Assembly: GCA_038727515.1 (NCBI GenBank)
Contig: JAVYVS010000002.1
Span: 160,001 to 224,000, forward strand
Reading direction: 5' to 3'
Source of the DNA: Candidatus Methanomethylicia archaeon
GTDB lineage: Archaea; Thermoproteota; Methanomethylicia; Culexarchaeales; Culexarchaeaceae
DNA length: 64,000 nt
In this document: one piece after another, positions 1-64,000 of the stretch
Layout: every line of letters starts with the position of its first letter
How positions within the stretch are numbered: the stretch's first letter is position 1
The notes under the pieces: generated by a model
The model's database searches: none
What the model was told of the DNA's origin: nothing
What the model saw: only the letters and a program-made list of their open reading frames with translations
Translations under genes and position numbers: made by a program

Positions 1-52
1 TTATTCTCGGTGCAAGTTCTCTTTTTGCAATTATTTGATTTTTCTGCGGCAT
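1..52 (-). CDS. 5' fragment of a gene running off the window; possibly a SudB/NfnB/PyrK-like FAD/NAD-binding subunit
   Basis: Minus-strand ATG at 52 preceded by GTGGTG; reads MPQKNQIIAKRELAPRI, resembling the N-terminus of that family; only 17 codons visible. Confidence 0.35.
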   Translation of the reverse strand, partial: MPQKNQIIAKRELAPRI

Positions 53-195
53 TACCACCACTCATATGTAAGGATTTTCTGCTACACATTTCTATGTGGA
101 ATATTTAATCATTTCGAATACAATATTAAATTTCATTTGAGGCAACCACTTATATATATGTGTACTAATATTTCTATGGTTTTGGAGGGATTTTA

Positions 196-540
196 TTGGA
201 GGTTAAGTTTAAGGCTGTTGTTGCAAGTAAAAATGTTGTTAGAGCTCCTAATGGTGAAAAAATGTTTAGAATTGATTTAATTGAAGAAGAGGAATCTCCA
301 CCTCCAGTATTCTTCTCTTCTCAAGATTCTGAGTTAGCTAAGGATGTTCTTCCAATTATGCAACAAGTTATGAGGATGATGCCAATTCCGCTTTCCACAT
401 CACTTCAAATTCCACGTTTAACTTTATGGCTTACTGAAGATGAATGGAGTATGCTTGAACCTAAACCTGAATTAGGTGACTCTTTAACGGTAATCGTTTC
501 CAGTGGGAAAATCAAAATTTCTAAAGAAGAAGATTTATGA
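196..540 (+). CDS. Arcadin-1-like protein
   Basis: VVASKNVV...RIDLIEE...PPVFFS-QD-E...MQQVMRMMP...IPRLTLWLTEDE...GD pattern resembles Pyrobaculum arcadin-1 as I recall it; GGAGG upstream. Confidence 0.75.
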   Translation: MEVKFKAVVASKNVVRAPNGEKMFRIDLIEEEESPPPVFFSSQDSELAKDVLPIMQQVMRMMPIPLSTSLQIPRLTLWLTEDEWSMLEPKPELGDSLTVIVSSGKIKISKEEDL

Positions 541-546
541 AGAATT

Positions 547-957
547 TTATCTCATATATGTTAATTGCTGTTGAGGTTGCTGTTCTTCTTCTTCCAATGG
601 TAATGGAGGTATTATCTTCCCTTGCTCTATAACTTTCTTTAAATATTCCCCATATTTCTCAGTATGTTGTATATCAAATTCTGTTATAATCTTCATTATA
701 GACCATAATTTTTCCTGAACTTCTTTAACCATTTCCAATGGCATTAATCCTATTATTAATGGGTTTTGAAGCCATGCATCAAACCCCTTTATTGTTCTAG
801 CTATTTGTGAACATGCAGCTCTAGCTGCTATTATTAGTGATAATCTATCTGCTGCTTCAAGTTCACCTTCACTTTTCTTAACATATTCTAGAAATCTCTT
901 TTGTGAATTCACCCATGATTCTATATTCTGTATTATTGGGGGCTTATCCCTATGCAT
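547..957 (-). CDS. DUF2153 family protein
   Basis: WVxxQ...ADRLxLI...IARTIKGFDAWLQNP...FDIQHT signature. Confidence 0.8.
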   Translation of the reverse strand: MHRDKPPIIQNIESWVNSQKRFLEYVKKSEGELEAADRLSLIIAARAACSQIARTIKGFDAWLQNPLIIGLMPLEMVKEVQEKLWSIMKIITEFDIQHTEKYGEYLKKVIEQGKIIPPLPLEEEEQQPQQQLTYMR

Positions 958-982
958 TTTATCTCCTCACCTCTTATTAGCA

Positions 983-1291
983 TTATCCCCTATATATGTG
1001 TTTGCCTCCTAAAATTTTCATTAATCCTCTAATACTTAGAAGATTATTTATTACTTTTAATTCCTCTTTAAAAATATCTTTAGATAATCTATCTGCGAGA
1101 TCCTTAGGAATACCATAATTCTCCATAATCCTACGCATCTTCCATTTATATATGTGGCATCTAACTTTCATCTTCATTTTCCACTCATATAACTCCATTA
1201 AAATCACTATTGAATTTAACAATATTTTTACCATTATTAATGCTATAGATATTATTGAGATTACCTTTACAATTTTACTCATCGACATCAA
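983..1291 (-). CDS. Hypothetical protein with N-terminal hydrophobic helix
   Basis: ORF co-oriented in a three-gene run; GIPKDLADRL helix. Confidence 0.6.
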   Translation of the reverse strand: MMSMSKIVKVISIISIALIMVKILLNSIVILMELYEWKMKMKVRCHIYKWKMRRIMENYGIPKDLADRLSKDIFKEELKVINNLLSIRGLMKILGGKHIYRG

Positions 1292-1303
1292 CTTTAACTA
1301 CTT

Positions 1304-1687
1304 CTATTCCTTCTTCTTCCACTTCTCCATTTCTTCCTTTAACTTTTCCAATTCTTCTAAATAACTCTTCCTTGGACCACTAAATCTTGAAATTAATTCT
1401 CCAAGTAGCTTCATTGGTGTTTGAGCTTCCTTTGCATAATTTTCTGTTAATCTTATTGCAACTTCATCAGGCAGTCCACTTTCCTTAAGCTTCTTATAGT
1501 ATTCACCTATACTTTTACCAATTCTTTCCCCTAAATCTGCTGCATATATTGCTGAGATCAATTCATTTATTAGTTTTGGCAATTTATCTATGAATTCTGA
1601 TATTACATTTAATACTTCTCTTAATTCAGCTACATCTTCAAATTCCTCTCTTCTCCTCCTCTCTTCCTTTCTTTCTTCATTTTGCAT
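1304..1687 (-). CDS. Conserved helical hypothetical protein
   Basis: GGAGGTGG RBS before ATG at 1687; YYKKLKESGLPDEVAIRLT motif. Confidence 0.7.
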   Translation of the reverse strand: MQNEERKEERRRREEFEDVAELREVLNVISEFIDKLPKLINELISAIYAADLGERIGKSIGEYYKKLKESGLPDEVAIRLTENYAKEAQTPMKLLGELISRFSGPRKSYLEELEKLKEEMEKWKKKE

Positions 1688-1804
1688 TTTTCCACCTCCA
1701 TATATCCACATATATGTTTATTGTGATTAATTTTTCCATAATAATTTAATCATTTTATGATCGATTATTATATTCAATTTTTATGGATATGATTTGAATT
1801 ATGA

Positions 1805-2218
1805 TTACAATAAATAATATACTTTTTCTCTCCCCTTCAGTTCCTCTTTCACTATACCTTTAGCTACTAATGCCTTCAACTTTCTAGATACTGTTAATCT
1901 TGAAGACCTCCCCCTCCTCCTTTTTATTTCTTTAGTTATTTGGGTTATGTTCATAGGTCCCATGTATGCTAATATGCGCATTATATCCTTTGATATTCCA
2001 TCCAACATTATGTTCCTAATCATCCTCTCAATATTTAGTATCCTTTTATATTCTGATGTTATAGTCCTATATGTTTCTATTCCACCTTCAAGTAATGAAA
2101 ATATATTGCTATCATTTCCTAAACCTAAAATCCTCTTTATAGTTTCTATTTCCCTTGATAGATGTTCAAGTAAATATTCAATTCTATCAAGTCTATCTAT
2201 TAAATCTCTCCTACCCAT
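1805..2218 (-). CDS. Winged-helix (ArsR-like) transcriptional regulator with N-terminal coiled coil
   Basis: C-terminal MNITQITKEI...SRLTVSRKLKALVAKGIV wHTH. Confidence 0.7.
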   Translation of the reverse strand: MGRRDLIDRLDRIEYLLEHLSREIETIKRILGLGNDSNIFSLLEGGIETYRTITSEYKRILNIERMIRNIMLDGISKDIMRILAYMGPMNITQITKEIKRRRGRSSRLTVSRKLKALVAKGIVKEELKGREKVYYLL

Positions 2219-2321
2219 TCGATTCCATTTAAGATTTACCTTTATAAGATAAATAAGTATTCCTCAATTTAATATTCGAGTTAAATTTTTATCTTAATTA
2301 GTTTTATCTTATTTTCTGGTA

Positions 2322-2798
2322 GTGTTGATGTATTATAATTATGATGTACCTTTTGTCTCAACTCCTGAAAACGTTGCTAGGAGAATGCTTCAGCTTTGTA
2401 ATGTTAAACCTGGAGAACTTGTTTATGATCTTGGTGCTGGTGATGGTAGAATTTTATTTATTGCAGCCAAAGAGTTTAAAGCTAGAGCTGTGGGTATTGA
2501 GATTAGACCTCAACTTGTTAAACAAATTGAAGAGAGGATTTTAGCTGAAAATCTTCAAGGTGTTGTTAGAATTATTCATGGAAACTTCTTTGATGTTAGT
2601 ATACGTGATGCAGATGTAGTTACAATGTATTTACTAACTAGTGTTAATGAGCGTTTAAAACCTAAACTTGAGAGAGAACTAAGACCTGGGACAAGAATTG
2701 TCTCACATGATTTTGAAATTCCAGGTTGGCGTCCAGTTAGAGTTGAAATAGTATCTGATGAGTGGAGTACACATAGAATATACCTTTATTATAGGTAG
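2322..2798 (+). CDS. SAM-dependent protein-lysine methyltransferase (aKMT/FAM173-like)
   Basis: VPFVSTP...YDLGAGDGR...VVTMYLLTSVNERLKPKLERELRPGTRIVSHDF. Confidence 0.85.
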   Translation: MLMYYNYDVPFVSTPENVARRMLQLCNVKPGELVYDLGAGDGRILFIAAKEFKARAVGIEIRPQLVKQIEERILAENLQGVVRIIHGNFFDVSIRDADVVTMYLLTSVNERLKPKLERELRPGTRIVSHDFEIPGWRPVRVEIVSDEWSTHRIYLYYR

Positions 2799-2818
2799 GT
2801 AAATCTACCTTTACTATT

Positions 2819-3214
2819 TTAAATTTTTCTCGTTAATATGTAGATGAATGTTAATAATGTTATTACAATTATAATTATTATTGATACTATTAATGTTAAT
2901 TCCAGCCCCTCTAAACCTTTTATGAATATTATTGGTATAAATGGGAATATTACTATTCCACCAGCTATTGTACCCCCCATGAATATCTGTGAAATCATTA
3001 TTATGATTATCCCAATGAATATCATTAAAAATCCTATCATTGAAATTTTGAATATGGTGTTTATAGTTTCTCCACCCATAATATTGGAATCCTCTATCTT
3101 AAGACATTTTATACACATCCATTTCTCCGTATCTAAGCATTCTTCACAGACTCTACATCCACAATTAATACATGTATATTTTGCATTTCTAATTCCACAT
3201 ATTTCACATTTCAT
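2819..3214 (-). CDS. Zn-finger plus membrane (DUF131-like) protein
   Basis: N-terminal CxxC..CxxC..CxxC..CxxC followed by TM helices with GGIVIFPFIPIIF. Confidence 0.65.
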   Translation of the reverse strand: MKCEICGIRNAKYTCINCGCRVCEECLDTEKWMCIKCLKIEDSNIMGGETINTIFKISMIGFLMIFIGIIIIMISQIFMGGTIAGGIVIFPFIPIIFIKGLEGLELTLIVSIIIIIVITLLTFIYILTRKI

Positions 3215-3474
3215 AGAATCCTAAACCTCCATAATGGAATTATTGATAATAGCATTAGTGTTATCATGATTAATAATGTTATTATAACCATAATCTTTAA
3301 TATCTTTGAGCTTGTCCCAAATATTATTGGGAATGGTCCTATAATTATTACTCCTCCACTTTCAACTCTACCACTAGATTTAGCTTTCATTATGGCTATA
3401 ATAGCTCCTAAAAATATTGTTAACACTCCAATTATTATCAGTATGAATCCTATAATGGATAAATCTATCATCAA
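3211..3474 (-). CDS. DUF131/TIGR00304 membrane protein
   Basis: GGVIIIGPFPIIFG signature between two TM helices. Confidence 0.8.
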   Translation of the reverse strand: MMIDLSIIGFILIIIGVLTIFLGAIIAIMKAKSSGRVESGGVIIIGPFPIIFGTSSKILKIMVIITLLIMITLMLLSIIPLWRFRIL

Positions 3475-3503
3475 ATCTTCAATATACTTGGGAAATTATA
3501 TTT

Positions 3504-3707
3504 TTAACTTTTCTTGGATTTAAATAGGTATATGGATGCTATAATTGCTAGTATTGTTGGTATATATATTATTAAAGCTTCAAATGTTATGTTAAATATT
3601 GTGATCCCAAGGATTCTTAATGTTATTGTTATTGTTGAAATGAAGATCATTATTAATGATGTTAAAAAGAAATTTCTCACTTCTTCATTTTCATATGTTT
3701 TTTGCAT
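3504..3707 (-). CDS. Small membrane protein
   Basis: Two hydrophobic helices; fills the intergenic space. Confidence 0.45.
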   Translation of the reverse strand: MQKTYENEEVRNFFLTSLIMIFISTITITLRILGITIFNITFEALIIYIPTILAIIASIYLFKSKKS

Positions 3708-3785
3708 ATAAACAATTTAGAAACAAATAAATATTAATATTTGTTAGATTATCTTCAAATTTTAACATTGGTTTTTGAGGTGTGT

Positions 3786-4109
3786 ATGACTTTGTACTTT
3801 GATTATGATATTGCTTCATCAGATGCAAGTAGTTACATGGATATTACTTCTAAGGTTTCACAGAAATTCTTTAAAAATATTGTTATAGGTCCACCTAGAC
3901 TTACTGGTTATGAGAAGGCTAGGATTATTGGGGCTAGAGCTTTGCAAATATCTCTTGGAGCTCCAGTTCTAATTAATGTTGAGGATAAAAATCTTTCACC
4001 AATAGAAATTGCTAGGATAGAATTGGAAAGAGGGGTTCTTCCATTAACTATTAGAAGGATTAAGCCTGATGGCTCTTGGCAAGACATTCCATTATCATGG
4101 CTAATATAG
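3786..4109 (+). CDS. rpo6: DNA-directed RNA polymerase subunit K (Rpo6)
   Basis: GPPRLTGYEKARIIGARALQISLGAP...ELERGVLPLTIRR; GAGGTG before ATG 3786. Confidence 0.95.
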   Translation: MTLYFDYDIASSDASSYMDITSKVSQKFFKNIVIGPPRLTGYEKARIIGARALQISLGAPVLINVEDKNLSPIEIARIELERGVLPLTIRRIKPDGSWQDIPLSWLI

Positions 4110-4158
4110 AAAACTTTAAATATTGATTTATATCTTGCATGTAATCGAAGATATAGAA

Positions 4159-4536
4159 ATGAATGTAACCAGTAAAGTGATTGTTGGGAAGCATGTCTAC
4201 GGTAATCTATATGATTGTGATGCAGAAATTCTTTCCAATGAACGTTTATTAAGGGATATAGCTATTGAGGCTGCTAAGATAGCTAATATGACTGTTTGGG
4301 ATGTGAAATCTTGGAAGTTTGGTGGAGAGAAGGGTGGAGTTTCAGTTATAGTTTTAGTTATTGAAAGTCATATTGCCATACATACTTGGACTGAGTATTC
4401 CTATGCTACATTAGATGTGTATACTTGTGGTGATAAGAGTGATCCTGAAAAAGCTTTTGATTACATAGCTTCAAAACTTAAACCAAGATATGTGAAGAAG
4501 TATTATGCTGATAGAAGTTCCTTTGCTGCTAATTGA
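4159..4536 (+). CDS. Pyruvoyl-dependent decarboxylase proenzyme (AdoMetDC family; most like crenarchaeal arginine decarboxylase)
   Basis: GKHVYGNLY, ESHIAIHTW self-cleavage site, DVYTCG; FGGEKGGVSV loop. Confidence 0.85.
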   Translation: MNVTSKVIVGKHVYGNLYDCDAEILSNERLLRDIAIEAAKIANMTVWDVKSWKFGGEKGGVSVIVLVIESHIAIHTWTEYSYATLDVYTCGDKSDPEKAFDYIASKLKPRYVKKYYADRSSFAAN

Positions 4537-4590
4537 GTTCTCAACATAAAACTTTAAAAATCAATTATTTATATCTATTTTTGAATTGTT

Positions 4591-5217
4591 ATGGTTATTG
4601 TTTTAACTGGTTTTGAACCTTATGGTGAAGAATCTTATAATCCATCTGGAGATATTGTAAAGAAGTTTAATGGTTTAAATTTTATGGGTGAAGAGATCGT
4701 TGGAGTGGTTTTACCAGTTTCTTTTGCTAAAGTTAAAGGATTATTGGAGAATCTCGTATTAAATTATAAACCTAGAATTTTATTGAGTTTAGGTCTTGCT
4801 CCAAGAGCATCTTGTGTACGTGTTGAGAGAATTGCCATAAATATTATGGATTCAGGTCCTGATAATGATGGTTATAAACCTGTGGATGAACCAATAATTG
4901 CTGGAGGTCCTACAGCCTTCTTCTCAACTTTACCGATTAAAGCTATTGTTAAACGTATGTTGGATTTAGGTATACCCGCATATATTTCTAATAGTGCCGG
5001 TACTTTCCTTTGTAATTGTGTTATGTATTTGGGTTTGTACTTTATGGATAGATTTAATGTTAATGGTAAAGCTGGCTTTATACATATACCATACACTATA
5101 GAACAAGCTTCAAGTAAGCTTAAAACTGGGGTTAGAGGTGAGCCTCCTCCCTCAATGAATTTCAATGATATTTTGAATGCTATTAAAGTGGCTCTAGAAG
5201 TTTCTCTACAATCATAA
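4591..5217 (+). CDS. pcp: Pyroglutamyl-peptidase I
   Basis: LTGFEPY, VERIAIN, SNSAGTFLCN (catalytic Cys), GFIHIP. Confidence 0.95.
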   Translation: MVIVLTGFEPYGEESYNPSGDIVKKFNGLNFMGEEIVGVVLPVSFAKVKGLLENLVLNYKPRILLSLGLAPRASCVRVERIAINIMDSGPDNDGYKPVDEPIIAGGPTAFFSTLPIKAIVKRMLDLGIPAYISNSAGTFLCNCVMYLGLYFMDRFNVNGKAGFIHIPYTIEQASSKLKTGVRGEPPPSMNFNDILNAIKVALEVSLQS

Positions 5218-5700
5218 TTGTCTAGCCATTACATATGCATCTTCACCATCAGCATAATATCCTTGTATCCTATTGGTTATTGTGTAATTCAATTTCTCAT
5301 ATAATCTTATTGCTGGATAATTGCTAACTCTAACTTCTAAGTATACTTCTGTCGCTCCATAGTTTTTCATTGCTTCCATGGCTTTAACCATTAAATTATA
5401 TCCTATACCCATCCTCCTATATTGTGGTAGTACTGCTATGGATATTACATGTCCCTTCTTTAATAATGCAAATTTGAAATTCGACATTCCATACTCTATT
5501 CTACACATAATATATCCCACTACTTCCCCATCTACATCTGCCACTAGGAATGCCTTTGGATATTTCCTATAGTGTTGCATAAAGAATGATTGTGAATAGT
5601 TTTCTGGTAGGCATTTCCTATTTATATCCATGACTATTGGTATATCTTTTAATGTGACTTCCCTTATCGTATACTTTATAGTAGGCAATAATTTCCCCAA
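5212..5700 (-). CDS. N-terminal protein acetyltransferase (Ard1/RimI-like GNAT)
   Basis: LPENY, GHVISIAVLPQYRRMGIG, LEVRVSN, YYADGEDA. Confidence 0.9.
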   Translation of the reverse strand: MGKLLPTIKYTIREVTLKDIPIVMDINRKCLPENYSQSFFMQHYRKYPKAFLVADVDGEVVGYIMCRIEYGMSNFKFALLKKGHVISIAVLPQYRRMGIGYNLMVKAMEAMKNYGATEVYLEVRVSNYPAIRLYEKLNYTITNRIQGYYADGEDAYVMARQL

Positions 5701-5758
5701 GACAATTTATGGTAGAAATATTTTTAGGTTTTACTCATCATGATTTAAATAGAATTTT

Positions 5759-6886
5759 ATGGGGGAACAATCTATAAGTAGTTTGCCGGAAACAACTCAA
5801 ACTCCTCAAACCCAATCAAAGGAACAGCTTATAGATTTTTTATCAATTGAAAATTTTGTTAAGAGATTCTTTGTAGTTGAAGATTTCTCTATACAATTTG
5901 GTGTTCCCACATTTATAGTATCCTATAAACCAGATTTAAAGGAATCCTTTATTTCCCTCTATAATTCTATTAAAGGTTCTGGTTATATGCCGACGCTTAG
6001 AAGGCATGAGGGTAAAATTGTTCTAAGAATTTTTAAGGTTGATGAAGAACGTCATGGTAGGAGTGGAATTATAACTGCAATACTTCTTTTCTTTGCAACT
6101 TTAGCAGCAATAATCTATAGTGGATATCTACAAGTTAATAGTGTATCTTTTGATATTGTAGATCCATATCGTAATATTATTTTGAATTTAGTGTTGTATA
6201 CTGCTTGTCTCTTATCTATTGCTGTCCTCCATGAATTTGGTCATAAGATTGCTTCAAAATTTCATGGTGTTGAAACTAGCCTTCCATATTTTATTCCAGG
6301 CCCTCCGGAGATTGGTGGAACTATGGGTGCAATTATAGTTCAACGTTCACCTATGGTGAATAGAGATCAACTTTTTGATGTTGGTTTAAGTGGACCTTTA
6401 CTTGGTTTTTCAGCGGCTATACTTGTATCTATATTGGGTGTTCGATTATCATATGTCATTCCTAAACAAATGGTGTATGGTATGTATATTCCAGTTCCAA
6501 TGATATTCGATTTTATAGTTCAATTTATTAAACCCTTTAATCCAGTTTATTATGATCTACTTTTACATCCAGTAGCTTTTGCAGGATGGATTGGTTTTTT
6601 GATAACCTTCATAAATTTAATGCCTATATCTCAACTTGATGGTGGACATATTTCAAGAGCTATGTTTGGAGGAAAGTATTATAGGGTTATCTCATATATT
6701 GGAATTGCAGTTTTAATGTTTTCTGGATATTTATTAATGGCTATTTTAGCATTGTTTATGCAAATTTATAGAGATCATCCTGGACCTTTGGATGATGTTT
6801 CTTCATTGAGTTTTAAGCGGAAGATTATAGGTTCAATACTTCTACCAACATTACTACTACTTTGCTTTACATCCTTTTATTACTAG
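5759..6886 (+). CDS. Site-2 protease (M50) family intramembrane metalloprotease
   Basis: HEFGH zinc motif, NLMPISQLDGGH. Confidence 0.9.
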   Translation: MGEQSISSLPETTQTPQTQSKEQLIDFLSIENFVKRFFVVEDFSIQFGVPTFIVSYKPDLKESFISLYNSIKGSGYMPTLRRHEGKIVLRIFKVDEERHGRSGIITAILLFFATLAAIIYSGYLQVNSVSFDIVDPYRNIILNLVLYTACLLSIAVLHEFGHKIASKFHGVETSLPYFIPGPPEIGGTMGAIIVQRSPMVNRDQLFDVGLSGPLLGFSAAILVSILGVRLSYVIPKQMVYGMYIPVPMIFDFIVQFIKPFNPVYYDLLLHPVAFAGWIGFLITFINLMPISQLDGGHISRAMFGGKYYRVISYIGIAVLMFSGYLLMAILALFMQIYRDHPGPLDDVSSLSFKRKIIGSILLPTLLLLCFTSFYY

Positions 6887-6925
6887 GTTAAGGCGAAAAA
6901 TTTTAAATCTCCTATACCATATTTA

Positions 6926-7560
6926 GTGAGGGTTTTATTGTCTTGGAATTATTTAAAATGGAATTTGGCTGTTGAAATTGTGAAGAGGATTTTTAATTGT
7001 GGTGCAATATTGTTTGGAGAATTCACTTTAACTTCAGGTTTAAAGAGTCCATACTATATAGATTTAAGGGTTATACCATCATTTCCAGAGGATTTCATAA
7101 GAGTTTGTGATGCATATTATGAGATCATTATGAATGAAATTGGAGATTTCGATAGAATTGCTGGTGTTCCAACAGCTGGTATACCATTTGCAACTATGGT
7201 TGCATATAGAATGAAGAAACCATTGATATATGTTAGAAAGGAGGTGGAGAGAGCTCATGGTAGGGGGAGACTTGTTGAAGGCGTATTGAAAGCTGATGAT
7301 AAAGTTTTGATAATTGATGATGTTGCAACCACTGGTGAAAGTTTAATTTTAACCGCTGAATCCATTTTTACTTATGGTGGAAGAGTGGAGGATGTTGTAG
7401 TTTTAGTGGATAGGGAACAAGGGGCTAGTGATAACCTTTCAAAAAGAGGTTTAAAACTTCATTGTTTAATTAAGATTTCAGATGCTGCTAAAATATTATT
7501 TGAAGCAGGGTTAATTGATGATACATTGTATAATAAAATATTAAATTATGTTAGAGGGGG

Positions 7561-7564
<4 letters not shown>
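6926..7564 (+). CDS. pyrE: Orotate phosphoribosyltransferase
   Basis: [33 protein letters not shown] motif. Confidence 0.93.
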
Positions 7565-8112
<548 letters not shown>

Positions 8113-8174
8113 AAATATGCACCACAATATAAGGAGAAATTATATATTTATTAATATTAAGGTATTGTATCCTC

Positions 8175-8702
8175 TTATTTCTTTTTGTCTAAAATCATTT
8201 TAACGATTAATATTGAAGATACTATTATTATTGATGGTATTACCCATTGCCATAAGTTAAGTGTTATTAATCCTATGTATGGTAGTTTAAATATTACTAA
8301 TCCAATTATGTCATTTTTTGTTAATGTAAATGGATCTGGATAGATATTTGCATCACCCTTAGTTTTAATGTATAATTCTCCATTAATTTTCTGTATGCTT
8401 ATTATCCTATGAACCCATGGTACGCCACTATAATATGGTTTTGGAGGATTGAATACTATTATATCTCCAACTTTTAATTCTCCAGGGTTTGCTCCTTTTA
8501 TCACTATTACATCTCCAATATTAAGTGTTGGCTGCATACTTCCAGAAGCTACAACTAAGAATGGTGTTGGTGTACCTAATACTAATCCTACACCGTAGTA
8601 TATCCCCCTTGAAATTATGATAGCCAATATAACCATTAAAATATACCCAATTAATTCCCTCTTTAAATCCCTCTTCCCATTATTTTTAGTCATAGCCATC
8701 AT
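8175..8702 (-). CDS. Signal peptidase I (archaeal/Sec11-type)
   Basis: VASGSMQPTL, GDIIVF, VHRI, TKGDAN; GGAGG before ATG 8702. Confidence 0.9.
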   Translation of the reverse strand: MMAMTKNNGKRDLKRELIGYILMVILAIIISRGIYYGVGLVLGTPTPFLVVASGSMQPTLNIGDVIVIKGANPGELKVGDIIVFNPPKPYYSGVPWVHRIISIQKINGELYIKTKGDANIYPDPFTLTKNDIIGLVIFKLPYIGLITLNLWQWVIPSIIIVSSILIVKMILDKKK

Positions 8703-8709
8703 AAACCTC

Positions 8710-11523
8710 CTATGCTTTTTCACTCCTCCACTTTATTACTATACTTCTAACTAACTTAGCTACTTCATATGCATGCTTCTCTACATCCTCCCCATAGGGT
8801 ATAACTTCAAGTTTAATCTTTGGTTCTTCTTCCATGTATATTTGTATCTTATTTATTGATCCTGATGAACCAATTGTTCCTTGACCAATTCTATAACTAA
8901 ATCTAATAGTTCTATCATCAATTCTCCTCATTCTCTCTACTCCCATAGTGTTATTTAATGATTCCATTAAGTACGTTAATAGTTCTCCTATTTCTTCTAT
9001 TCCAAATCTTATTGGTATTATGAATTCCCATGGTTTATCTAAATCTTGAGGCTTTTTATCAGCTTTCCACCTCATCAATTTTGATGGTGTAACTATTATA
9101 GATGATCTTAAAGCTGGTATTGATCCTGATGCTGCAGTTATAGCTGATATTATTAGTGTGGATATAGCCCAGCTGTATGATACCTTTGGATATACTTCTA
9201 TTGTTAGATTTAGATTGTATGCAATTTTATAGAATGTTAATCCAATTATATATCCTATTCCTCCAGCAATCAACCCTATTATTATTGCTTCAAAGGCAAA
9301 TATTGCTGTTATATGACTTGGATTTAATCCTATGGCTGAAAGTATTGTTACTTCATTCTTCCTTTCATGTACAGATGCCAACATTACAATCCCTATGTTT
9401 GATATGCATATTGCCAATGTAAGCATAGCTTCCAGACCTTTTATATCCATGTAGCTTTGATAGTTTAAGAGGTAGATTTTATTTTGTGTAATTGTTTTAA
9501 CCATGTAGATTCCAGATAATGCTATTCGTTTTGATAGTGAGAAAGCATCTTCTTCATTGATAATTCTTATGTATAGTCTTGCTGGTAGTAGTGAGAATAT
9601 TCTTGAATCTTCTGGTGATACTATAACTGTTTCTATTGGTTCACAATCCATTAATTCTATTCTTACCTCTTCACCTCCCATTACCATTATCAATTTTCCA
9701 GGGGTTAAACTTCTATCATCGTAATCTACTATTGATATAAAATCATCGCTTAATATCCCAGTTACCTCCATTCTCTTTCCACTATTTAACAGTATTATTT
9801 TGTCTCCTATGTTAATATTCAGCTTCTTTGCAGCTTCATTTGTTACTGCTATTTCCCCACTTTTATTTGGTAATCTACCTTTAATCTTCATATTTATCCT
9901 TTGTATTATTGGGTCTGAGGGATTGGTGAAGGCAATAGCTCCATATATGTTTAGTTTATCTTGTACATATGGGTTTATAGCTATTTCTAATGGTGCAAAT
10001 TTTGCTTGACTTTCAAGTTTAAATGAATATTCCCTAGATTTTTCTTCTATTGAGTATGCATCTATTATTGTGGTACTTATTGCTGTGAATTTACTATATC
10101 TCTCTTCTCCAACGCTTCTATATACTATTATTCCTTCAGGTTCATTAACTCTGTTAAATACATTTATCCTTAAACCTTCTTCCACTGAAGCAGATGTTAA
10201 TGCTACAAATCCACCTATTATTATTGTTATTGACATTATTGTTAATATGCTTCTAAGCTTCCTCCTCTTTAAATTCCTCTTTGATATTGATGATATTGAT
10301 GTTATTAAGCTTCTAAGTGAAGCTTCCCCTTTCTCCCCCATATGATTTATGGTTATTGTTAGGATCGTGATTATTATGTATGATGTTGCTGCATATATGT
10401 ACATGAGATTTTGATCTATAGCATTTATTCCTGGATATAATGTCTTGAATACATACACTAGAATTATGAAGGATACTGCTGATGCAATTAAACTGTATCT
10501 TTCTCTATCGAATATTGTTAATCCAATTATTGTTGATGTTAATGTGAGTAGTATGATTATTATTGTTGTTGAACTTGTTGCTTCAGAATATAATTGTGTA
10601 ACTTTATTGTTTATTTCATTTAGAGCTAGTATTGCTTCTCTAATGTTTGAGTAGCATTCATCATACCTCTTTATCCTTAATGCTACTTCTCCATTTTCTA
10701 TTAAATTGATTATATTTGGTATTTTTGATTTATATATTGCTAGATAGAATCCATCTTTCTCTGCTTTCTCAATATTACTTATGGTTTTATTGTATTCTTG
10801 TTTAGCATCAAGTATACTATCCTTTAATGTTATTTCCTGTATTTCAAATATTACAATTTCTCCCTCTAAAAGTTTAATTGGGTTTTTTGTTAAGTTATAA
10901 TACTTCGTGTATACATATCTACCTGCTGTATATAAGACTTCTACTTCCACGGTTACTTCAAAGTTTGCTGGTACAATTATCTTATCGCTTTCTATATCTA
11001 GTGCTATATTCTTCTCCCTTTCTCCAAAGCTTTGTAGGATCTTTGTACCATTTACTTCTAATTTTTGTGTTGAATATATGGTGTATCCCATGATTTTACC
11101 TTTTGATTCACTTCTCGCATCTAAACTCTCTCCTATCACTTTTACTTCTGCTGCTTTTATTAATGTAATTGTAATGTTTAAGTCTCCCTCTACATTTACA
11201 TTAACATAACCTATTGTATAATCTATTGTTGGGGTTTCAATTAGATCTGCTCTTGCATATATTATGTATGTTCCTTGTGGTAGCTTTAGTGTTTTTAATC
11301 CATATTCCAATTTTGTTTTTGTATAGAAGCTGATGGTGTATGGTGTTACATATCTATATATGTATATATTGGAGTTTTCTATTGGTTTTCCATAGGCATC
11401 CACTACCTTTATTGTTACATTGTAGTTTGTTTCAGCATATGTTTTCTGAATTGTTGATGCACATATTATTGATGATATGAGTATTGCAATCAGCATCACT
11501 TTTATTTCTATATTTTTGTCCAT
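8710..11523 (-). CDS. Large secreted-domain FtsX/MacB-like ABC permease
   Basis: Signal peptide, beta-rich extracellular domain, RNLKRRKLRSILT, SVHERKNEVTILSAIGL FtsX motif. Confidence 0.8.
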   Translation of the reverse strand: MDKNIEIKVMLIAILISSIICASTIQKTYAETNYNVTIKVVDAYGKPIENSNIYIYRYVTPYTISFYTKTKLEYGLKTLKLPQGTYIIYARADLIETPTIDYTIGYVNVNVEGDLNITITLIKAAEVKVIGESLDARSESKGKIMGYTIYSTQKLEVNGTKILQSFGEREKNIALDIESDKIIVPANFEVTVEVEVLYTAGRYVYTKYYNLTKNPIKLLEGEIVIFEIQEITLKDSILDAKQEYNKTISNIEKAEKDGFYLAIYKSKIPNIINLIENGEVALRIKRYDECYSNIREAILALNEINNKVTQLYSEATSSTTIIIILLTLTSTIIGLTIFDRERYSLIASAVSFIILVYVFKTLYPGINAIDQNLMYIYAATSYIIITILTITINHMGEKGEASLRSLITSISSISKRNLKRRKLRSILTIMSITIIIGGFVALTSASVEEGLRINVFNRVNEPEGIIVYRSVGEERYSKFTAISTTIIDAYSIEEKSREYSFKLESQAKFAPLEIAINPYVQDKLNIYGAIAFTNPSDPIIQRINMKIKGRLPNKSGEIAVTNEAAKKLNINIGDKIILLNSGKRMEVTGILSDDFISIVDYDDRSLTPGKLIMVMGGEEVRIELMDCEPIETVIVSPEDSRIFSLLPARLYIRIINEEDAFSLSKRIALSGIYMVKTITQNKIYLLNYQSYMDIKGLEAMLTLAICISNIGIVMLASVHERKNEVTILSAIGLNPSHITAIFAFEAIIIGLIAGGIGYIIGLTFYKIAYNLNLTIEVYPKVSYSWAISTLIISAITAASGSIPALRSSIIVTPSKLMRWKADKKPQDLDKPWEFIIPIRFGIEEIGELLTYLMESLNNTMGVERMRRIDDRTIRFSYRIGQGTIGSSGSINKIQIYMEEEPKIKLEVIPYGEDVEKHAYEVAKLVRSIVIKWRSEKA

Positions 11524-11549
11524 TTCTTCAACCTCAAAGGGATGTTTCC

Positions 11550-12626
11550 CTATATTTTTGTTAATAGATTTTTATAGTTTTCTCCACTTATCCTTATTAT
11601 TGTTTCAGCAAGTGCTTTTGCTGTGTTTTCTATATCGGTTATTGAAATTATTTCTGCAGTACTATGCATATATCTTAGTGGTATGGATAGTAGAGCTGTG
11701 GCTACTCCACCTCTTGAAACTTGTATTGCAAATGCATCTGTTCCACTAGGTCCAAATATTGTTTCTATTTGATATGGTATTCCATGTTCTTTACATACTT
11801 CTATTATCAATTCTGATAATTTTGGATGGAAGTTTGGCCCTATTCCTATAGCTGGTCCTCCACCAAGTTTTATTCCTGAAACCCTTTTTTCTGGTACGTT
11901 ATATGATGATGCATGCGTTACATCTATTGTAAAGGCTACATCTGGATTTATCCTATAAGCTGCTGTTGTTGCTCCTCTAAGTCCAAGTTCTTCTTGTGTA
12001 GTGGCTACAGCATATATCTTCTTTTTAACACCTTTATCCATTAATATTTCCATTGCTTTTATCATTGCCACTATTCCTGCTTTATCATCTAATCCTACTC
12101 CAGCAACGTTTCTCCCCTTTCCAATGGGGGTTACTTCAAGTTTTGGTGTAATTACCGTTCCAATGTTTATTCCAAGTTCTAATACTTCACTCTTGCTTTC
12201 TACACCTATATCTATTGCCATATCCTCTATATCTACAACTTTTTCACGTTCTTCAGTTTTCACTAAGTGTATTGGTTTTGCACCTATTACACCAATTATT
12301 GGGCCTTTGCTTCCATGTAATACAACTTTTATTCCATATAGTAATCTTTTATCAAATCCTCTTTGTGTAAAGTATATATACCCTTTTTCATCTATGTGAT
12401 TTACCATTAATCCTATTTGATCCATGTGTGCTGTTATCATTATTTTAGGATCTTCCCCTTCCATGTATCCAATTACATTTCCCATAACATCTACATCCAC
12501 TTTTAAACCCATTTCCCTGAATATTTCCATGATTTTTCTTCCAGTATTTTCTTCATACCCAGATACACTTGGTGTTTTAACTATTTCCTCCAATAATCTT
12601 AACACATCTATCTTCAATCTTCCCAC
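11550..12626 (-). CDS. M42 family aminopeptidase (TET-like)
   Basis: AHMDQIG, LDDKAG, QEELGLRGA, GTDA, IPLRYMHS. Confidence 0.92.
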   Translation of the reverse strand: MGRLKIDVLRLLEEIVKTPSVSGYEENTGRKIMEIFREMGLKVDVDVMGNVIGYMEGEDPKIMITAHMDQIGLMVNHIDEKGYIYFTQRGFDKRLLYGIKVVLHGSKGPIIGVIGAKPIHLVKTEEREKVVDIEDMAIDIGVESKSEVLELGINIGTVITPKLEVTPIGKGRNVAGVGLDDKAGIVAMIKAMEILMDKGVKKKIYAVATTQEELGLRGATTAAYRINPDVAFTIDVTHASSYNVPEKRVSGIKLGGGPAIGIGPNFHPKLSELIIEVCKEHGIPYQIETIFGPSGTDAFAIQVSRGGVATALLSIPLRYMHSTAEIISITDIENTAKALAETIIRISGENYKNLLTKI

Positions 12627-12675
12627 TATTAATGGATAAAATCATTTTATTTTAATCTTTTTCTATTTATTTATT

Positions 12676-13344
12676 TCAATTTTGTTTTGATGTTAAATCC
12701 CTTAAGGCATTTTTCCATGCTAATTTTATGTGGCTTTTTGCATCTTTTAAAGTTATTTCTCCATGTCCTGGGAACATTGAATCTACATCTAATTTTAATA
12801 GTTTCTCTAAGCTTCTCGTAAGCTCCTTTTGATTTCCTGTGGGTAGATCTGTTCTTCCATATAGTCCATTGGCAAATACTAAATCTCCTGTGAATATATT
12901 TTCTTCATGTTTGAAGCATAGACTTCCAGAGGTATGTCCAGGGGTATGTATTGCCTTAATTTTTATTTCTCCAATGCTTATTTCTTCATCTCCATATAAT
13001 GTTTGAACTCTATCTTTATCTATTTTTAAGCTTTCTACGACCACATCTCTATCATTTTTATGTATGTATATCTTTGCTTCTTCATTTTCATATATGAATT
13101 TCTTTAATTCTCTTGTGTGATCTCTATGTCTATGGGTTATCAATATCTTTTTTATATCTTTTATATCTATTTTGAATATGTTTAATGTTTCATTTATATT
13201 TGAATGTGGAGGTCCATATCCAATATCTATTATCGCTTTTTCATCTCTACTCTCTATTATATAAGTATTTGAACTTAAACCATAACTTATAACTGCATAT
13301 ATCTTTAGTTTTTCTGTGGTCTTTGCTTGTACATGTGCATACAT
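12676..13344 (-). CDS. Metallo-beta-lactamase fold hydrolase (glyoxalase II-like)
   Basis: THRHRDH, HTPGHT, FTGD, PGHG. Confidence 0.85.
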   Translation of the reverse strand: MYAHVQAKTTEKLKIYAVISYGLSSNTYIIESRDEKAIIDIGYGPPHSNINETLNIFKIDIKDIKKILITHRHRDHTRELKKFIYENEEAKIYIHKNDRDVVVESLKIDKDRVQTLYGDEEISIGEIKIKAIHTPGHTSGSLCFKHEENIFTGDLVFANGLYGRTDLPTGNQKELTRSLEKLLKLDVDSMFPGHGEITLKDAKSHIKLAWKNALRDLTSKQN

Positions 13345-13394
13345 TTTAATCTGACTATAATTTTGATATTTATATTAATAAATGGTTTGCCATT

Positions 13395-13413
13395 AAAGTA
13401 AAGTTTTTATAAG
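13395..13413 (+). promoter_or_regulatory. Probable BRE/TATA promoter upstream of rps27ae
   Basis: Purine-rich AAAGTAAAG followed by TTTTTATAAG about 35 nt before the start. Confidence 0.4.
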
Positions 13414-13445
13414 AATTATTATTTAAGCTATTGAGGTGTATCTAT

Positions 13446-13601
13446 TTGGCTGATAGGTATAAGCTTTATAAGTATGATTATAGTAGTGGTAAGATAAGCT
13501 TCTTAGGTAGGAAATGTCCTAAATGCGATAGGGTTATGGCTAATCATAAAGATAGATTTTCATGTGGATATTGTGGATACACTATCTTCATTAAATCCTA
13601 A
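13446..13601 (+). CDS. rps27ae: 30S ribosomal protein S27ae (eS31), 51 aa; absent from ORF track
   Basis: GAGGTG RBS, TTG start; MADRYKLYKYDYSSGKISFLGRKCPKCDRVMANHKDRFSCGYCGYTIFIKS zinc ribbon. Confidence 0.93.
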   Translation: MADRYKLYKYDYSSGKISFLGRKCPKCDRVMANHKDRFSCGYCGYTIFIKS

Positions 13602-13610
13602 TTTAAGTTA

Positions 13611-16481
13611 ATGGTTTTGATAGTTATGGTAGAGCTTAAGGGTGCATTTAATCTTCTTGCATTACCAGTTAGGAAGGCTTTGGAGAAGAGGGGATTTGAT
13701 ACTCCTACTGAACCTCAGGAGAAGGCTATACCATTAATACTTGAGGGTAGGAATGTTCTATTAATTTCTCCAACTGCTTCAGGTAAGACTGAAGCTGCAC
13801 TTCTACCAATATTTAGCATGATGTGTGGATTGCATGATCCTGGTGTTAAAACGCTCTATATAACTCCTTTAAGAGCTTTAAATAGGGATTTATTGGAGAG
13901 ATTGGAGTGGTGGGGTAGGGAATTAGGTTTTAGGGTTGCTGTTAGACATGGTGATACTGAGCAATCTGAAAGGGTAGCTCAAGCGAAAATGCCTCCAGAT
14001 TTACTGATTACAACCCCTGAAACCCTGCAGATTATTTTAGCTGGTAGAGTTTTACGTAAAGGTTTATCTTCTTTGAGATGGGTTATTGTTGATGAAGTTC
14101 ATGAACTTGCTGAAGATAAGCGTGGTGTTCAATTATCCATTGCTTTAGAACGTTTAAGGAAGCTTATTGGACGTGATTTTCAAATAGTTGGTTTATCTGC
14201 AACTATAGGTAGCCCTGAGATTGTGGGTAGATTCCTTGTGGGTGTTGGTAGAAGTATTGATATAGTTAAAGTTTCAGTGGCTAAACTTATGAAGCTTAGC
14301 ATCTTCTTCCCCGAACCTAAGCATGAAGATTATGATCTTGCAGCTAAACTTTATACTCATCCAGATGTTTCAGCTAGATTGAGATTTATGAGAGAACTTA
14401 TTGAGAAATATAATTCTGTATTATTATTTGTTAATACTAGAGCTATTGCAGAAGTTTTAGCTTCTAGATTTAAAGTTTGGGATATTGATTTTCCAATTAG
14501 TGTTCATCATGGTTCATTATCTAAGCCTTCTAGAGTTGCTGCTGAAAGAGGTTTAAAGAATGGTGATTTAAAGGGCCTTATATGTACATCATCTCTTGAG
14601 CTTGGAATTGATGTAGGTAGAATCGACTTAGTTATTCAATACATGTCTCCTAGACAGGTTACTAGACTTATTCAACGTGTGGGTAGAGCTGGTCATGGTA
14701 TTGGTAGAATTTCTAATGGTGTTATTGTAACTGCAGATCCAGATGATACTCTTGAAGCTATGGCTATATGTAGAGCTGCATTAAATGAAGAACTTGAATC
14801 TGTAAAGATCCCTGAGAAACCTCTTGACGTTTTATGTCATCAAATATCTTCTTTATTGATGTATAAGAAGAGGTGGAATTTTGACGAAATTTTAGAGGTT
14901 CTTAAGGGTGCATATCCATACTCAAATATTTGTATTGATGATCTAATTGGCGTTTTGAATTATATGCATAATAGATATCCTAGACTTGCATGGATATCAT
15001 TTGAAGATAAAATTGTACTTGCACCTAAGAATAGTAGAAATGTGTATGAATACTTTTTTGAGAATCTATCTATGATTCCAGATGAAAAGAAGTATTTAGT
15101 GATTAATACTGATGATAATATTCCAATAGGATTTCTAGATGAAGTTTTTGTTTCTGAATATGGTGATCCAGGTAGGAAATTTGTTTTTAGAGGTAGTTTA
15201 TGGAAGATAAGGGAGATTGTTGGTGATAGAATATATGTTTCTCCAGATAATGATCCAGTTGGAGCTATTCCAAGCTGGGTGGGTGAAGAGATTCCAGTTC
15301 CCTATGCTATTGCTCAAGAAGTTGGATGGATTAGAGGTTATGTTGCATCTAAAATTAATTCTGGAGCTTCCATAGATGATATCATATCTGATTTAAAGGG
15401 TAAATATCCAATTGAGAAGGAATCTCTTAGGAGGGCTTTAGATCATATCTTTGAACATGTTAAGAGGGGGTTGCCAGTTCCTTCTGATAAGATTGTTACT
15501 TTAGAGAAGTGGGGTGAACTTATAATTTTAACAACACATCTAGGTTTACTTGCAAATAGAGCTTTATCTAGAATTCTCGGTGATGCTATGTCTGAATTTT
15601 TGGGGCATTCAGTAGAAATTCAAGAAGATCCATATAGGGTTGTTGTAAAGGCTTCTGAAGATATTAGTTTAAATGATGTTATTGAAATTTTAAAGAAGCT
15701 TAGTGAATCTAATGTTAGAGATTTATTGATTAAATTGGCTGAGAGATCTGGATTGTTTAAGTATAGGCTTATACATGTTGCTAGGAGATTTGGAGCTTTA
15801 TCTAAGGATATGGATGTTGCTAGTATGGGTATTCATAGGTTTATAGAGCTTTTTAAGGGTTCAGCTGTTTATGATGAAGCTTTAAAAGAGTATTTATCTA
15901 TGGATGTGGATGCTGATAGAGTTCAATCTTTCTTGAAGGAATTATTCTCTGGAGTTAGAGAGTTAAAATCCTTTGAAACAAGTGATTTATCACCTATATC
16001 TAGAGTTGGATTAGAGAAGATTTCTATGAGGAGTGAGATAATACCTCCTGAAAGATTGAGGAAAGTTTTAATTGAAGCTACTAAAGCTAGACTCCTAAAT
16101 GAAGTTAGATTCTTTATTTGTACTGAAAATTGGGATTGGTGGAAGCCTATTAGGATAAAGGATTTAAGTGATGAAATCAGATGTGAAGTTTGCGGTTCAA
16201 AATTTGTTTCACCATTAGATGTGGATGAGAGGATTTTGAATAGTATAGTTAGTAAACGTGGTTCTAAACTTAATAGTGATGAGAAGAGAATTGTTGAAGA
16301 AGCTTTAGAGAATGCAGAATTAATAGCTACTTATGGTAAATTGGCTGCAATAGCTCTTGCGGGTAGAGGTGTTAATGCTGGGAGTGTTAAGTCAATTCTT
16401 GAATCTTTTAGAAATGATTCAGATGCATTTTATGAAAAGATTATGGAAGCAGAGAGGAAAGCTTTAAGAAGAGGATTCTAA
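13611..16481 (+). CDS. lhr: Lhr-family SF2 helicase (copy 1)
   Basis: PTASGKT, ITPLRALNRD, TTPETLQ, DEVH, SAT, SSLELGID, QRVGRAGH; C-terminal Zn-ribbon/HhH-like region. Confidence 0.9.
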   Translation: MVLIVMVELKGAFNLLALPVRKALEKRGFDTPTEPQEKAIPLILEGRNVLLISPTASGKTEAALLPIFSMMCGLHDPGVKTLYITPLRALNRDLLERLEWWGRELGFRVAVRHGDTEQSERVAQAKMPPDLLITTPETLQIILAGRVLRKGLSSLRWVIVDEVHELAEDKRGVQLSIALERLRKLIGRDFQIVGLSATIGSPEIVGRFLVGVGRSIDIVKVSVAKLMKLSIFFPEPKHEDYDLAAKLYTHPDVSARLRFMRELIEKYNSVLLFVNTRAIAEVLASRFKVWDIDFPISVHHGSLSKPSRVAAERGLKNGDLKGLICTSSLELGIDVGRIDLVIQYMSPRQVTRLIQRVGRAGHGIGRISNGVIVTADPDDTLEAMAICRAALNEELESVKIPEKPLDVLCHQISSLLMYKKRWNFDEILEVLKGAYPYSNICIDDLIGVLNYMHNRYPRLAWISFEDKIVLAPKNSRNVYEYFFENLSMIPDEKKYLVINTDDNIPIGFLDEVFVSEYGDPGRKFVFRGSLWKIREIVGDRIYVSPDNDPVGAIPSWVGEEIPVPYAIAQEVGWIRGYVASKINSGASIDDIISDLKGKYPIEKESLRRALDHIFEHVKRGLPVPSDKIVTLEKWGELIILTTHLGLLANRALSRILGDAMSEFLGHSVEIQEDPYRVVVKASEDISLNDVIEILKKLSESNVRDLLIKLAERSGLFKYRLIHVARRFGALSKDMDVASMGIHRFIELFKGSAVYDEALKEYLSMDVDADRVQSFLKELFSGVRELKSFETSDLSPISRVGLEKISMRSEIIPPERLRKVLIEATKARLLNEVRFFICTENWDWWKPIRIKDLSDEIRCEVCGSKFVSPLDVDERILNSIVSKRGSKLNSDEKRIVEEALENAELIATYGKLAAIALAGRGVNAGSVKSILESFRNDSDAFYEKIMEAERKALRRGF

Positions 16482-16537
16482 TCTTCTAAATGCAAATATT
16501 TAATTAAATGGATTCAAATTATAGTTTGGTGTAATCT

Positions 16538-16801
16538 TTGGATGATGTAAGTTTAAAGGAGGCTGTAATGGAAAAGCTGAAGGAGGTAATAGATCCAGAG
16601 GTTGGTTTAAGTATTGTGGATATGGGTTTAATTAAGGATGTATCCATAGTTTCTGAAGGAAAAGTTAAGATTAAGATGAGTTTAACAGTTCCATCTTTCA
16701 TGTGTCCCTTAGCTAGATATCTCATTCAAAATGTTAAAATAGCTGCTGAATCTGTTCCTGGAGTTAAGGAAGTTGAAGTAGAGTTGATAGAGCCATTTTA
16801 A
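16538..16801 (+). CDS. DUF59/SufT-like metal-sulfur cluster assembly factor
   Basis: VIDPEVGLSIVDMGLI...LT..CP. Confidence 0.9.
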   Translation: MDDVSLKEAVMEKLKEVIDPEVGLSIVDMGLIKDVSIVSEGKVKIKMSLTVPSFMCPLARYLIQNVKIAAESVPGVKEVEVELIEPF

Positions 16802-16835
16802 CATCATTAATTTAAATTTGAGTTTCTAATATTTT

Positions 16836-19634
16836 TTGGTGTTTTTTCTGTCAATTAATTTAATACATGAATCCCTAAAACCACATTTATTCAAAGTTTT
16901 TACTCCCATTCAAGAGATCGCTATCCCTAGAATTTTAGCTGGTGAAGATTTATTATTGATTAGTCCTACTGGTGGAGGTAAAACTGAAGCTGCATTTATA
17001 CCAATTCTAAGTTTATATCTAGATTTTAAAGATAAATTTGGTATTGTCCCTGGAATTCACATCCTATACATAACTCCACTTAGAGCTTTAAATAGGGATA
17101 TTCTTAAGAGGATGAAGAATTGGTGTAACAAAGTTAATGTGGGAATTGATATTCGTCATGGTGATACACCATCTTCTATTAGACGTTTACAACTTAAGTA
17201 TCCTCCTGAAATCCTAGTTACAACCCCTGAAACTCTTCAAGCTATTTTACCTTCAAGTGGTATGAGGAATTGGTTGAAAACCGTTAAATGGGTTATTATT
17301 GATGAAGTTCACAATCTAATTAAAAGTAAGCGTGGTATTCAGTTATCCATAGCCTTAGAACGTTTAAAGCTTATCTCAAGTAAATTTCAATTAATTCTAC
17401 TTTCAGCTACAGTTCCAAATTCAGATTATGTTGCTAAGTTTTTTGGAGGTAATGTTAAAATTGTTGTTGACCCATCTATTAAACCCTATGAATTTCATGT
17501 AGAAAATCCATTTCCATCACAATCTGATTTTGAGTATAGTGTTAAGTGGATGTGCACCCCAATAGTTGCTTCTAGGATTAGGTATATGATTGATTTAATT
17601 AATAATTCAAGATCTACCATTATATTTGTTAATTGTCGTGAATATGCTGAATACATTAGTAGTAGGCTTAGAATTGCTGGTTTAGATGTTTATTCTCATC
17701 ATAGCTCTCTCTCTAGGGAAGTTAGAGAAATAATTGAATCTAAATTTAAATTTGGAGAGTTAAAGTGTATTGTTGCTACATCTTCTCTAGAACTTGGTAT
17801 AGATATTGGTTCTGTAGATTTAATAATTCAATATCTATCCCCAAGGCAAGTTTCCACACTTATACAACGTGTAGGTAGAAGTGGACATTTTATCGATAAG
17901 GTTTCTAGAGGTTATATCATTTGTAGTGGTTTTGATGATGTTATGGAAAGTATGGTTATTTGTAAGATGGCTTTAAATGGTGAATTGGAAGATTTATTTA
18001 CCCATGAAAATGCATTAGATGTTTTAGCTCATCAAATTGTTGGTTTAGCTCTTGATATGGGTGCAATTAGCGTTGTTGATGCATATAATATTATTAGGAG
18101 AGCTTATCCATATAGGAATCTTGATTTTACATCCTTCTTAAAAGTTTTAGATTTTACTTCTAATTTGGGTTTAGTAAAATTTGATGATGAATTCATACGA
18201 CCATCTAAAAGTAGTAGGAAGTATTATTATGAGCATCTATCAACTATTGTTGAAGAAATAAAGTTTCCAGTGAAATTGGAGTCTACTGGTGAAGATCTAG
18301 GTTTTCTAGGTGAAGACTTCTTTTCTGAATATGCTAGACCTGGAGTTAAATTGATTTTACGTGGTAGACCTTGGATTATAAGTAGGATTAGTGATTTTGA
18401 AGTTTATGTTAATCCATCATCTGATTATATGGCTGCTATACCTGGATGGGAAGGTGAAGTTCTACCTACACCTAGGAAGATAGCGTTAAAAGTTGGTTCT
18501 TTAAGTGGTAGGATATATGATATGTGGATTAAAGGTGCTTCAATTGATGATATAACTTCTAATTTATCTATGGAATATCCATTTGGTTTTAATGCTCTTA
18601 AATCTGCAGTTAAATATTTTATTGATTACTTGAATATGGGTTATCCACCACCAACAGATGATAGTATTGTTATAGAGTCTTTTGATAGGTTTATTGTAGT
18701 ACATTCATGTAATGGTCATGGTGTAAATAGGAGTTTAGCTAAGATTATTAGTGCATATTTAAAGGAGAAGTTTAATGTTAATTGTATATTTAGAGTTGAT
18801 GCTTATAGAATTCTCTTTATGGTTCCTGAGGGTATTGATGGTAAGATTATAGGTGAGGTTATATTAAATTTAAATTTTGAAGACGCTTTGAAATTTCTAT
18901 ATCTTAATGTTGATCCATATATTATTAGACATGTAGCTTTGAAATTTAATGCTATTCCACGTGGAATGTATTATAAGACAACAAGCTACTTAATACATTT
19001 ACCACAATACTTTGCTAATACTCCAGTTTATGATGAAGCATATAGATTTGAACTCGTAGAGCATTTTGATTTTAATGGTTTAAGGGATTTCATAAATTCC
19101 TTAAGAAATAACTCTATACATGTACATATTCTAGATAAATCCAATAATCCATCAATTCTTGCTCTTCCAATAATTGAAATAGGTGATTTACTATCATTGA
19201 CAAGTGAAGAATATTTTGCCAATACTATATTTCATAAAGTTGTAGATTTATTATGTATGGATTGTTTAAAGATTTGGAGAGTTATGGTTAAAGATGTATC
19301 TGAACCTATAAATTGTCCTTATTGCAATTCCAAAAATATATCATTGATTAAATGGCGTATTCAAGAAGTTTTAAAGGTTCTTGAGAAATTTAAATCTAAC
19401 AATACTCTAAGTGATGATGAGGAATATCTACTCGCTTATTGTAAAATGTCATCTGATTTAATATCTATCTATGGTAAGAAGGCCATTATAGCTTTAGCTG
19501 TTAGAGGGATAGGTCCTTTAACAGCCTATCAAATTTTAGCTAAAATGCATAAAAGTTTAAATGATTTATTTAAGGATCTTATGGAGGCTATGAAGGAATA
19601 CATGGAGACTAGAGAATTTTGGAGTGAAAAATGA
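16836..19634 (+). CDS. lhr: Lhr-family SF2 helicase (copy 2)
   Basis: PTGGGKT, DEVH, SAT, SSLELGID, QRVGRSGH; CMDC...CPYC; AVRGIGP. Confidence 0.88.
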   Translation: MVFFLSINLIHESLKPHLFKVFTPIQEIAIPRILAGEDLLLISPTGGGKTEAAFIPILSLYLDFKDKFGIVPGIHILYITPLRALNRDILKRMKNWCNKVNVGIDIRHGDTPSSIRRLQLKYPPEILVTTPETLQAILPSSGMRNWLKTVKWVIIDEVHNLIKSKRGIQLSIALERLKLISSKFQLILLSATVPNSDYVAKFFGGNVKIVVDPSIKPYEFHVENPFPSQSDFEYSVKWMCTPIVASRIRYMIDLINNSRSTIIFVNCREYAEYISSRLRIAGLDVYSHHSSLSREVREIIESKFKFGELKCIVATSSLELGIDIGSVDLIIQYLSPRQVSTLIQRVGRSGHFIDKVSRGYIICSGFDDVMESMVICKMALNGELEDLFTHENALDVLAHQIVGLALDMGAISVVDAYNIIRRAYPYRNLDFTSFLKVLDFTSNLGLVKFDDEFIRPSKSSRKYYYEHLSTIVEEIKFPVKLESTGEDLGFLGEDFFSEYARPGVKLILRGRPWIISRISDFEVYVNPSSDYMAAIPGWEGEVLPTPRKIALKVGSLSGRIYDMWIKGASIDDITSNLSMEYPFGFNALKSAVKYFIDYLNMGYPPPTDDSIVIESFDRFIVVHSCNGHGVNRSLAKIISAYLKEKFNVNCIFRVDAYRILFMVPEGIDGKIIGEVILNLNFEDALKFLYLNVDPYIIRHVALKFNAIPRGMYYKTTSYLIHLPQYFANTPVYDEAYRFELVEHFDFNGLRDFINSLRNNSIHVHILDKSNNPSILALPIIEIGDLLSLTSEEYFANTIFHKVVDLLCMDCLKIWRVMVKDVSEPINCPYCNSKNISLIKWRIQEVLKVLEKFKSNNTLSDDEEYLLAYCKMSSDLISIYGKKAIIALAVRGIGPLTAYQILAKMHKSLNDLFKDLMEAMKEYMETREFWSEK

Positions 19635-19639
19635 TGTTT

Positions 19640-20101
19640 TCAAGTAACGTTAAAACTTATTTCGAGTAGATTTTTTGATGGTCTAAATCTAATTTTCTCT
19701 ATCTTTATACTTCCAATTTCACCAGTGGTTTTAGTATGCTTTTTGTTGCATGCATTTATATTCCAATCTTCAATTATCAATATCGATAATTGATTTACAT
19801 TTTCTGGTATTGGAAATAGATCATACATTTCATCTCCAAAAGTTTTCTCTGCTTCACTCCTATCCATTTCCACGATTTTTATTGGTACATTTTCTCTTAT
19901 CTTTTGATTAGCTAATTCCTCTATAGTTTTTAATTCTTCTTCAGATGGTTTTCTATGGTATTGTACCGTTAATCTACCATGATTACCTTCTACATATACA
20001 CTTGCAGTCCATTTAGCTCCTAAAACTTTTCGTACAGCACCTTTTAAAACGTGTAATGCTGTATGAGTTTTTACTTCTATTTCTTCATTCAATTTAGACA
20101 C
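19640..20101 (-). CDS. alaXS: Free-standing alanyl-tRNA editing protein AlaX-S
   Basis: [10 protein letters not shown] and NACNKKH zinc motifs; about 150 aa. Confidence 0.9.
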
Positions 20102-20102
20102 C

Positions 20103-20369
20103 TCAACTACTAAATAGTTTATTTAAAATATCTCTTAACCTTTCTTCATCTTTAACATTTTTAAATAGTATTTTCCCAGTTCTAAATACGTTTACTTCCA
20201 CATCTTCAAAATTCCCCTTCATATATAATCCGCCTAAATCAATTAGATTATCTATTTTACCTTTAATTCTATTTATTGCATCTATTACTGCATCCATCTT
20301 TAATACTACTATGTAATCAGCATTTTTACCACATGCTCTTATTACTTGTTTAACGTATTTATCCATCAT
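20103..20369 (-). CDS. Small hypothetical protein (TBP-like fold candidate)
   Basis: CG near N-terminus, [13 protein letters not shown]; translationally coupled to sufS. Confidence 0.6.
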
Positions 20370-21616
20370 TAGGCTATATCCTCCAAATCCATTAATACTT
20401 TAATCATTTCATCAATTTCCTCCTCAGTATTATATAGGTAGTAACTTGCTCTTACACTTCCATTTTCTGCTTTAATTATTTGATGTATTGGTTCTGCACA
20501 ATGTAATCCACTTCTAACAGCTATACCATACTGGTCTAGTATTAATGCTGTTTGATGAGGATCTAAACTTCCAATATTGAATGTAATTATTCCAGCTCTT
20601 TTCTCAGCATTTCTTGGACCATATATTTTTACTTTTTTAATACTTTCTAGTTCCTTTAATGTTTTCTCTACAAGTCTCTTTTCATGCATCATTATGTTTT
20701 CCAATCCTATTCTCATTAAATATTTTGCTGCTTCTCCAAGCCCTATTGCACCAGCTATATTTGGCGTTCCAGCTTCAAACTTTTCAGGGCCTTCAATCCA
20801 GTGTATTTTGCATATTCCTTCATCTTGTATCCATTTAACATTTCTTATGGTTCCCCCTCCACTTATTGTTGGTTCAATTCTTTTTAGTAAATCTTCTTTA
20901 ACGTATAATACACCTATTCCAGAGGGTCCAAGCATTTTATGTCCACTGAAGGCTAAGAATTCGCAATCTATATCTTTTACATTTACTGGCATGTGTGGTA
21001 CTGATTGTGCAGCATCTATTAATGTTGTTACATCTTTTTCATGAGCTATTTTAACTATTTCCTTTACATCATTTATTGTTCCTAATACGTTTGATACATG
21101 TGTTATACTTATTAGTCTAGTGTTTTTGGTTATTAGATTTGGTATTTCTTCGGTTTTCAGTGTTCCATCGCTATTTACCCCTATAAATTTCACTTTTATA
21201 CCCTTTATTTCTGATAATGTTATCCATGGAGTTATATTGCTATGATGCTCCATTAATGAGGTAATAACTTCATCTCCCTTCTTTAGATTTCTAATAGCCC
21301 ATGTATATGCCACCATATTTATTGCTTCTGTAGTATTTTTTACGAAGATAATCTCCTTTGTTTTCGCATTTATTAGTTTAGCTATGTTTTCTCTAGCTTC
21401 TTCATATAATTCTGATGCTTCTTGACTTAATGTATGTATTCCCCTATGTATATTTGCATAACTTTTCGTGTAGAATTCCATTATTTTGTTTATTACTTGA
21501 ATTGGTTTTTGTGATGTAGCTGCATTATCAAAGTATATGAGTTTCCTACCATTCACTTCTCTTTCAAGTATTGGGAAATCCTTTCTTATCTCTTTTACAT
21601 TTAACATTTCTTTCAC
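20369..21616 (-). CDS. sufS: Cysteine desulfurase, SufS/CsdA group II
   Basis: YFDNAATSQKP, FSGHKMLGP, FEAGTP, RSGLHCA. Confidence 0.92.
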   Translation of the reverse strand: MKEMLNVKEIRKDFPILEREVNGRKLIYFDNAATSQKPIQVINKIMEFYTKSYANIHRGIHTLSQEASELYEEARENIAKLINAKTKEIIFVKNTTEAINMVAYTWAIRNLKKGDEVITSLMEHHSNITPWITLSEIKGIKVKFIGVNSDGTLKTEEIPNLITKNTRLISITHVSNVLGTINDVKEIVKIAHEKDVTTLIDAAQSVPHMPVNVKDIDCEFLAFSGHKMLGPSGIGVLYVKEDLLKRIEPTISGGGTIRNVKWIQDEGICKIHWIEGPEKFEAGTPNIAGAIGLGEAAKYLMRIGLENIMMHEKRLVEKTLKELESIKKVKIYGPRNAEKRAGIITFNIGSLDPHQTALILDQYGIAVRSGLHCAEPIHQIIKAENGSVRASYYLYNTEEEIDEMIKVLMDLEDIA

Positions 21617-21676
21617 TTCAAATTCTTATTAGGAATATTTTTATTTAATTATTACTATTGTTATTATGGTGTTATC

Positions 21677-22903
21677 TTGAGTGAAGTTAAACGTGATGCT
21701 AAAGATTTACTTAAAGCTCATGGAGCTCCAATTAGACAGGTTTATTTGGATTCTGAAAATTCTGGTTTAATATTTCCTGAAGCTATTGAAGATATGGTTA
21801 AATGTTATACAGTTTTTGGTTATGGCCATCCATCAATTACACATAAAGTTGGTTGGGAGACCTATGAAGTTTTAATGAAGTCTTCTGAAATTATTTCTAG
21901 AGCTTTAGGTTGTAGTTCTGATGAGATTTTATATTTACATAGTGGTACAGAAGCGAATAATTTGGCAATTTTAGGTTTAGCTAAAGCTCATGGTAAATCT
22001 AGGAGGAAGATAATTGTATCAAGTATTGAGCATTTAAGTGTAATTCATACTGCTGAGGATTTGGTTAAGTATGGTTTTGAAATCGTTAAAGTTCCAGTGG
22101 ATAATGAGGGATTTGTTAATCCAGACATATTATCTTCAAATCTTGATTCAAATACTTTAATGGTTAGTATAGGTTTTGTTAATCATGAAATTGGAACTAT
22201 ACAGGATTTAAAGGGTTTAGTTGAAGTGGTTAAGGATTATGATGAAGGAATATTCTTCCATACTGATGCTGTTGACGCTTTTGGTAGAGTTAAATTTAGT
22301 GTTAAAGATTTAAATGTTGATTTAGCTAGTTTCAGCAGTCATAAAGTTTTTGGACCTAAAGGTGCTGCATGCCTCTATGTTAAGAGTGGTGTAAATCTTG
22401 AACCAATAATCTTTGGTCAACTTAGTACTCAGAGGTTTTGGCCTGGTTTAGAAAATGTTCCTTCAATTTCAGGTTTTGCTAGAGCTGTGGATATCATGAT
22501 TTCAAATTTCGATGATTTTAATAGTAGGATGAGCAGTTTTAGAGATATGTTGATAAATGGAGTTTTAAGTACTGTGGATAATTGTATTCTTAATGGTCCT
22601 ATGGGGGTTAAACGCGCTTCAGATAATGTTAATTTAAGCTTCTTGTATTGTGAAGGTGAAGCTCTAACTGTAGAGCTTAGTTTAAGAGGTATATATGTTT
22701 CTAGTGGTAGCGCATGTACAAGTAGAATTCTTCAACCAAGCCATATATTATTGGCTATTGGAAGGAGATATGAGGAAGCTCATGGAAGTATATTGATGAA
22801 GGTTACACCTTTTCATACCATTGACGATATAAGGTATGTTTTAGATAATATTCCAGAGGCTGTTAATAGGATTAGGTCTATAAGCCCATTTAAAGGTGAT
22901 TGA
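21677..22903 (+). CDS. iscS: Cysteine desulfurase, IscS/NifS group I (divergent)
   Basis: SGTEANN, NHEIGTIQ, SSHKVFGPKG, SSGSACTS. Confidence 0.88.
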   Translation: MSEVKRDAKDLLKAHGAPIRQVYLDSENSGLIFPEAIEDMVKCYTVFGYGHPSITHKVGWETYEVLMKSSEIISRALGCSSDEILYLHSGTEANNLAILGLAKAHGKSRRKIIVSSIEHLSVIHTAEDLVKYGFEIVKVPVDNEGFVNPDILSSNLDSNTLMVSIGFVNHEIGTIQDLKGLVEVVKDYDEGIFFHTDAVDAFGRVKFSVKDLNVDLASFSSHKVFGPKGAACLYVKSGVNLEPIIFGQLSTQRFWPGLENVPSISGFARAVDIMISNFDDFNSRMSSFRDMLINGVLSTVDNCILNGPMGVKRASDNVNLSFLYCEGEALTVELSLRGIYVSSGSACTSRILQPSHILLAIGRRYEEAHGSILMKVTPFHTIDDIRYVLDNIPEAVNRIRSISPFKGD

Positions 22904-23402
22904 ATTGTCCAGTAGAATTCCACTAATATATTCACCTAAAGTATTAGAGTTATTTAAGAATCCAAAGAATCTAGGTAGAATGGAGGATGCTGATACACAT
23001 GCTACTGCAGGTAGTCTTGCATGTGGAGATATGATTGCAATATATATTAAATTGAGTAGTGATGGTAAAACCATTGAGAAGGCAAGTTTTGAAAGTTATG
23101 GTTGTGCAGCTAATATTGCAGCTGCAAGTATAATGACTGATATGATTATAGGTAAGAGTCTTGAGGAAGCTTGGAAGATTAATTGGAAGGATATATCTAA
23201 TGAACTTGGAGGTTTACCCAGCGTTAAATATCATTGTGGTATTCTAGCTGTGGGAGCTTTAAGGAGGGCTATTAGAAAGTATTTTGAGGATAAGGATAAA
23301 CCTTCATGGCTTCCAAGGGATTTAACTCTTGAAGAAAAACATGCAATTGAAGAAGAGGAATTGATGGAGCGACTTTCAAAAAAGTTTAGTTTAAATGGAT
23401 GA
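22896..23402 (+). CDS. iscU: IscU/NifU-type Fe-S scaffold
   Basis: FKNPKNLG, ACGD, YGCAA, LPSVKYHC. Confidence 0.9.
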   Translation: MIELSSRIPLIYSPKVLELFKNPKNLGRMEDADTHATAGSLACGDMIAIYIKLSSDGKTIEKASFESYGCAANIAAASIMTDMIIGKSLEEAWKINWKDISNELGGLPSVKYHCGILAVGALRRAIRKYFEDKDKPSWLPRDLTLEEKHAIEEEELMERLSKKFSLNG

Positions 23403-24386
23403 ATATTTTATTTTCTTTAAAGCTTCTTCAGCCCATTTCGGATTTTCAAGCATTGCTCTACCAATGGCAACCATATCTACACTTCCATTTTTAACAATTT
23501 CATTGGCATACTCTGGATTTCTTATTCCTCCAACGCCTATAACTGGGATTTTAACATTTCTTTTAATCTTTTCTGCTTGTGGTATAAAATATCCTTCCCC
23601 GGTTAATTGTGGAGGTCTAGAACCGCATAATCCTCCTGAAACATTTATTATATCTACTCCTTCCTCCTCAAGTTTTAAAGCCATTTTTATAGAATCATTT
23701 ATGGTTATCCCTCCAGGCATTAGATCGTCTGCTCCAAGTCTATATGATAATATTTTCCCATATCCAATTACACTTCTAACCTCTCTTACTATTTCTAATG
23801 GTAGTTTCATCCTTTTTTCTAATGTGCCTCCGTAGGCATCTAAACGTTTATTGGTTAATGGTGAAAAGAATTGATTTAATAGAAATCCATGTGCTCCATG
23901 TATTTCAATACCATCAAATCCAGCTTTAATAGCTCTTTCAGCAGCTTTTTTAAAGGCTTCCTTAACATTTATTATGTCTTGAAATGTCATTTCTCTAGGC
24001 TCTTCAATCCATGTTGAAAATTTTATTGGTGATGGTGCTATGGGTTTCTCTCCAATTATTGATGATAAAGCTCTTCCACCAGCATGATTCAATTGTATTA
24101 AAGCTATTGCACCATTACCCTTTATGGTTTCCGCTAGATTTCTTAATCCGTCAATCAATTCATCATTATATATTCCAAGTTGTTTAGGACTGGCTTTACC
24201 ATTCTTGGCAATATATGAATGTTCAACTATAACTAATCCAGGTCCTCTACTTCTTTCATCATAATGTTTAATTAATTCAGGGGTGACCTTTCCATATTCA
24301 GTCGCCAATTCTGTTGCCATTGGTGGGAGTACAATTCTATTCCTAATTCTAAATCCCCTAATTTCTATTGGAGTTGATAAATCCAT
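23391..24386 (-). CDS. NADH:flavin oxidoreductase (Old Yellow Enzyme family)
   Basis: NRIVLPPM, QLNHAG, GFDGIEIHGAHGFLLNQFFSP, YGG. Confidence 0.92.
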   Translation of the reverse strand: MDLSTPIEIRGFRIRNRIVLPPMATELATEYGKVTPELIKHYDERSRGPGLVIVEHSYIAKNGKASPKQLGIYNDELIDGLRNLAETIKGNGAIALIQLNHAGGRALSSIIGEKPIAPSPIKFSTWIEEPREMTFQDIINVKEAFKKAAERAIKAGFDGIEIHGAHGFLLNQFFSPLTNKRLDAYGGTLEKRMKLPLEIVREVRSVIGYGKILSYRLGADDLMPGGITINDSIKMALKLEEEGVDIINVSGGLCGSRPPQLTGEGYFIPQAEKIKRNVKIPVIGVGGIRNPEYANEIVKNGSVDMVAIGRAMLENPKWAEEALKKIKYSSI

Positions 24387-24418
24387 GGTGTTTCACATAT
24401 ACCAATTGTAATTTAGGT

Positions 24419-25156
24419 TTATATTAGTATTAGGGTTAATGACGTTGCAACTATCCCAGTTAGATATATTCCATCAAATGTTCCAGCTCCACCTATACTA
24501 ACCATTGGTGCCCCAATTTCACTTATCTTCCCAATATTCATTAAATCTGCTCCTATCAATGTTCCAAAAATTCCACTTACATATGCTATTATTGATGGGT
24601 TACATTTTGGAGGTATTAAAGCAAGTATTATTGAAATTATTGCTGCTGAAATTGGAGGTATAAATCCAGGGGTTACAATTCCAAATCCAGGTATAATCCT
24701 AGAATATCTATTTACAATAATTGAAACTATAAGTATGGATAAGACTATTTTCATTAGAGATATCTGGGGGTTTATTGATGTTTTCATGATCGTTTGAATA
24801 AGTATGTATATTGATATTAATATGGGTATTAATGCTCCACCAATATTTATTGCTATTACTGTTCTCCTCTCTTTTAATCCTATGGTTGGTAGAAACCATC
24901 TTATACCAAATATTTCAATCTCTCTATAAATTAATCCATAGTCAATCGTCTTTACACTTGTTAATGGTATATTAATCATACTCCCAATAAGTGACATATA
25001 TAGTGCTGCTAATGCCAATTGTGGGGGGATCATTAATGCTTCAGTGAATATTTGAAGGGAGCTTAATGCGATTAAACTAACCATCAATGTCATTAATATT
25101 AAGGTTAACATGTAGTTCCATGTTGTAGGTTTATAGACTATACCTCTCCTATACAA
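24419..25156 (-). CDS. DUF1614 membrane protein
   Basis: INIGGALIP, GTLIGADL, SIGGAGTFDGIYLTG. Confidence 0.88.
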   Translation of the reverse strand: MYRRGIVYKPTTWNYMLTLILMTLMVSLIALSSLQIFTEALMIPPQLALAALYMSLIGSMINIPLTSVKTIDYGLIYREIEIFGIRWFLPTIGLKERRTVIAINIGGALIPILISIYILIQTIMKTSINPQISLMKIVLSILIVSIIVNRYSRIIPGFGIVTPGFIPPISAAIISIILALIPPKCNPSIIAYVSGIFGTLIGADLMNIGKISEIGAPMVSIGGAGTFDGIYLTGIVATSLTLILI

Positions 25157-25295
25157 TTTTCTTCATCCACCACTATTTAATCAACCTTAAAATATCATCT
25201 TTTTGATAAACCTTTCCATTTTGTTATATTTACATTAATTATGGGTTTGTAGATGGAATGAAATTGTTAAATTTTCCTATGTAAATAGTTATTTT

Positions 25296-28283
25296 GTGGG
25301 ATTGATGAGTTTGCGTAAATCTATTGGTGTTATTGTTGGCTCCCCCTCAACCTACAATTTTGAATTTAAATGTTTTGATGTTGTTAGAGTTAATGATTTT
25401 GTTGAAGTTTTTCATGATGGTCGTTGGCATGTATTATTTGTTAATAGTCTTAGACGTGATGGAGATGTTATTTATGCATCATGTACATGCCTTGGAAAAC
25501 CTTCTGATACCCCATTTAAAGCTGGATTAAATGTTTACCCTGCTTCTGAAGCAAATATACGTAGTGTTTTAGGTTTAACTGCTGATTATTCTAAGTCCAT
25601 ATATCTTGGTTTACTCAAGAATTATAATGTTAAAGTCTATATACCTATTGATAGATTGAATCGTATATTCATTGTTGGTAAACCTGGTTCTGGGAAGTCT
25701 TATACTGTTGGTGTTTTTATTGAGGAGTTTTTAAAGAAGAATATTCCTGTTTTAATTATCGATGTTCATGGTGAATATTCAAGTTTTAAAGTTGCAGCTA
25801 AATCTGGATGTGAAATTTTCGGTGTTGAACCTAAAAGTTATATTGATCAGATTGTAGAGTTTGGTGATAAGAGGTTTAGTCCAGCTGCAAATATAGATAT
25901 ATCTTTTTTAAGTGAGTTATCCGTTGAAGATCTCGTTTTAACTGGTAAATGTGTTATCATCAATTTGAGGGGGATTGATTTAGAGAATCAAATTTCCATA
26001 GTTGCTTCTATTGTTAGTAAACTTTTAGATGCAGCTATTAATAAGAAGATTTCACCATTCTATTTAGTTGTAGATGAAGCTCATAGATTTATTGGTAGAG
26101 AGAAATCTGAATCTCAAATGATTTTGAGGCGTTTTTCACAAGAGGGTAGAAAGTTTGGTGCAAATTTAATTGTTGTTTCTCAGAGACCTCAATTACTGGA
26201 TACTACCGTTAGAGGTCTTAGTGGTACTTGGATTATCCATAGACTTTCAGATCCCAATGATATATCTATAGCCGTTGAAAGTGGTGGTTTAGGTAGAGGT
26301 TGGGAGGATAATATCGTTTGGCTTGATGTAGGTGAATGTATTGTTACTGGTGAAGCTGTTGATAAAATACCATATGTTGTTAGAGTTAGATGTAGAGAGA
26401 CTATGCATGGTGGTGCAGGTTTTAACCCCTTGGATTATGTTTCTGAAGATGCCTTGAAAAGTGCTGAATTAAAATGGAAGAATTTAATGAAGCTTGAATA
26501 CATAGTTAAACCTACTAAAACCTTAGCTAAACCTAAAATCTCTTCACTTATAACACAATACTATCTACCAGTTAAATTTAGTTTGGAATACTTCTCTTCA
26601 AATCTTAAAACTAGATTTCCATTTAAATTTGATTTTAGCGATTTAAAGTTGAATTATTATCCTGCCTTAGAAATTAAAGCTTCAATAATGGTTAAACGTA
26701 ATAAACCTAATTTAGAGTTTACTGATGAATATAAGGTTTTTATACCATTGGTTGATGAATCTTCTGAACTTGATTTTTCACCTAGAGAAGCATACTACAT
26801 AAAAGATTTTGTTGAAAGCGATCTTTCATCTTCATCTGCAAATTTTGAAAATGTAATTTATCATTCACCTAAAATTGATATTTCCAGTTTAAATGCCTAT
26901 GAAAAATTTGTAAATGATTTTAAAAAGTTTGTTTCATTTAAAATATCATATAAAATCTATTATTCAACGAAATTCAAAATTTATTCTAATTATAATGAGA
27001 GTTTAGAGAGTTTTGTTAATAGGCTTAGGAAGATTAGTAGTGATCTTTTTAATGAAGCTTCTCTCAAACTTATGAATAAATATAATGAGAAGATTTCTAG
27101 GCATGAGAGGATTTTAAAGAATTTAAAGGATGAAATTAAGGTTAAAGTTCAATCTGCAAAAAGGCTTTTATCTGATATTAATGAGTTAAAGGGTAAAATT
27201 AAGGGTTTGGATCCAAGTTCTAGAGAGTATATTTCTACAAATTCTAGAATTCAAAGTTTAGAGGAAAAACTTTTAAAATTGAATAAGATGATTTCTAATT
27301 CTAATGCTGAATTAGAGCGTAGGGAGAAGGCTATTAATGAGCTTAAGAGGGAATTGAATGATAAATTGAAGAAGTTGAAATCCGATTTTGATGATTTAGG
27401 TGAAATAAAAACTTTGAGTTTATCTTTAAATAAACGTGATGTAAATGTGGATTTCACTAGGATTATTTGGATTCCAATATTTAATGGTGGTTTAAAGATT
27501 TCTAATGGGATTTCTGAGAGGATTTTGAATTTTGAGTGGAATGGTTATAATGGGCTTGGGGTTTATGGTAGATGTGAATCTTGTAATTCTACAATTAATG
27601 TTTTAGATTCTTTAAATCTATGTAGTATATGTCTCACAGTTCTATGTCCAGAACATGTTTTTGAATGTAGTGTTTGTGGTGCTAAAATATGTTCTGATCA
27701 TATGTTTAAATGTGATATCTGTGGTAGAATTTTATGTGTTAATGAAAAATCGTATAATTGTAGTATTTGTGGTGCTAAAATTTGTTCTAATTGTGTTAAA
27801 TATTGTGTAGATTGTGGGGATGAAATACCCTATTGCAGTAAACATGTGAGTATTTGCAATTATTGTGGGAAAGTTTACTGTGATAAACATTATAATGAAC
27901 ATTTAGTTTCTTGTGGGGTTTGTGGTAAAAGGATTTGTGGAGAATCTATTGAGAATTGTAGTATTTGTAATAAGCCTCTATGTAATGATTGTATTATTGA
28001 GTGTAGTAAATGTGGGAAGATTGTTTGTAGAGATCATATGTGGAGTTGTTCAATATGTGGTGTAAAGATGTGTATTAATGAGGATAGACATATTTGTAGT
28101 ATATGTGGTAGAAACATATGTAGTAAGCATTCTTATAAGTGTCCTTCATGTGGTAGGGAAGTTTGCACTGAGCATATTAAAACTTGCCCAAATTGTGGTA
28201 GAAGAGTTTGTGAATCATGTATAATAACTGTTAAACGCCTATTTAGGTATAAGACTGGATGTAGATTTTGCCTTAAACCCTAA
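25296..28283 (+). CDS. HerA/FtsK-superfamily ATPase fused to a coiled coil and a C-terminal Cys/His repeat array
   Basis: HAS-barrel-like N-terminus; GKPGSGKS; IDVHGEY; VVDEAH; EGRKFG; SQRP; long heptad region; CxxCx4Cxx(H/C) repeats. Confidence 0.85.
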   Translation: MGLMSLRKSIGVIVGSPSTYNFEFKCFDVVRVNDFVEVFHDGRWHVLFVNSLRRDGDVIYASCTCLGKPSDTPFKAGLNVYPASEANIRSVLGLTADYSKSIYLGLLKNYNVKVYIPIDRLNRIFIVGKPGSGKSYTVGVFIEEFLKKNIPVLIIDVHGEYSSFKVAAKSGCEIFGVEPKSYIDQIVEFGDKRFSPAANIDISFLSELSVEDLVLTGKCVIINLRGIDLENQISIVASIVSKLLDAAINKKISPFYLVVDEAHRFIGREKSESQMILRRFSQEGRKFGANLIVVSQRPQLLDTTVRGLSGTWIIHRLSDPNDISIAVESGGLGRGWEDNIVWLDVGECIVTGEAVDKIPYVVRVRCRETMHGGAGFNPLDYVSEDALKSAELKWKNLMKLEYIVKPTKTLAKPKISSLITQYYLPVKFSLEYFSSNLKTRFPFKFDFSDLKLNYYPALEIKASIMVKRNKPNLEFTDEYKVFIPLVDESSELDFSPREAYYIKDFVESDLSSSSANFENVIYHSPKIDISSLNAYEKFVNDFKKFVSFKISYKIYYSTKFKIYSNYNESLESFVNRLRKISSDLFNEASLKLMNKYNEKISRHERILKNLKDEIKVKVQSAKRLLSDINELKGKIKGLDPSSREYISTNSRIQSLEEKLLKLNKMISNSNAELERREKAINELKRELNDKLKKLKSDFDDLGEIKTLSLSLNKRDVNVDFTRIIWIPIFNGGLKISNGISERILNFEWNGYNGLGVYGRCESCNSTINVLDSLNLCSICLTVLCPEHVFECSVCGAKICSDHMFKCDICGRILCVNEKSYNCSICGAKICSNCVKYCVDCGDEIPYCSKHVSICNYCGKVYCDKHYNEHLVSCGVCGKRICGESIENCSICNKPLCNDCIIECSKCGKIVCRDHMWSCSICGVKMCINEDRHICSICGRNICSKHSYKCPSCGREVCTEHIKTCPNCGRRVCESCIITVKRLFRYKTGCRFCLKP
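27573..28280 (+). repeat. Coding tandem repeat: 13 units of about 15 aa, CxxC-x4-Cxx(H/C/E/S)
   Basis: e.g. CSVCGAKICSDH, CSICGAKICSNC, CSKCGKIVCRDH, CSICGRNICSKH, CPSCGREVCTEH; recurring tgtagtat(a/t)tgt in the DNA. Confidence 0.85.
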
Positions 28284-28717
28284 ATTGTTATCTCTTCTTC
28301 CCTCAATACTTCTGAAGCCATCTTTATACAACTTGAAGGTATTCTCCTCCTCTTCAAAGCATTTATGTATGCAATTTTTGAAGAACAATGTATTGATTTT
28401 ATCCTATAATATATATTTGGGTCTTCCATTTTCACATAAACCCATTTAACAATTTTATTCCTTCCAATGTCTATATCATATTTTATAAACAATTCTTCTT
28501 GAACATTAGATTCTTCAACAACTTCAAGTTTAAATCCTTCAATTACAAGATATCTTCCCTCAATCTTATACAATATCTTGTTTTTATGGAGCTTTTTAAG
28601 CATTTCAGCCTTCTTTTTAACGTCATGTACTGGTAGTTCAATTACTAGTGCCGCCAGTCCATCTTGCAAAACTTTCACCACTCTCTCTCTACAATTTTTA
28701 ATATATAAATCCCTCAC
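28280..28717 (-). CDS. Hypothetical protein
   Basis: 145-codon ORF with typical minus-strand codon usage; start uncertain. Confidence 0.55.
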   Translation of the reverse strand: MRDLYIKNCRERVVKVLQDGLAALVIELPVHDVKKKAEMLKKLHKNKILYKIEGRYLVIEGFKLEVVEESNVQEELFIKYDIDIGRNKIVKWVYVKMEDPNIYYRIKSIHCSSKIAYINALKRRRIPSSCIKMASEVLREEEITI

Positions 28718-28820
28718 TCATAGTATTGTGAGGGGTATCTGAAAGTATTCATAGTAAACTATTTATTATCTCATGTAACCTTTATTTTAGCATTAGTTTA
28801 ATGCTCTTTTTGGTGTAAAG

Positions 28821-29105
28821 GTGGGTTTAATGAATTATAGGAAGTTAATGGCTTTAATGAAAGATCTAAAGATGCTGGTATGCGAAAAATGTAATTCAAA
28901 ATTGGATTTCTATAAACTCAATATTGATGATTCTAATGAAGAATATGATGTCAATGTTTGCATGATATGTTTTAAATGTAAATTGCAATATGACTTTAAG
29001 ATTATTAACCCCGGTGTTATTGGTTTAGTTTCCGTAAGGGAAATTAAAGCTTCATCTTGGGATGAATTTTTGAAATCCATGGAGGAAGAGGAAATTGAAG
29101 ATTAA
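28821..29105 (+). CDS. Small zinc-ribbon protein
   Basis: CEKC...CFKC pairs; acidic tail; overlaps the next start. Confidence 0.65.
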   Translation: MGLMNYRKLMALMKDLKMLVCEKCNSKLDFYKLNIDDSNEEYDVNVCMICFKCKLQYDFKIINPGVIGLVSVREIKASSWDEFLKSMEEEEIED

Positions 29106-30048
29106 ACCTGTAATTGTAATTCATGGTGGTGCTGGAAACTATAGGGGTTTAAGTGAAGATATTATTTCCAATAGATTAAAACATTTAGAGAAAGCTGTTC
29201 TCTTAGGTTATGAGAAGCTGTCTTCTAGTGCTTTAGACGCTGTGGAAGCTGCTGTAAGTTACATGGAGAGTTGTGGATTTTTTAATGCTGGTTTAGGCTC
29301 TGTATTAACAATCAATGGCTCTGTAGAGATGGATGCTGGAATAATGGATGGTAGAGATTTACGTGTAGGAGCTACAGCCCTATTGAAAAGAGTTAAAAAT
29401 CCTATTTCACTTGCTAGAAAGATCATGGAGGAAACAGACCATATTTTCATTGCTGGAGAGTGGGCTGAAAAACTCGCTGAATTTTATGGTTTAGGATTTT
29501 CAGATGAAATAGTTAATGAATATAAAGTTAAAAGGTTTAAGGAGATTTATGATAATTGGATTAAAGGTGAAATTGGTAGAATGAGTAAACTTCGATCTAT
29601 GATTCAGAGTTTGGGGAAGCTTTTTGATGGTCATGATACTGTTGGTGCTGTAGCTCTAGATTTTAATGGTAATGTTGCTTCAGCAGTATCCACAGGTGGT
29701 TATTGGCTTAAATTTCCCGGTAGGATTGGAGATGTCCCCCTTGTTGGTTGTGGTTTTTATGCTGATAATGATGCTGGTGCTGCTGCAGCTACGGGAACTG
29801 GAGAATATATTGCTAGATTAAATCTTTCTAGGGTTTGCTGTGAATTGATGCGTAGCGGTTTTTCAGCTCAAGAAGCTTGTTCTCTATCTATTAAACGTAT
29901 TACTGATAGATTTGGTTCTGGTAATGCTGGGATTATAGCTGTTGATAAAAATGGTAATTTTGGTTTTGATTTTAATACTAATGGTATGAGTAGAGCCATT
30001 ATGCATGAAGATTTAGATAAACCCATAGTTGGGATATTTCGTGAGTGA
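29095..30048 (+). CDS. Isoaspartyl peptidase/L-asparaginase (Ntn hydrolase)
   Basis: VIHGGAG, FNAGLGS, EMDAGIMDG, HDTVGAVA autocleavage Thr, STGG, GRIGD. Confidence 0.93.
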   Translation: MKIKPVIVIHGGAGNYRGLSEDIISNRLKHLEKAVLLGYEKLSSSALDAVEAAVSYMESCGFFNAGLGSVLTINGSVEMDAGIMDGRDLRVGATALLKRVKNPISLARKIMEETDHIFIAGEWAEKLAEFYGLGFSDEIVNEYKVKRFKEIYDNWIKGEIGRMSKLRSMIQSLGKLFDGHDTVGAVALDFNGNVASAVSTGGYWLKFPGRIGDVPLVGCGFYADNDAGAAAATGTGEYIARLNLSRVCCELMRSGFSAQEACSLSIKRITDRFGSGNAGIIAVDKNGNFGFDFNTNGMSRAIMHEDLDKPIVGIFRE

Positions 30049-30110
30049 AGTAAAGATTAATTGAATGTTTACTATAAATATATTTGAGTATTTTCTTTGT
30101 GGGTTTACTT

Positions 30111-31277
30111 ATGGTTACAAATCTTCCTCCACAAGCAAAGGTTTTGATGAGGGAGTATCAGGAAGCTAAAAGTCTACCTGAGAAAATATCTAAACTTGAA
30201 GCTTTGATTTCCGCAATTCCTGAGCATAAGGGTACTGAGAAACTTAGGAGGAATTTGAAACGTACTTTAGCTAGATTAAAATTAGAGTTGGAGGAGAGGG
30301 AGAAGAAGCGTGCTAAATCTTCAAGTGGTTTGAAATTTTCAGTTAAGAAGGAAGGTGCTGGTCAAATATTACTTGTTGGAAATACAATGAGTGGTAAAAG
30401 TTCAATATTATCATTGCTTACAAATGCTAAACCTAAAATTGGTTTTTCACCTTTTACAACTAAAACTCCCACTCCTGGAATGATGGAGTATATGGATGTA
30501 AAGATACAATTGGTGGAGGTTCCTGCAATTTGTATTGGTGCCCCTTGGATTAATCCTGCTTTAAGTTTATGTAGGAATGCTGATGGAATAATATTTGTTG
30601 TTGATGCTTCTTCTAAGGAGGCTATTAATGATTTAAAGTTTATTTTTGAGAAGTTTAAAGCTTCTAGGATAACTTTGAAGAAGCCTAATGTTAGAATTGA
30701 AATTGAACGTAGATCTTCTGGTGGTATACATGTATTTTGTATGGGTAATTTGAAGGATTGTGATAAAGATGATATTGTTGAATTACTTAGGAGTTATGGT
30801 TTAAGCAATGCTTTAATTAAAATTTGGGGTGATGCAAGTTTAAAGGATGTGGAAAATTATATTGATTCAAGTATCGTCTATAAGCCTTCAATTGTTATAG
30901 CTAATAAGATGGATCTTGAAGGCTCTCATGAAAACCTTAAGGTCATTGAGAAAGCTTTAAAGGATTTTATTAAGGTTATACCTTTATCCTGTGTAAATCC
31001 TCCAAAAGATCTATCTACTTTGAAATCTGAGATATATGGTCTACTAAATGTTATTAGGATTTATACTAAGGAGGTTGGAGGTGAAGTTTCTTCTAAACCT
31101 TTAGTTGTCCCTAAAGGTTTCCGCGTTATTGATGTTGCAAGATTGATACATAGCCAGTTATATGAGAATTTTAGCTATGCTAAAGTTTGGGGTTCTTCAG
31201 TTAAATTTAATGGTGAGAGGGTGGGTCCAGATCACGTTTTATGTGATGGCGATATCGTGGAAATAAGAACTAAATAA
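30111..31277 (+). CDS. OBG/DRG-family GTPase with TGS domain
   Basis: MVTNLP, HKGTEKL, GNTMSGKS, PFTT, NKMD, C-terminal TGS (AKVWGSSVKF...DGDIVEI). Confidence 0.85.
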   Translation: MVTNLPPQAKVLMREYQEAKSLPEKISKLEALISAIPEHKGTEKLRRNLKRTLARLKLELEEREKKRAKSSSGLKFSVKKEGAGQILLVGNTMSGKSSILSLLTNAKPKIGFSPFTTKTPTPGMMEYMDVKIQLVEVPAICIGAPWINPALSLCRNADGIIFVVDASSKEAINDLKFIFEKFKASRITLKKPNVRIEIERRSSGGIHVFCMGNLKDCDKDDIVELLRSYGLSNALIKIWGDASLKDVENYIDSSIVYKPSIVIANKMDLEGSHENLKVIEKALKDFIKVIPLSCVNPPKDLSTLKSEIYGLLNVIRIYTKEVGGEVSSKPLVVPKGFRVIDVARLIHSQLYENFSYAKVWGSSVKFNGERVGPDHVLCDGDIVEIRTK

Positions 31278-31282
31278 TCATT

Positions 31283-31471
31283 CTATTTACTCACGGCCTT
31301 TTTCATTTTAATATTCATGTATGCTGTTCCTAAACCTATAATTATGATATCTATCATCAGCATTTCTAAGTCTCCAATTATATTCCTAGAATTCAATAGG
31401 TATGTTATGAAGGGTGTTAGAAATATTATTAATGCTGTAAATGGTATGATTAACTCCTTTAGCATCTTCAT
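31283..31471 (-). CDS. Small two-TM membrane protein
   Basis: GGTGA RBS; two hydrophobic helices. Confidence 0.55.
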   Translation of the reverse strand: MKMLKELIIPFTALIIFLTPFITYLLNSRNIIGDLEMLMIDIIIIGLGTAYMNIKMKKAVSK

Positions 31472-31479
31472 TTAATCAC

Positions 31480-32049
31480 CTATCTATATAATGATGGTGG
31501 AGGAGTTTTTCCTTCATCACTTCTAAAAGTTTTTTCCTCTATTTTCTGAGGTTCACCCCACTTTATGTTTGGTATGTATACTAATGTATATTTTTGTTGT
31601 TCTACACTTACAACGTATATGTATAGTGTTGTATCTTTCTGTATTTCCTCCAGCTTCTCTCTTCTAAAGGCTGAAGGATATATTATTGCCATCTTCTTCT
31701 CTTCATCCATAGCTATTGCCATTAGAAATGCATATTCTCCCACTGTAAAGACGTTTATTTCATTTTTACCATATTTTCCCATATCAAGGTATTTGTGAAA
31801 TTCTGTGAAGGTATTATTGTCTGTGGATATCATTATTCCGAATGGTGAATTTTCATCAGCTCTACCTGTTGAAACCAGTATTGGATTTACTGTGAGTATA
31901 CTATAACCATCCTTTTTAAGAGCTTCATTTTTCTCTTGTACTTGCTTTATTAACATGTATCTTCCCAATTCAAAGTCTTTTATCATTTTTTGTGCATCAA
32001 TCTTCTTCTTCCTATGGAATATCCTCCCAAATATGCTCATTATATTCAC
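31480..32049 (-). CDS. Hypothetical protein with C-terminal HbYX-like tail
   Basis: 189-aa ORF; N-terminal SIFGRIFHRKKK; ends PPPSLYR. Confidence 0.7.
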   Translation of the reverse strand: MNIMSIFGRIFHRKKKIDAQKMIKDFELGRYMLIKQVQEKNEALKKDGYSILTVNPILVSTGRADENSPFGIMISTDNNTFTEFHKYLDMGKYGKNEINVFTVGEYAFLMAIAMDEEKKMAIIYPSAFRREKLEEIQKDTTLYIYVVSVEQQKYTLVYIPNIKWGEPQKIEEKTFRSDEGKTPPPSLYR

Positions 32050-32087
32050 TTCATCATCAAATTATATGGATATATTCAATTATAAAG

Positions 32088-32825
32088 TTAATTATTTTTT
32101 GCATTTAATTTTTCTTCAATTAATTTATTAGCTATCTCTATGAATCCATCTCCATAGGATTTGCTTGTTATTATCTTTGCAACTTTCTTCGCATTTTCAG
32201 AAGCATTTGCAACTGCCACCCCTATTCCTGCTTCCATGAGCATTTCTACATCTACATCACTATCTCCAATTGCCAATACACTATCTCTATCCAGATTTAG
32301 TATTTCCATAACTCTCTTTAGAGCTACCCCCTTATTCACCTTTTTATCTCCAATATGTATTGCTACTCCACTAAAAGTGATCTTTGCATTGGGTAGTTTT
32401 TCACTAATAATCTTTAAAGTTTTGTTGTATGCATATTCCCAATCAATATTTCCTCTACGTTTAAAGGAGTAATCTACAATTCTATATTCACATTGCCAAC
32501 TTTCAATCAATATATCATTTAACTCTTCTTTAACTATCCTTCTAGCTTCTTCACCTATCCTTTTATCTCCAAGAATTTCAATGTGATCTTCAAATCCTAT
32601 TACTGCACCATTTTCAGCTACAACTAAATCTATTCCACCTATATATCTTGCAAGCCCCATTAATACTGGATATGCATTTCCAGAGGCTAAAACTACTTTA
32701 ATTTTAAGTTTAGATTTTAATTCCCTCAATTTTTCCAATGCTTTTAAATCTAGTAATCCATTTTCATCGGTTATTGTTCCATCAATATCTACAACTATAC
32801 AATTTATTTTTGAAAACATACTCAT
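32088..32825 (-). CDS. HAD hydrolase, archaeal phosphoglycolate phosphatase type
   Basis: DIDGTIT, ASGN, AENG, NKG, GDSDVD, AVANA. Confidence 0.88.
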   Translation of the reverse strand: MSMFSKINCIVVDIDGTITDENGLLDLKALEKLRELKSKLKIKVVLASGNAYPVLMGLARYIGGIDLVVAENGAVIGFEDHIEILGDKRIGEEARRIVKEELNDILIESWQCEYRIVDYSFKRRGNIDWEYAYNKTLKIISEKLPNAKITFSGVAIHIGDKKVNKGVALKRVMEILNLDRDSVLAIGDSDVDVEMLMEAGIGVAVANASENAKKVAKIITSKSYGDGFIEIANKLIEEKLNAKNN

Positions 32826-34714
32826 TGTTTAATCCTCCAAATCATGATTTTTGACATGTATTCTGCAATTGGACAATTACTTTGACATTTACCACATCTT
32901 ATACATTTCTCATTATTTATAGAGGGATGATCTTCAATTTTTATTGATTGTGTAGGGCATACATATTCACATGAATTACATTTTACACAGTACATTCCTC
33001 TAAGTATAGCCTTTAGTATATTGGTCATGTATTCCTCAGCTTTTTCTTCACTTTCAGTTATAATAGTTATTTGTCCATTTGATGTTAGTGTTGCATTTGC
33101 TTCTTTCATATTTACAGTTAAAATATTTAGTTTCTTTGAATATTTTACTTCTCCAATTATTGGTAGAACATCCTTTATAGAATCTAAATTTATCTTTACA
33201 TCTAGTTTTGCTTCTACACTGTATTTTCCTTGACATGGACTGTGCCCTATAATTTCAATTATTTTTGTGGGTAGTCTTCTTGAATCTACTTCTTCAATTT
33301 CCATTTTCATTTCTTTTGCCAATTTTCTCTGATCTCCTGGGATTTTAATCCATCTCCATAATCCCATATCAACCCATTCTCTACTATACCCTCTTTTCAT
33401 AGCCCATTCATACAGTTTATTTTCCCATTCACTCCATAGTTCTGGATGTACTTCTTTTACCAATTTAAATTCTGCAAGTTCACATGATGGACATAGCCAG
33501 CATCCAAGTCTATCAAATCCAATTTGGTATAGTGGGTTTGGATCTATTTTACTCCAAAATATGTATAGCCATACATGTAATGCAGACCAATCCATTATTG
33601 GACTTGCATTTATTGAATCTGGAAGCCATTTATTCTTCCATATACTTTGAGATTTAGCTCTAGTTAGAGATTCATATTTCCTTTGACCAACCAAGGTTAG
33701 TGAACCATTTGGATATTCATTTTTCATGGTTTTTAGTATTGGAATTAATTTACACATTTTACAACACCATCTATAATCTCTTGCAGGCGGTCCAAATATG
33801 TCCAAGGATTCCCAGAACGATTTTCCTGCATCTGCTTTTATCAATTCTATTCCTAATTTCTTTGAGATTTCATCTACATAACTTACTGTTTCAGGTAGTT
33901 CTAAACCTGTATCATTGAACAACATTTTCCCATCTGCTCCAGCCTGTATTGAGAGTATTAGTGTTGCTAAACTATCTTTACCACCTGAAAATGATATGCA
34001 AATCGGTTTATCATAATCTTTAGATACTTTAGATATGAATGCTATAGATCTCTTCTCTAAATTTTCTAGAGCATTTATATTTGCCTTTATGGCTTTTTGA
34101 ATATTTGATTTCTCCCTTATTATATGTGTGGTTTGAGGTTCCCATGCCTTTATAACTTTTATTTGATTGCCAATATATTCTCCTACACCTATGGATTTCC
34201 CTTCTTGTGTTCCAATAACTATGATTTTCCCCTCTTGATCTGGTATTTCCCCATCAATTACTTCTGATAAGCTTATTCTATCCCACTTTTCAATTCTACG
34301 CCTCTTAATTATACACCAGTATCCGGAGGCATTTGCAATTATCCTTGCAGATCCCTCTTCTACTGGTTTAAATCTCCATACTCCAATTTTTGGATTAAAG
34401 TATATTTGGCCTATTACTCTACCATCAATTATGATTTCATCAGCTTGATCTACGTGTGGTATCTTATTCAATAACACTATTTTATCCCTTTCAATTAATG
34501 TTTTTACAGCTTTTTCATCTTTAAATTCTCGTAGTATGGCTTTAATTATTCTCTTTATATCTTCTTGGAATGCTGGTCTAGCATCTATTGGTGGTGTTGC
34601 ATTTAATCTTCTACCAATTTCACCACATATTTCACATTTTGGAGTTATGAGTGGAACATTACAATTCTTACACCAATATATCTCTGCTTTTTCACGCCAT
34701 ATTCGATTCTTCAT
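32822..34714 (-). CDS. PAPS-reductase-family protein with N-terminal Zn finger and C-terminal 2x[4Fe-4S] ferredoxin domain
   Basis: WCKNCNVP, SFSGGKDS, RWCCKMCK, RLGCWLCP, CVKCNSCEYVCP/CIRCGKCQSNCP. Confidence 0.88.
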   Translation of the reverse strand: MKNRIWREKAEIYWCKNCNVPLITPKCEICGEIGRRLNATPPIDARPAFQEDIKRIIKAILREFKDEKAVKTLIERDKIVLLNKIPHVDQADEIIIDGRVIGQIYFNPKIGVWRFKPVEEGSARIIANASGYWCIIKRRRIEKWDRISLSEVIDGEIPDQEGKIIVIGTQEGKSIGVGEYIGNQIKVIKAWEPQTTHIIREKSNIQKAIKANINALENLEKRSIAFISKVSKDYDKPICISFSGGKDSLATLILSIQAGADGKMLFNDTGLELPETVSYVDEISKKLGIELIKADAGKSFWESLDIFGPPARDYRWCCKMCKLIPILKTMKNEYPNGSLTLVGQRKYESLTRAKSQSIWKNKWLPDSINASPIMDWSALHVWLYIFWSKIDPNPLYQIGFDRLGCWLCPSCELAEFKLVKEVHPELWSEWENKLYEWAMKRGYSREWVDMGLWRWIKIPGDQRKLAKEMKMEIEEVDSRRLPTKIIEIIGHSPCQGKYSVEAKLDVKINLDSIKDVLPIIGEVKYSKKLNILTVNMKEANATLTSNGQITIITESEEKAEEYMTNILKAILRGMYCVKCNSCEYVCPTQSIKIEDHPSINNEKCIRCGKCQSNCPIAEYMSKIMIWRIKQ

Positions 34715-34840
34715 TCTCCTTATACTCCAGATAATTTATTGTTTATCTAATATTTGAATTGTAATTTATCAATTGTTTTTGACTATTTTATCTAGGTTTT
34801 TAGTGTTAAATTTATGGTTTGTTTATGAGTTCATTTAAGT

Positions 34841-36082
34841 CTATTTCTTTTCATAGTATTTTAAAACCTTCTTTACTGCTTTAACTGTTTCTATGGTTTC
34901 ATCATCTGTTAATGATGGTTGTGTTGGTAAGGTTAATACCCTTTCACTAACATATTCTGCATTTGGACACATGCCCTTTCCATACCTTATAGTTTTATTA
35001 TAGTATTGACATTTCCATGGGCATCCCCTTCCATGTCCAATTAAATCTCTAAATATTGGCTCCATGTATAATGGTGTTGGATATGCTACTGATACATAGA
35101 CATTCTCCCTTCTTATGGCTTCATATATTTCATCTCTACTTTTACACAATCTCTCTATTTCTAGTAATATGTTATATATATGCCATACATGTTTAACATA
35201 TTTCTTCTCCATTGGCTTCTTTACAAGTTCAAATCCATTTAATTCATCATTATATATTTTGACTATTTCTCTCCTCCTCTCATTCAATTCTTCTATTCTC
35301 TTCAATTGTAGTAGTCCAATAGCTGCTTGTATTTCCGTCATTCTATAGTTGTATCCCAATGTTATATAGTGATATCTAGATATTTCTCCATGACTTCTCA
35401 TCAATCTAATTTTTTCAGCTAATTCATCATTATTTGTTGTAACCATTCCTCCCTCTCCAGTCGTTATATTTTTGCTAATGTAGAAGCTAAAGGCATTTAT
35501 ATCCCCTATACTTCCAACCTTTAAACCTCTATATTCAGCTCCAATTGCTTGTGCGCAATCTTCTATTAATACAATATTTCTTTCATTGCATATCTTCCTT
35601 ATTTCATCTAATTCTGCTGGTTGCCCACATAGATGTACTGCTATAACAGCCTTAGTTTTCTCATTTATTAACTTCTCTATACTCATTGGATCTATATTAT
35701 AATCTTCAATGTTTATATCTGCGAAGATCGGTATTGCATTTTGATGTATTATTGTTGATGCAGTTGCTATGAATGTGAAGGGTGTTGTTATAACTTCATC
35801 TCCAGGCCCTATTCCAGCTGCTCTTAGAGATAAATGTAATGCAGTAGTCCCATTGGATACTGCTATTGCATGTTTAACATTAATGTAATTCTTAAATTCT
35901 TCTTCAAATTCTCTTATCTTACTTCCTACACTCATAGTCCATCTTCCGCTTTTTAGAACTTTTACAATCTCATTTATTTCTTCATCAGTTAATTCTGGTA
36001 GAGCCATTATTGGTTTACTTCTAATGGGTTTTCCACCTTCTATGGCAGGTTTTTCTAATTCATACATTGATATCACTTTCAC
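34841..36082 (-). CDS. DegT/DnrJ/EryC1/StrS PLP aminotransferase
   Basis: SNGTTALH, EDCAQA, SFYISKNITTGEGG, GYNYRM. Confidence 0.92.
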   Translation of the reverse strand: MKVISMYELEKPAIEGGKPIRSKPIMALPELTDEEINEIVKVLKSGRWTMSVGSKIREFEEEFKNYINVKHAIAVSNGTTALHLSLRAAGIGPGDEVITTPFTFIATASTIIHQNAIPIFADINIEDYNIDPMSIEKLINEKTKAVIAVHLCGQPAELDEIRKICNERNIVLIEDCAQAIGAEYRGLKVGSIGDINAFSFYISKNITTGEGGMVTTNNDELAEKIRLMRSHGEISRYHYITLGYNYRMTEIQAAIGLLQLKRIEELNERRREIVKIYNDELNGFELVKKPMEKKYVKHVWHIYNILLEIERLCKSRDEIYEAIRRENVYVSVAYPTPLYMEPIFRDLIGHGRGCPWKCQYYNKTIRYGKGMCPNAEYVSERVLTLPTQPSLTDDETIETVKAVKKVLKYYEKK

Positions 36083-36183
36083 TAATATTTACTCTATTTC
36101 AGTTTATAACCTTTTTGACCTTATATTCCTAGGTTCTAATTTATAATTAAAATTATGGTTATTGTGTTATGTAAGATTTGATT

Positions 36184-36642
36184 TTATGATTCAATTCTAA
36201 AGTTTTCTTTTACTACACTTAATGCTATGCTTGTAACTGTTCTCTTTACATGTGGTATTGTTAATATTTCTTTTATTAGTTTATTTAAGTGTTCTCTATC
36301 CCTTAATTTTGCTATTACAGTTATATCAAATTCTCCAGTTACATCATATACACTCATATTTTCATCATATTTCGCAAGTATTTTTTCAATTTCAATTATA
36401 TGTGGGCCTTCAACTTGTAGCATTATTATTGCTGTTAAATCATAACCCATCTTTGAATAATCTATATCTACTGTGTATCTTCTTATAACTCCCTCTTCCT
36501 CTAATCTCTTTATCCTATTATATACTGTTCCAACTGATAGATTCATGGATTTCGCTATTTCTTTATATGTAATTTTAGAATTTTCTTTTAACATTCTTAA
36601 TATTTCCATGTCTATTTCATCAAATTTAACTTCTTTTTTCAT
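36184..36642 (-). CDS. Lrp/AsnC transcriptional regulator
   Basis: DEIDMEILRML...TVYNRIKRLEEEGVI; YDVTGEFD. Confidence 0.92.
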   Translation of the reverse strand: MKKEVKFDEIDMEILRMLKENSKITYKEIAKSMNLSVGTVYNRIKRLEEEGVIRRYTVDIDYSKMGYDLTAIIMLQVEGPHIIEIEKILAKYDENMSVYDVTGEFDITVIAKLRDREHLNKLIKEILTIPHVKRTVTSIALSVVKENFRIES

Positions 36643-37946
36643 TATGCCTTCACCAAATACCTATTTATCTCCCAATCAGTTATATCTTCATCATTTAACT
36701 TATTGTTTAATATATAGTTTAGATATTCCCTCCATTCTTCCCTCTTCATCTTTACAATTTCATTATGTAGTTCCTCACCTAAAATTTCCATTGTCAATTT
36801 ACTATTCTCAAATATACTTAATGCTTCTCCAAGATTTGATGGTACTTCAGTGTATTTCCCACTGATTTTATATGCGTTTTCTCTACATGGCTCTCCAGGA
36901 TCTATTTTATTTATTATTCCATTTACTGTTGATACCATTACTGCCATTATCGCTAGGTATGGATTGCATGAAGGATCTGGATGTCTATATTCTATTCTAC
37001 ATGTTTCTTCGTCTATTGCTATTGGAACTCTTATTAATGCTGATCTATTACCATAACCCCAACAAATCTTGTTTGGGGCTTCATAATTGGGTTTTAATCT
37101 TTTATATGAATTTACTGTTGGTGCTACTAGTATTGAAATTTCTTTAGAGCTTTTTAGTATTCCTCCTATAGCGTATAGTGCTTCTTGACTTATGTTATCC
37201 TTGGATTTATCGTAAAAAATGTTTCCTTCTTCATTTAATAGACTTATATGGATGTGCATTCCACTTCCATTCATATTTTTAAATGGTTTCGGCATGAATG
37301 TAGCTTCAAATCCATATTTCCTGACAATATCTTTCGTGACCATTTTTGCTATTACAATATTGTCTGCTGTTGTTAGTGGGTTTGAAGCTTTTATTGAATA
37401 TTCATATTGTCCTTCAGCAACTTCGTGGTGTGTTTTTTCTAATTCTATGCCAATTCTATTTAATTTCTCCATTATCTTCAATTGTATTTTCTCTGATTTA
37501 GTATATGGTGCTACTTCAAAATATTGATCTTTATCAAATGTTTCCAAACCATTCTTCTTCCTTCTTATTATGAAGTATTCTATTTCTACCCCAATTTTAA
37601 ATTTCCAATTTTGTTTTTCAAATTTTAGAATGTATTCCTTTAATTTGACTCTAGGATTCTTTTGATATGGTTCTCCATTAGTTTTTTCTACGTCGCATAT
37701 CACTATTTCCATGGTTCTTCCCCCTACGTTTATAGTTTTTATGGTTCTTGGATCTGGTTTCGCTATTAAATCGCTTTCTTCAACTTTTGCATGCCCCTTT
37801 ATTGAAGATCCATCAAAACATATTTTGTTATAGGTTGATATATTGCCCCTTAATATTAGTCCTCTAGGTTTTCCCTCTATGTCTATTATTAATGGTTTGA
37901 AATATCTTCCTTTTCCTTCTTCAATTTTATTTAATTTTTCAAGCAC
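36642..37946 (-). CDS. glnA: Glutamine synthetase type I family
   Basis: FDGSSI, EIEYF, HHEVAEGQYE, TFMPKP, NGSGMHIH, NSYKRL, NRSALIRVP, RIEYRHPD. Confidence 0.88.
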   Translation of the reverse strand: MLEKLNKIEEGKGRYFKPLIIDIEGKPRGLILRGNISTYNKICFDGSSIKGHAKVEESDLIAKPDPRTIKTINVGGRTMEIVICDVEKTNGEPYQKNPRVKLKEYILKFEKQNWKFKIGVEIEYFIIRRKKNGLETFDKDQYFEVAPYTKSEKIQLKIMEKLNRIGIELEKTHHEVAEGQYEYSIKASNPLTTADNIVIAKMVTKDIVRKYGFEATFMPKPFKNMNGSGMHIHISLLNEEGNIFYDKSKDNISQEALYAIGGILKSSKEISILVAPTVNSYKRLKPNYEAPNKICWGYGNRSALIRVPIAIDEETCRIEYRHPDPSCNPYLAIMAVMVSTVNGIINKIDPGEPCRENAYKISGKYTEVPSNLGEALSIFENSKLTMEILGEELHNEIVKMKREEWREYLNYILNNKLNDEDITDWEINRYLVKA

Positions 37947-38085
37947 AAATTATTTGTTGGTTCATTTAATTTAAGGTTTTTCATTTATTTTTTTCATTTT
38001 TCTCTTTTGGTTGGTGAATATATTTCATTTACCTTATCATTTTGTATGGTTACTTCCATTTTTATTGTTAAATCTTTTTTAAATG

Positions 38086-38448
38086 TTATTTTCTAGTTAT
38101 TCTTGGCTCTATTTCGAGTATTATCTTTTTCAAACCTTTGATGGTTACTTTACCTCCTTCTTCAATAACTTCTTCTCTTTCTGGAATTATTATTTTACCT
38201 TTGTACATGCCGCTTGGATTGTTTAAATAGAAAACTTGTAGTGTTAGTATAGCTATATTTAATTTTTTAGTTCCATATTCCATTAATAATTCTTTTATTT
38301 CTCCTAGGGATATTCCAGTTCTCTTTTGTAGAGATTTCATGATTTCATCTGGATTTTCATCCATAACTTCAAGTATATCACTTATATTTAGATCATGTTC
38401 CTTTAAGAAATCTTTTAATGCATCTCTCAACCTTATATACATCTTCAA
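38086..38448 (-). CDS. Hypothetical protein
   Basis: 120-aa ORF downstream of folD on the same strand. Confidence 0.6.
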   Translation of the reverse strand: MKMYIRLRDALKDFLKEHDLNISDILEVMDENPDEIMKSLQKRTGISLGEIKELLMEYGTKKLNIAILTLQVFYLNNPSGMYKGKIIIPEREEVIEEGGKVTIKGLKKIILEIEPRITRK

Positions 38449-38475
38449 AATAAGTAAAAATAATTTGGGTTTTAT

Positions 38476-39339
38476 TTATTCTTTGTTTATTTTACTTTGG
38501 ATCTTGACTGCTTTTACTAGGTTTTTCATTAGTATTGCTATTATCATTGGTCCAACTCCCCCCGGCACTGGTGCTATTGCTGATGCTTTTGCTGATACTT
38601 CATCCATTTTTACATCCCCCACTAATTTATCCCCTATGTAATTGAATCCACAATCTACAACCACTACCCCTTCTTTAACCATTTCTCCAGTTATTGCTTG
38701 AGGTTTTGCTATATCCACTATTAATATGTCTGCATCTTTTGTGTATTTTGTTAAGTTTGGTGAATTGTATTCGCAAAGTGTTACATCTGCGCCTTCATTC
38801 AATAGTAATGCTGCTAATGGTTTTCCAGTTAGATCCGTTACTCCCACTATTACTGCATGTTTACCATTAACTTTTACTCCATACTCCTTAAATAATTCCA
38901 TGATTCCCTCAGCTGCAGGCGATACTAAGCATTCCTCTTTTAAATATAGTTTTCCAATGTTTATTGGATGTATTCCATCTATATCTTTTTCAGGTTTTAT
39001 TGTTCTTAAAATCTTCTTTTCATCTATATGTTTTGGTAGTGGTAGTTGAACTACTATTCCATGAACATTTACATCTTCATTTAATTTCTCTATTACTTTT
39101 AATAATTCTTCTTCACTTACATCCTCTGGTAGGTTTATTATTTCTGATTCCATTCCAAGCCTCTTTGCTCTTCTAGCTTTCATATTAACATATGATGTGG
39201 AAGCTGGGTCTTTTCCAACTAATACTAGAGTTATTTTTGGTGTTAACCCCTTTTCCACGAGTTTTTTAACTTCTAATTTTAGTTCTTCAAATATTTTATT
39301 TGATAATGTATTTCCATCTAGTATTATTGGATTTTCCAT
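38476..39339 (-). CDS. folD: FolD-family protein (cyclohydrolase motifs intact, NADP-binding motifs degenerate)
   Basis: YVNMK, VQLPLP, KDIDG, GDV, PVPGGVGP; GVTDLTGKP in place of GRSxxVGxP. Confidence 0.88.
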   Translation of the reverse strand: MENPIILDGNTLSNKIFEELKLEVKKLVEKGLTPKITLVLVGKDPASTSYVNMKARRAKRLGMESEIINLPEDVSEEELLKVIEKLNEDVNVHGIVVQLPLPKHIDEKKILRTIKPEKDIDGIHPINIGKLYLKEECLVSPAAEGIMELFKEYGVKVNGKHAVIVGVTDLTGKPLAALLLNEGADVTLCEYNSPNLTKYTKDADILIVDIAKPQAITGEMVKEGVVVVDCGFNYIGDKLVGDVKMDEVSAKASAIAPVPGGVGPMIIAILMKNLVKAVKIQSKINKE

Positions 39340-41001
39340 TTATCTTACCCCTATTATTTCTCCTGTTTCTGGGTCTAAATCTATATTTTCTGCTGCTGGT
39401 TCTGTGGGTAATGCTGGTAGTGTGCTTATTTCCCCACAATATGCTACTAAGAATCCTGCTCCTGCAAATACTTTTACATCTGTTACTGTTATTTTGAATC
39501 CTCTTGGTCTTCCAATTAATTTTGGATTATCTGTTAGTGACAATGGTGTTTTCGCCATATTTACTGGTAGATTTGCATATCCCCATCTAGTTATTCTTCT
39601 AATACTTGTTTTTGCTTCATCTGTGAATATTACATCATCTGCTCCATACATCTCTCTAGCTATTATCCTTATCTTCTCTTCTATTGGTATGTTTAAGTCA
39701 TATAGTGGTTTAAATTCAGATTTTCTATTTTTAATGGTTTCTAAAATGGTATTTGCCAGTTCTATTCCTCCTTCTCCACCCTTTGCATACACTTCTGATA
39801 ATGCTACTGGTACATCCCTCTGTCTACACCAATCCATTACATACTTTATTTCTTCCTCTGAATCACCTTCAAATTTATTTATTGCCACTACTGCTGGCAC
39901 TCCAAATTTCAATACGTTTTCTACATGTTTTTCAAGGTTTTCTATACCCTTTTTCACTGCTTCTAGATTTGGATTTGTATGATCTTTTGCTCCTCCATGC
40001 TCTCTTAAAGCTCTTATACTAACAACTATTACTCCAACATCTGGTTTTAATCCTCCTATACGACATGGTATATCACAGAATTTCTCAAATCCAAGGTCTG
40101 ATCCAAATCCTGCTTCAACTATTACGTAATCTGCAATTTTAAGTGCCATTTTTATTGATATTAGACTTGGTGATCCATGGGCTACATTTGCAAATGGAAT
40201 TCCATGTACGAATGCAGGTGTCCCCTCCATTGTTTGAACTAAGTTTGGTTTTAAAGAATCTCTCATTATTGCAGCCATGCATCCAGCACATTTAATGTCG
40301 TTTGCTTTAACGAGTTTCCCATCCTTACTTAAAGCTACAAGTATATTTCCGAGTCTCTCCTTTAAATCTCTATAGTTACATGCTAATGCATGTATAGCTG
40401 CTGTTTCACATGCTGTTGTTATTTCAAATCCTGTTTCCCTCGGTATTCCCCCCTCTTTTCCACCTAAACCTATAACTATATTTCTTAAGGGTCTATCCTC
40501 CATGTCTTGTACTCTCTTTATGAATATGTTATGTATATCTATTTGTGGTTCCTTCCCCCTGTATATGTGGTTATCTAACATGGCATTCATTAAGTGGTGA
40601 GCCATGGTTATTGCATGTGTATCTCCTGTGAAATGTAGATTTATTTCTTCCATGGGTAATATTTGTGATCTTCCTCCACCAGTGGCTCCACCCTTTATTC
40701 CAAAGGTTACTCCCATGGAGGGTTGTCTAACAACAACTATATTTTTTAAATTCATTTTCCACATGGCTTGCCCTAATCCTATTGCAGTTGTTGTTTTCCC
40801 CTCTCCAGCTTTTGTTGGAGTTATTGCTGTTATCACGATTAGTTTTCCATCTGGTTTATCCTTATTTCTCTCATAAACATGTAATTTCACTTTTGCCTTA
40901 TAATCTCCATACAATTCTATATCTTCACGTTTCAAACCTATTTTTTCAGCTACTTCTGTTATGGGTTTTAAATTGATTTTCTGACTCATCTCTATCACCA
41001 C
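39340..41001 (-). CDS. fhs: Formate--tetrahydrofolate ligase
   Basis: TPTKAGEGKTT, GIKGGATGGG, NLHFTGD, PFANVAHG, EAGFGSDLG, AGAGF. Confidence 0.95.
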   Translation of the reverse strand: MVIEMSQKINLKPITEVAEKIGLKREDIELYGDYKAKVKLHVYERNKDKPDGKLIVITAITPTKAGEGKTTTAIGLGQAMWKMNLKNIVVVRQPSMGVTFGIKGGATGGGRSQILPMEEINLHFTGDTHAITMAHHLMNAMLDNHIYRGKEPQIDIHNIFIKRVQDMEDRPLRNIVIGLGGKEGGIPRETGFEITTACETAAIHALACNYRDLKERLGNILVALSKDGKLVKANDIKCAGCMAAIMRDSLKPNLVQTMEGTPAFVHGIPFANVAHGSPSLISIKMALKIADYVIVEAGFGSDLGFEKFCDIPCRIGGLKPDVGVIVVSIRALREHGGAKDHTNPNLEAVKKGIENLEKHVENVLKFGVPAVVAINKFEGDSEEEIKYVMDWCRQRDVPVALSEVYAKGGEGGIELANTILETIKNRKSEFKPLYDLNIPIEEKIRIIAREMYGADDVIFTDEAKTSIRRITRWGYANLPVNMAKTPLSLTDNPKLIGRPRGFKITVTDVKVFAGAGFLVAYCGEISTLPALPTEPAAENIDLDPETGEIIGVR

Positions 41002-41077
41002 TACTAATGTTCTTACTACCTTATTGTTGTGATTACATATATAAAGTTAAGGCAGTAGATATTTTGTGGTGTTTTAT

Positions 41078-41932
41078 ATGGGTGTTGATAAGGTTAGAAT
41101 TGCAATTGTTAAGTATGGTTGTATAGGGAGTTCACCATTGCTAGAGATTATGCTTGATGAAAGGGCTAATAGAGAGGATATAATTGTAAGAGTGTTTTCC
41201 ACTGCTGGTAAAATGGAGGTTGAAGATTGTTTATCTATAAGTGATTATGTAGTGTCTTTTAATCCACATTTAATAGTAAATGTAACTCCAAATGCTTCTT
41301 TGGAAGGTCCCACTAAAGGTAGGATGGATTTAAAGGAGAAACTTCCTAAGACACCTATAATTGTAATTTCCGATGATCCTGCACGTAAAGTTATTAAGGA
41401 TATGGAGGATGCAGGTTTTGGATATATTATTGTTAGAGCTGATCCTATGATTGGTGCTAGAAGAGATTTTCTAGATTCCACTGAAATGGCTTTATTTAAT
41501 GGATATCTACTTGTGATTTTATCTGCTACTGGTGTTGTTAGAATGCTTGTATCTGAAATCGATAAAGTTATTGAAGCTATTAAATCTGGTGTTGAAGTTA
41601 AACTTCCAAGGATTGTGGGTGATGCTCTTTTCGTTGTTGAGAATTATGGTGGATTTAAGAATCCTTATGCTAAAGCTAAAGCTATAGCTAGTTATGAAGC
41701 TGCAGCTAGAGTTGCAGCTCTATCTACTGCTGGATGTTATACCTTGAAGGAGAGGGAACAATATATTCCAATGGTTGCAGCTGCCCATGAACTTTTGAGG
41801 TATGCTGCTTTACTTGCTGATGAAGCTAGAGAGATAGAGAAGTATGGTGATAGTGTTTATCGTACTCCACATTTATCGAGTGGTGAAGTTAGATTTAAAT
41901 TTAAGTTGATGGAAGAAGCTAAAAAAGGTTAA
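41078..41932 (+). CDS. mtd: F420-dependent methylene-H4MPT dehydrogenase
   Basis: LDERANREDI, DPMIGARRDFLDSTEMALFN, NPYAKAKA, AAAHEL, ADEAREIEK, RTPH. Confidence 0.92.
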   Translation: MGVDKVRIAIVKYGCIGSSPLLEIMLDERANREDIIVRVFSTAGKMEVEDCLSISDYVVSFNPHLIVNVTPNASLEGPTKGRMDLKEKLPKTPIIVISDDPARKVIKDMEDAGFGYIIVRADPMIGARRDFLDSTEMALFNGYLLVILSATGVVRMLVSEIDKVIEAIKSGVEVKLPRIVGDALFVVENYGGFKNPYAKAKAIASYEAAARVAALSTAGCYTLKEREQYIPMVAAAHELLRYAALLADEAREIEKYGDSVYRTPHLSSGEVRFKFKLMEEAKKG

Positions 41933-42006
41933 GCAATAACTTTTTATCTATATACATCACTTTTTTTACTTAAATATCTATTTTCAATGTAATTGGAGGT
42001 GTATTT

Positions 42007-43713
42007 GTGGGTAAATGGGTTGTATGTGCAGCTTGGCCTTATGTTAATGCTTTCCCTCATCTTGGAACTATGGTTGCATGTATAATTTCACCAGATGTAT
42101 TTGCAAGATATCTTAGGGCTAAGGGTGAAGAAATTGTGTTTGTTAGTGGATCTGATGAACATGGAACCCCCATTGAAGTTGAAGCTAGGAAGATGAATAT
42201 TCCACCTAAAAAGCTTACTGATGAACTTCACAATTATGTATTAAAGTTATATGAAAAATTGGGTGTTAGCTATGATAATTATACTAGAACTGAGAATCCT
42301 ATACATATAGATTTTGTTCAGAAGTTTTTCATGAAATTATATGAAAATGGATACATATACGAGAAGGAGGTTTCACTACCATTTTGCCCTAATTGCAATA
42401 TCTTCTTACCAGATAGATTTATTGAAGGTACATGTCCATATTGTGGTGAAACTAGAGCTAGAGGAGATCAATGTCCATCATGCAATAGGATTTTAGACCC
42501 AGTGGATCTACTGGAACCACACTGTGTCTTTTGTGGTTCTAAACCTGAAGTTAAAGTGACTAAACATTGGTTTTTTGATCTCCCTAAACTCTCAGATAAA
42601 CTTATGAATTTCGTTAATAATCATAAATTGTTTTCTGAGAGTATTAAGAATTATTGTAAGATGTGGTTTAAGGAGGGGTTGAAGGCTAGATCTATAACTA
42701 GGGATAACTCTTGGGGTATACCAGCACCCTTCCCAGGAGCTTCTGGAAAGACTATATATGTGTGGTTTGAAGCTTTATTGGGTTATCTCTCAGCAACTAA
42801 AGAGTATTTTATTAAGAAGGGATTTGAAGATTTATGGCTTGAATACTGGCTTAATAAAGATTCAAAGACTGTATACTTCATTGGTAAAGATAATATACCA
42901 TTTCATGCGATAATACTGCCAGCAATGCTCATGGCTTCTGGAGAAGGATATGTTCTTCCTTGGCAGATATCTTCAGTTGAATTTCTAATGTTTGAAGGTC
43001 AAGCTTTTAGTAAGAGTAGGGGTATAGGTGTTTGGATTGATGAAGCTTTAGAAATTGCCCCAGCAGATTATTGGAGGTTTGCATTAATACTAATGAGACC
43101 TGAAACTAGAGATTTAAATTTCACATGGGAATCTTTCCATCGTATCGTTAATGCTGAAATCAATGATAACCTTGGAAACTTTGTTCATAGAACTTTAAGC
43201 TTCATATACTCTAGATTTGATGCTAAGATTCCTAAACCATATGAACTTGATGATAGGGATAGATCAATGTTATATAAACTTAAGTTTGCACCTAAAAATA
43301 TTGGTGCTTTAATTGAAGATCTTAAGTTAAAGGCTGCTGCTGAATCTCTACTTGAATTCTCCTCCTCCGGTAATCAATATTTAAATGATAAAGCCCCTTG
43401 GAGAACTATTAAAGAAGATTTTGAAGTTGCATCTACAACTATGTGGGTTGCAGCTAATGTCGTTAAATCCTTAGCTATATTGATGGCACCCTTCATGCCA
43501 TTTTCCGCTGATAAAGTTTGGTATTATCTCAATTTAGGGGGCTCAGTTCACGAAGTTTGTTGGGATGATGCTTCAAAAGCAGATTTACAATATGGACATA
43601 GGATCAATAAGCCTGAGCCTTTATTTACAAAGTTTCCTGATGATTTTGTTAAAACTATAAATGATAGGTTGAAGGATGTGAGAATGCGTTTGAAAAGACC
43701 GGAGTTAGCTTGA
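42007..43713 (+). CDS. metG: Methionine--tRNA ligase
   Basis: AWPYVN..PHLG, GSDEHGTP, Zn knuckles, YVWFEA, GKDNIPFH, FSKS. Confidence 0.96.
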   Translation: MGKWVVCAAWPYVNAFPHLGTMVACIISPDVFARYLRAKGEEIVFVSGSDEHGTPIEVEARKMNIPPKKLTDELHNYVLKLYEKLGVSYDNYTRTENPIHIDFVQKFFMKLYENGYIYEKEVSLPFCPNCNIFLPDRFIEGTCPYCGETRARGDQCPSCNRILDPVDLLEPHCVFCGSKPEVKVTKHWFFDLPKLSDKLMNFVNNHKLFSESIKNYCKMWFKEGLKARSITRDNSWGIPAPFPGASGKTIYVWFEALLGYLSATKEYFIKKGFEDLWLEYWLNKDSKTVYFIGKDNIPFHAIILPAMLMASGEGYVLPWQISSVEFLMFEGQAFSKSRGIGVWIDEALEIAPADYWRFALILMRPETRDLNFTWESFHRIVNAEINDNLGNFVHRTLSFIYSRFDAKIPKPYELDDRDRSMLYKLKFAPKNIGALIEDLKLKAAAESLLEFSSSGNQYLNDKAPWRTIKEDFEVASTTMWVAANVVKSLAILMAPFMPFSADKVWYYLNLGGSVHEVCWDDASKADLQYGHRINKPEPLFTKFPDDFVKTINDRLKDVRMRLKRPELA

Positions 43714-43727
43714 TTTGAGGTGGGAAT

Positions 43728-44845
43728 TTGGAGTTACATGGTTTATTGAGGGATAAATCTTTGGCTCTTAGAGTTGCTAAGTACATTGATGAACGATGTT
43801 TTAAGAGTAGATATTTAATTATGCATGTTTGCGGCACACAGCCTTTTAAGGCTGGCCGATACATGAATATACAATAACGCATTTTGGAATACGCAACTTA
43901 ATACCAAAGATCGATTTAAGAGCTGGACCTGGATGTCCTGTTTGTGTCGCTTCACCAGTAAATATTGATTTAGCAGTTAATCTATCTCTACATGAAAATG
44001 TTATTGTCACAACTTTTGGCGATATGTTTAGAGTTAGAGGCTCTAAATATTCTCTGATGGATGCTAAGAGTATGGGTGGTAGAGTTACCATTGTTTATAG
44101 TATAAATGATGCTATTGAAATTGCTAGGAAAAATCCTAATTTTGAAATTGTTCATTTCGCTATTGGTTTTGAGACTACAGCTCCCTCCACAGCCGCTATT
44201 CTTTTATCTAATCCTCCAAGAAATTTCTCTATAATACCTACACATTTATTGATACCTCCAGTTATGTCTTATCTACTCAATCTTGGTGAAATTGGTATTG
44301 ATGGTTTTATATGTCCAGGTCATGTTTCAACTATTATTGGTGTTAAACCATATTTAGAGATTTCAATTTCCAATAAGGTTCCAATGGTTATAGCTGGATT
44401 TGAACCTTTAGATGTTCTATTTGGAGTCGCAATGCTTATCGATATGATTAATAATGGTGAATTTACTGTTAAGAATGAGTATAGTCGTGCAGTTAAATTT
44501 GAAGGTAATGTTAAAGCTATTCAATTGATGAATGAAGTATTTAGGGTTTCTGATGCTTATTGGCGTGGTATTGGTTTAGTTCCCAATTCTGGTTTAGTTC
44601 TTAGAGAAGAATTTTCAGATTTTGATGCTGTGAAGAAGTTTGATATTGAAGTTGAAGAAGATTATAGTATGCCTAAAGGTTGTAGGTGTGGTGATGTACT
44701 TAGGGGTTTAATTATGCCTCATGAATGCCCCTTATTCTCAAAATCATGTACTCCAGATAATCCTATAGGTCCATGTATGGTTTCTTCTGAAGGTGCATGC
44801 TCTATATTGTATAAGTATGGTGGATACATGTATTTAAAACGTTAA
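43728..44845 (+). CDS. hypD: Hydrogenase maturation protein HypD, split by a 23-nt putative intron (exon 1 43728-43837, exon 2 43861-44845; 364 aa spliced)
   Basis: GAGGTG RBS plus TTG; spliced MHVCGTHE...GPGCPVCV...GFETT...PGHVS...GFEP...CRCGDVLRG...CPLF...GPCMVSSEGAC. Confidence 0.92.
43838..43860 (+). other. Putative archaeal BHB-type mRNA intron in hypD
   Basis: CGGC-ACA-CAGCCT-ttta-AGGCTG-GCCG-ATA: 4-bp helix flanked by two 3-nt bulges; cutting after the second bulge nucleotide restores GGC ACA CAT GAA (G-T-H-E) in frame. Confidence 0.87.
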
Positions 44846-44977
44846 TTTACTTTATTATCAAGTTAATTTAAATGTATAAAATATCCAAAACATTTATATT
44901 TAACTCAATGCAATCTACTATAATCTTTAGTTTAACTATTTAATTATGGTGTTTAGATATGGAGGTCGATATGTGAA

Positions 44978-46849
44978 ATGGGTTTAAGATCTCCCAGTAG
45001 TCCTCCTCATATTGGTCAGAGTTCATCTTCAAAACCATCAGATAAATATGTTAGTATTAAGACATTTGTTAGATTGTTTCCATATATTAAGCGTAATTGG
45101 AAGCCATTTTTAATATCTGTTGTGGCAATGTTTATTAGTTCTCAATTAACCACTATTGCTCCAACATATATGAGGAGTGCTATTGATAATGGTATTGTTA
45201 AAGGTGATTTTCAAATCGTTGTTTTCTATGTTTTATTAATAGTTTCTGTAACTCTCTTAAGTGGTTTAAGTAGTTTTTGTGAAAGATATTATAGTACTAT
45301 TTTCTCTCAAAAAGTTGCATTAAACTTTAGGAATGAAGTTTTTAAAGCTATTCAGAGGCAGTCTTTCTCATTTTTTGATGAAGTGCCCACAGGCCAACTT
45401 GTAGCTAGAATTACTGATGATGTTGAGAGAATTGGTAGATTCTTATCATTTCCATTTAGAAATCTTATTTCAACAATTTTCTTGGCTTCATTAGCTATTA
45501 GCTATATGTGGGGTATGAATCAGAAGCTTTCCATTATAGTTGGGGTTTTCATGATTGGGATTCTTCTTGTAAGCATATACTACAATATGATTGTTAGACC
45601 ATTAAATATGGAGGCTAGAAATCAATTGGGTATACTTACTTCAATAACTGATAATAATATAACTGGATTTAGAACTATTAAGTCACTAAGTGTTGAGGAG
45701 AATAGGATTAAAGCATTTGTGGATGAGAATAATAAGTTATGGTCGCTTTACGTTCGTATAGCCAGAATAGATGCATTTTACGGTAGAATCGGGCCACTCC
45801 TGCTAGTTACATCTAACATAATAATACTGTACATTGGTGGTTTAGAGATAATTAATGGTGCATTTACCGTTGGTGGATTAGCTGCATTTAATGCATATAC
45901 CATGCTATTGATGAGACCTGTCAGTTTTATAGGAAATTTTGTTGGTATGTTTTCAATAGCTATGACATCTGCAAAAAGGTTGTTTGATATTATGGATTTA
46001 GTTCCTGAGGTTTATGAGAAACCTGATGCCATTGAGCTTCCACCAATTAAGGGTGAGGTAACTTTTGAAAATGTATGGTTTAGTTATGTTAAAGGTAAAC
46101 CAGTTTTGAAGGGTGTTAATTTAAAGGTTAAACCTGGAGAGAAGATTGCTTTGATAGGTAGAACTGGTTCTGGTAAAAGTACATTGATAAGTTTAATCCC
46201 AAGATTTTATGATGTTGATTCTGGATCTGTAAAGATTGATGGTTATGATGTTAGAGATGTTAAATTGAAATCATTGAGGAGGCAAGTGGCTATAGTTTCA
46301 CAAGAGCCATTCCTTTTCGCAGGAACATTTAAAGATAATATTTCTCTACCAAAACCTGAAGCTTCTATGGATGAAATTATTAGTGCCTCTAAGATAGCTA
46401 AAATACATGACTTTATAGCTTCATTACCAAATGGCTATAATTCTTGGATTGGTGAAAGGGGGATAACTCTCTCTGGAGGTCAAAAACAGAGGCTTACCAT
46501 TGCAAGAGCTTTAGTGTCTGGTGCAAAGATAATAATACTGGATGATCCAACTTCAAATTTAGATGCTAAAACTGAAAGGGAATTTATTGATGATCTTAAA
46601 GTAATCCTCAAAGATCATACAGTGTTTATAGTTACTCAGAGATTACCATTGATAATGATGGCTGATAGAATAGCAGTATTAGATGATGGTAGAGTGGTGG
46701 AAGAGGGTACTCATGAAGAACTTATGGCAAAGCGTGGATTGTATTATAATATTTACGTTGAGCTTTATGCTAAACAAAGGGCTGAATTAGAAGCTTTGAA
46801 AGCTGAAGTTGAGGCTGTGGGTAATTCTGGTAAGGATGGTGGTAAATAA
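44978..46849 (+). CDS. Heterodimeric ABC exporter subunit (TMD-NBD, degenerate site)
   Basis: GRTGSGKS, LSGGQKQR, LDD for Walker B and TQR for the H-switch. Confidence 0.92.
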   Translation: MGLRSPSSPPHIGQSSSSKPSDKYVSIKTFVRLFPYIKRNWKPFLISVVAMFISSQLTTIAPTYMRSAIDNGIVKGDFQIVVFYVLLIVSVTLLSGLSSFCERYYSTIFSQKVALNFRNEVFKAIQRQSFSFFDEVPTGQLVARITDDVERIGRFLSFPFRNLISTIFLASLAISYMWGMNQKLSIIVGVFMIGILLVSIYYNMIVRPLNMEARNQLGILTSITDNNITGFRTIKSLSVEENRIKAFVDENNKLWSLYVRIARIDAFYGRIGPLLLVTSNIIILYIGGLEIINGAFTVGGLAAFNAYTMLLMRPVSFIGNFVGMFSIAMTSAKRLFDIMDLVPEVYEKPDAIELPPIKGEVTFENVWFSYVKGKPVLKGVNLKVKPGEKIALIGRTGSGKSTLISLIPRFYDVDSGSVKIDGYDVRDVKLKSLRRQVAIVSQEPFLFAGTFKDNISLPKPEASMDEIISASKIAKIHDFIASLPNGYNSWIGERGITLSGGQKQRLTIARALVSGAKIIILDDPTSNLDAKTEREFIDDLKVILKDHTVFIVTQRLPLIMMADRIAVLDDGRVVEEGTHEELMAKRGLYYNIYVELYAKQRAELEALKAEVEAVGNSGKDGGK

Positions 46850-48678
46850 TGGGTTTTCATATGCATGGTATGTGGAGTTTTGGTGGAGAAAAAGTTGAGA
46901 CGCCTGCCACAATATTATTAAGAAAGCTTTTTAGGTATATGATGCCATATAAGCTTGCAGTATTTACTATTGTAACTTGTGTTGCTATAGTTTCTTTAAC
47001 CAATACGATTTCTCCATATTTACTTGGTTTAGCTATAGACAATTATATACTTGTGGGAGATCTATCTGGGCTTCTAAACATTTCTCTCTTATACCTCTTA
47101 GTAATGTTTGTGAATTGGATTGCAACGGTTATTCAAGGTTATGCTGTGGAGTGGACTGGTCAAAGATTGATTTATGATTTTAGGAATAAAATGATGGAGA
47201 AACTTATGTTTCAATCATACAAGTATTATGATGATAAACGTGCAGGTGAACTTATATCAATAGTTATAAATGATACTTCAACTTTAAGAGAATCCTTTAT
47301 TTCAGGTATATTCAACATTATTGGTGATATATTCTCAATGGTTGGTGTCATAATTGCCATGTTTCTATTAAATGTACCATTAACCCTTATAACTCTATTA
47401 ACACTTCCAGTAATGTTTCTAATAGCATATGTTTTTAACCGTAAGTTTAGAAAGGCTTATCGTAGGACTAGGGAGAAGATTGCTGAAGTAACCACTAGGG
47501 TTCAGGAAAGTGTTTCTGGGATTAGGGTTATACAGGCTTTTGGTAGGGAAGAGGATTCTCAAGCTAGATTTCAAATGAGCGCCCACGAGCAATTTGAAGC
47601 TCAAGTTCAAGCTGGAAAGCTTATGGCTATATTTTGGCCTATAATAAACTTTGTTGGTTCTATAGGTACAGTAACAGTTTTGCTTTATGGTGGATTTTTA
47701 AGTGCTGAAGGTAGACTTGAAATTGGTGTTTTAGTTGCTTTTCTTGCATATGTTACTAGGTTTATGAATCCAATAATGCAATTAACGAACTTCTATGATA
47801 TGTTGCAATCTGCACTTGCCGCTTCAGATAGGATATTCAAAGTTTTAGAGAGTGAAGTCGATGTTAAAGATTCTCCAAATGCTATTGAACTCCCAAAGGT
47901 TAGGGGTGATATAAGGTATAATAATGTTTGGTTTGAATATGTTAAGGGTATACCAGTTTTAAAGGGTATTAATCTTCATATAAGACCTGGAGAAAAGATC
48001 GCTATAGTTGGACCTACAGGTTCTGGTAAAACAACATTGGTTTATCTTCTTGCAAGATTCTATGATGTTACTAGTGGATCCATAACTATAGATGGTTATG
48101 ATATACGTAATGTTAAACAAGATTCTCTTAGACGTCAAATAGCATTTGTACCTCAAGATACATTTTTATTCCGTGGTACTGTAATGGATAACATTAGAAT
48201 TGGTAAACCTAATGCTACTGATGATGAAGTTATTGAAGTTTGTAAAAGACTTGGAATACATGATTTCATAATGAGACTCCCAAATGGATATTATACCGAT
48301 GCCGGTGAAGCCGGTAGAAAACTTTCAACTGGTGAGAGACAACTATTATCCTTTGCTAGAGCTTTACTTAAAGACCCGCCAATACTAATTTTAGATGAAG
48401 CTATTAGTGCTGTTGATCCTAAAACTGAATATATGATTAAATACGCCATAAGGAAATTGCTTGAAAATAGGACTTCAATAATTATTGCACATAGACTTAC
48501 ATTAGCAAGAGATTGGGATAGGATAATAGTATTACATAATGGAGTTATTGAAGAAGAAGGTACTCATGAAGAATTAATGCTTAAACAAGGATTCTACTAT
48601 CAATTATATACAACTCAGATTAGTGAGGAAATTGGTATAGAAGTTATTGGTAAAAATAATTCGAATTCTAAAAGTTAA
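46849..48678 (+). CDS. Heterodimeric ABC exporter subunit (TMD-NBD)
   Basis: GPTGSGKT, LSTGERQ, LDEA, IAHRL; stop/start overlap with partner. Confidence 0.92.
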   Translation: MGFHMHGMWSFGGEKVETPATILLRKLFRYMMPYKLAVFTIVTCVAIVSLTNTISPYLLGLAIDNYILVGDLSGLLNISLLYLLVMFVNWIATVIQGYAVEWTGQRLIYDFRNKMMEKLMFQSYKYYDDKRAGELISIVINDTSTLRESFISGIFNIIGDIFSMVGVIIAMFLLNVPLTLITLLTLPVMFLIAYVFNRKFRKAYRRTREKIAEVTTRVQESVSGIRVIQAFGREEDSQARFQMSAHEQFEAQVQAGKLMAIFWPIINFVGSIGTVTVLLYGGFLSAEGRLEIGVLVAFLAYVTRFMNPIMQLTNFYDMLQSALAASDRIFKVLESEVDVKDSPNAIELPKVRGDIRYNNVWFEYVKGIPVLKGINLHIRPGEKIAIVGPTGSGKTTLVYLLARFYDVTSGSITIDGYDIRNVKQDSLRRQIAFVPQDTFLFRGTVMDNIRIGKPNATDDEVIEVCKRLGIHDFIMRLPNGYYTDAGEAGRKLSTGERQLLSFARALLKDPPILILDEAISAVDPKTEYMIKYAIRKLLENRTSIIIAHRLTLARDWDRIIVLHNGVIEEEGTHEELMLKQGFYYQLYTTQISEEIGIEVIGKNNSNSKS

Positions 48679-48731
48679 TTTACACTAAAAATAAATTTTA
48701 GTTTTCTTATATAATCACTTAGGGTGATTAT

Positions 48732-49274
48732 ATGTCTTGGCGTAAACGTTGGGAAGATCCTTTTGATAAATGGTTTAAAGAATTTTTTGAGGAAATTAGT
48801 AAACGTTTCTCTATACCTACTCCAGATGAATTGTTTGAAGAAATTGAGAAGGAATTTGAAAATCTAGATAAACGTGGTGTTAAAGGCCCATTTATATATG
48901 GCTTTTCCATGAAGATTGGACCTGATGGTAAACCTATCATAAGAGAATTTGGGAATGTTAAGAAGCTTTATGGTAGACCAACCATTGAAGAAGAGAGAGA
49001 ACCTTTATCGGATGTCTATGAAGATGAAAATACAGTTACAATCATAGTTGAAATGCCAGGTGTAAATAAGGATGATATTAAAGTTAAAATTGATGGTAGT
49101 AGAGTTATTGTTAGTGCACAAACTGGTGATAGAAAGTATTATAAGGAGATAACGTTACCTTCAAGAGTTAAAAAGGAGAGTGCTAAAGCAAGTTATAAGA
49201 ATGGTATTCTAGAACTTAAATTGGAGAAAGAAAAGGGTAGAAGAGAAGAAGGATATGAAATAAAGATTGAATAA
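48732..49274 (+). CDS. hsp20: Archaeal small heat shock protein Hsp20
   Basis: GPFIYGFSMKIGPDGKPIIREFGNV, EREPL, AKASYKNGILE. Confidence 0.93.
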   Translation: MSWRKRWEDPFDKWFKEFFEEISKRFSIPTPDELFEEIEKEFENLDKRGVKGPFIYGFSMKIGPDGKPIIREFGNVKKLYGRPTIEEEREPLSDVYEDENTVTIIVEMPGVNKDDIKVKIDGSRVIVSAQTGDRKYYKEITLPSRVKKESAKASYKNGILELKLEKEKGRREEGYEIKIE

Positions 49275-49283
49275 ATTTTTACA

Positions 49284-49706
49284 TTATATAACTCTTAAAG
49301 ATTCTGAAAGTGGATGTCCTTTACAGTGTAATATAAATTCCTTATAGTATCCGAAGGGTGATTGTTTAACTTTTAAACCTTTTTCACTGAGGATTGTAGT
49401 AATTATCCTCAAAATTTTAATAGTGGTTTCTAATCCTCCAAGTTTATTTGATAAATGTGCATATGGATATATTATCACGCTTTTTACTCCAATTCTGGAT
49501 GAAACTTCAATTATTGATTCAACGGCTTTCATACATTTCTCTTCAAAATTTTCTTCATCATCCGCTTCAACACATGTAAATGCTACAAGTACATTTTCAA
49601 ATTCACCTTCAGAATTTTCACTGGTTATTTCATCTCTAATGGGTATTCTAACTGGTTTAGTAACCTTCCACCAAAATTTTTCTGCATGTATTAATAGAAT
49701 CCTCAT
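49284..49706 (-). CDS. Free-standing archaeal threonyl-tRNA synthetase editing domain
   Basis: MRILLIHA, YPYAHLS, PFGYYKEF, CKGHPLSE. Confidence 0.9.
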   Translation of the reverse strand: MRILLIHAEKFWWKVTKPVRIPIRDEITSENSEGEFENVLVAFTCVEADDEENFEEKCMKAVESIIEVSSRIGVKSVIIYPYAHLSNKLGGLETTIKILRIITTILSEKGLKVKQSPFGYYKEFILHCKGHPLSESLRVI

Positions 49707-49750
49707 ATCCCATCATATTCTTTATCTATAAGTAATAATATAAGAATGAT

Positions 49751-50557
49751 TTGCTGATTATTATGCGTGTAGCTTCAGTTCAATTTAATGCATCTAAATC
49801 TAAGGATGAAAATTTAAAGAAGATCTTGAAATACATTGAGTATGCATCTAAATTGGGTATTGAACTTATAGTTTTCCCAGAGTATTCAATGTTCTTCCCG
49901 ATAAGTTATGAATCACGTAAATTTGCAGAATCTATTGATGGAAAATTTATAAATGAAATTAAATGTTATGCTAAAAATTTTGGTATTAATGTAGTTGTAA
50001 ATATCTCTGAAGTTTCCAATAAACCTAATGACGACAGAGTTTATGATACTTCAGTCTTTTTATCACGTGATGGTGAGATACTTTCAATTTATCGTAAAAC
50101 ACATTTATTTGATGCATTTAACATTAGGGAATCAGACCATATAATCCCTGGAGATTATCTTGTTAAACCGATCCCATTAGGTGAATTTAATGTTGGATTA
50201 CTTGTATGCTATGATTTACGTTTTCCAGAAGCCGCTAGAACATTGTCTTTAAATGGATGTACATTGATATGTGTTTCTTCAGCATGGTATAGTGGCGTTA
50301 TGAAGGAAATACACTTATTAACGATGATTTTAGCTAGAGCTATTGAAAATGGGGTATTCATTGTAATGGCCAATCAAACTCAACCTAGATTTTGTGGTAG
50401 AAGTTGTATTGTGGACCCCTATGGTGTAATTATGGCTGATGCTGGTGAACGTGAATGCATCATCTATACTGATATAAGTATTGATAGACTGAAGGAAGTT
50501 AGAAATAATCTACCATTATTATCTCAAAGAAGGCCTGAACTCTACAAAATAATTTAA
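49751..50557 (+). CDS. Carbon-nitrogen hydrolase (Nit/nitrilase family)
   Basis: FPEY, YRKTHLFD, CYDLRFPE catalytic triad, ARAIEN. Confidence 0.9.
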   Translation: MLIIMRVASVQFNASKSKDENLKKILKYIEYASKLGIELIVFPEYSMFFPISYESRKFAESIDGKFINEIKCYAKNFGINVVVNISEVSNKPNDDRVYDTSVFLSRDGEILSIYRKTHLFDAFNIRESDHIIPGDYLVKPIPLGEFNVGLLVCYDLRFPEAARTLSLNGCTLICVSSAWYSGVMKEIHLLTMILARAIENGVFIVMANQTQPRFCGRSCIVDPYGVIMADAGERECIIYTDISIDRLKEVRNNLPLLSQRRPELYKII

Positions 50558-50560
50558 AAT

Positions 50561-51016
50561 TTATTGTTTTGAAAATACTTCACTTAATATCTTCTTAAGC
50601 CATTCTGCATCAATCTCATCAAAACTATTCAATTCATCACTATCTACATCAAATATAGCTATTATATCACCCTTTGAATTGAAAACTGGTAGTGATATTT
50701 CTGATTTCGATCTTGGATCGCATACTATATGTCCTGGAAACTTATCTACATCTGGAACTATTATTGCTTCTCTACGTTTATATGCAGTACCGCAAACTCC
50801 CGTGTATGCTATTCTTGCACAAGCTGGTGGACCTCTAGAAGGTCCAAGTTCTAGATATTCTTCCTTTGGAAAGTAAAATCCAACCCAAAAATAGTATGGA
50901 ATATTTCTCTTTAAAACTTCACATACAACTTCCATTTTCTCCTTTAAGCTCTCTTTATATTTCACTTTCTCCTTTATTTCTTCATAACATTTACTGTATA
51001 GTTCTCTTTTATTCAT
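50561..51016 (-). CDS. msrC: GAF-domain free methionine-R-sulfoxide reductase-like protein
   Basis: WVGFY, GPPAC, GVCG, DVDKFPGHIVCD..SKSEI, DVDS. Confidence 0.8.
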   Translation of the reverse strand: MNKRELYSKCYEEIKEKVKYKESLKEKMEVVCEVLKRNIPYYFWVGFYFPKEEYLELGPSRGPPACARIAYTGVCGTAYKRREAIIVPDVDKFPGHIVCDPRSKSEISLPVFNSKGDIIAIFDVDSDELNSFDEIDAEWLKKILSEVFSKQ

Positions 51017-51065
51017 AGGTATATCACTAAATAACTTTATAGAAGCAAATTGTTCATAAGTTTTT

Positions 51066-51923
51066 TTGATTTATATTAATATGGTTAAATTGTCAATTGA
51101 TATAATCTTCATAGGGACTGGTGGCGGAAGATTTTCAATGGCTACCCAGAAGAGAAGGACTGGGGGGATTAGAATCATTAGTCCTAAAGCTAATATACAT
51201 GTTGATCCAGGTCCAGGAGCACTTGTATATTCTATTGAAATGGGTTTAGATCCACGTAAACTTGATGGAATATTGGTTTCACATGCTCATCCAGATCATT
51301 CAAATGATGTTGCAGTTTTAATTGAAGCTATGAGTGAAAGTACAACTAAGAAGCGTGGTATTCTTCTTGCATCTACAAGTGTACTCTATGGTAATGAAGT
51401 TTGTGAAAAGATTTTATCTAATTATCATAAATCAATACCGTCTCAAGTTGTTGAAGCAAAGGTGGGTGTGTCTGTGGTGATCAATGATTTAGAGGTTAAT
51501 GTTTGTAAAGCTGTTCATAGTGATCCAAGTGCTGTTGGATTTAGATTTAAGACTGAATATGGTGATTTTGCATATATGCCTGATTCAGAGTATTTTGATG
51601 ATGTTGATAAGTATTATGGTGGTGTTAGATTAATTATATTATCAGTTTTAAGAGCTCATGGTGCTCCTTGGGCTGGGCATATGAGTACTGATGATGCTAT
51701 AAAGGTTATTGAGAAAATTAAACCTGAGTATGCTGTAATAACACATTTTGGTATGCATATGATAATGAAGAATCCAGAGTCTGAATCTAAATTGATAGAA
51801 AGTATGACTGGAGTTCCCACCATAGCTGCTAGAGATGGTATGAAGATAAGGTTTAGTAAAACAATTAGTTTCACTTATACTGGAAAGCAAATGGATTTGA
51901 GAAGTTTCTTTGATAAAAGTTGA
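51066..51923 (+). CDS. MBL-fold metallohydrolase with C-terminal PIP-box-like motif
   Basis: GTGGGRF, DPGPG, SHAHPDH, THFG; tail QMDLRSFF. Confidence 0.85.
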   Translation: MIYINMVKLSIDIIFIGTGGGRFSMATQKRRTGGIRIISPKANIHVDPGPGALVYSIEMGLDPRKLDGILVSHAHPDHSNDVAVLIEAMSESTTKKRGILLASTSVLYGNEVCEKILSNYHKSIPSQVVEAKVGVSVVINDLEVNVCKAVHSDPSAVGFRFKTEYGDFAYMPDSEYFDDVDKYYGGVRLIILSVLRAHGAPWAGHMSTDDAIKVIEKIKPEYAVITHFGMHMIMKNPESESKLIESMTGVPTIAARDGMKIRFSKTISFTYTGKQMDLRSFFDKS

Positions 51924-51933
51924 TTTATATATC

Positions 51934-52653
51934 TTATAATGACAAGTTTAATGTGATTTTCTGTATTTCCTTAAAAATTTCTGTTTTAATTAATTCTTCT
52001 ATATCTCCAAGTTTCTTTTCTATGTCATATTGAAATGGTATTTTACTTAATATCTTTACTTTTAATTTTTCTATCTCCTTTACTTCTTCTTCGTTTAAGA
52101 CCATATTTACTATTATTCCAATGATTTCTGCATTTTGCTCTAAAAGTAATTTTATCAGTTTATTTACTGTTTCCATTGCCAGTTTTGATGGTGTTGTTAC
52201 TATTATGAATTTTATATTCCATTCTATCCTTAACATATCTAGTATTATATCGCTTATTCCAGGTGGAGCATCTATTACTAAATAATCTAGAGACTTCCAT
52301 TTTGTTATTGTTAATATTTCCATTAATGCATTGGATATTTCTTTTCCACGTAATGGTATTGGATTATTTTGTGTATAATACGTTATTGACATGTACTTTA
52401 TTCCATATATTTCTGGTGGTATTATTCCTTTATCCTCTATTGGAGTTACATCTTTTACTCCAAGTATTACGTGTGTGGATGGACTTGTAAAATCCGTATC
52501 AAGTAATCCGACTTTATATCCCATTTTAGCTAATTGAATAGCCATTAATGTAGATATTATACTTTTACCAACTCCACCTTTACCACTAACTATTGCTATA
52601 ACATTTTTTATGTTTCTTACGTTGTTATTTATACTTGCTATTCTTGGATCCAA
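51934..52653 (-). CDS. Mrp/MinD-family ATPase, probable HypB substitute
   Basis: MDPR start, SGKGGVGKS, DAPPG; no CxxC; directly downstream of hypA. Confidence 0.8.
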   Translation of the reverse strand: MDPRIASINNNVRNIKNVIAIVSGKGGVGKSIISTLMAIQLAKMGYKVGLLDTDFTSPSTHVILGVKDVTPIEDKGIIPPEIYGIKYMSITYYTQNNPIPLRGKEISNALMEILTITKWKSLDYLVIDAPPGISDIILDMLRIEWNIKFIIVTTPSKLAMETVNKLIKLLLEQNAEIIGIIVNMVLNEEEVKEIEKLKVKILSKIPFQYDIEKKLGDIEELIKTEIFKEIQKITLNLSL

Positions 52654-53055
52654 TTATTTCACCCCAGTTATGCTATCTATCCATATTCCTCTTCCATCTA
52701 TTATTTCGAAATCTGGACTTCTGCATTTTGGGCATTTTATGAAGGCATGTGATACTTCTGGTATAAAGTGTATTGCTTCTTTAACACTATCCTCTAATTC
52801 TTCACCTTCAAACGTCCATGAAAATCCACATTTAATACATTTCATTTTTGCTTTTACAATTTCCATTTTGAAATCTGCATTTGCTAAGCCTTTTTCAACT
52901 TTTAATTCTAATAGAGCGAATTTGAATACTTCTAAATCTACTTGTTGTAATTCTCCAATTTTAATTACTACTTCCTTTACCTCTTTCAATTTATTTTCTT
53001 CTGCAAATTTTATTATAGTATTAACTACTGCTTCAGCCAAAGCCCATTCATGCAT
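52654..53055 (-). CDS. hypA: Hydrogenase nickel incorporation protein HypA
   Basis: MHEWALA, GELQQVD, CIKC...EAIHFIPE...CPKC, GRG. Confidence 0.95.
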   Translation of the reverse strand: MHEWALAEAVVNTIIKFAEENKLKEVKEVVIKIGELQQVDLEVFKFALLELKVEKGLANADFKMEIVKAKMKCIKCGFSWTFEGEELEDSVKEAIHFIPEVSHAFIKCPKCRSPDFEIIDGRGIWIDSITGVK

Positions 53056-53098
53056 TTAAATCCCATTCTAATTGATTAAGACTTATTTAAATTGATTT

Positions 53099-54127
53099 TT
53101 ATCTTAGCTCCTTATTTATGAAATCTATTAGATCTCTAAATTTTTCATCTTCAATCATACTGAATGTTTTTATTTCTATTTCATCTATCTTCATTTTCCC
53201 TAAACCTATTTCATATGCTCTTCTAATTTGCTCTTGTTCATGAACTTTTCTTTCAGTTAATCCCACGGAATTATAGTATTTTAATATTGCTGCTCCAATA
53301 GAATCAATTGCAACTCTATCTCCACCTGCAATTATTAATCCTGGTTCTGCTTCTTCTCCATGTGCTGGTCCACCTGAAATAAAACATTTCATTCCATCTA
53401 ATATTATCAAATCTGCTGTATATGCTAGGTTTATTTCAGCTATTAATTCACGCATTCCTGGGCTATTATGCATATATGATCTATCAGCTGGATTTATTAT
53501 TCCAACAGAATTCTTTAAGCTTAATGTGAATATTCCTCCAAATTGATGTGTTTTTAAGCATGGTAGTGATATTATTCTATCAGCTTCATAAACTGTTTTT
53601 GCAATTCTAAATCCATTAGGCCATGTTGTAGCTTTATCTGGTTTAACCCAAACCCAATCTTCTTCTTCAAAGAATGATACTTTTATATCGTATTCTTTGG
53701 CTACATTTAATATCCCATTTAATTCCATAGTCTTTTTAGTTGGAAGCCATGATGGTCCAGACATATCTCCAATTACAATCTTTTCCCTTGGAACACCATT
53801 CTTTATTAATAGTTCTAGAATTGTCTTTAATGTTTCTGGATGGGTGCTTGCTGGAAAGGGATCATGGCTATTACAATTTGGTTTTATGAGTATTCTCTCA
53901 TAAGTATTATTTAATATTTTGTTAATTCCACCAATGCCCTCTACAGCCTTTAATATACCTTCAATCCTATTGTTAGTTCTAACTATCGATATTATGCTTT
54001 TACCATTTATGGTATATACATTTCCCCTTTGTGGTTTACATTCTACTTTCTCCGCTTTCTCAGCTTTTTGTGCTGTTCTTCTAAATATTTCTCTACTTTC
54101 TGGGAATAACGTTCTTAATATATTCAA
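53099..54127 (-). CDS. DUF362 family protein
   Basis: LIKPNCNS, THPE, LKTH, LSLKNSVG, DRVAID. Confidence 0.85.
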   Translation of the reverse strand: MNILRTLFPESREIFRRTAQKAEKAEKVECKPQRGNVYTINGKSIISIVRTNNRIEGILKAVEGIGGINKILNNTYERILIKPNCNSHDPFPASTHPETLKTILELLIKNGVPREKIVIGDMSGPSWLPTKKTMELNGILNVAKEYDIKVSFFEEEDWVWVKPDKATTWPNGFRIAKTVYEADRIISLPCLKTHQFGGIFTLSLKNSVGIINPADRSYMHNSPGMRELIAEINLAYTADLIILDGMKCFISGGPAHGEEAEPGLIIAGGDRVAIDSIGAAILKYYNSVGLTERKVHEQEQIRRAYEIGLGKMKIDEIEIKTFSMIEDEKFRDLIDFINKELR

Positions 54128-54191
54128 TTCACCATCCTAAATTACATTACAATTTTTCAATTTATAGCTATATTTGTTTTTAAATTTTACT

Positions 54192-55394
54192 TTATTCCTC
54201 TTTTATTGCTTGTGATAATCTACTTATACCTTCAATTATTTGCTCTTTTGTTGGATATGTGAAGTTTAATCTCATGGCATTCCTCACACTTCCATCGGGG
54301 TAGAATGGTCTTCCAGGGACATAGGCAACTCTATACTTCTCTATGGCTTTTTGAGCTATAACTTCTGTATCTACTCCCTCAGGAGCCCATACAAATATGA
54401 ACATTCCACCCACAGGTTTAACCCATCTAGATCCTTTGGGCATATACATTTCTAATGCATTCATCATAACATCCCTTTTCTCCCTATATATCTCCTTTAT
54501 TCTTGGTAGATGTTTCTCCATTAAACCAGTTCTTAAAACTTCTGCTGCAATATATTGACTTAATGGTGATGTACATAAATCTGCAACTTCCTTTGCTAAA
54601 ACTATCTTCTCAATTATTTTCTCATTTCCAGCCATCCATCCAACTCTAAGTCCTGGTGCAATCATTTTGCTAAATGTACTCATTAGTATAACTCTATCCT
54701 CTTTATCCATAGCTTTTAATGGTGTAGCTTCAACTTTTTCATAGAGGAAATAGCTGTATGGATCATCTTCTAAGATGAGTAGATCATATTTTGATGCTAT
54801 TTCCAATAAGTGCTTTCTTCTATTTAAACTCATGGAGTATCCTGAAGGATTTTGACATGTTGGTATTGTATATATGAATTTTATCTTCATTTTTCTCCTA
54901 ATATTTTCCCTTATCTTTTCTTCAAGTACTTCTGTCTTCATTCCTTCATCATCCAATGGTATTCCAATTATTCTTGGTTGTAATGGTATAAAGGCGTTTA
55001 GAGCGGCTAAATATGTTGGGGATTCAACGAATATTATATCCCCTGGATTTATTAGTATCCTAGCCCATAGATCTAATCCTTGTTGACTTCCAGTTAATAT
55101 TACAAGCTGTTCTTCATCTTTCAATTTTATTCCTTTTGATTCCATGAATTTCAATAACTCTTTTATTAGTATACTATTTCCTCTTGTAGGGCCATATATT
55201 AGTGCTTCTTCTCCATATTCTAGTATTATCCTTTTAGTTAATTCTGCCAATTCTTCTTTTGGTATATTTTTAGGGTCTGGTATTCCTCCTCCAAAACTAA
55301 TTATGTCTTTTTGAGTAGCCCATTTTAGTAATCTACGTATTTCAGATGGTTTCATCATTTTTGAGGTTTTTGAGAATAGTTTTTCATAATTCAA
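54192..55394 (-). CDS. Class I PLP aminotransferase (aromatic/2-aminoadipate type)
   Basis: SFGGGIPD, GSQQGL, QNPSG, EDDPY, TFSKMIAPGLRVG, MRLNF. Confidence 0.92.
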   Translation of the reverse strand: MNYEKLFSKTSKMMKPSEIRRLLKWATQKDIISFGGGIPDPKNIPKEELAELTKRIILEYGEEALIYGPTRGNSILIKELLKFMESKGIKLKDEEQLVILTGSQQGLDLWARILINPGDIIFVESPTYLAALNAFIPLQPRIIGIPLDDEGMKTEVLEEKIRENIRRKMKIKFIYTIPTCQNPSGYSMSLNRRKHLLEIASKYDLLILEDDPYSYFLYEKVEATPLKAMDKEDRVILMSTFSKMIAPGLRVGWMAGNEKIIEKIVLAKEVADLCTSPLSQYIAAEVLRTGLMEKHLPRIKEIYREKRDVMMNALEMYMPKGSRWVKPVGGMFIFVWAPEGVDTEVIAQKAIEKYRVAYVPGRPFYPDGSVRNAMRLNFTYPTKEQIIEGISRLSQAIKEE

Positions 55395-55515
55395 TTATGG
55401 GCACCTCAATAATCATGTATTTCCGACGACTACTTTAATTCAAAGTATTAATAAGGGTTTTGTTCTCTCAATTCTTGAATAAATTTTTCTTTTAGTTTAC
55501 TATTGCTTTTATTGT

Positions 55516-56907
55516 ATGAAGGTTGAAGATATTTTAAGGTATTATTCTATGGATTTTGTTAGGAGTGAAATTTTGAGTTATTGTGTTAAGCGTTGGGTTG
55601 CTGTTGAAGCTAAAGAAGATGATAAAAGGATTTTCTTTAGGTATATGTGGAGGAATGGTCCACCATTATCTTTTGTAGATGAAGATTCTTTCCAACACTT
55701 TATTGATAGGCATAAAGGTGTTAATATTAGAAGTTTTTATGCATCTATTAATGTTTATAATCGTTTAGATAAGCAGGATGATGTTGGAAATATTGATAAT
55801 ATTTTTAAATGCACTCCAATTTGGGATATTGATGGTTCACTTAATAATGTTAAATTGACTTTAGATGTTGCAAAGGTGATACTGGATTTTCTCGATAGTA
55901 AAAATGTTTCTAAGTCTGTTTATCTTAAATGGTCTGGTAGAGGCCTCCATATACATCTCCATGAAAATGCAATTTCAAGTGATGTTCTAAGTAAGATTCA
56001 TCCACTTGATATCGCATATGCTATTGTTGAGTATGCTATAAATGAATGTTTAGATGAAATTAGGAGTATTGTTTCAAAGGCTTCCAATTTAGATAGAGAA
56101 TTTAAAGTTGAGAATAAAGTAGATATTCAACGAGTATTTACATGTCCTTTATCACTTCATAGAGATTATGATATTGTAGCTGTCTGCTTCAAACCTGATG
56201 AATTAGATGATTTCGATATATGCTGGACTAATCCAGAATCTATTAAACATAATAAGGATTGGAGGATTTATGTGGAAGGTGAAGCTGATGAATTAGCTTT
56301 AGAAGCTTATAATAGAGTTGGTGGATACATAGTTAAAATGGGTAAGAAAACTAAAGCTAGTGGAGGTGACTTGAAACTTCTAAGTATTGTTAGAGATATA
56401 CCTAGAATTAGAGGGGGTATTGGTAGATTTCAAGTTATGGCTTTACTACAGGCTGCAAGATACTATGTTTTAAAGGGGGATTTAGATAGAGCTAAAAGTT
56501 TTGGTTTAAATAGAGCTATATTTTATGCATGGGCTAAGTATTATAAACCTAAATATGGATTCAGTAGGAGGGATAAGTTTGGCATAGGTTCTGAAGATAA
56601 ATACTCTTTTGAGAGTTTAGGAGATGAAAGAGTTCCAGTTTCAAGTGATGGTAGGTATATTATAGGTGGAGTTAAACAATCTTCAAAGGATTTTGATAGG
56701 GAAGTTGCAATTAAAATTAATTCTGTAGTTCCATTTGATCTAGCATGGGAAGCAGCTTTAGATTATGTTAAACGATTCTCAAAGAGTGTGTTAGAGAGTC
56801 AACAGGAATTTTATAAAAGGGTTTATGAACCTGTTAGAGATAGTTTTGTAAATATAGTTCAAGAATATCTAGCATTTAAGAAGCTTAAGGGTGATGGTAG
56901 AATTTAA
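55516..56907 (+). CDS. Archaeo-eukaryotic primase (PriS-like) domain fused to an uncharacterised helical domain
   Basis: WDID (DxD), KWSGRGLHIH, RVFTCPLSLH; C-terminal GRFQVMALLQAAR...AKSFGLNRAIFYAWAK. Confidence 0.72.
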   Translation: MKVEDILRYYSMDFVRSEILSYCVKRWVAVEAKEDDKRIFFRYMWRNGPPLSFVDEDSFQHFIDRHKGVNIRSFYASINVYNRLDKQDDVGNIDNIFKCTPIWDIDGSLNNVKLTLDVAKVILDFLDSKNVSKSVYLKWSGRGLHIHLHENAISSDVLSKIHPLDIAYAIVEYAINECLDEIRSIVSKASNLDREFKVENKVDIQRVFTCPLSLHRDYDIVAVCFKPDELDDFDICWTNPESIKHNKDWRIYVEGEADELALEAYNRVGGYIVKMGKKTKASGGDLKLLSIVRDIPRIRGGIGRFQVMALLQAARYYVLKGDLDRAKSFGLNRAIFYAWAKYYKPKYGFSRRDKFGIGSEDKYSFESLGDERVPVSSDGRYIIGGVKQSSKDFDREVAIKINSVVPFDLAWEAALDYVKRFSKSVLESQQEFYKRVYEPVRDSFVNIVQEYLAFKKLKGDGRI

Positions 56908-56917
56908 GTTGATATCT

Positions 56918-58117
56918 TCATGTTTTTAAATTATACTCTATTTCTAACCCTTCCACCTTTTCCTTATTCTCTTCTATCCATTTCTTAACATAGCTACATT
57001 CCACAATTACCTTCTTCCCCCTACTTTTAATGTATTTAATTGCTTCTTCAACTATTTTTGATGCTAATCCTAAACCTCTATATTCTGGTGGTGTATATGT
57101 ACTGAGCATTTTAATGACATCCTCTGATTCCTCAATTTTATGGTACGCTCTCTTTCCTTCTTCTAATTCTAAGTAGAATAATCCATTACTAAATTTTACT
57201 TCATTCATTTTTGATTTTATGACTCTAACATATTTTGCTGCTGAGAGTGCAGCCATACATCCATCTCCTACAGCTACAGCTACTTGCATTCCTCTTCCAG
57301 TTACATCTCCAGCTGCATAAACACCTCTAATATTCGTTTCTTGATTTAAATTGACATTTATGTATCCATTTTCATTTACATATATTCCTGCAGCCTTATA
57401 TATTTCGGTCTTCGGTTCTTCAACACCAACTATAAATACTGCTGCCACATTCAATTCCATTTCACCACTCTTTGATTCAATCTTTAACTTTAAATCATCA
57501 TTTACTTTTTGAATCTTCAGTATTTTCCCTTCTATAATATTAACTTTCTCATATTTTGATGTTTCATCAACAAGTTTCTTGGATGGTGCTTCCATTACCA
57601 CGTAGATCTTCTCAGCAAACTGGTTTAAAATAGATAATTCATTTATAACTTCCTCCTCATATCCCGTGATTATTACATTTTTCCCTCTATATAATGGAGC
57701 ATCACAAGTTACACAATAACTTACACCTTTACCTATGAGTTCGCTTTCTCCTTCAAATGTAATTTTCCCTCTTTCTCTCCCAGTAGCTATTATTATTGAG
57801 TAACCTTTATATTCTCCACTTTTGCATTTAACTTTTTTCACAATTCCATTTAATTCTAAACCTAAAACTTGTTCTGGGTAGATTATTTTTGCACCAAATT
57901 TTAATGCTTGATTATACATTTTCATACCAAGGTCTAATGGATTCATTAGGAATGTAATTCCAGGATAATTGTCCAAGTGCTTCATTTTCGTCAAATTTCC
58001 TCCAGGAGCCGTTTTCTCTACTACAAGTGTTTTTAATCCGATTTTTGATGCTTGTATTGCTGCAGATAATCCAGCTGGACCTGCTCCTATAATTATCAAA
58101 TCGTATATTTCATTCAT
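56918..58117 (-). CDS. Thioredoxin-reductase-like flavoprotein fused to a C-terminal GNAT (YjdJ-like) domain
   Basis: IIGAGPAGLSAA, GVSYCVTCD, GVYAAGD; C-terminal TYTPPEYRGLGLA...ECSYV; ATG 58117 after GTGAT. Confidence 0.82.
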   Translation of the reverse strand: MNEIYDLIIIGAGPAGLSAAIQASKIGLKTLVVEKTAPGGNLTKMKHLDNYPGITFLMNPLDLGMKMYNQALKFGAKIIYPEQVLGLELNGIVKKVKCKSGEYKGYSIIIATGRERGKITFEGESELIGKGVSYCVTCDAPLYRGKNVIITGYEEEVINELSILNQFAEKIYVVMEAPSKKLVDETSKYEKVNIIEGKILKIQKVNDDLKLKIESKSGEMELNVAAVFIVGVEEPKTEIYKAAGIYVNENGYINVNLNQETNIRGVYAAGDVTGRGMQVAVAVGDGCMAALSAAKYVRVIKSKMNEVKFSNGLFYLELEEGKRAYHKIEESEDVIKMLSTYTPPEYRGLGLASKIVEEAIKYIKSRGKKVIVECSYVKKWIEENKEKVEGLEIEYNLKT

Positions 58118-58148
58118 ACTTATCACGATACATATTTCATGGTAGAAT

Positions 58149-58739
58149 TCATATTTCTTTTGGTTTAATAAACCTGTATCCAAGGGTTTTTAATGTTTCC
58201 ACTAGGTATTTCTGTTTGGAGTTTCTTTCCACGGCGCATATTGTTCTGTAAGCGTCCTCTAGATCCATCCCAACTGCAAAGACTCCGTGTCCTCTAACTA
58301 TTACAGCTTTATTTTTACCTATATTTTCAATTATTCTCCTACCTAATTCTATTGTTCCACTTTTCCCTTCAATAACCTTTATATTATCCATGGTATATGC
58401 AACTTCCAATTCTAATGGTTCTATTTCATTAAAGAAGTATGATAATGCTATTGAGTATGGCGGATGTACGTGTATAATTGCCTTGTAATCCGTATTTATG
58501 TATATTTCCCTATGTACAAGTGTTTCCGTTGATGCATATCTTTCGCCTTCACTCCCCCCATGTATTGATATACATATTATATCTCTAAATGTTAGATCTT
58601 CTAATGATGCTCCCCTACGCGTTATATACATGTTTTCATTGATTTTTACACTAATATTACCACCATGTCCACAAACAAAACCTTTCTCTGTAAGTTTTCT
58701 ACCATACTTTGAAATTTCAAAATAAATGGGATTCTGCAT
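58149..58739 (-). CDS. Class II aldolase/adducin family protein
   Basis: GGNIS, STETLVHREIY, IIHVHPP, RGHG. Confidence 0.88.
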   Translation of the reverse strand: MQNPIYFEISKYGRKLTEKGFVCGHGGNISVKINENMYITRRGASLEDLTFRDIICISIHGGSEGERYASTETLVHREIYINTDYKAIIHVHPPYSIALSYFFNEIEPLELEVAYTMDNIKVIEGKSGTIELGRRIIENIGKNKAVIVRGHGVFAVGMDLEDAYRTICAVERNSKQKYLVETLKTLGYRFIKPKEI

Positions 58740-58801
58740 ATTTCATCATAACAGAATTCTCTTTTATATCTTTAAAAATTATTTTTCTAGTTTATTAAGG
58801 G

Positions 58802-58822
58802 ATGTGTTCAATGGCAACACAT
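58802..58822. promoter_or_regulatory. Palindromic candidate operator ATGTGTT-N7-AACACAT
   Basis: Perfect 7-bp inverted repeat between divergent genes. Confidence 0.35.
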
Positions 58823-58850
58823 TTTTATATTCATATTTTTTTATTTAAGA

Positions 58851-60131
58851 TTGGTTAAAATGTTTGTCCATAAATATCGTCATATAATTTCAATTTTCTT
58901 CATGATATCTTACCTTTCTCTTTTAATATTTTCTAATTCAATTTATGCTTCAATGTATAGGGTTTACTATATTGAAGTTGATGCCGCTATTGATGCTGGT
59001 ACTGCTGAGTATATTATTAATGCATTATCTAAAGCTGAAGCCGCTAACTCACCTCTTATTGTTAGATTGAATACTTATGGTGGATATATGGATAGTATGG
59101 ATAATATTATTAATGCTTTTATGAGTTCTAAGGTTGATGTTGTGGTTTGGGTTGGTCCTCCAGGTGCTAAAGCTGTTTCAGCTGGTACTTTCATTGCTTT
59201 AGCTGCAAATTATCTTGTTATGTCTGAGGGTAGTGTTATTGGTTCATGTCAACCTAGGAGTACGACTGGTGAACCAGTTGATCCAAAGGTTTTGAATTAT
59301 GCTATTGAACGTATGAGGGCTATTGCTGAGAGGAAGTATGGTGTTAATGATAGTAGAGTTGATATTGCTGTTAAATTTGTTACTGAAAATCTAGATTTAA
59401 CTGTTGGTAAAGCTTTAGAACTCAAAATTGCAGATTTTAAAGCTAATACTTTCCATGAAGTGTTATCCATATTTGGTTGGGTTGATTATGAAGTTGTTAG
59501 AGTTGAGAGGAGTATTGCTTCTCAATTATATTCACTTTTAAATGATCCATTGATTGTTGGATTATTATTTGAACTTGGTTTTTGGCTTATCTTAATAGAA
59601 TTATTTACTGCTGGAATTCAACTTTATGGTTTTGTTGGTGCAGCAATGATCGTTTTATCTCTCTTTGGTATGGGTTTAATAGGTCCAAGTGCTACAGCTT
59701 TAGCTATGTTGATAATAGGCTCTCTACTTATACTTGTTGAATTGTATTTTCCAGGTATACAATTATTTGGCTTTTTAGGGTTGGTTATGTATGCATTGGG
59801 GATATTATTTATGTATAGGGAGCAACCATATATTGAAATTGGAGTTCCACAGTATGCCATTGTCTCTATGATTGCAATTATGGGTGGATTATTTATTGTA
59901 TATGTAAATAATGTTAGGAAAAGTTGGAGGAGGGCAAGAGGTTTGCTGGATCCGAAAAAGCTTATTGGTATGTCTGGGTTTGCTAAAACTGATATTAAAG
60001 CTGGTGGTACTGGTGTAGTTCATGTTTTCGGTGAAGAATGGACTGCATTTTCAGATGTAGATATTAGAAGTGGTCAGAAGGTGAAGGTAGTTGATGTTGT
60101 TGGATTAAGATTAAAAGTTATTCCAGAATAA
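58851..60131 (+). CDS. nfeD: NfeD membrane-bound serine protease (ClpP-like domain, TM region, OB fold)
   Basis: LNTYGG, AVSAGTFI, GSCQP, DPKV; C-terminal GEEWTA...V.VVDVVGLRLKV. Confidence 0.88.
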   Translation: MVKMFVHKYRHIISIFFMISYLSLLIFSNSIYASMYRVYYIEVDAAIDAGTAEYIINALSKAEAANSPLIVRLNTYGGYMDSMDNIINAFMSSKVDVVVWVGPPGAKAVSAGTFIALAANYLVMSEGSVIGSCQPRSTTGEPVDPKVLNYAIERMRAIAERKYGVNDSRVDIAVKFVTENLDLTVGKALELKIADFKANTFHEVLSIFGWVDYEVVRVERSIASQLYSLLNDPLIVGLLFELGFWLILIELFTAGIQLYGFVGAAMIVLSLFGMGLIGPSATALAMLIIGSLLILVELYFPGIQLFGFLGLVMYALGILFMYREQPYIEIGVPQYAIVSMIAIMGGLFIVYVNNVRKSWRRARGLLDPKKLIGMSGFAKTDIKAGGTGVVHVFGEEWTAFSDVDIRSGQKVKVVDVVGLRLKVIPE

Positions 60132-60181
60132 ACATCAACCTTTTATTTACCATTGAACATAATTTATTTCTGGGTTTATAC

Positions 60182-61207
60182 ATGGTTTTATCCATAGGTG
60201 ATCACCCAAGAGTTAGACTTGTACGTTTTCCAACACCAATACAATATATGCCTAAGATTAGTGAAGAGCTTGGAGTTGAATTATATATTAAACGTGATGA
60301 CTTCATGGAATTAGCTTTTGGAGGTAATAAAGCTAGAAAACTTGAATATCTAATTGGTGATGCTATAAAAAGGAATTGTGATACCATTATAACCACCGGT
60401 GCTTTATGTTCCAATCATGTTAGATTAACTGCAGCTGCATGTAGACTATTTAATTTACATCCAATACTTGTTTTAAGTACTACTGGTCCAAAGAAGGTTA
60501 AGGGTAATTTACTTTTAGATGCCTTATTTGATGCTGAAATTAGAATTATTGATTTTGAAAGGAGAGATTCTCAGAAAGTTCTGGAAGAAGTAGCTAGAGA
60601 AGAGGAGAGTAAAGGTAGAAAGCCATATGTAATTCCAAGTGGAGGTGCAAGTAAGGTTGGCGTTTTAGGGTATTTGAATGCTTCTATTGAAATTTTACAT
60701 CAATTAAATGAAATGTGCGTTAAAATTGATTATATAGTTCACTCTACTGGTTCTGGAGGAACTCAAGCTGCATTGTGTTTGGGTATGAAGGCTTTGAATA
60801 GTGGGATTAAAGTTGTAGGGATTTCATGTGGTCCATCAAAAAATGTTATGCGGGAGCGTATAAGTAGGATTGCTAAAGAATCTATTGAATACTTGAATTT
60901 ACCAGTTAAACTTAGTGATGATGATATTATAGTTTATGATGAATACACTTGCGGTGGATATGGTATTGTCACTAAGGATGTTGTTGAAGTTATGAAGAAG
61001 GTTGCTAAATTAGAAGCTATACTACTCGACCCATTATATACTGGTAAAGCCTTCATGGGTTTAATGGATCTTATAGATAAAGGTGTATTTGAAAAGGGTT
61101 CTAGGATATTGTTTATACATACTGGTGGTTTACCATTGATATTCCAATATGAAGAAGATCTTTGGCGTTATGGTATTCACGTATCTGATCTAGAGAAGTT
61201 TATGTAA
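60182..61207 (+). CDS. D-cysteine desulfhydrase/ACC deaminase family PLP enzyme
   Basis: KRDD, GGNKARKLEY, SNH, GSGGT, LDPLYTGKA, HTGG. Confidence 0.9.
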   Translation: MVLSIGDHPRVRLVRFPTPIQYMPKISEELGVELYIKRDDFMELAFGGNKARKLEYLIGDAIKRNCDTIITTGALCSNHVRLTAAACRLFNLHPILVLSTTGPKKVKGNLLLDALFDAEIRIIDFERRDSQKVLEEVAREEESKGRKPYVIPSGGASKVGVLGYLNASIEILHQLNEMCVKIDYIVHSTGSGGTQAALCLGMKALNSGIKVVGISCGPSKNVMRERISRIAKESIEYLNLPVKLSDDDIIVYDEYTCGGYGIVTKDVVEVMKKVAKLEAILLDPLYTGKAFMGLMDLIDKGVFEKGSRILFIHTGGLPLIFQYEEDLWRYGIHVSDLEKFM

Positions 61208-61219
61208 TTCAATATATAC

Positions 61220-61540
61220 TCAACCCTTTTTATATCCTATGTAGAATCCCGCCATAAATGATCCTGTAAAAGGTATATTTGCTGTTATTTGACTTACTAT
61301 TGGTGTAGCTCCCCCAATAATATTTTTAGTTGCATTTTCTATCTTACCTATTAGGGTTGAGTAATCCACCTTTATTATCCCACTCCACTGTAAATATGCT
61401 AATACCAATAGAAATCCTCCCACTATCACTATTAATATCTTCATTAATTTCTTCAATGCATATCCAACTATAAATCCAGTTATTGCTCCAGTTCCAAGTT
61501 GAAATAATATTGGGTCCCATTCACTCATATATATCACCAA
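61220..61540 (-). CDS. FUN14 family membrane protein
   Basis: QLGTGAITGFIVGYALKK...YLQWSGIIKVD...F.AGF.IG. Confidence 0.85.
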   Translation of the reverse strand: MVIYMSEWDPILFQLGTGAITGFIVGYALKKLMKILIVIVGGFLLVLAYLQWSGIIKVDYSTLIGKIENATKNIIGGATPIVSQITANIPFTGSFMAGFYIGYKKG

Positions 61541-61624
61541 TTAATTCTCTCCTCACATATTTATACTATTTGATACATTTTTAATATAAAAATTAGGAAA
61601 TAATTGTATTTTTAAGTGAATTAT

Positions 61625-63229
61625 TTATTTAGGTCTTTCTAGAACTTTTCCAGGTAGTTTCCCTGTATGTTCTCCATCTTTTATGACTATTTCACCATTT
61701 ACTATTACATATTTTATTCCCTTTGGATATTGGTGTGGATTTTCAAAGGTTGCTGTATCAATTATAGTCTTTTTATCAAATATCACTATATCAGCGTAGA
61801 AACCTTTTCTTATTAATCCTCTATCCTTTAAACCGAGTTTATTTGCTGGTGTTGAAGTCATCTTTTTAATTGCTTCTTCAATACTTATCAGCTTCATATC
61901 TCTAGCATATCTACCAATTATTCTTGGGAAAGTTCCATAACTTCTTGGATGCGGTTTACCTCTTCCAAGAGGTTCATATGGTGCTATACTTGATCCATCT
62001 GTTCCAACCATTGTATATGGACTCTTCAATGCCTGTATCATATCTTCTTCCCTCATCATATGAAGTATTATCTGCACCCTCCCCTCTTCTTCTATTATTA
62101 AGTCAAAGGCTTGATCATAGGGATCTTTATTATTCATTTTTGCTATTTCACTTATACTTAATCCCTCATATTGCTTATTCTTTTCACATGAGGCTACAAT
62201 TATTCTATCCCATCCAGCTAGATTTGCAAGATTCTCCCATCCCTCCAGTTTCGTTTCTATATCTAGTTTAATTTTTGCTCTTTGCTCAGGGTCTTTTAAT
62301 CTTTTAATCATTTCTTCTATTCCACCCACATGTGCCCATGGTGGTATACATGCCGTTAAACTTGTACTTCCAGCTGTATATGGATAGAAGTCTGCTGTTA
62401 CATCTATTCCTTCTTCTCTTGCTTCTTCAATTAATTTTATTGCTTCATTAATCTTCCCCCAATTTCTAACTCCCGCTGATTTTAGATGTGATATTTCAAC
62501 TCTTATACCTGCTTCTCTACCTATCCTTATGGCTTCTTTTACTGCTTCTATTAAGTGATCTGCTTCACTCCTTATGTGCGATGAATATAATCCACCATAT
62601 TTTGCAGCTACCTTTGCTAATTCAATTATTTCTTCAGTTTCCGCATAGCTTCCAGGTGTATATATTAATCCTGTTGATAACCCGAAGGCTCCATCCCTCA
62701 TTGATTCATCTAATAAATTCTTCATTTCTTCAAGCTCCTCTTTTGTTGGCTTTCTATTTTCATATCCCATTACATTAATTCTAAGAGTTCCATGCCCTAT
62801 TAGTGGAGCTACGTTTAATGCTATTCCACTCCTATTAAGTTTTTCTTTATATTCTTTAAATGTCGACCAATCCCACGTTATGTATTGCGCTAATTCACCA
62901 AGTCTTTTTTTGAATATATCCCTCTTATCTGGTAGTATTGGTGCCATACTTGAACCACAATTTCCAATAACCTCTAATGTTACTCCTTGTCTAATTTTAC
63001 TTTCAGCTTTTGGATTTATGAGTAGAGTTGAATCTGAATGACTATGCATATCTATAAATCCAGGTGAAACTATTAATCCCTCAGCATCTATAACATGTTC
63101 ACCAATTTTAAATTTCCCTTTTCTCTTTATTTCCACTATTTTACCATTTCTTATTGCTATACTTCCATGATACCATGGGCTTCCAGTTCCATCAATTATC
63201 TTTGCATTGTTTATAATTATATCGTACAT
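61625..63229 (-). CDS. N-acyl-D-amino-acid deacylase (D-aminoacylase)
   Basis: PGFIDMHSHSD, GNCG, GLSTGLIY.PG, SHIRSE, HPRSYGTFPR. Confidence 0.9.
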   Translation of the reverse strand: MYDIIINNAKIIDGTGSPWYHGSIAIRNGKIVEIKRKGKFKIGEHVIDAEGLIVSPGFIDMHSHSDSTLLINPKAESKIRQGVTLEVIGNCGSSMAPILPDKRDIFKKRLGELAQYITWDWSTFKEYKEKLNRSGIALNVAPLIGHGTLRINVMGYENRKPTKEELEEMKNLLDESMRDGAFGLSTGLIYTPGSYAETEEIIELAKVAAKYGGLYSSHIRSEADHLIEAVKEAIRIGREAGIRVEISHLKSAGVRNWGKINEAIKLIEEAREEGIDVTADFYPYTAGSTSLTACIPPWAHVGGIEEMIKRLKDPEQRAKIKLDIETKLEGWENLANLAGWDRIIVASCEKNKQYEGLSISEIAKMNNKDPYDQAFDLIIEEEGRVQIILHMMREEDMIQALKSPYTMVGTDGSSIAPYEPLGRGKPHPRSYGTFPRIIGRYARDMKLISIEEAIKKMTSTPANKLGLKDRGLIRKGFYADIVIFDKKTIIDTATFENPHQYPKGIKYVIVNGEIVIKDGEHTGKLPGKVLERPK

Positions 63230-63332
63230 TTAATTCACCAAAACAATCTATACATTAAATTATATATTTCACTTCCGACTTGATATTTGGTTAAATTTAA
63301 ATTATGATTGTTGATAGATTTTTATGATATTC

Positions 63333-64000
63333 ATGGTAGGTTTAAATGCTGATTTAGTTTTGGTTAATGGTAAAATATATTCTATGAATGATAATAATGA
63401 TGTTTATGAGGCTTTAGCCGTTAAAGATGGTAAAATTGTTTTCACCGGTTCTTCTAGGGATGTTAAGGGTTTTATAGGTGATAAAACTCTAGTTATTGAT
63501 TTAAATGGTAAGACTGTTCTACCTGGTTTTATAGATACTCATATACATTTTGTTGGTGTTGGTCTTTCAATTATGATGATTGATCTTAGGGATGTTAAAT
63601 CTATTGGAGAGTTTAAGGATAAGGTTGAAAAAGTTGTTAAAGAAGTTGGAGAGGGAAAATGGATTTTAGGTAGAGGTTGGGATCAGGATAAGTTTATTGA
63701 GAAACGTTATCCCAATAGATGGGATTTAGATGAAGTAGCTCCGAGAAATCCAGTGTTTTTAAGGAGGGTTTGTGGACATATTGCAATAGCTAATTCTCTA
63801 GCTTTAAAACTCGCTGGAATTGATAAAAATACTCCAGATCCTGAAGGGGGTAAGATTGATAGAGATGAAGGAGGTGAGCCAACTGGTATTTTGAGAGAAT
63901 CTGCTATGAGGCTTGTATGGTCTAAGATCCCTCCTCCCTCAATAGATGATTATGTTAAAGCTATAGAGCTTGCATGTAATGAAGCTTTATCCCATGGTAT
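63333..64000 (+). CDS. Amidohydrolase-3 (YtcJ-like), truncated by window end
   Basis: ADLVLVNGKIY...GKTVLPGFIDTHIH...GRGWDQ...CGHIAIANS...PTGILRE. Confidence 0.88.
   Translation, partial: MVGLNADLVLVNGKIYSMNDNNDVYEALAVKDGKIVFTGSSRDVKGFIGDKTLVIDLNGKTVLPGFIDTHIHFVGVGLSIMMIDLRDVKSIGEFKDKVEKVVKEVGEGKWILGRGWDQDKFIEKRYPNRWDLDEVAPRNPVFLRRVCGHIAIANSLALKLAGIDKNTPDPEGGKIDRDEGGEPTGILRESAMRLVWSKIPPPSIDDYVKAIELACNEALSHG

Follow-up and report, generated by a model that had tools for sequence, protein, structure and literature searches.

An fhs-folD gene pair in the 64,000-nucleotide stretch of DNA analyzed here (the window), whose source order is Culexarchaeales, lies beside a diverged mtd paralog, and the FolD it encodes combines a heavily substituted NAD(P) pocket with an intact catalytic domain. 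We consider it quite probable that this altered FolD acts only as a cyclohydrolase and that the linked Mtd would be its dehydrogenase, whichever carrier is used; the version in which the module would run on scavenged folate, with the linked Mtd as an F420-dependent methylene-tetrahydrofolate (methylene-H4F) dehydrogenase, is one to which we give an even chance. The activities, carrier, cofactor and direction discussed below are what we infer from the sequence pattern, synteny, paralogy and co-occurrence observed. It is usual to regard the methyl branches of folate and methanopterin as separate, non-homologous toolkits; the module joins enzymes of both, and therefore one of them must accept the carrier of the other pathway. 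It is likely that an old and widespread archaeal module, made up of a FolD-derived cyclohydrolase subfamily and a clade of Mtd, spans this divide, and that either an F420-dependent methylene-H4F dehydrogenase or a formate-H4MPT ligase exists; neither activity was found in the searchable literature.

The features of the locus are collected in Table 1. The coordinates agree with the zero-gap adjacency of fhs and folD given in the preliminary description, and its divergent spacer of under 80 bp holds for the longest starts (64 bp) but not for the first ATGs (88 bp), as the choice of start sets the length. Among the eight Culexarchaeales compared, the spacer is most strongly conserved in a TA-rich core, a candidate shared TATA box for fhs and mtd. 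The window proteins match only the FolD, FTHFS and MTD families in Pfam and NCBIfam. Fhs is a full-length FTHFS with its core motifs present (756.9 bits against PRK13505, cut-off 652), and both it and the altered FolD are the only members of their families in the genome. The small ORF after folD keeps its position in all Culexarchaeales examined, had no Pfam or NCBIfam match and was absent beside folD in the Bathyarchaeia loci examined, so that its tie to the module is uncertain.

Table 1. Features of the fhs-folD-mtd locus (window positions).
Feature	Coordinates	Strand	Description
folD (altered)	38476..39339	-	287-aa protein of the FolD fold with an intact catalytic domain and a substituted NAD(P) pocket
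fhs	39340..41001	-	member of the formate-tetrahydrofolate ligase family; 553 aa if read from GTG, with the ATG at 40989 as the probable start
mtd (linked)	41066..41932	+	second paralog of F420-dependent Mtd, diverged; the ATG at 41078 is the probable start
AT-rich element	41038..41045		TATATAAA on +, TTTATATA on -; candidate shared TATA box, divergent promoter
120-aa ORF	38086..38448	-	lies just downstream of folD; belongs to no known family

Residues of the altered FolD are given in human FolD numbering, mapped by motif, and the lists of NAD(P)-site and substrate/catalytic residues are those of PMC3368264. The protein has the catalytic and Rossmann domains of the FolD fold (PF00763 and PF02882), and its structure model (pLDDT 92.7; TM 0.93-0.94 against solved FolDs) keeps the Rossmann fold intact. 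The four motif changes already reported for it (PCTP to SPAA, GRSxxVG to GVTDLTG, CHS to CEY and AxG to DIA) were confirmed, and two unlisted ones were added, DVGIN to DCGFN (I238F) and GPMT to GPMI (T279I); the change of CHS to CEY is limited to the window's own family, the His being kept in other Culexarchaeales. Substitutions thus fall at T148, R173, S174, I176, H196, S197, A215, I238, G217 and T279, and only C236 and G237 are shared with the human enzyme among the 13 listed NAD(P)-site residues, of which T216, Q218 and M221 also vary among normal FolDs. All seven substrate/cyclohydrolase residues (Y52, K56, Q100, L101, D125, G273 and G276) are retained, with Leu101 replaced by Met in some relatives. 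None of the 25 NCBIfam FolD models shown scores the protein above its cut-off, which is weak evidence because these models are lineage-specific.

The substituted pocket is common to the relatives of the window protein. T148A, A215D, I238F and T279I each occur in 16/16 Culexarchaeales FolDs, and Gly217 is lost in all 16, whereas a comparison set of 98 other FolDs keeps Gly217 in 98, Thr279 in 97 and Ala215 in 94. Across the wider subfamily, retention is 0.29 in conserved NAD(P)-site columns against 0.84 in other conserved columns, a contrast slightly inflated because A215, by which the group is defined, is itself among the ten site columns; catalytic S49, Y52, K56, Q100 and D125 are retained at 0.97-1.00. 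Asp or Glu at 215, together with the loss of Thr148 and Thr279, is a signature of the subfamily. A frameshift or assembly artefact was ruled out by the intact ORF and the recurrence of the residues in 16 relatives, and pseudogene-like decay by the invariant catalytic columns. The altered FolDs form one clade with 97% support after removal of the trait columns; a tree from the N-domain only was unresolved.

The arrangement is a family and not a quirk of a single genome. An mtd gene beside fhs and the altered folD recurs in Culexarchaeales (eight genomes, three families), in three Bathyarchaeia families and on metagenome contigs. The Bathyarchaeia trio is divergent in two families, co-directional in the third (L326, L328) and convergent in L201/L202; in a Nitrososphaerota lineage mtd lies 4 kb from folD, and some loci (L207, L331, L332 and P0176) have no adjacent mtd. 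Among Bathyarchaeia, mtd is present in 67/70 genomes with the altered FolD and in 11/52 with a normal one, a co-occurrence that rests on few independent lineages. The FolDs recovered by a scan of metagenome loci were essentially ordinary. The FolD partners of Fhs are matched by a clade of Fhs itself (95% support), which shows shifted residues. In the bacterial loci L204/L205 the altered FolD comes after a FolD with Lys56 replaced by Gln and an intact pocket, and the two appear to be mirror-image halves of one bifunctional enzyme, one of them without the cyclohydrolase lysine. The K54N variant of E. coli FolD loses cyclohydrolase and keeps ~19% of its dehydrogenase activity (PMC5688156); a literature search found no paper on FolD K56Q. 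Synteny in three layouts, the Mtd paralog, co-occurrence and this bacterial pair thus gave good comparative support to the earlier proposal that FolD would supply the cyclohydrolase and Mtd the redox step.

The linked Mtd belongs to PF01993 (334.5 against PRK00994, cut-off 297) and shares 55% identity with the other Mtd of the genome. Its clade has an internal identity of 68-100%, and the next sequence stands at 56%, with a gap between. Differences from other Mtds are subtle, including E134D and F225Y, which are clade-specific in Culexarchaeales; a literature search retrieved no ligand-contact list for Mtd. Of the 12 Culexarchaeales genomes, 6 carry two mtd copies, as does no other family within the class; for Culexarchaeales, this rules out chance adjacency of folD to a sole mtd. 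In the tree, the linked Mtds sit on long branches and fall on one side of a branch with support of 92/94, or 67/86 under a mixture model; monophyly is weak, and one sequence joined the dataset after tree inspection. A clade of only Culexarchaeales and Bathyarchaeia linked Mtds was neither rejected nor shown by the AU test (p 0.19). The F420-dependent Mtd of Methanopyrus kandleri (PDB 1QV9/3IQE), an H4MPT-branch enzyme, is of the same family by profile and sequence and shares most conserved columns with the linked Mtd. Unlike the archaeal H4MPT-branch Mtd, the linked protein is a second paralog encoded outside the ftr-fwd-mch cluster, away from ftr, fwd, mch and mer, and tied to fhs-folD.

The search for the conventional methanopterin genes found a full ftr-fwd-mch-mer cluster on the same contig, ~130 kb away; since the cluster includes an mtd of its own, its completeness leaves the proposed division of labour standing. 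The assignment of folate as the carrier fared less well, as folP/Pterin_bind, folC and folE2 were not found in the Culexarchaeales searched. CofD was found in 0/12 Culexarchaeales genomes, and two CofE above cut-off and Mer are present; in the folate reading, folate and F420 would therefore both be scavenged. The window genome encodes the folate-type users GcvT, PurN and ThyX, and MetF was not found in it. In G487 (Bathyarchaeia) the trio clusters with gcvPA, gcvPB, gcvT, glyA, a CofE-like glutamate ligase and a weak ECF S-component match. Pyruvate formate-lyase was ruled out as a formate source, as the glycyl radical enzyme scores as a hydroxyproline dehydratase, and a search for an Fdh paralog of FwdB found none.

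Taken as a module standing apart from the genome's Fwd/Ftr/Mch/Mtd/Mer branch, the three enzymes would interconvert formate and methylene-pterin. Fhs would join formate to the carrier with ATP as the N10-formyl form, and the altered FolD, probably a methenyl-tetrahydropterin cyclohydrolase only, would interconvert the N10-formyl form and the methenyl form, since its NAD(P) pocket is proposed to be obstructed by residues that are acidic or bulky. The linked Mtd would perform the methenyl/methylene hydride transfer, with F420 replacing NAD(P). The carrier would most likely be scavenged folate, in which case the linked Mtd would be a methylene-H4F dehydrogenase that possibly accepts H4MPT too. 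The module may feed or draw on the C1 pools of glycine cleavage, serine, thymidylate and purines. With F420, the standard-state pull would be toward formate reduction; the yield of formate and ATP suggested in the preliminary description lies in what we take to be the uphill direction, and oxidation would require product removal.

The same split of labour could operate on a methanopterin-type carrier, with the linked Mtd a conventional F420/H4MPT enzyme and Fhs and the altered FolD having switched carrier, which we regard as possible but rather unlikely. ATP-driven formate would then enter the H4MPT pool as N10-formyl-H4MPT, bypassing Fwd, Ftr and methanofuran, and the NAD(P) activity of FolD would have been lost since that couple is badly placed for methenyl-H4MPT reduction. 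This is consistent with three module-bearing Bathyarchaeia (G522, G436 and G487) that have genes for methanopterin-type synthesis (RFAP synthase and a DHPS-like protein of TIGR00284) and no strong FolP match, and with many f66 genomes, including the single-contig G522, in which the linked type is the sole Mtd, together with Mch. The linked Mtd also retains 77/89 conserved Mtd columns, its Fhs partners have shifted residues, and a switch of carrier is known for GlyA and has been proposed for MetF of ANME-1 (PMC9012536). On the other side, a second Mtd of the conventional kind persists in Culexarchaeales and in two Bathyarchaeia families, close to mch in the cases checked; another conventional enzyme would be superfluous if there were only one carrier, a point counted for folate. 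The clade of altered FolDs also has a Bacillota-type member, whose partner is a FolD from a folate pathway, and methanopterin synthesis genes were likewise not found in Culexarchaeales.

Two further readings would leave FolD without a redox partner. It is improbable that the altered FolD serves only formate and formyl/methenyl-folate interconversion for purines or 5-formyl-folate salvage, beside a co-regulated, H4MPT-only Mtd, although a PurP-like protein accompanies PurN, a 5-formyl-THF cyclo-ligase-like motif is present (a motif match only) and some folD loci have no adjacent mtd. Such a cyclohydrolase leaves unexplained the paralog that stays beside fhs-folD through three rearrangements, the co-occurrence and the gcv-glyA cluster, and would cut off GcvT-made methylene units from Fhs; FTCD_N was found in 0/5 genomes searched, ruling out a histidine/formimino source of methenyl-folate. 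More remote still is a FolD that has kept both activities and shifted its cofactor preference to NAD+ or a different hydride carrier, mtd being adjacent for co-regulation of two separate branches. In the window's family, the Glu that replaces His196 is reminiscent of an NAD+ signature, Arg173 is also Ala in solved FolDs of Francisella, Helicobacter and Campylobacter, the Rossmann fold is intact, and Asp/Glu215 and Asn/Phe238 are conserved as though functional. However, the subfamily varies strongly at position 196 (entropy 3.15 bits), nearly all members have lost Thr148 and Thr279, the residues standing in for Gly217 range up to Tyr/Phe, even Gly178 varies, and the bacterial protein adjoins a dehydrogenase-type paralog.

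If the preferred cyclohydrolase-plus-Mtd reading is true, the formate/glycine pathway of abundant sediment Bathyarchaeia would run on F420 and not NADPH, published carbon-fixation maps of uncultured sediment and hot-spring archaea would need a different enzyme and electron carrier here, and a new enzyme specificity could be tested with three soluble proteins. THF and H4MPT branches were reconstructed in Culexarchaeia, of the same order as the window (10.1101/2022.04.06.487207), and a reductive glycine pathway in Bathyarchaeia (PMC10321748), whose orders the families studied here probably overlap. In the main texts of both papers FolD is a normal NADP enzyme or undiscussed, and neither main text mentions a degenerate FolD pocket or a second mtd. 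Databases label these FolDs bifunctional NADP enzymes, on which both reconstructions rely; the signature at 215, 148 and 279 can flag them for annotation. An F420-driven or cyclohydrolase-only part could serve engineered formate assimilation.

Compared with the bifunctional FolD and Fhs of the folate methyl branch, the module shares the folds, the fhs-folD order and the seven substrate/catalytic residues, and differs in its clade-wide rebuilt NAD(P) pocket, its constant Mtd-family neighbor and, in the window genome, the lack of MetF. A functional analogy exists with FtfL-Fch-MtdA of Methylorubrum extorquens AM1, the C1 module of an engineered reductive glycine pathway (PMC8879981), in which three separate enzymes, including a stand-alone cyclohydrolase and a separate dehydrogenase, lead from formate to methylene-H4F and in which MtdA accepts both H4F and H4MPT (PMC9012536). 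The putative cyclohydrolase of the module is FolD-derived and not Fch, and its putative dehydrogenase is of the F420-dependent Mtd family and not the NADP-dependent MtdA. Acetogens have a monofunctional FolD that keeps the dehydrogenase, together with FchA, and thus also divide the two FolD activities between two proteins. In contrast, the altered FolD is proposed to keep the cyclohydrolase, and in L204/L205 both halves occur as FolD paralogs.

The positions and strands assigned to folD, fhs and mtd in the preliminary description were confirmed by the open reading frames of the window, and its estimate of a divergent spacer under 80 bp holds between the longest starts (64 bp) but not between the first ATGs (88 bp). 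A TA-rich element was the best conserved stretch of this fhs/mtd spacer when eight relatives were compared, and reads as a candidate TATA box readable on either strand. The genome (93.6% completeness, 12 contigs) has Candidatus Culexarchaeum nevadense, of the same family, as its nearest named relative, which places it in the order Culexarchaeales. The hypD ORF of the window (273 aa, ~365 aa in relatives) lacks the N-terminal portion of the Pfam model, possibly through a frameshift or assembly error.

Coordinates of the genes discussed (L204, L205, L351 and L361 are loci outside the window)
Feature	Location	Strand	Remark
folD*	window, 38476-39339	minus	abuts fhs, gap 0
fhs	window, 39340-41001	minus	
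mtd*	window, 41066-41932	plus	divergent from fhs-folD
hypD ORF	window, 43713-44845		
Tandem FolD paralogs	L204:5020-6855; L205:2569-4404		complementary losses (one has Gln for Lys56 and an intact pocket, the other retains Lys but its pocket is blocked)
Glycyl radical enzyme	L351:1648-4095		
PurN	L361:12320-13339		
ECF S-component	L361:11325-11852		two genes away from PurN

The window FolD, the sole FolD in its genome, is predicted to adopt a normal FolD fold (model pLDDT 92.7; TM 0.93-0.94 against solved FolDs). The seven substrate/catalytic and 13 NADP-site residues of the human enzyme (PMC3368264) were transferred onto it by motif matching, which bore out the claim that the cyclohydrolase residues are kept and the dinucleotide site is altered: all seven of the former are retained, and the pocket carries nine substitutions (T148A, R173V, S174T, H196E, S197Y, A215D, G217A, I238F and T279I, human numbering). 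I238F and T279I were absent from the earlier account; the Thr279 equivalent is listed as a cofactor contact (PMC6443876). These substitutions are near-fixed in 16 Culexarchaeales FolDs, and the usual residues are near-invariant in 98 other FolDs. Because R173A by itself is also seen in ordinary FolDs and H196E is confined to one family, changes at these two positions are weak as proof, and it is the nicotinamide and pyrophosphate positions that carry the argument for cofactor-site loss.

Profile searches found the pattern well beyond the order, giving a set (FolD*) of 101 sequences with Asp/Glu at 215, or 36 at 80% non-redundancy. Thr279 is retained in 0% and Thr148 in 3% of these; variability is high at positions 173, 196, 197 and 217, and the catalytic residues are invariant. 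This combination of lost or variable pocket columns with invariant catalytic columns is what loss of the cofactor site would leave behind, and speaks against a switch from NADP to NAD. FolD* forms a single clade (support 99%; 97% after trait columns were taken out), which an N-domain-only tree does not resolve, and the Fhs proteins adjacent to FolD* also form one (95%; FastTree, 20 outside sequences). A separate FolD group (proteins P0212 and P0305-P0310), in which Thr148, Gly217 and Thr279 are gone and Ala215 is retained, possibly represents an independent cofactor-site loss. Additionally, the FolDs at L016/L191 (genome G022) and L189 (genome G384) are ordinary except for a 16-aa insert after the GRS-like motif.

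The mtd-fhs-folD* trio is kept in eight Culexarchaeales genomes. Amongst Bathyarchaeia families, it occurs in 4/4 genomes of f57, every one with a second mtd, at most loci examined in f66, and in f73 with all three genes in the same direction (L326, L328); a convergent layout is found at L201 and L202, and in a Nitrososphaerota lineage mtd lies 4 kb from folD*. Synteny and FolD substitutions, the conservation of which the preliminary description left to be checked, both recur across Culexarchaeales and Bathyarchaeia, and the three distinct layouts argue against inherited gene order by itself as the likely explanation of the trio. In a survey of 301 genomes covering few independent lineages, mtd was present in 67 of the 70 Bathyarchaeia with FolD* versus 11 of the 52 with ordinary FolD, motifs having been checked in about half of the former and about a dozen of the latter and the others classed by family and score. 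The three FolD* genomes without mtd are 68-88% complete. Ordinary bathyarchaeial folD lies among purine genes at most loci checked, and folD* without a neighbouring mtd was seen at L207, L331 and L332 and for P0176. The observation is real, conserved and wider in extent than the preliminary description had it. In genus g170 (L333-L335, L377, L378), a gene for a 540-aa protein with weak M20/amidohydrolase matches is inserted between mtd and fhs.

A complete ftr-mtd-fwdDB-fwdA-fwdC-mch-mer cluster adjoins the ACS/CODH genes of the window genome. Such a set elsewhere had been named as evidence against a hybrid pathway; it is indeed there, but it carries its own mtd, and the window mtd is a second copy (55% identity between the two proteins). 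Six Culexarchaeales genomes have two copies, a duplication that the other families of the class lack. The window-type Mtd forms a distinct clade and looks catalytically intact, since 77/89 conserved columns are retained. The Mtds linked to fhs-folD* are set apart from the rest by a moderately supported branch (92/94; 67/86 under a mixture model). In the window's family, the Mtd encoded in the H4MPT cluster (L128, L125) groups with the Ignisphaera/Sulfolobales type and not with that of Culexarchaeales family f3 (L109, L110, L126), hinting at replacement within the order. Six Bathyarchaeia genomes (G412, G497, G543, G549, G623, G359) have three Mtd matches each, either fragments or paralogs.

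On two bacterial contigs, FolD* is preceded by another FolD whose NAD(P) pocket is intact but whose catalytic Lys is replaced by Gln, an apparent splitting of the bifunctional enzyme in two. In E. coli FolD, K54N abolished cyclohydrolase activity and left ~19% of dehydrogenase activity (PMC5688156), and by analogy the Lys-to-Gln paralog, whose cluster includes a Methylomusa protein adjoining metF, is probably dehydrogenase-only. The pairing of FolD* with this protein in bacteria and with Mtd in archaea suggests that FolD* is the cyclohydrolase half, and is the best indirect evidence for that role. Altogether, pocket loss, synteny, the Mtd paralog, co-occurrence and the bacterial pair make it likely that FolD* acts only as cyclohydrolase and Mtd performs the redox step, as originally proposed; the complete H4MPT cluster does not refute this, because it carries its own mtd. 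FtfL-Fch-MtdA of Methylorubrum resembles the module in function, by analogy only, but belongs to different protein families. The Bathyarchaeia reductive glycine pathway has been described via a THF branch with NADP-FolD (PMC10321748), and no paper on either the degenerate FolDs or the Mtd clade tied to them was found in the searchable literature, mostly open-access main texts.

That the module runs on folate is the favoured reading, at about even odds. Counted for folate are genome G487, where the trio clusters with gcvPA, gcvPB, gcvT, glyA, a CofE-like ligase and a weak ECF S-component match; GcvT, PurN and ThyX in the window genome, in which MetF and SHMT had no match; and the consideration that a second Mtd would be sensible only given two pools or two directions. 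A methanopterin-type carrier for the same division of labour seems rather unlikely, and is favoured by G522, G436 and G487 encoding RFAP synthase and a DHPS-like protein with no strong FolP match, and by many f66 genomes in which Mtd* is the only Mtd and Mch is also present. In the Culexarchaeales genomes searched, Pterin_bind/DHPS, RFAP synthase, FolC, MptA/FolE2 and CofD (0/12 genomes) were not found, while glutamate ligases (two CofE, a third CofE-like and one MptN-like) and a complete H4MPT/F420 enzyme set are kept, which suggests order-wide scavenging of folate-, methanopterin- and F420-type cofactors and bears on cultivation. The PurN at L361 has an extra C-terminal domain of ~130 aa, also seen in G003 and G004, and an ECF S-component is encoded nearby.

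The methenyl/methylene couple lies at ~-300 mV on H4F and ~-390 mV on H4MPT, and F420 at -340 to -360 mV; methylene-H4F oxidation by F420 costs ~8-12 kJ/mol, to which reverse Fhs adds ~8 kJ/mol. Given these costs, formate reduction is the easier direction with F420, and the formate-plus-ATP direction first proposed is possible only with product removal. PurN needs formyl units and the PurP-like enzyme needs formate. An Fdh paralog was not found in the window genome, and the glycyl radical enzyme it encodes scores above the cut-off for trans-4-hydroxy-L-proline dehydratase and not as a pyruvate formate-lyase. The Culexarchaeia study invokes PflD as formate source and reports parts of both methyl branches; neither FolD nor Mtd is named in its main text (10.1101/2022.04.06.487207). 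With neither of these formate sources found in the window genome and both purine enzymes to be supplied, a low oxidative flux from glycine is also plausible.

What the first reader, a model, noticed from the sequence alone, without database searches (positions are those of the whole stretch)
43820..43877. Candidate BHB mRNA intron inside the CGTH motif of hypD
Seen: read unspliced, hypD goes MHVCGT-QPFKAGRYMNIQ-stop (49 aa), while the rest of HypD continues in another frame. The 23-nt insert ACAGCCTTTTAAGGCTGGCCGAT (43838-43860) folds with its flanks as follows: central helix CGGC(43832-35)/GCCG(43855-58), 3-nt bulges ACA(43836-38) and ATA(43859-61), and inner hairpin CAGCCT/AGGCTG with a 4-nt loop. 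The outer helix is either a short TG/CA or TATGCATG/CATGAATA (7 of 8 pairs). Cutting after the second base of each bulge gives GGC AC|A CAT GAA = G-T-H-E and a 1095-nt, 364-aa HypD. The exon codons TGC GGC end in C, whereas this strand usually uses TGT/GGT. Established: BHB is the substrate of the archaeal tRNA splicing endonuclease EndA; the classic protein-gene example is crenarchaeal cbf5; the CGxH cysteine is essential for HypD function. Inference: hydrogenase cofactor synthesis depends on EndA/RtcB splicing here, a possible post-transcriptional control point that pipelines would miscall as a pseudogene. I know of no described hypD intron but cannot verify novelty.
Basis: partly seen in the sequence, partly recalled or inferred. 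Interest (0 to 1): 0.95.

Follow-up and report, generated by a model that had tools for sequence, protein, structure and literature searches.

The report
tRNA-type intron splitting archaeal hypD
The hydrogenase-maturation gene hypD of this hot-spring archaeon is interrupted inside its essential Cys-Gly-Thr-His motif by a 23-base insert shaped like a tRNA intron, so its mRNA is very probably cut and rejoined by the tRNA-splicing enzymes. In the papers I could search, this is confirmed inside a coding region for only one archaeal gene, cbf5.

Summary
Window 43838-43860 (23 nt) breaks hypD between CG-T and HE. Removing it gives an uninterrupted 364-aa HypD. [quoted passage not shown]

The insert is real DNA: two independent hot-spring metagenomes hold it without indels. 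It occurs only once in the genome.

An insert of 20-42 nt sits at the same codon in 47 distinct hypD sequences from Culexarchaeales, Nezhaarchaeales, some Bathyarchaeia and the Asgard Baldrarchaeum. The inner hairpin covaries, and two synonymous exon sites in the outer helix covary as well.

Exon 2 is under strong purifying selection (dN/dS about 0.1). The genome encodes a catalytic and a structural EndA subunit, RtcB and intron-bearing tRNAs. It also carries a 19-nt BHB intron in cbf5 at the classic site.

Splicing was not observed: the one RNA run did not cover the junction. A second, divergent, intact hypD lies on a 6-kb contig.

I found no published hypD intron. This scan has noted the same intron before in other genomes, mostly Asgard.

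Verdict: a real, very probably spliced mRNA intron, and a new member of a known kind.

The parts
43728..43837 (+). hypD exon 1 (36 codons plus 2 bases). It ends ...ATG CAT GTT TGC GGC AC, that is M-H-V-C-G-T(2/3). The start is TTG 43728, with a GAGGTG-like Shine-Dalgarno sequence at 43717-22. An in-frame TTG at 43746 is an alternative start.
   Evidence: It is colinear with intron-less orthologs L004-L006 (...[17 protein letters not shown]).
43838..43860 (+). 23-nt BHB intron ACAGCCTTTTAAGGCTGGCCGAT. It runs from the 3rd base of bulge 1 to the 2nd base of bulge 2.
   Evidence: It is unique in the genome. It is present without indels in independent metagenomes X2 and X10. Same-site inserts occur in 47 distinct sequences.
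43861..44845 (+). hypD exon 2. Its first base A completes the Thr codon; then [11 protein letters not shown]... runs to the stop codon at 44843-45. The motifs GPGCPVC, GFETT, PGHVS and the C-terminal Cys cluster are intact.
   Evidence: Pfam HypD positions 29-351, E 3.5e-130; motifs present, dN/dS 0.10-0.14.
43832..43835 (+). Central helix H, 5' strand, CGGC. It is exonic: the last base of the Cys codon TGC plus the Gly codon GGC.
   Evidence: It pairs with 43855-58. The pairs are CG/GC/GC in 47 of 47 sequences, and the 4th pair is CG in 36, UG in 9 and unpaired in 2. These are rare codons in this genome.
43836..43838 (+). Bulge 1 (ACA). The predicted 5' cut lies between 43837 and 43838.
   Evidence: The cleavage rule (between the 2nd and 3rd bulge residue) is taken from PMC2738675.
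43839..43854 (+). Inner hairpin h': CAGCCT (43839-44), loop TTTA, AGGCTG (43849-54).
   Evidence: All 6 pairs show changes on both sides across relatives.
43855..43858 (+). Central helix H, 3' strand, GCCG (intronic).
43859..43861 (+). Bulge 2 (ATA). The predicted 3' cut lies between 43860 and 43861.
43825..43831 (+). Outer helix h, 5' strand (exon 1, in the His-Val-Cys codons). It pairs in register with 43862-43868. In this genome the pairs are G-C, U-A, U-U (mismatch), U-G, G-A (mismatch), U-A, A-U.
   Evidence: Synonymous third positions covary across relatives: 43829/43864 is GC in 30, AU in 9, GU in 3; 43826/43867 is UA in 20, CG in 18, UG in 4.
43862..43868 (+). Outer helix h, 3' strand (exon 2, in the His-Glu codons).
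43728..43877 (+). The 49-aa ORF read from unspliced RNA (...MHVCGTQPFKAGRYMNIQ*). This is what gene callers would report, or they would report a truncated 273-aa ORF at 44024-44845.

Best explanation
A 23-nt archaeal bulge-helix-bulge (BHB) intron lies inside the hypD coding sequence.

The proposed mechanism has four steps:
1. The pre-mRNA folds so that exon bases CGGC pair with intron bases GCCG. This forms a 4-bp helix flanked by two 3-nt bulges, an intronic hairpin and a short exon-exon helix.
2. The tRNA-splicing endonuclease EndA cuts after the second base of each bulge. Here EndA is a two-subunit, crenarchaeal-type alpha/beta enzyme.
3. RtcB ligates the exons and probably circularises the intron.
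4. The mature mRNA reads ...TGC GGC ACA CAT GAA... and encodes a complete 364-aa HypD with its CGTHE motif restored.

What is shown: the structure; the exact restoration of the frame; the reality of the insert in DNA; its conservation and covariation; selection on the exons; and the presence of the enzymes and of other BHB introns (tRNA, cbf5) in the same genome.

What is inferred: that cleavage and ligation happen in vivo, and any regulatory role.
For: Structure and frame: searches give the geometry and a 1095-nt open frame.

Homology: searches show that exon 2 is HypD profile positions 29-351. One search shows that intron-less orthologs read [13 protein letters not shown] continuously at this point.

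Conservation without ascertainment bias: searches found relatives by protein or Pfam search, not by motif. In the class, hypD is split at the same codon in family f1 1/5, f2 1/1, f3 2/3 and f7 9/9.

Wider distribution: searches give 47 distinct sequences, 20-42 nt long, several with in-frame stop codons.

Covariation: 90% of cells are paired, against 78.6% in shuffles (0 of 500 reach the observed value) and 26-38% when partners are slid. The covariation score is 0.358 against 0.169. Eight pairs show changes on both sides, two of them at synonymous exon positions.

Codon choice: one search shows that rare TGC-GGC codons are kept at helix H.

Selection: one search gives dN/dS 0.10-0.14.

DNA reality: one search shows the insert in independent DNA runs from 2017 and 2024, with no indels. 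One search shows it is single-copy.

Machinery: searches show EndA alpha (Tyr/His/Lys present; best PDB matches are 3p1z_B/3ajv_B, 2cv8 and 2zyz_B, which I recall as crenarchaeal catalytic subunits), EndA beta and RtcB. One search finds 13 of 47 tRNA genes with introns.

Second case in the same genome: searches show that cbf5 carries a 19-nt BHB intron between the 1st and 2nd letter of the catalytic Asp codon. This is the published site (PMC2738675).
Against: - No RNA evidence. The only RNA-library contigs cover 44579-44787 and metG, not the junction.
- The outer helix in this genome has a U-U mismatch, and the minimum-free-energy fold uses another register for it.
- Folds of some relatives do not form helix H (Bathyarchaeia L036) or are no more stable than shuffles (L016, z -0.8).
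- The invariance of H in the 47-sequence set is partly imposed by my search pattern.
- The closest sampled genus (G003-G005) and G007 lack the insert, so it is dispensable.
- A second intact hypD sits in a hypE-hypC-hypD cluster on contig C11. Loss of this copy might therefore be tolerated.
Confidence: 0.86

Rival explanations
1. Pseudogene. A small insertion inactivated this hypD, and the intact hypD of the hypE-hypC-hypD cluster on contig C11 does the work.
For: A second full-length hypD exists, together with a second hypC. The unspliced frame stops after 49 aa.
Against: Exon 2 has dN/dS of 0.10-0.14 against orthologs that are 70-81% identical, and all motifs are intact. The insert keeps an exact BHB with covarying helices at the same codon in 47 sequences. 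In the class, the other 12 genomes with a split hypD each have only that one hypD match. The C11 copy is found in no other genome of the class and may be a transfer or a binning contaminant.
Confidence: 0.03
2. Translational recoding. The ribosome bypasses the 23 nt (hopping as in T4 gene 60) or shifts frame, using the hairpin as a stimulator, and the RNA is not cut.
For: A stable hairpin lies directly after the Thr codon. Archaeal cbf5 introns were once mistaken for frameshift sites (PMC2738675).
Against: There are no matched take-off and landing codons. Landing on ACA 43861-63 would be followed by TGA. Bulge-2 sequences differ among relatives (ACT, ATC, AGT, GGT...). Insert lengths of 20-42 nt fall in all three phases, and many contain stop codons in the entry frame. 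A frameshift would also insert about 7 residues between T and H of the CGTHE motif. The conserved features are precisely those of a BHB: a 4-bp helix between two 3-nt bulges, and an exon-exon helix.
Confidence: 0.04
3. Split protein. The two ORFs are translated separately, and a 36-49-aa N-terminal peptide assembles with a C-terminal HypD fragment.
For: Both frames are open and conserved.
Against: Exon 2 has no in-frame start codon near the junction; the first ATG is at 44024, 54 codons downstream. The break would divide the CGxHE metal-binding motif between two chains. Inserts of 21 nt are in frame but carry a stop codon (G024, G028). None of this explains the BHB geometry or the covariation of exon bases with each other and with the insert.
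Confidence: 0.02
4. Assembly or sequencing artefact, or a small mobile repeat inserted in the DNA.
For: The genome is a 12-contig metagenome-assembled genome.
Against: The insert is identical in contigs of independent runs from different years and studies, at depths of 211 and 22 and with no indels. A JGI contig is 99.6% identical across the region (L082). There is no other copy in the genome at up to 5 mismatches.
Confidence: 0.01

Closest known systems
BHB intron in the cbf5 pre-mRNA of Crenarchaeota (Watanabe 2002; Yoshinari 2006; Yokobori 2009, PMC2738675)
   Same: Both are short BHB introns inside a coding sequence, placed within the codons of a catalytic motif. In both, the predicted cut between the 2nd and 3rd bulge residue restores the frame. 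Both show patchy gain and loss among relatives. Both host organisms have a two-subunit (alpha/beta) EndA. This very genome also carries the cbf5 intron at the published site.
   Different: The host gene differs: hypD is a [NiFe]-hydrogenase maturation factor, not an RNA-modification enzyme. The lineages differ: Methanomethylicia (Culexarchaeales, Nezhaarchaeales), some Bathyarchaeia and Asgard Baldrarchaeum. In most carriers the hypD motif is a canonical hBHBh', whereas most cbf5 introns are described as unconventional BHBs. Splicing of cbf5 has cDNA support; splicing of hypD has none yet.
Archaeal tRNA and rRNA BHB introns and processing sites cut by EndA and joined by RtcB
   Same: The motif and the presumed enzymes are the same: a 4-bp helix between two 3-nt bulges, cut to leave a 2',3'-cyclic phosphate and a 5'-OH, then ligated by RtcB. 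Of the 47 predicted tRNA genes here, 13 have introns.
   Different: The substrate is an mRNA. The exon side of the helices is built from codons, so protein coding and RNA pairing constrain the same bases (rare TGC-GGC codons; covarying synonymous sites).
BHB intron in the 5' UTR of a Haloferax volcanii mRNA (Schwarz et al. 2020, PMC7714728)
   Same: It is an EndA substrate in an mRNA.
   Different: By my recollection of that paper, the site lies in the untranslated leader and not in the reading frame. Here, removal is required to make the protein.
HAC1/XBP1 unconventional cytoplasmic splicing in eukaryotes (IRE1 cut, RtcB or Trl1 ligation)
   Same: Both are spliceosome-independent removal of a short intron from an mRNA, changing the reading frame, with RtcB-type ligation in metazoa (named in PMC13149111 and PMC8718801).
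   Different: The endonuclease is IRE1 acting on paired stem-loops, not EndA on a BHB, and the event is a regulated stress switch. No regulation is shown here.

Membership tests
Archaeal BHB intron (EndA substrate) | Two 3-nt bulges on opposite strands, separated by a 4-bp helix | tested here: met
   CGGC 43832-35 pairs with GCCG 43855-58, between ACA 43836-38 and ATA 43859-61. The same arrangement is seen in 45 of 47 distinct relatives; two have a mismatch in the 4th pair.
Archaeal BHB intron (EndA substrate) | Flanking helices: an intronic h' and an exon-exon h (hBHBh', or the relaxed HBh') | tested here: met
   h' has 6 bp and covaries at all 6 pairs. In most relatives h is G-C, U-A, N-N, U-G. 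In this genome its third pair is U-U, so the motif here is slightly relaxed.
Archaeal BHB intron (EndA substrate) | Cutting between the 2nd and 3rd bulge residues yields a functional product | tested here: met
   The result is a 1095-nt open frame with CGTHE restored, colinear with intron-less orthologs. The rule is taken from PMC2738675.
Archaeal BHB intron (EndA substrate) | The genome encodes EndA and an RNA ligase (RtcB) | tested here: met
   Two EndA paralogs lie at C1:648694-648951 and C3:134369-134623, and RtcB at C3:109318-110625.
Archaeal BHB intron (EndA substrate) | The intron is absent from mature RNA (spliced junction, excised or circular intron) | tested here: inconclusive
   The one metatranscriptome holding this organism's sequence does not cover the junction, and contigs cannot show levels.
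cbf5-type protein-coding BHB intron | It lies inside the CDS and breaks or stops the frame, and both halves are conserved | tested here: met
cbf5-type protein-coding BHB intron | The host has a hetero-oligomeric (alpha-beta)2 EndA with broad specificity | tested here: met
   A catalytic alpha of 188 aa (FAVYKHGPGIDH...SVKKK) and a beta of 174 aa that lacks the His are present. The best solved-structure matches of alpha are 3p1z_B, 3ajv_B, 2cv8 and 2zyz_B, which I recall as crenarchaeal catalytic subunits. The oligomeric state itself cannot be tested here.
HypD (Pfam PF01924) | Full-length profile match and the conserved motifs CGxH, GPGCPVC, GFETT, PGHVS and the C-terminal Cys cluster | tested here: met
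   Exon 2 matches positions 29-351 at E 3.5e-130. Exon 1 supplies ...MHVCG. The motifs were located.
Programmed ribosomal bypass or frameshift | Matched take-off and landing codons, or a slippery site, with a fixed phase | tested here: not met
   No matched codons were found. Lengths of 20-42 nt fall in all phases, and stop codons occur in the entry frame.
Known RNA families (Rfam 15) | A match to a curated covariance model | tested here: not met
   No match at E of 1 or better in 43500-44200.

The most novel reading that the evidence does not exclude
The hypD intron is an ancient mRNA intron that predates the split of TACK and Asgard archaea. On this reading it was kept in some lineages and precisely lost in others. 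It makes assembly of the hydrogenase cofactor depend on the tRNA-splicing machinery, as a post-transcriptional gate comparable in logic to HAC1/XBP1. EndA/RtcB splicing of mRNAs would then be a regular, overlooked layer of archaeal gene expression, with a preference for codons of catalytic motifs (Asp of cbf5, CGTH of hypD).
Probability: 0.2. Interest if true: 0.9.

Novelty: new member of a known kind. Interest (0 to 1): 0.75.

Why it matters
In the papers I could search, cbf5 is the only archaeal protein gene with a confirmed BHB intron in its coding region (PMC2738675). Papers from 2025-26 that I checked cite only the cbf5 papers for archaeal mRNA splicing, or do not mention it.

A second host gene would show that archaeal mRNA splicing is not a one-gene curiosity. 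The case here is strong on comparative grounds: the intron is conserved across Methanomethylicia, some Bathyarchaeia and an Asgard lineage, and synonymous codon positions covary to keep the RNA helix.

There is also a practical consequence. Gene callers report this hypD as a 49-aa or truncated ORF, or as a pseudogene. Metabolic reconstructions of these uncultured H2-cycling archaea could therefore wrongly score hydrogenase maturation as missing.

The claim is directly testable, because a member of the Nezhaarchaeia lineage has recently been cultivated (PMC12700198). All 9 sampled genomes of the family that holds the Nezhaarchaeota MAG WYZ-LMO8 (f7) carry the intron.

Tried and rejected
1. RNA evidence. 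One metatranscriptome (X16) and one possible RNA run (X20) hold parts of the stretch, but neither covers 43562-44533. This says nothing about splicing.

2. Unbiased phylum census with Pfam HypD. The match table was cut after 150 rows, sorted by score, so the lower-scoring split genes outside the class could not be counted. The motif-pattern census of the same 401 genomes found carriers only in the window's own class (10 genomes; reversed-pattern control 0). It can see only this flank and helix sequence.

3. Genome-wide BHB scans.
- A loose definition gave 279 hits and 1457 hits, mostly adjacent genes. It is uninformative.
- A first pure-Python version timed out.
- The strict scan gave 11 hits. 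Two are convincing: hypD and cbf5. C2:64032-64090 is an intergenic hairpin between a complete mtd gene and a fwdD/B-like gene. Two hits are CRISPR repeats. The remaining six were not confirmed: C4:17253-17307 was checked against Pfam and stays unresolved, four (C1:326849, C1:217809 and the two overlapping hits at C4:20563-20604) were only translated, and C3:209070 was not examined further.

4. Whether the C11 hypD is native. The hypD of the same-family genome G001 is about 42-43% identical to both copies, so it does not help. Tetranucleotide correlation of C11 is 0.94, similar to other small contigs. The question is unresolved.

5. Group I or II intron, intein, or mobile repeat. The insert is 23 nt, has no Rfam match and is single-copy. 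Rejected.

6. Neither is supported by covariation.

7. Literature searches for hypD together with BHB, intron or archaea found nothing relevant.
Full report
**1. What is in the sequence**

On the + strand an ORF starts at TTG 43728 and reads ...[10 protein letters not shown], then QPFKAGRYMNIQ and a stop at 43877. From 43862 another frame reads [29 protein letters not shown]... to a stop at 44845. It matches Pfam HypD positions 29-351 at E 3.5e-130. Deleting 43838-43860 (ACAGCCTTTTAAGGCTGGCCGAT) joins the two into a 1095-nt, 364-aa HypD with the motif MHVCGTHE.

The flanks and insert form the following structure:
- central helix H: CGGC (43832-35) with GCCG (43855-58)
- 3-nt bulges: ACA (43836-38) and ATA (43859-61)
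- inner hairpin h': CAGCCT/AGGCTG with loop TTTA
- an exon-exon helix that starts G43831-C43862, U43830-A43863

The minimum-free-energy fold reproduces H, bulge 1 and the hairpin (-19.6 kcal/mol, z -3.66, 0 of 200 shuffles as good). The order of elements (h, H, bulge, h', H, bulge, h) and the cut after the second bulge residue follow the rule quoted for archaeal BHB introns in PMC2738675.

**2. It is real DNA and not a repeat**

Logan contigs of two independent hot-spring metagenomes cover the whole 1.6 kb with three SNPs and no indel. One is X2 (2017, depth 211) and the other is X10 (2024, depth 22). Twelve or more runs from several studies hold over 90% of the sampled words. A JGI contig is 99.6% identical. 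The 23-mer has no other copy in the 1.59-Mb genome, even at 5 mismatches.

**3. Who carries it**

The window is C2:160001-224000 of a 12-contig genome: 1.586 Mb, 33% GC, 93.6% complete. A protein search of 40 relatives, followed by inspection of their DNA, found an insert at exactly the same codon in 11 of them. These were found without using any motif.

A Pfam census of all 62 genomes of the class gives the following counts of split hypD (profile start 28/29, or an in-frame stop):

| Family | Split hypD |
|---|---|
| f1 | 1/5 (this genome only) |
| f2 | 1/1 |
| f3 | 2/3 |
| f7 | 9/9 |
| f5 | 0/30 |
| f4 | 0/4 |

Pattern scans of 185,579 species genomes and of the JGI metagenomes added named carriers: Ca. 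Nezhaarchaeota/Nezhaarchaeales, Ca. Culexmicrobium thermophilum and C. cathedralense, several Bathyarchaeia, 'Thermoprotei B19_G17', and the Asgard Ca. Baldrarchaeum yapensis. L007 is identical to the C. thermophilum record and L009 to the C. cathedralense record. The window's order is therefore the one that holds Culexmicrobium (Culexarchaeia of PMC9723716). The family and genus of the window itself are not named by any tool.

In all, 47 distinct insert-bearing sequences were collected, 20-42 nt long. In a 401-genome sample of the phylum, this pattern occurs only in the window's class (10 genomes; reversed control 0). Carriers elsewhere are therefore a minority.

**4. Covariation**

The test used the 47-sequence alignment A1 and the canonical structure.
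- 90.0% of cells form standard pairs, against 78.6% in shuffles (0 of 500 reach the observed value) and 26-38% when partners are slid.
- The covariation score is 0.358 against 0.169 (0 of 500).
- All six inner-hairpin pairs change on both sides (for example CAGCC/GGCTG, CGGGG/CCCCG, CGAGG/CCTCG, TGACCGAG/CTCGGCCA).
- Two outer-helix pairs are made of synonymous third positions of exon codons, and they covary. Val-3 with His-3 (43829/43864) is GC in 30, AU in 9, GU in 3 and unpaired in 5. His-3 with Glu-3 (43826/43867) is UA in 20, CG in 18, UG in 4 and unpaired in 5.

In this genome the third pair is U-U, so its motif is slightly relaxed.

Helix H is CGGY/GCCG in 45 of 47 sequences. That invariance is partly imposed by my pattern. 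However, the 12 class members found by homology (this genome and the 11) show it too.

Codon choice points the same way. All carriers use TGC for the Cys codon. In this genome TGC is 21% of Cys codons and GGC is 5% of Gly codons. AT-rich intron-less relatives use TGT GGT/GGA.

**5. The gene is alive**

Exon 2 was compared with orthologs at 70-81% identity. This gives dN 0.14-0.27, dS of 1 or more, and dN/dS 0.09-0.25 (0.10-0.13 against the closest three). The motifs GPGCPVC, GFETT, PGHVS and the C-terminal Cys motifs are intact.

The genome has at least five [NiFe]-hydrogenase large-subunit-like genes and two hypC genes.

A second hypD, 47% identical, lies in a hypE-x-hypC-hypD cluster on the 5.9-kb contig C11. 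No other genome of the class has a second copy. It sits on a long branch, and its origin (transfer, paralog or binning contaminant) is unresolved. The interrupted copy is the ortholog of the single hypD of the relatives.

**6. The machinery, and a second case in the same genome**

Two EndA paralogs are present. One is a 188-aa alpha subunit with the catalytic Tyr/His/Lys context. Its best solved-structure matches are 3p1z_B/3ajv_B, 2cv8 and 2zyz_B, which I recall as the catalytic subunits of the Aeropyrum, Sulfolobus and Pyrobaculum enzymes. The other is a 174-aa beta subunit that lacks the His. RtcB is present. Thirteen of 47 predicted tRNA genes carry introns. [quoted passage not shown]

A strict scan required a 4-bp H, 3-nt bulges, an inner stem of at least 4 bp, and open frames on both sides that are closed without splicing. 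It returned 11 hits, of which only hypD and cbf5 are convincing.

The cbf5 gene (C2:9293-9311, minus strand) has a 19-nt insert, A-GCCT-TATT-AGGC-GGGG-AA. Its removal joins GTL-D|PKV between the first and second letter of the catalytic Asp codon. That is the site published for crenarchaeal cbf5.

In the class, cbf5 is split in families f1, f2, f3, f4, f7 and f8, and intact in f5, f6 and f9. Every family with the hypD intron also has the cbf5 intron.

**7. Evolution**

On a HypD tree of 66 sequences, intron presence needs at least 4-5 changes. That tree is the quick method and was not the finished careful search. Carriers from the pattern scans are over-represented by design. The Nezhaarchaeales clade (18/18) and one Bathyarchaeia clade (21/21) are uniform. 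The Culexarchaeales clade is mixed, with intron-less G003-G005 as the sister of the window's gene and G007 nested among carriers. This fits precise losses, as proposed for cbf5 in PMC2738675, but lateral movement is not excluded.

**8. Rivals**

- Pseudogene: contradicted by selection and by conservation of the structure.
- Ribosomal bypass or frameshift: contradicted by variable length and phase, by stop codons, and by the lack of take-off and landing codons.
- Two-chain HypD: there is no start codon, and the metal-binding motif would be divided.
- Artefact or repeat: contradicted by independent DNA samples and by single-copy status.
- No Rfam family matches.

**9. What is missing**

There is no transcript evidence. 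The metatranscriptome contigs that match cover only part of metG and 44579-44787. Single-sequence folds of some relatives do not form H.

**10. Novelty**

Full-text searches found no paper that combines hypD with BHB or with an archaeal intron. The Culexarchaeia description mentions neither introns nor hyp maturation genes. The 2025-26 papers I checked cite only the cbf5 papers for archaeal mRNA splicing, or do not mention it.

Earlier agents of this scan reported the same hypD intron in other genomes, mostly Asgard. I did not test those genomes. I did independently find the Asgard Baldrarchaeum carrier.

The present case adds three things: the Methanomethylicia and Bathyarchaeia carriers; the covariation at synonymous exon sites; and the co-occurrence with a cbf5 intron in the same genome.

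Verdict: a new member (a new host gene) of a known kind, very probably functional, and awaiting RNA proof.

Noticed in passing
G000:C2:9293-9311 (minus strand; L109:1797-1815), outside the window: cbf5 of this genome is split by a 19-nt BHB intron (H is CCCT/GGGG, bulges AGA and AAA, hairpin GCCT-TATT-AGGC). The break lies between the 1st and 2nd letter of the catalytic Asp codon, which is the classic crenarchaeal site. In the class, cbf5 is split in families f1, f2, f3, f4, f7 and f8, and intact in f5, f6 and f9.
   Followed up: partly
G000:C11:725-4768 (L002), outside the window: A second, divergent, intact hypD (353 aa, 47% identical) lies in a hypE, small Cys-rich ORF, hypC, hypD cluster on a 5.9-kb contig. 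No other genome of the class has a second hypD. Its origin (transfer, paralog or bin contaminant) is unresolved.
   Followed up: partly
G000:C4:17253-17307 (minus strand; L113), outside the window: A SAM-methyltransferase-like ORF is interrupted by 55 nt that contain a (TA)n run and can be drawn as a BHB (AAGC/GCTT). The downstream half has no Pfam match. It could be an intron, a frameshift or a decaying gene.
   Followed up: partly
G000:C2:64032-64090 (L110), outside the window: A strong 59-nt hairpin with BHB-like flanks lies between a complete mtd gene (methylene-H4MPT dehydrogenase) and a fwdD/fwdB-like molybdopterin gene. It is intergenic and not an intron. It shows that BHB-like shapes occur at gene boundaries.
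   Followed up: yes
window 43841-43852 and G000:C2:9299-9310: The hypD and cbf5 introns of this genome share the hairpin core GCCT-N4-AGGC. The genome has only 5 such sites, against about 3.6 expected from base composition by my own estimate. This could be chance or a shared preference.
   Followed up: no
G000:C1 near 85.1, 100.1 and 131.2 kb, outside the window: CRISPR-like repeats (CTTTCAATTCCCTTTGTTGGGTTCA) turned up as false BHB hits in the scans.
   Followed up: no
window 43817, 44008, 44158: Three fixed differences (A>G, C>T, C>T) separate this assembly from the populations in runs X2 and X10. None touches the intron or its helices.
   Followed up: no
window 42007-43713 and 44978-48678: hypD is flanked by metG (methionyl-tRNA synthetase, 568 aa) upstream and by two ABC-transporter ATPase/permease fusion genes downstream (by the look of their translations; not checked against a family library). 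It is not in a hyp operon.
   Followed up: no
L036 and related Bathyarchaeia loci (for example L039, L043): The Bathyarchaeia version of the intron is 32-33 nt long with an 11-bp G-U-rich inner stem. Its minimum-free-energy fold prefers an alternative exon-1 hairpin (GCAUGUGUGCGGCACAUG) over helix H.
   Followed up: no
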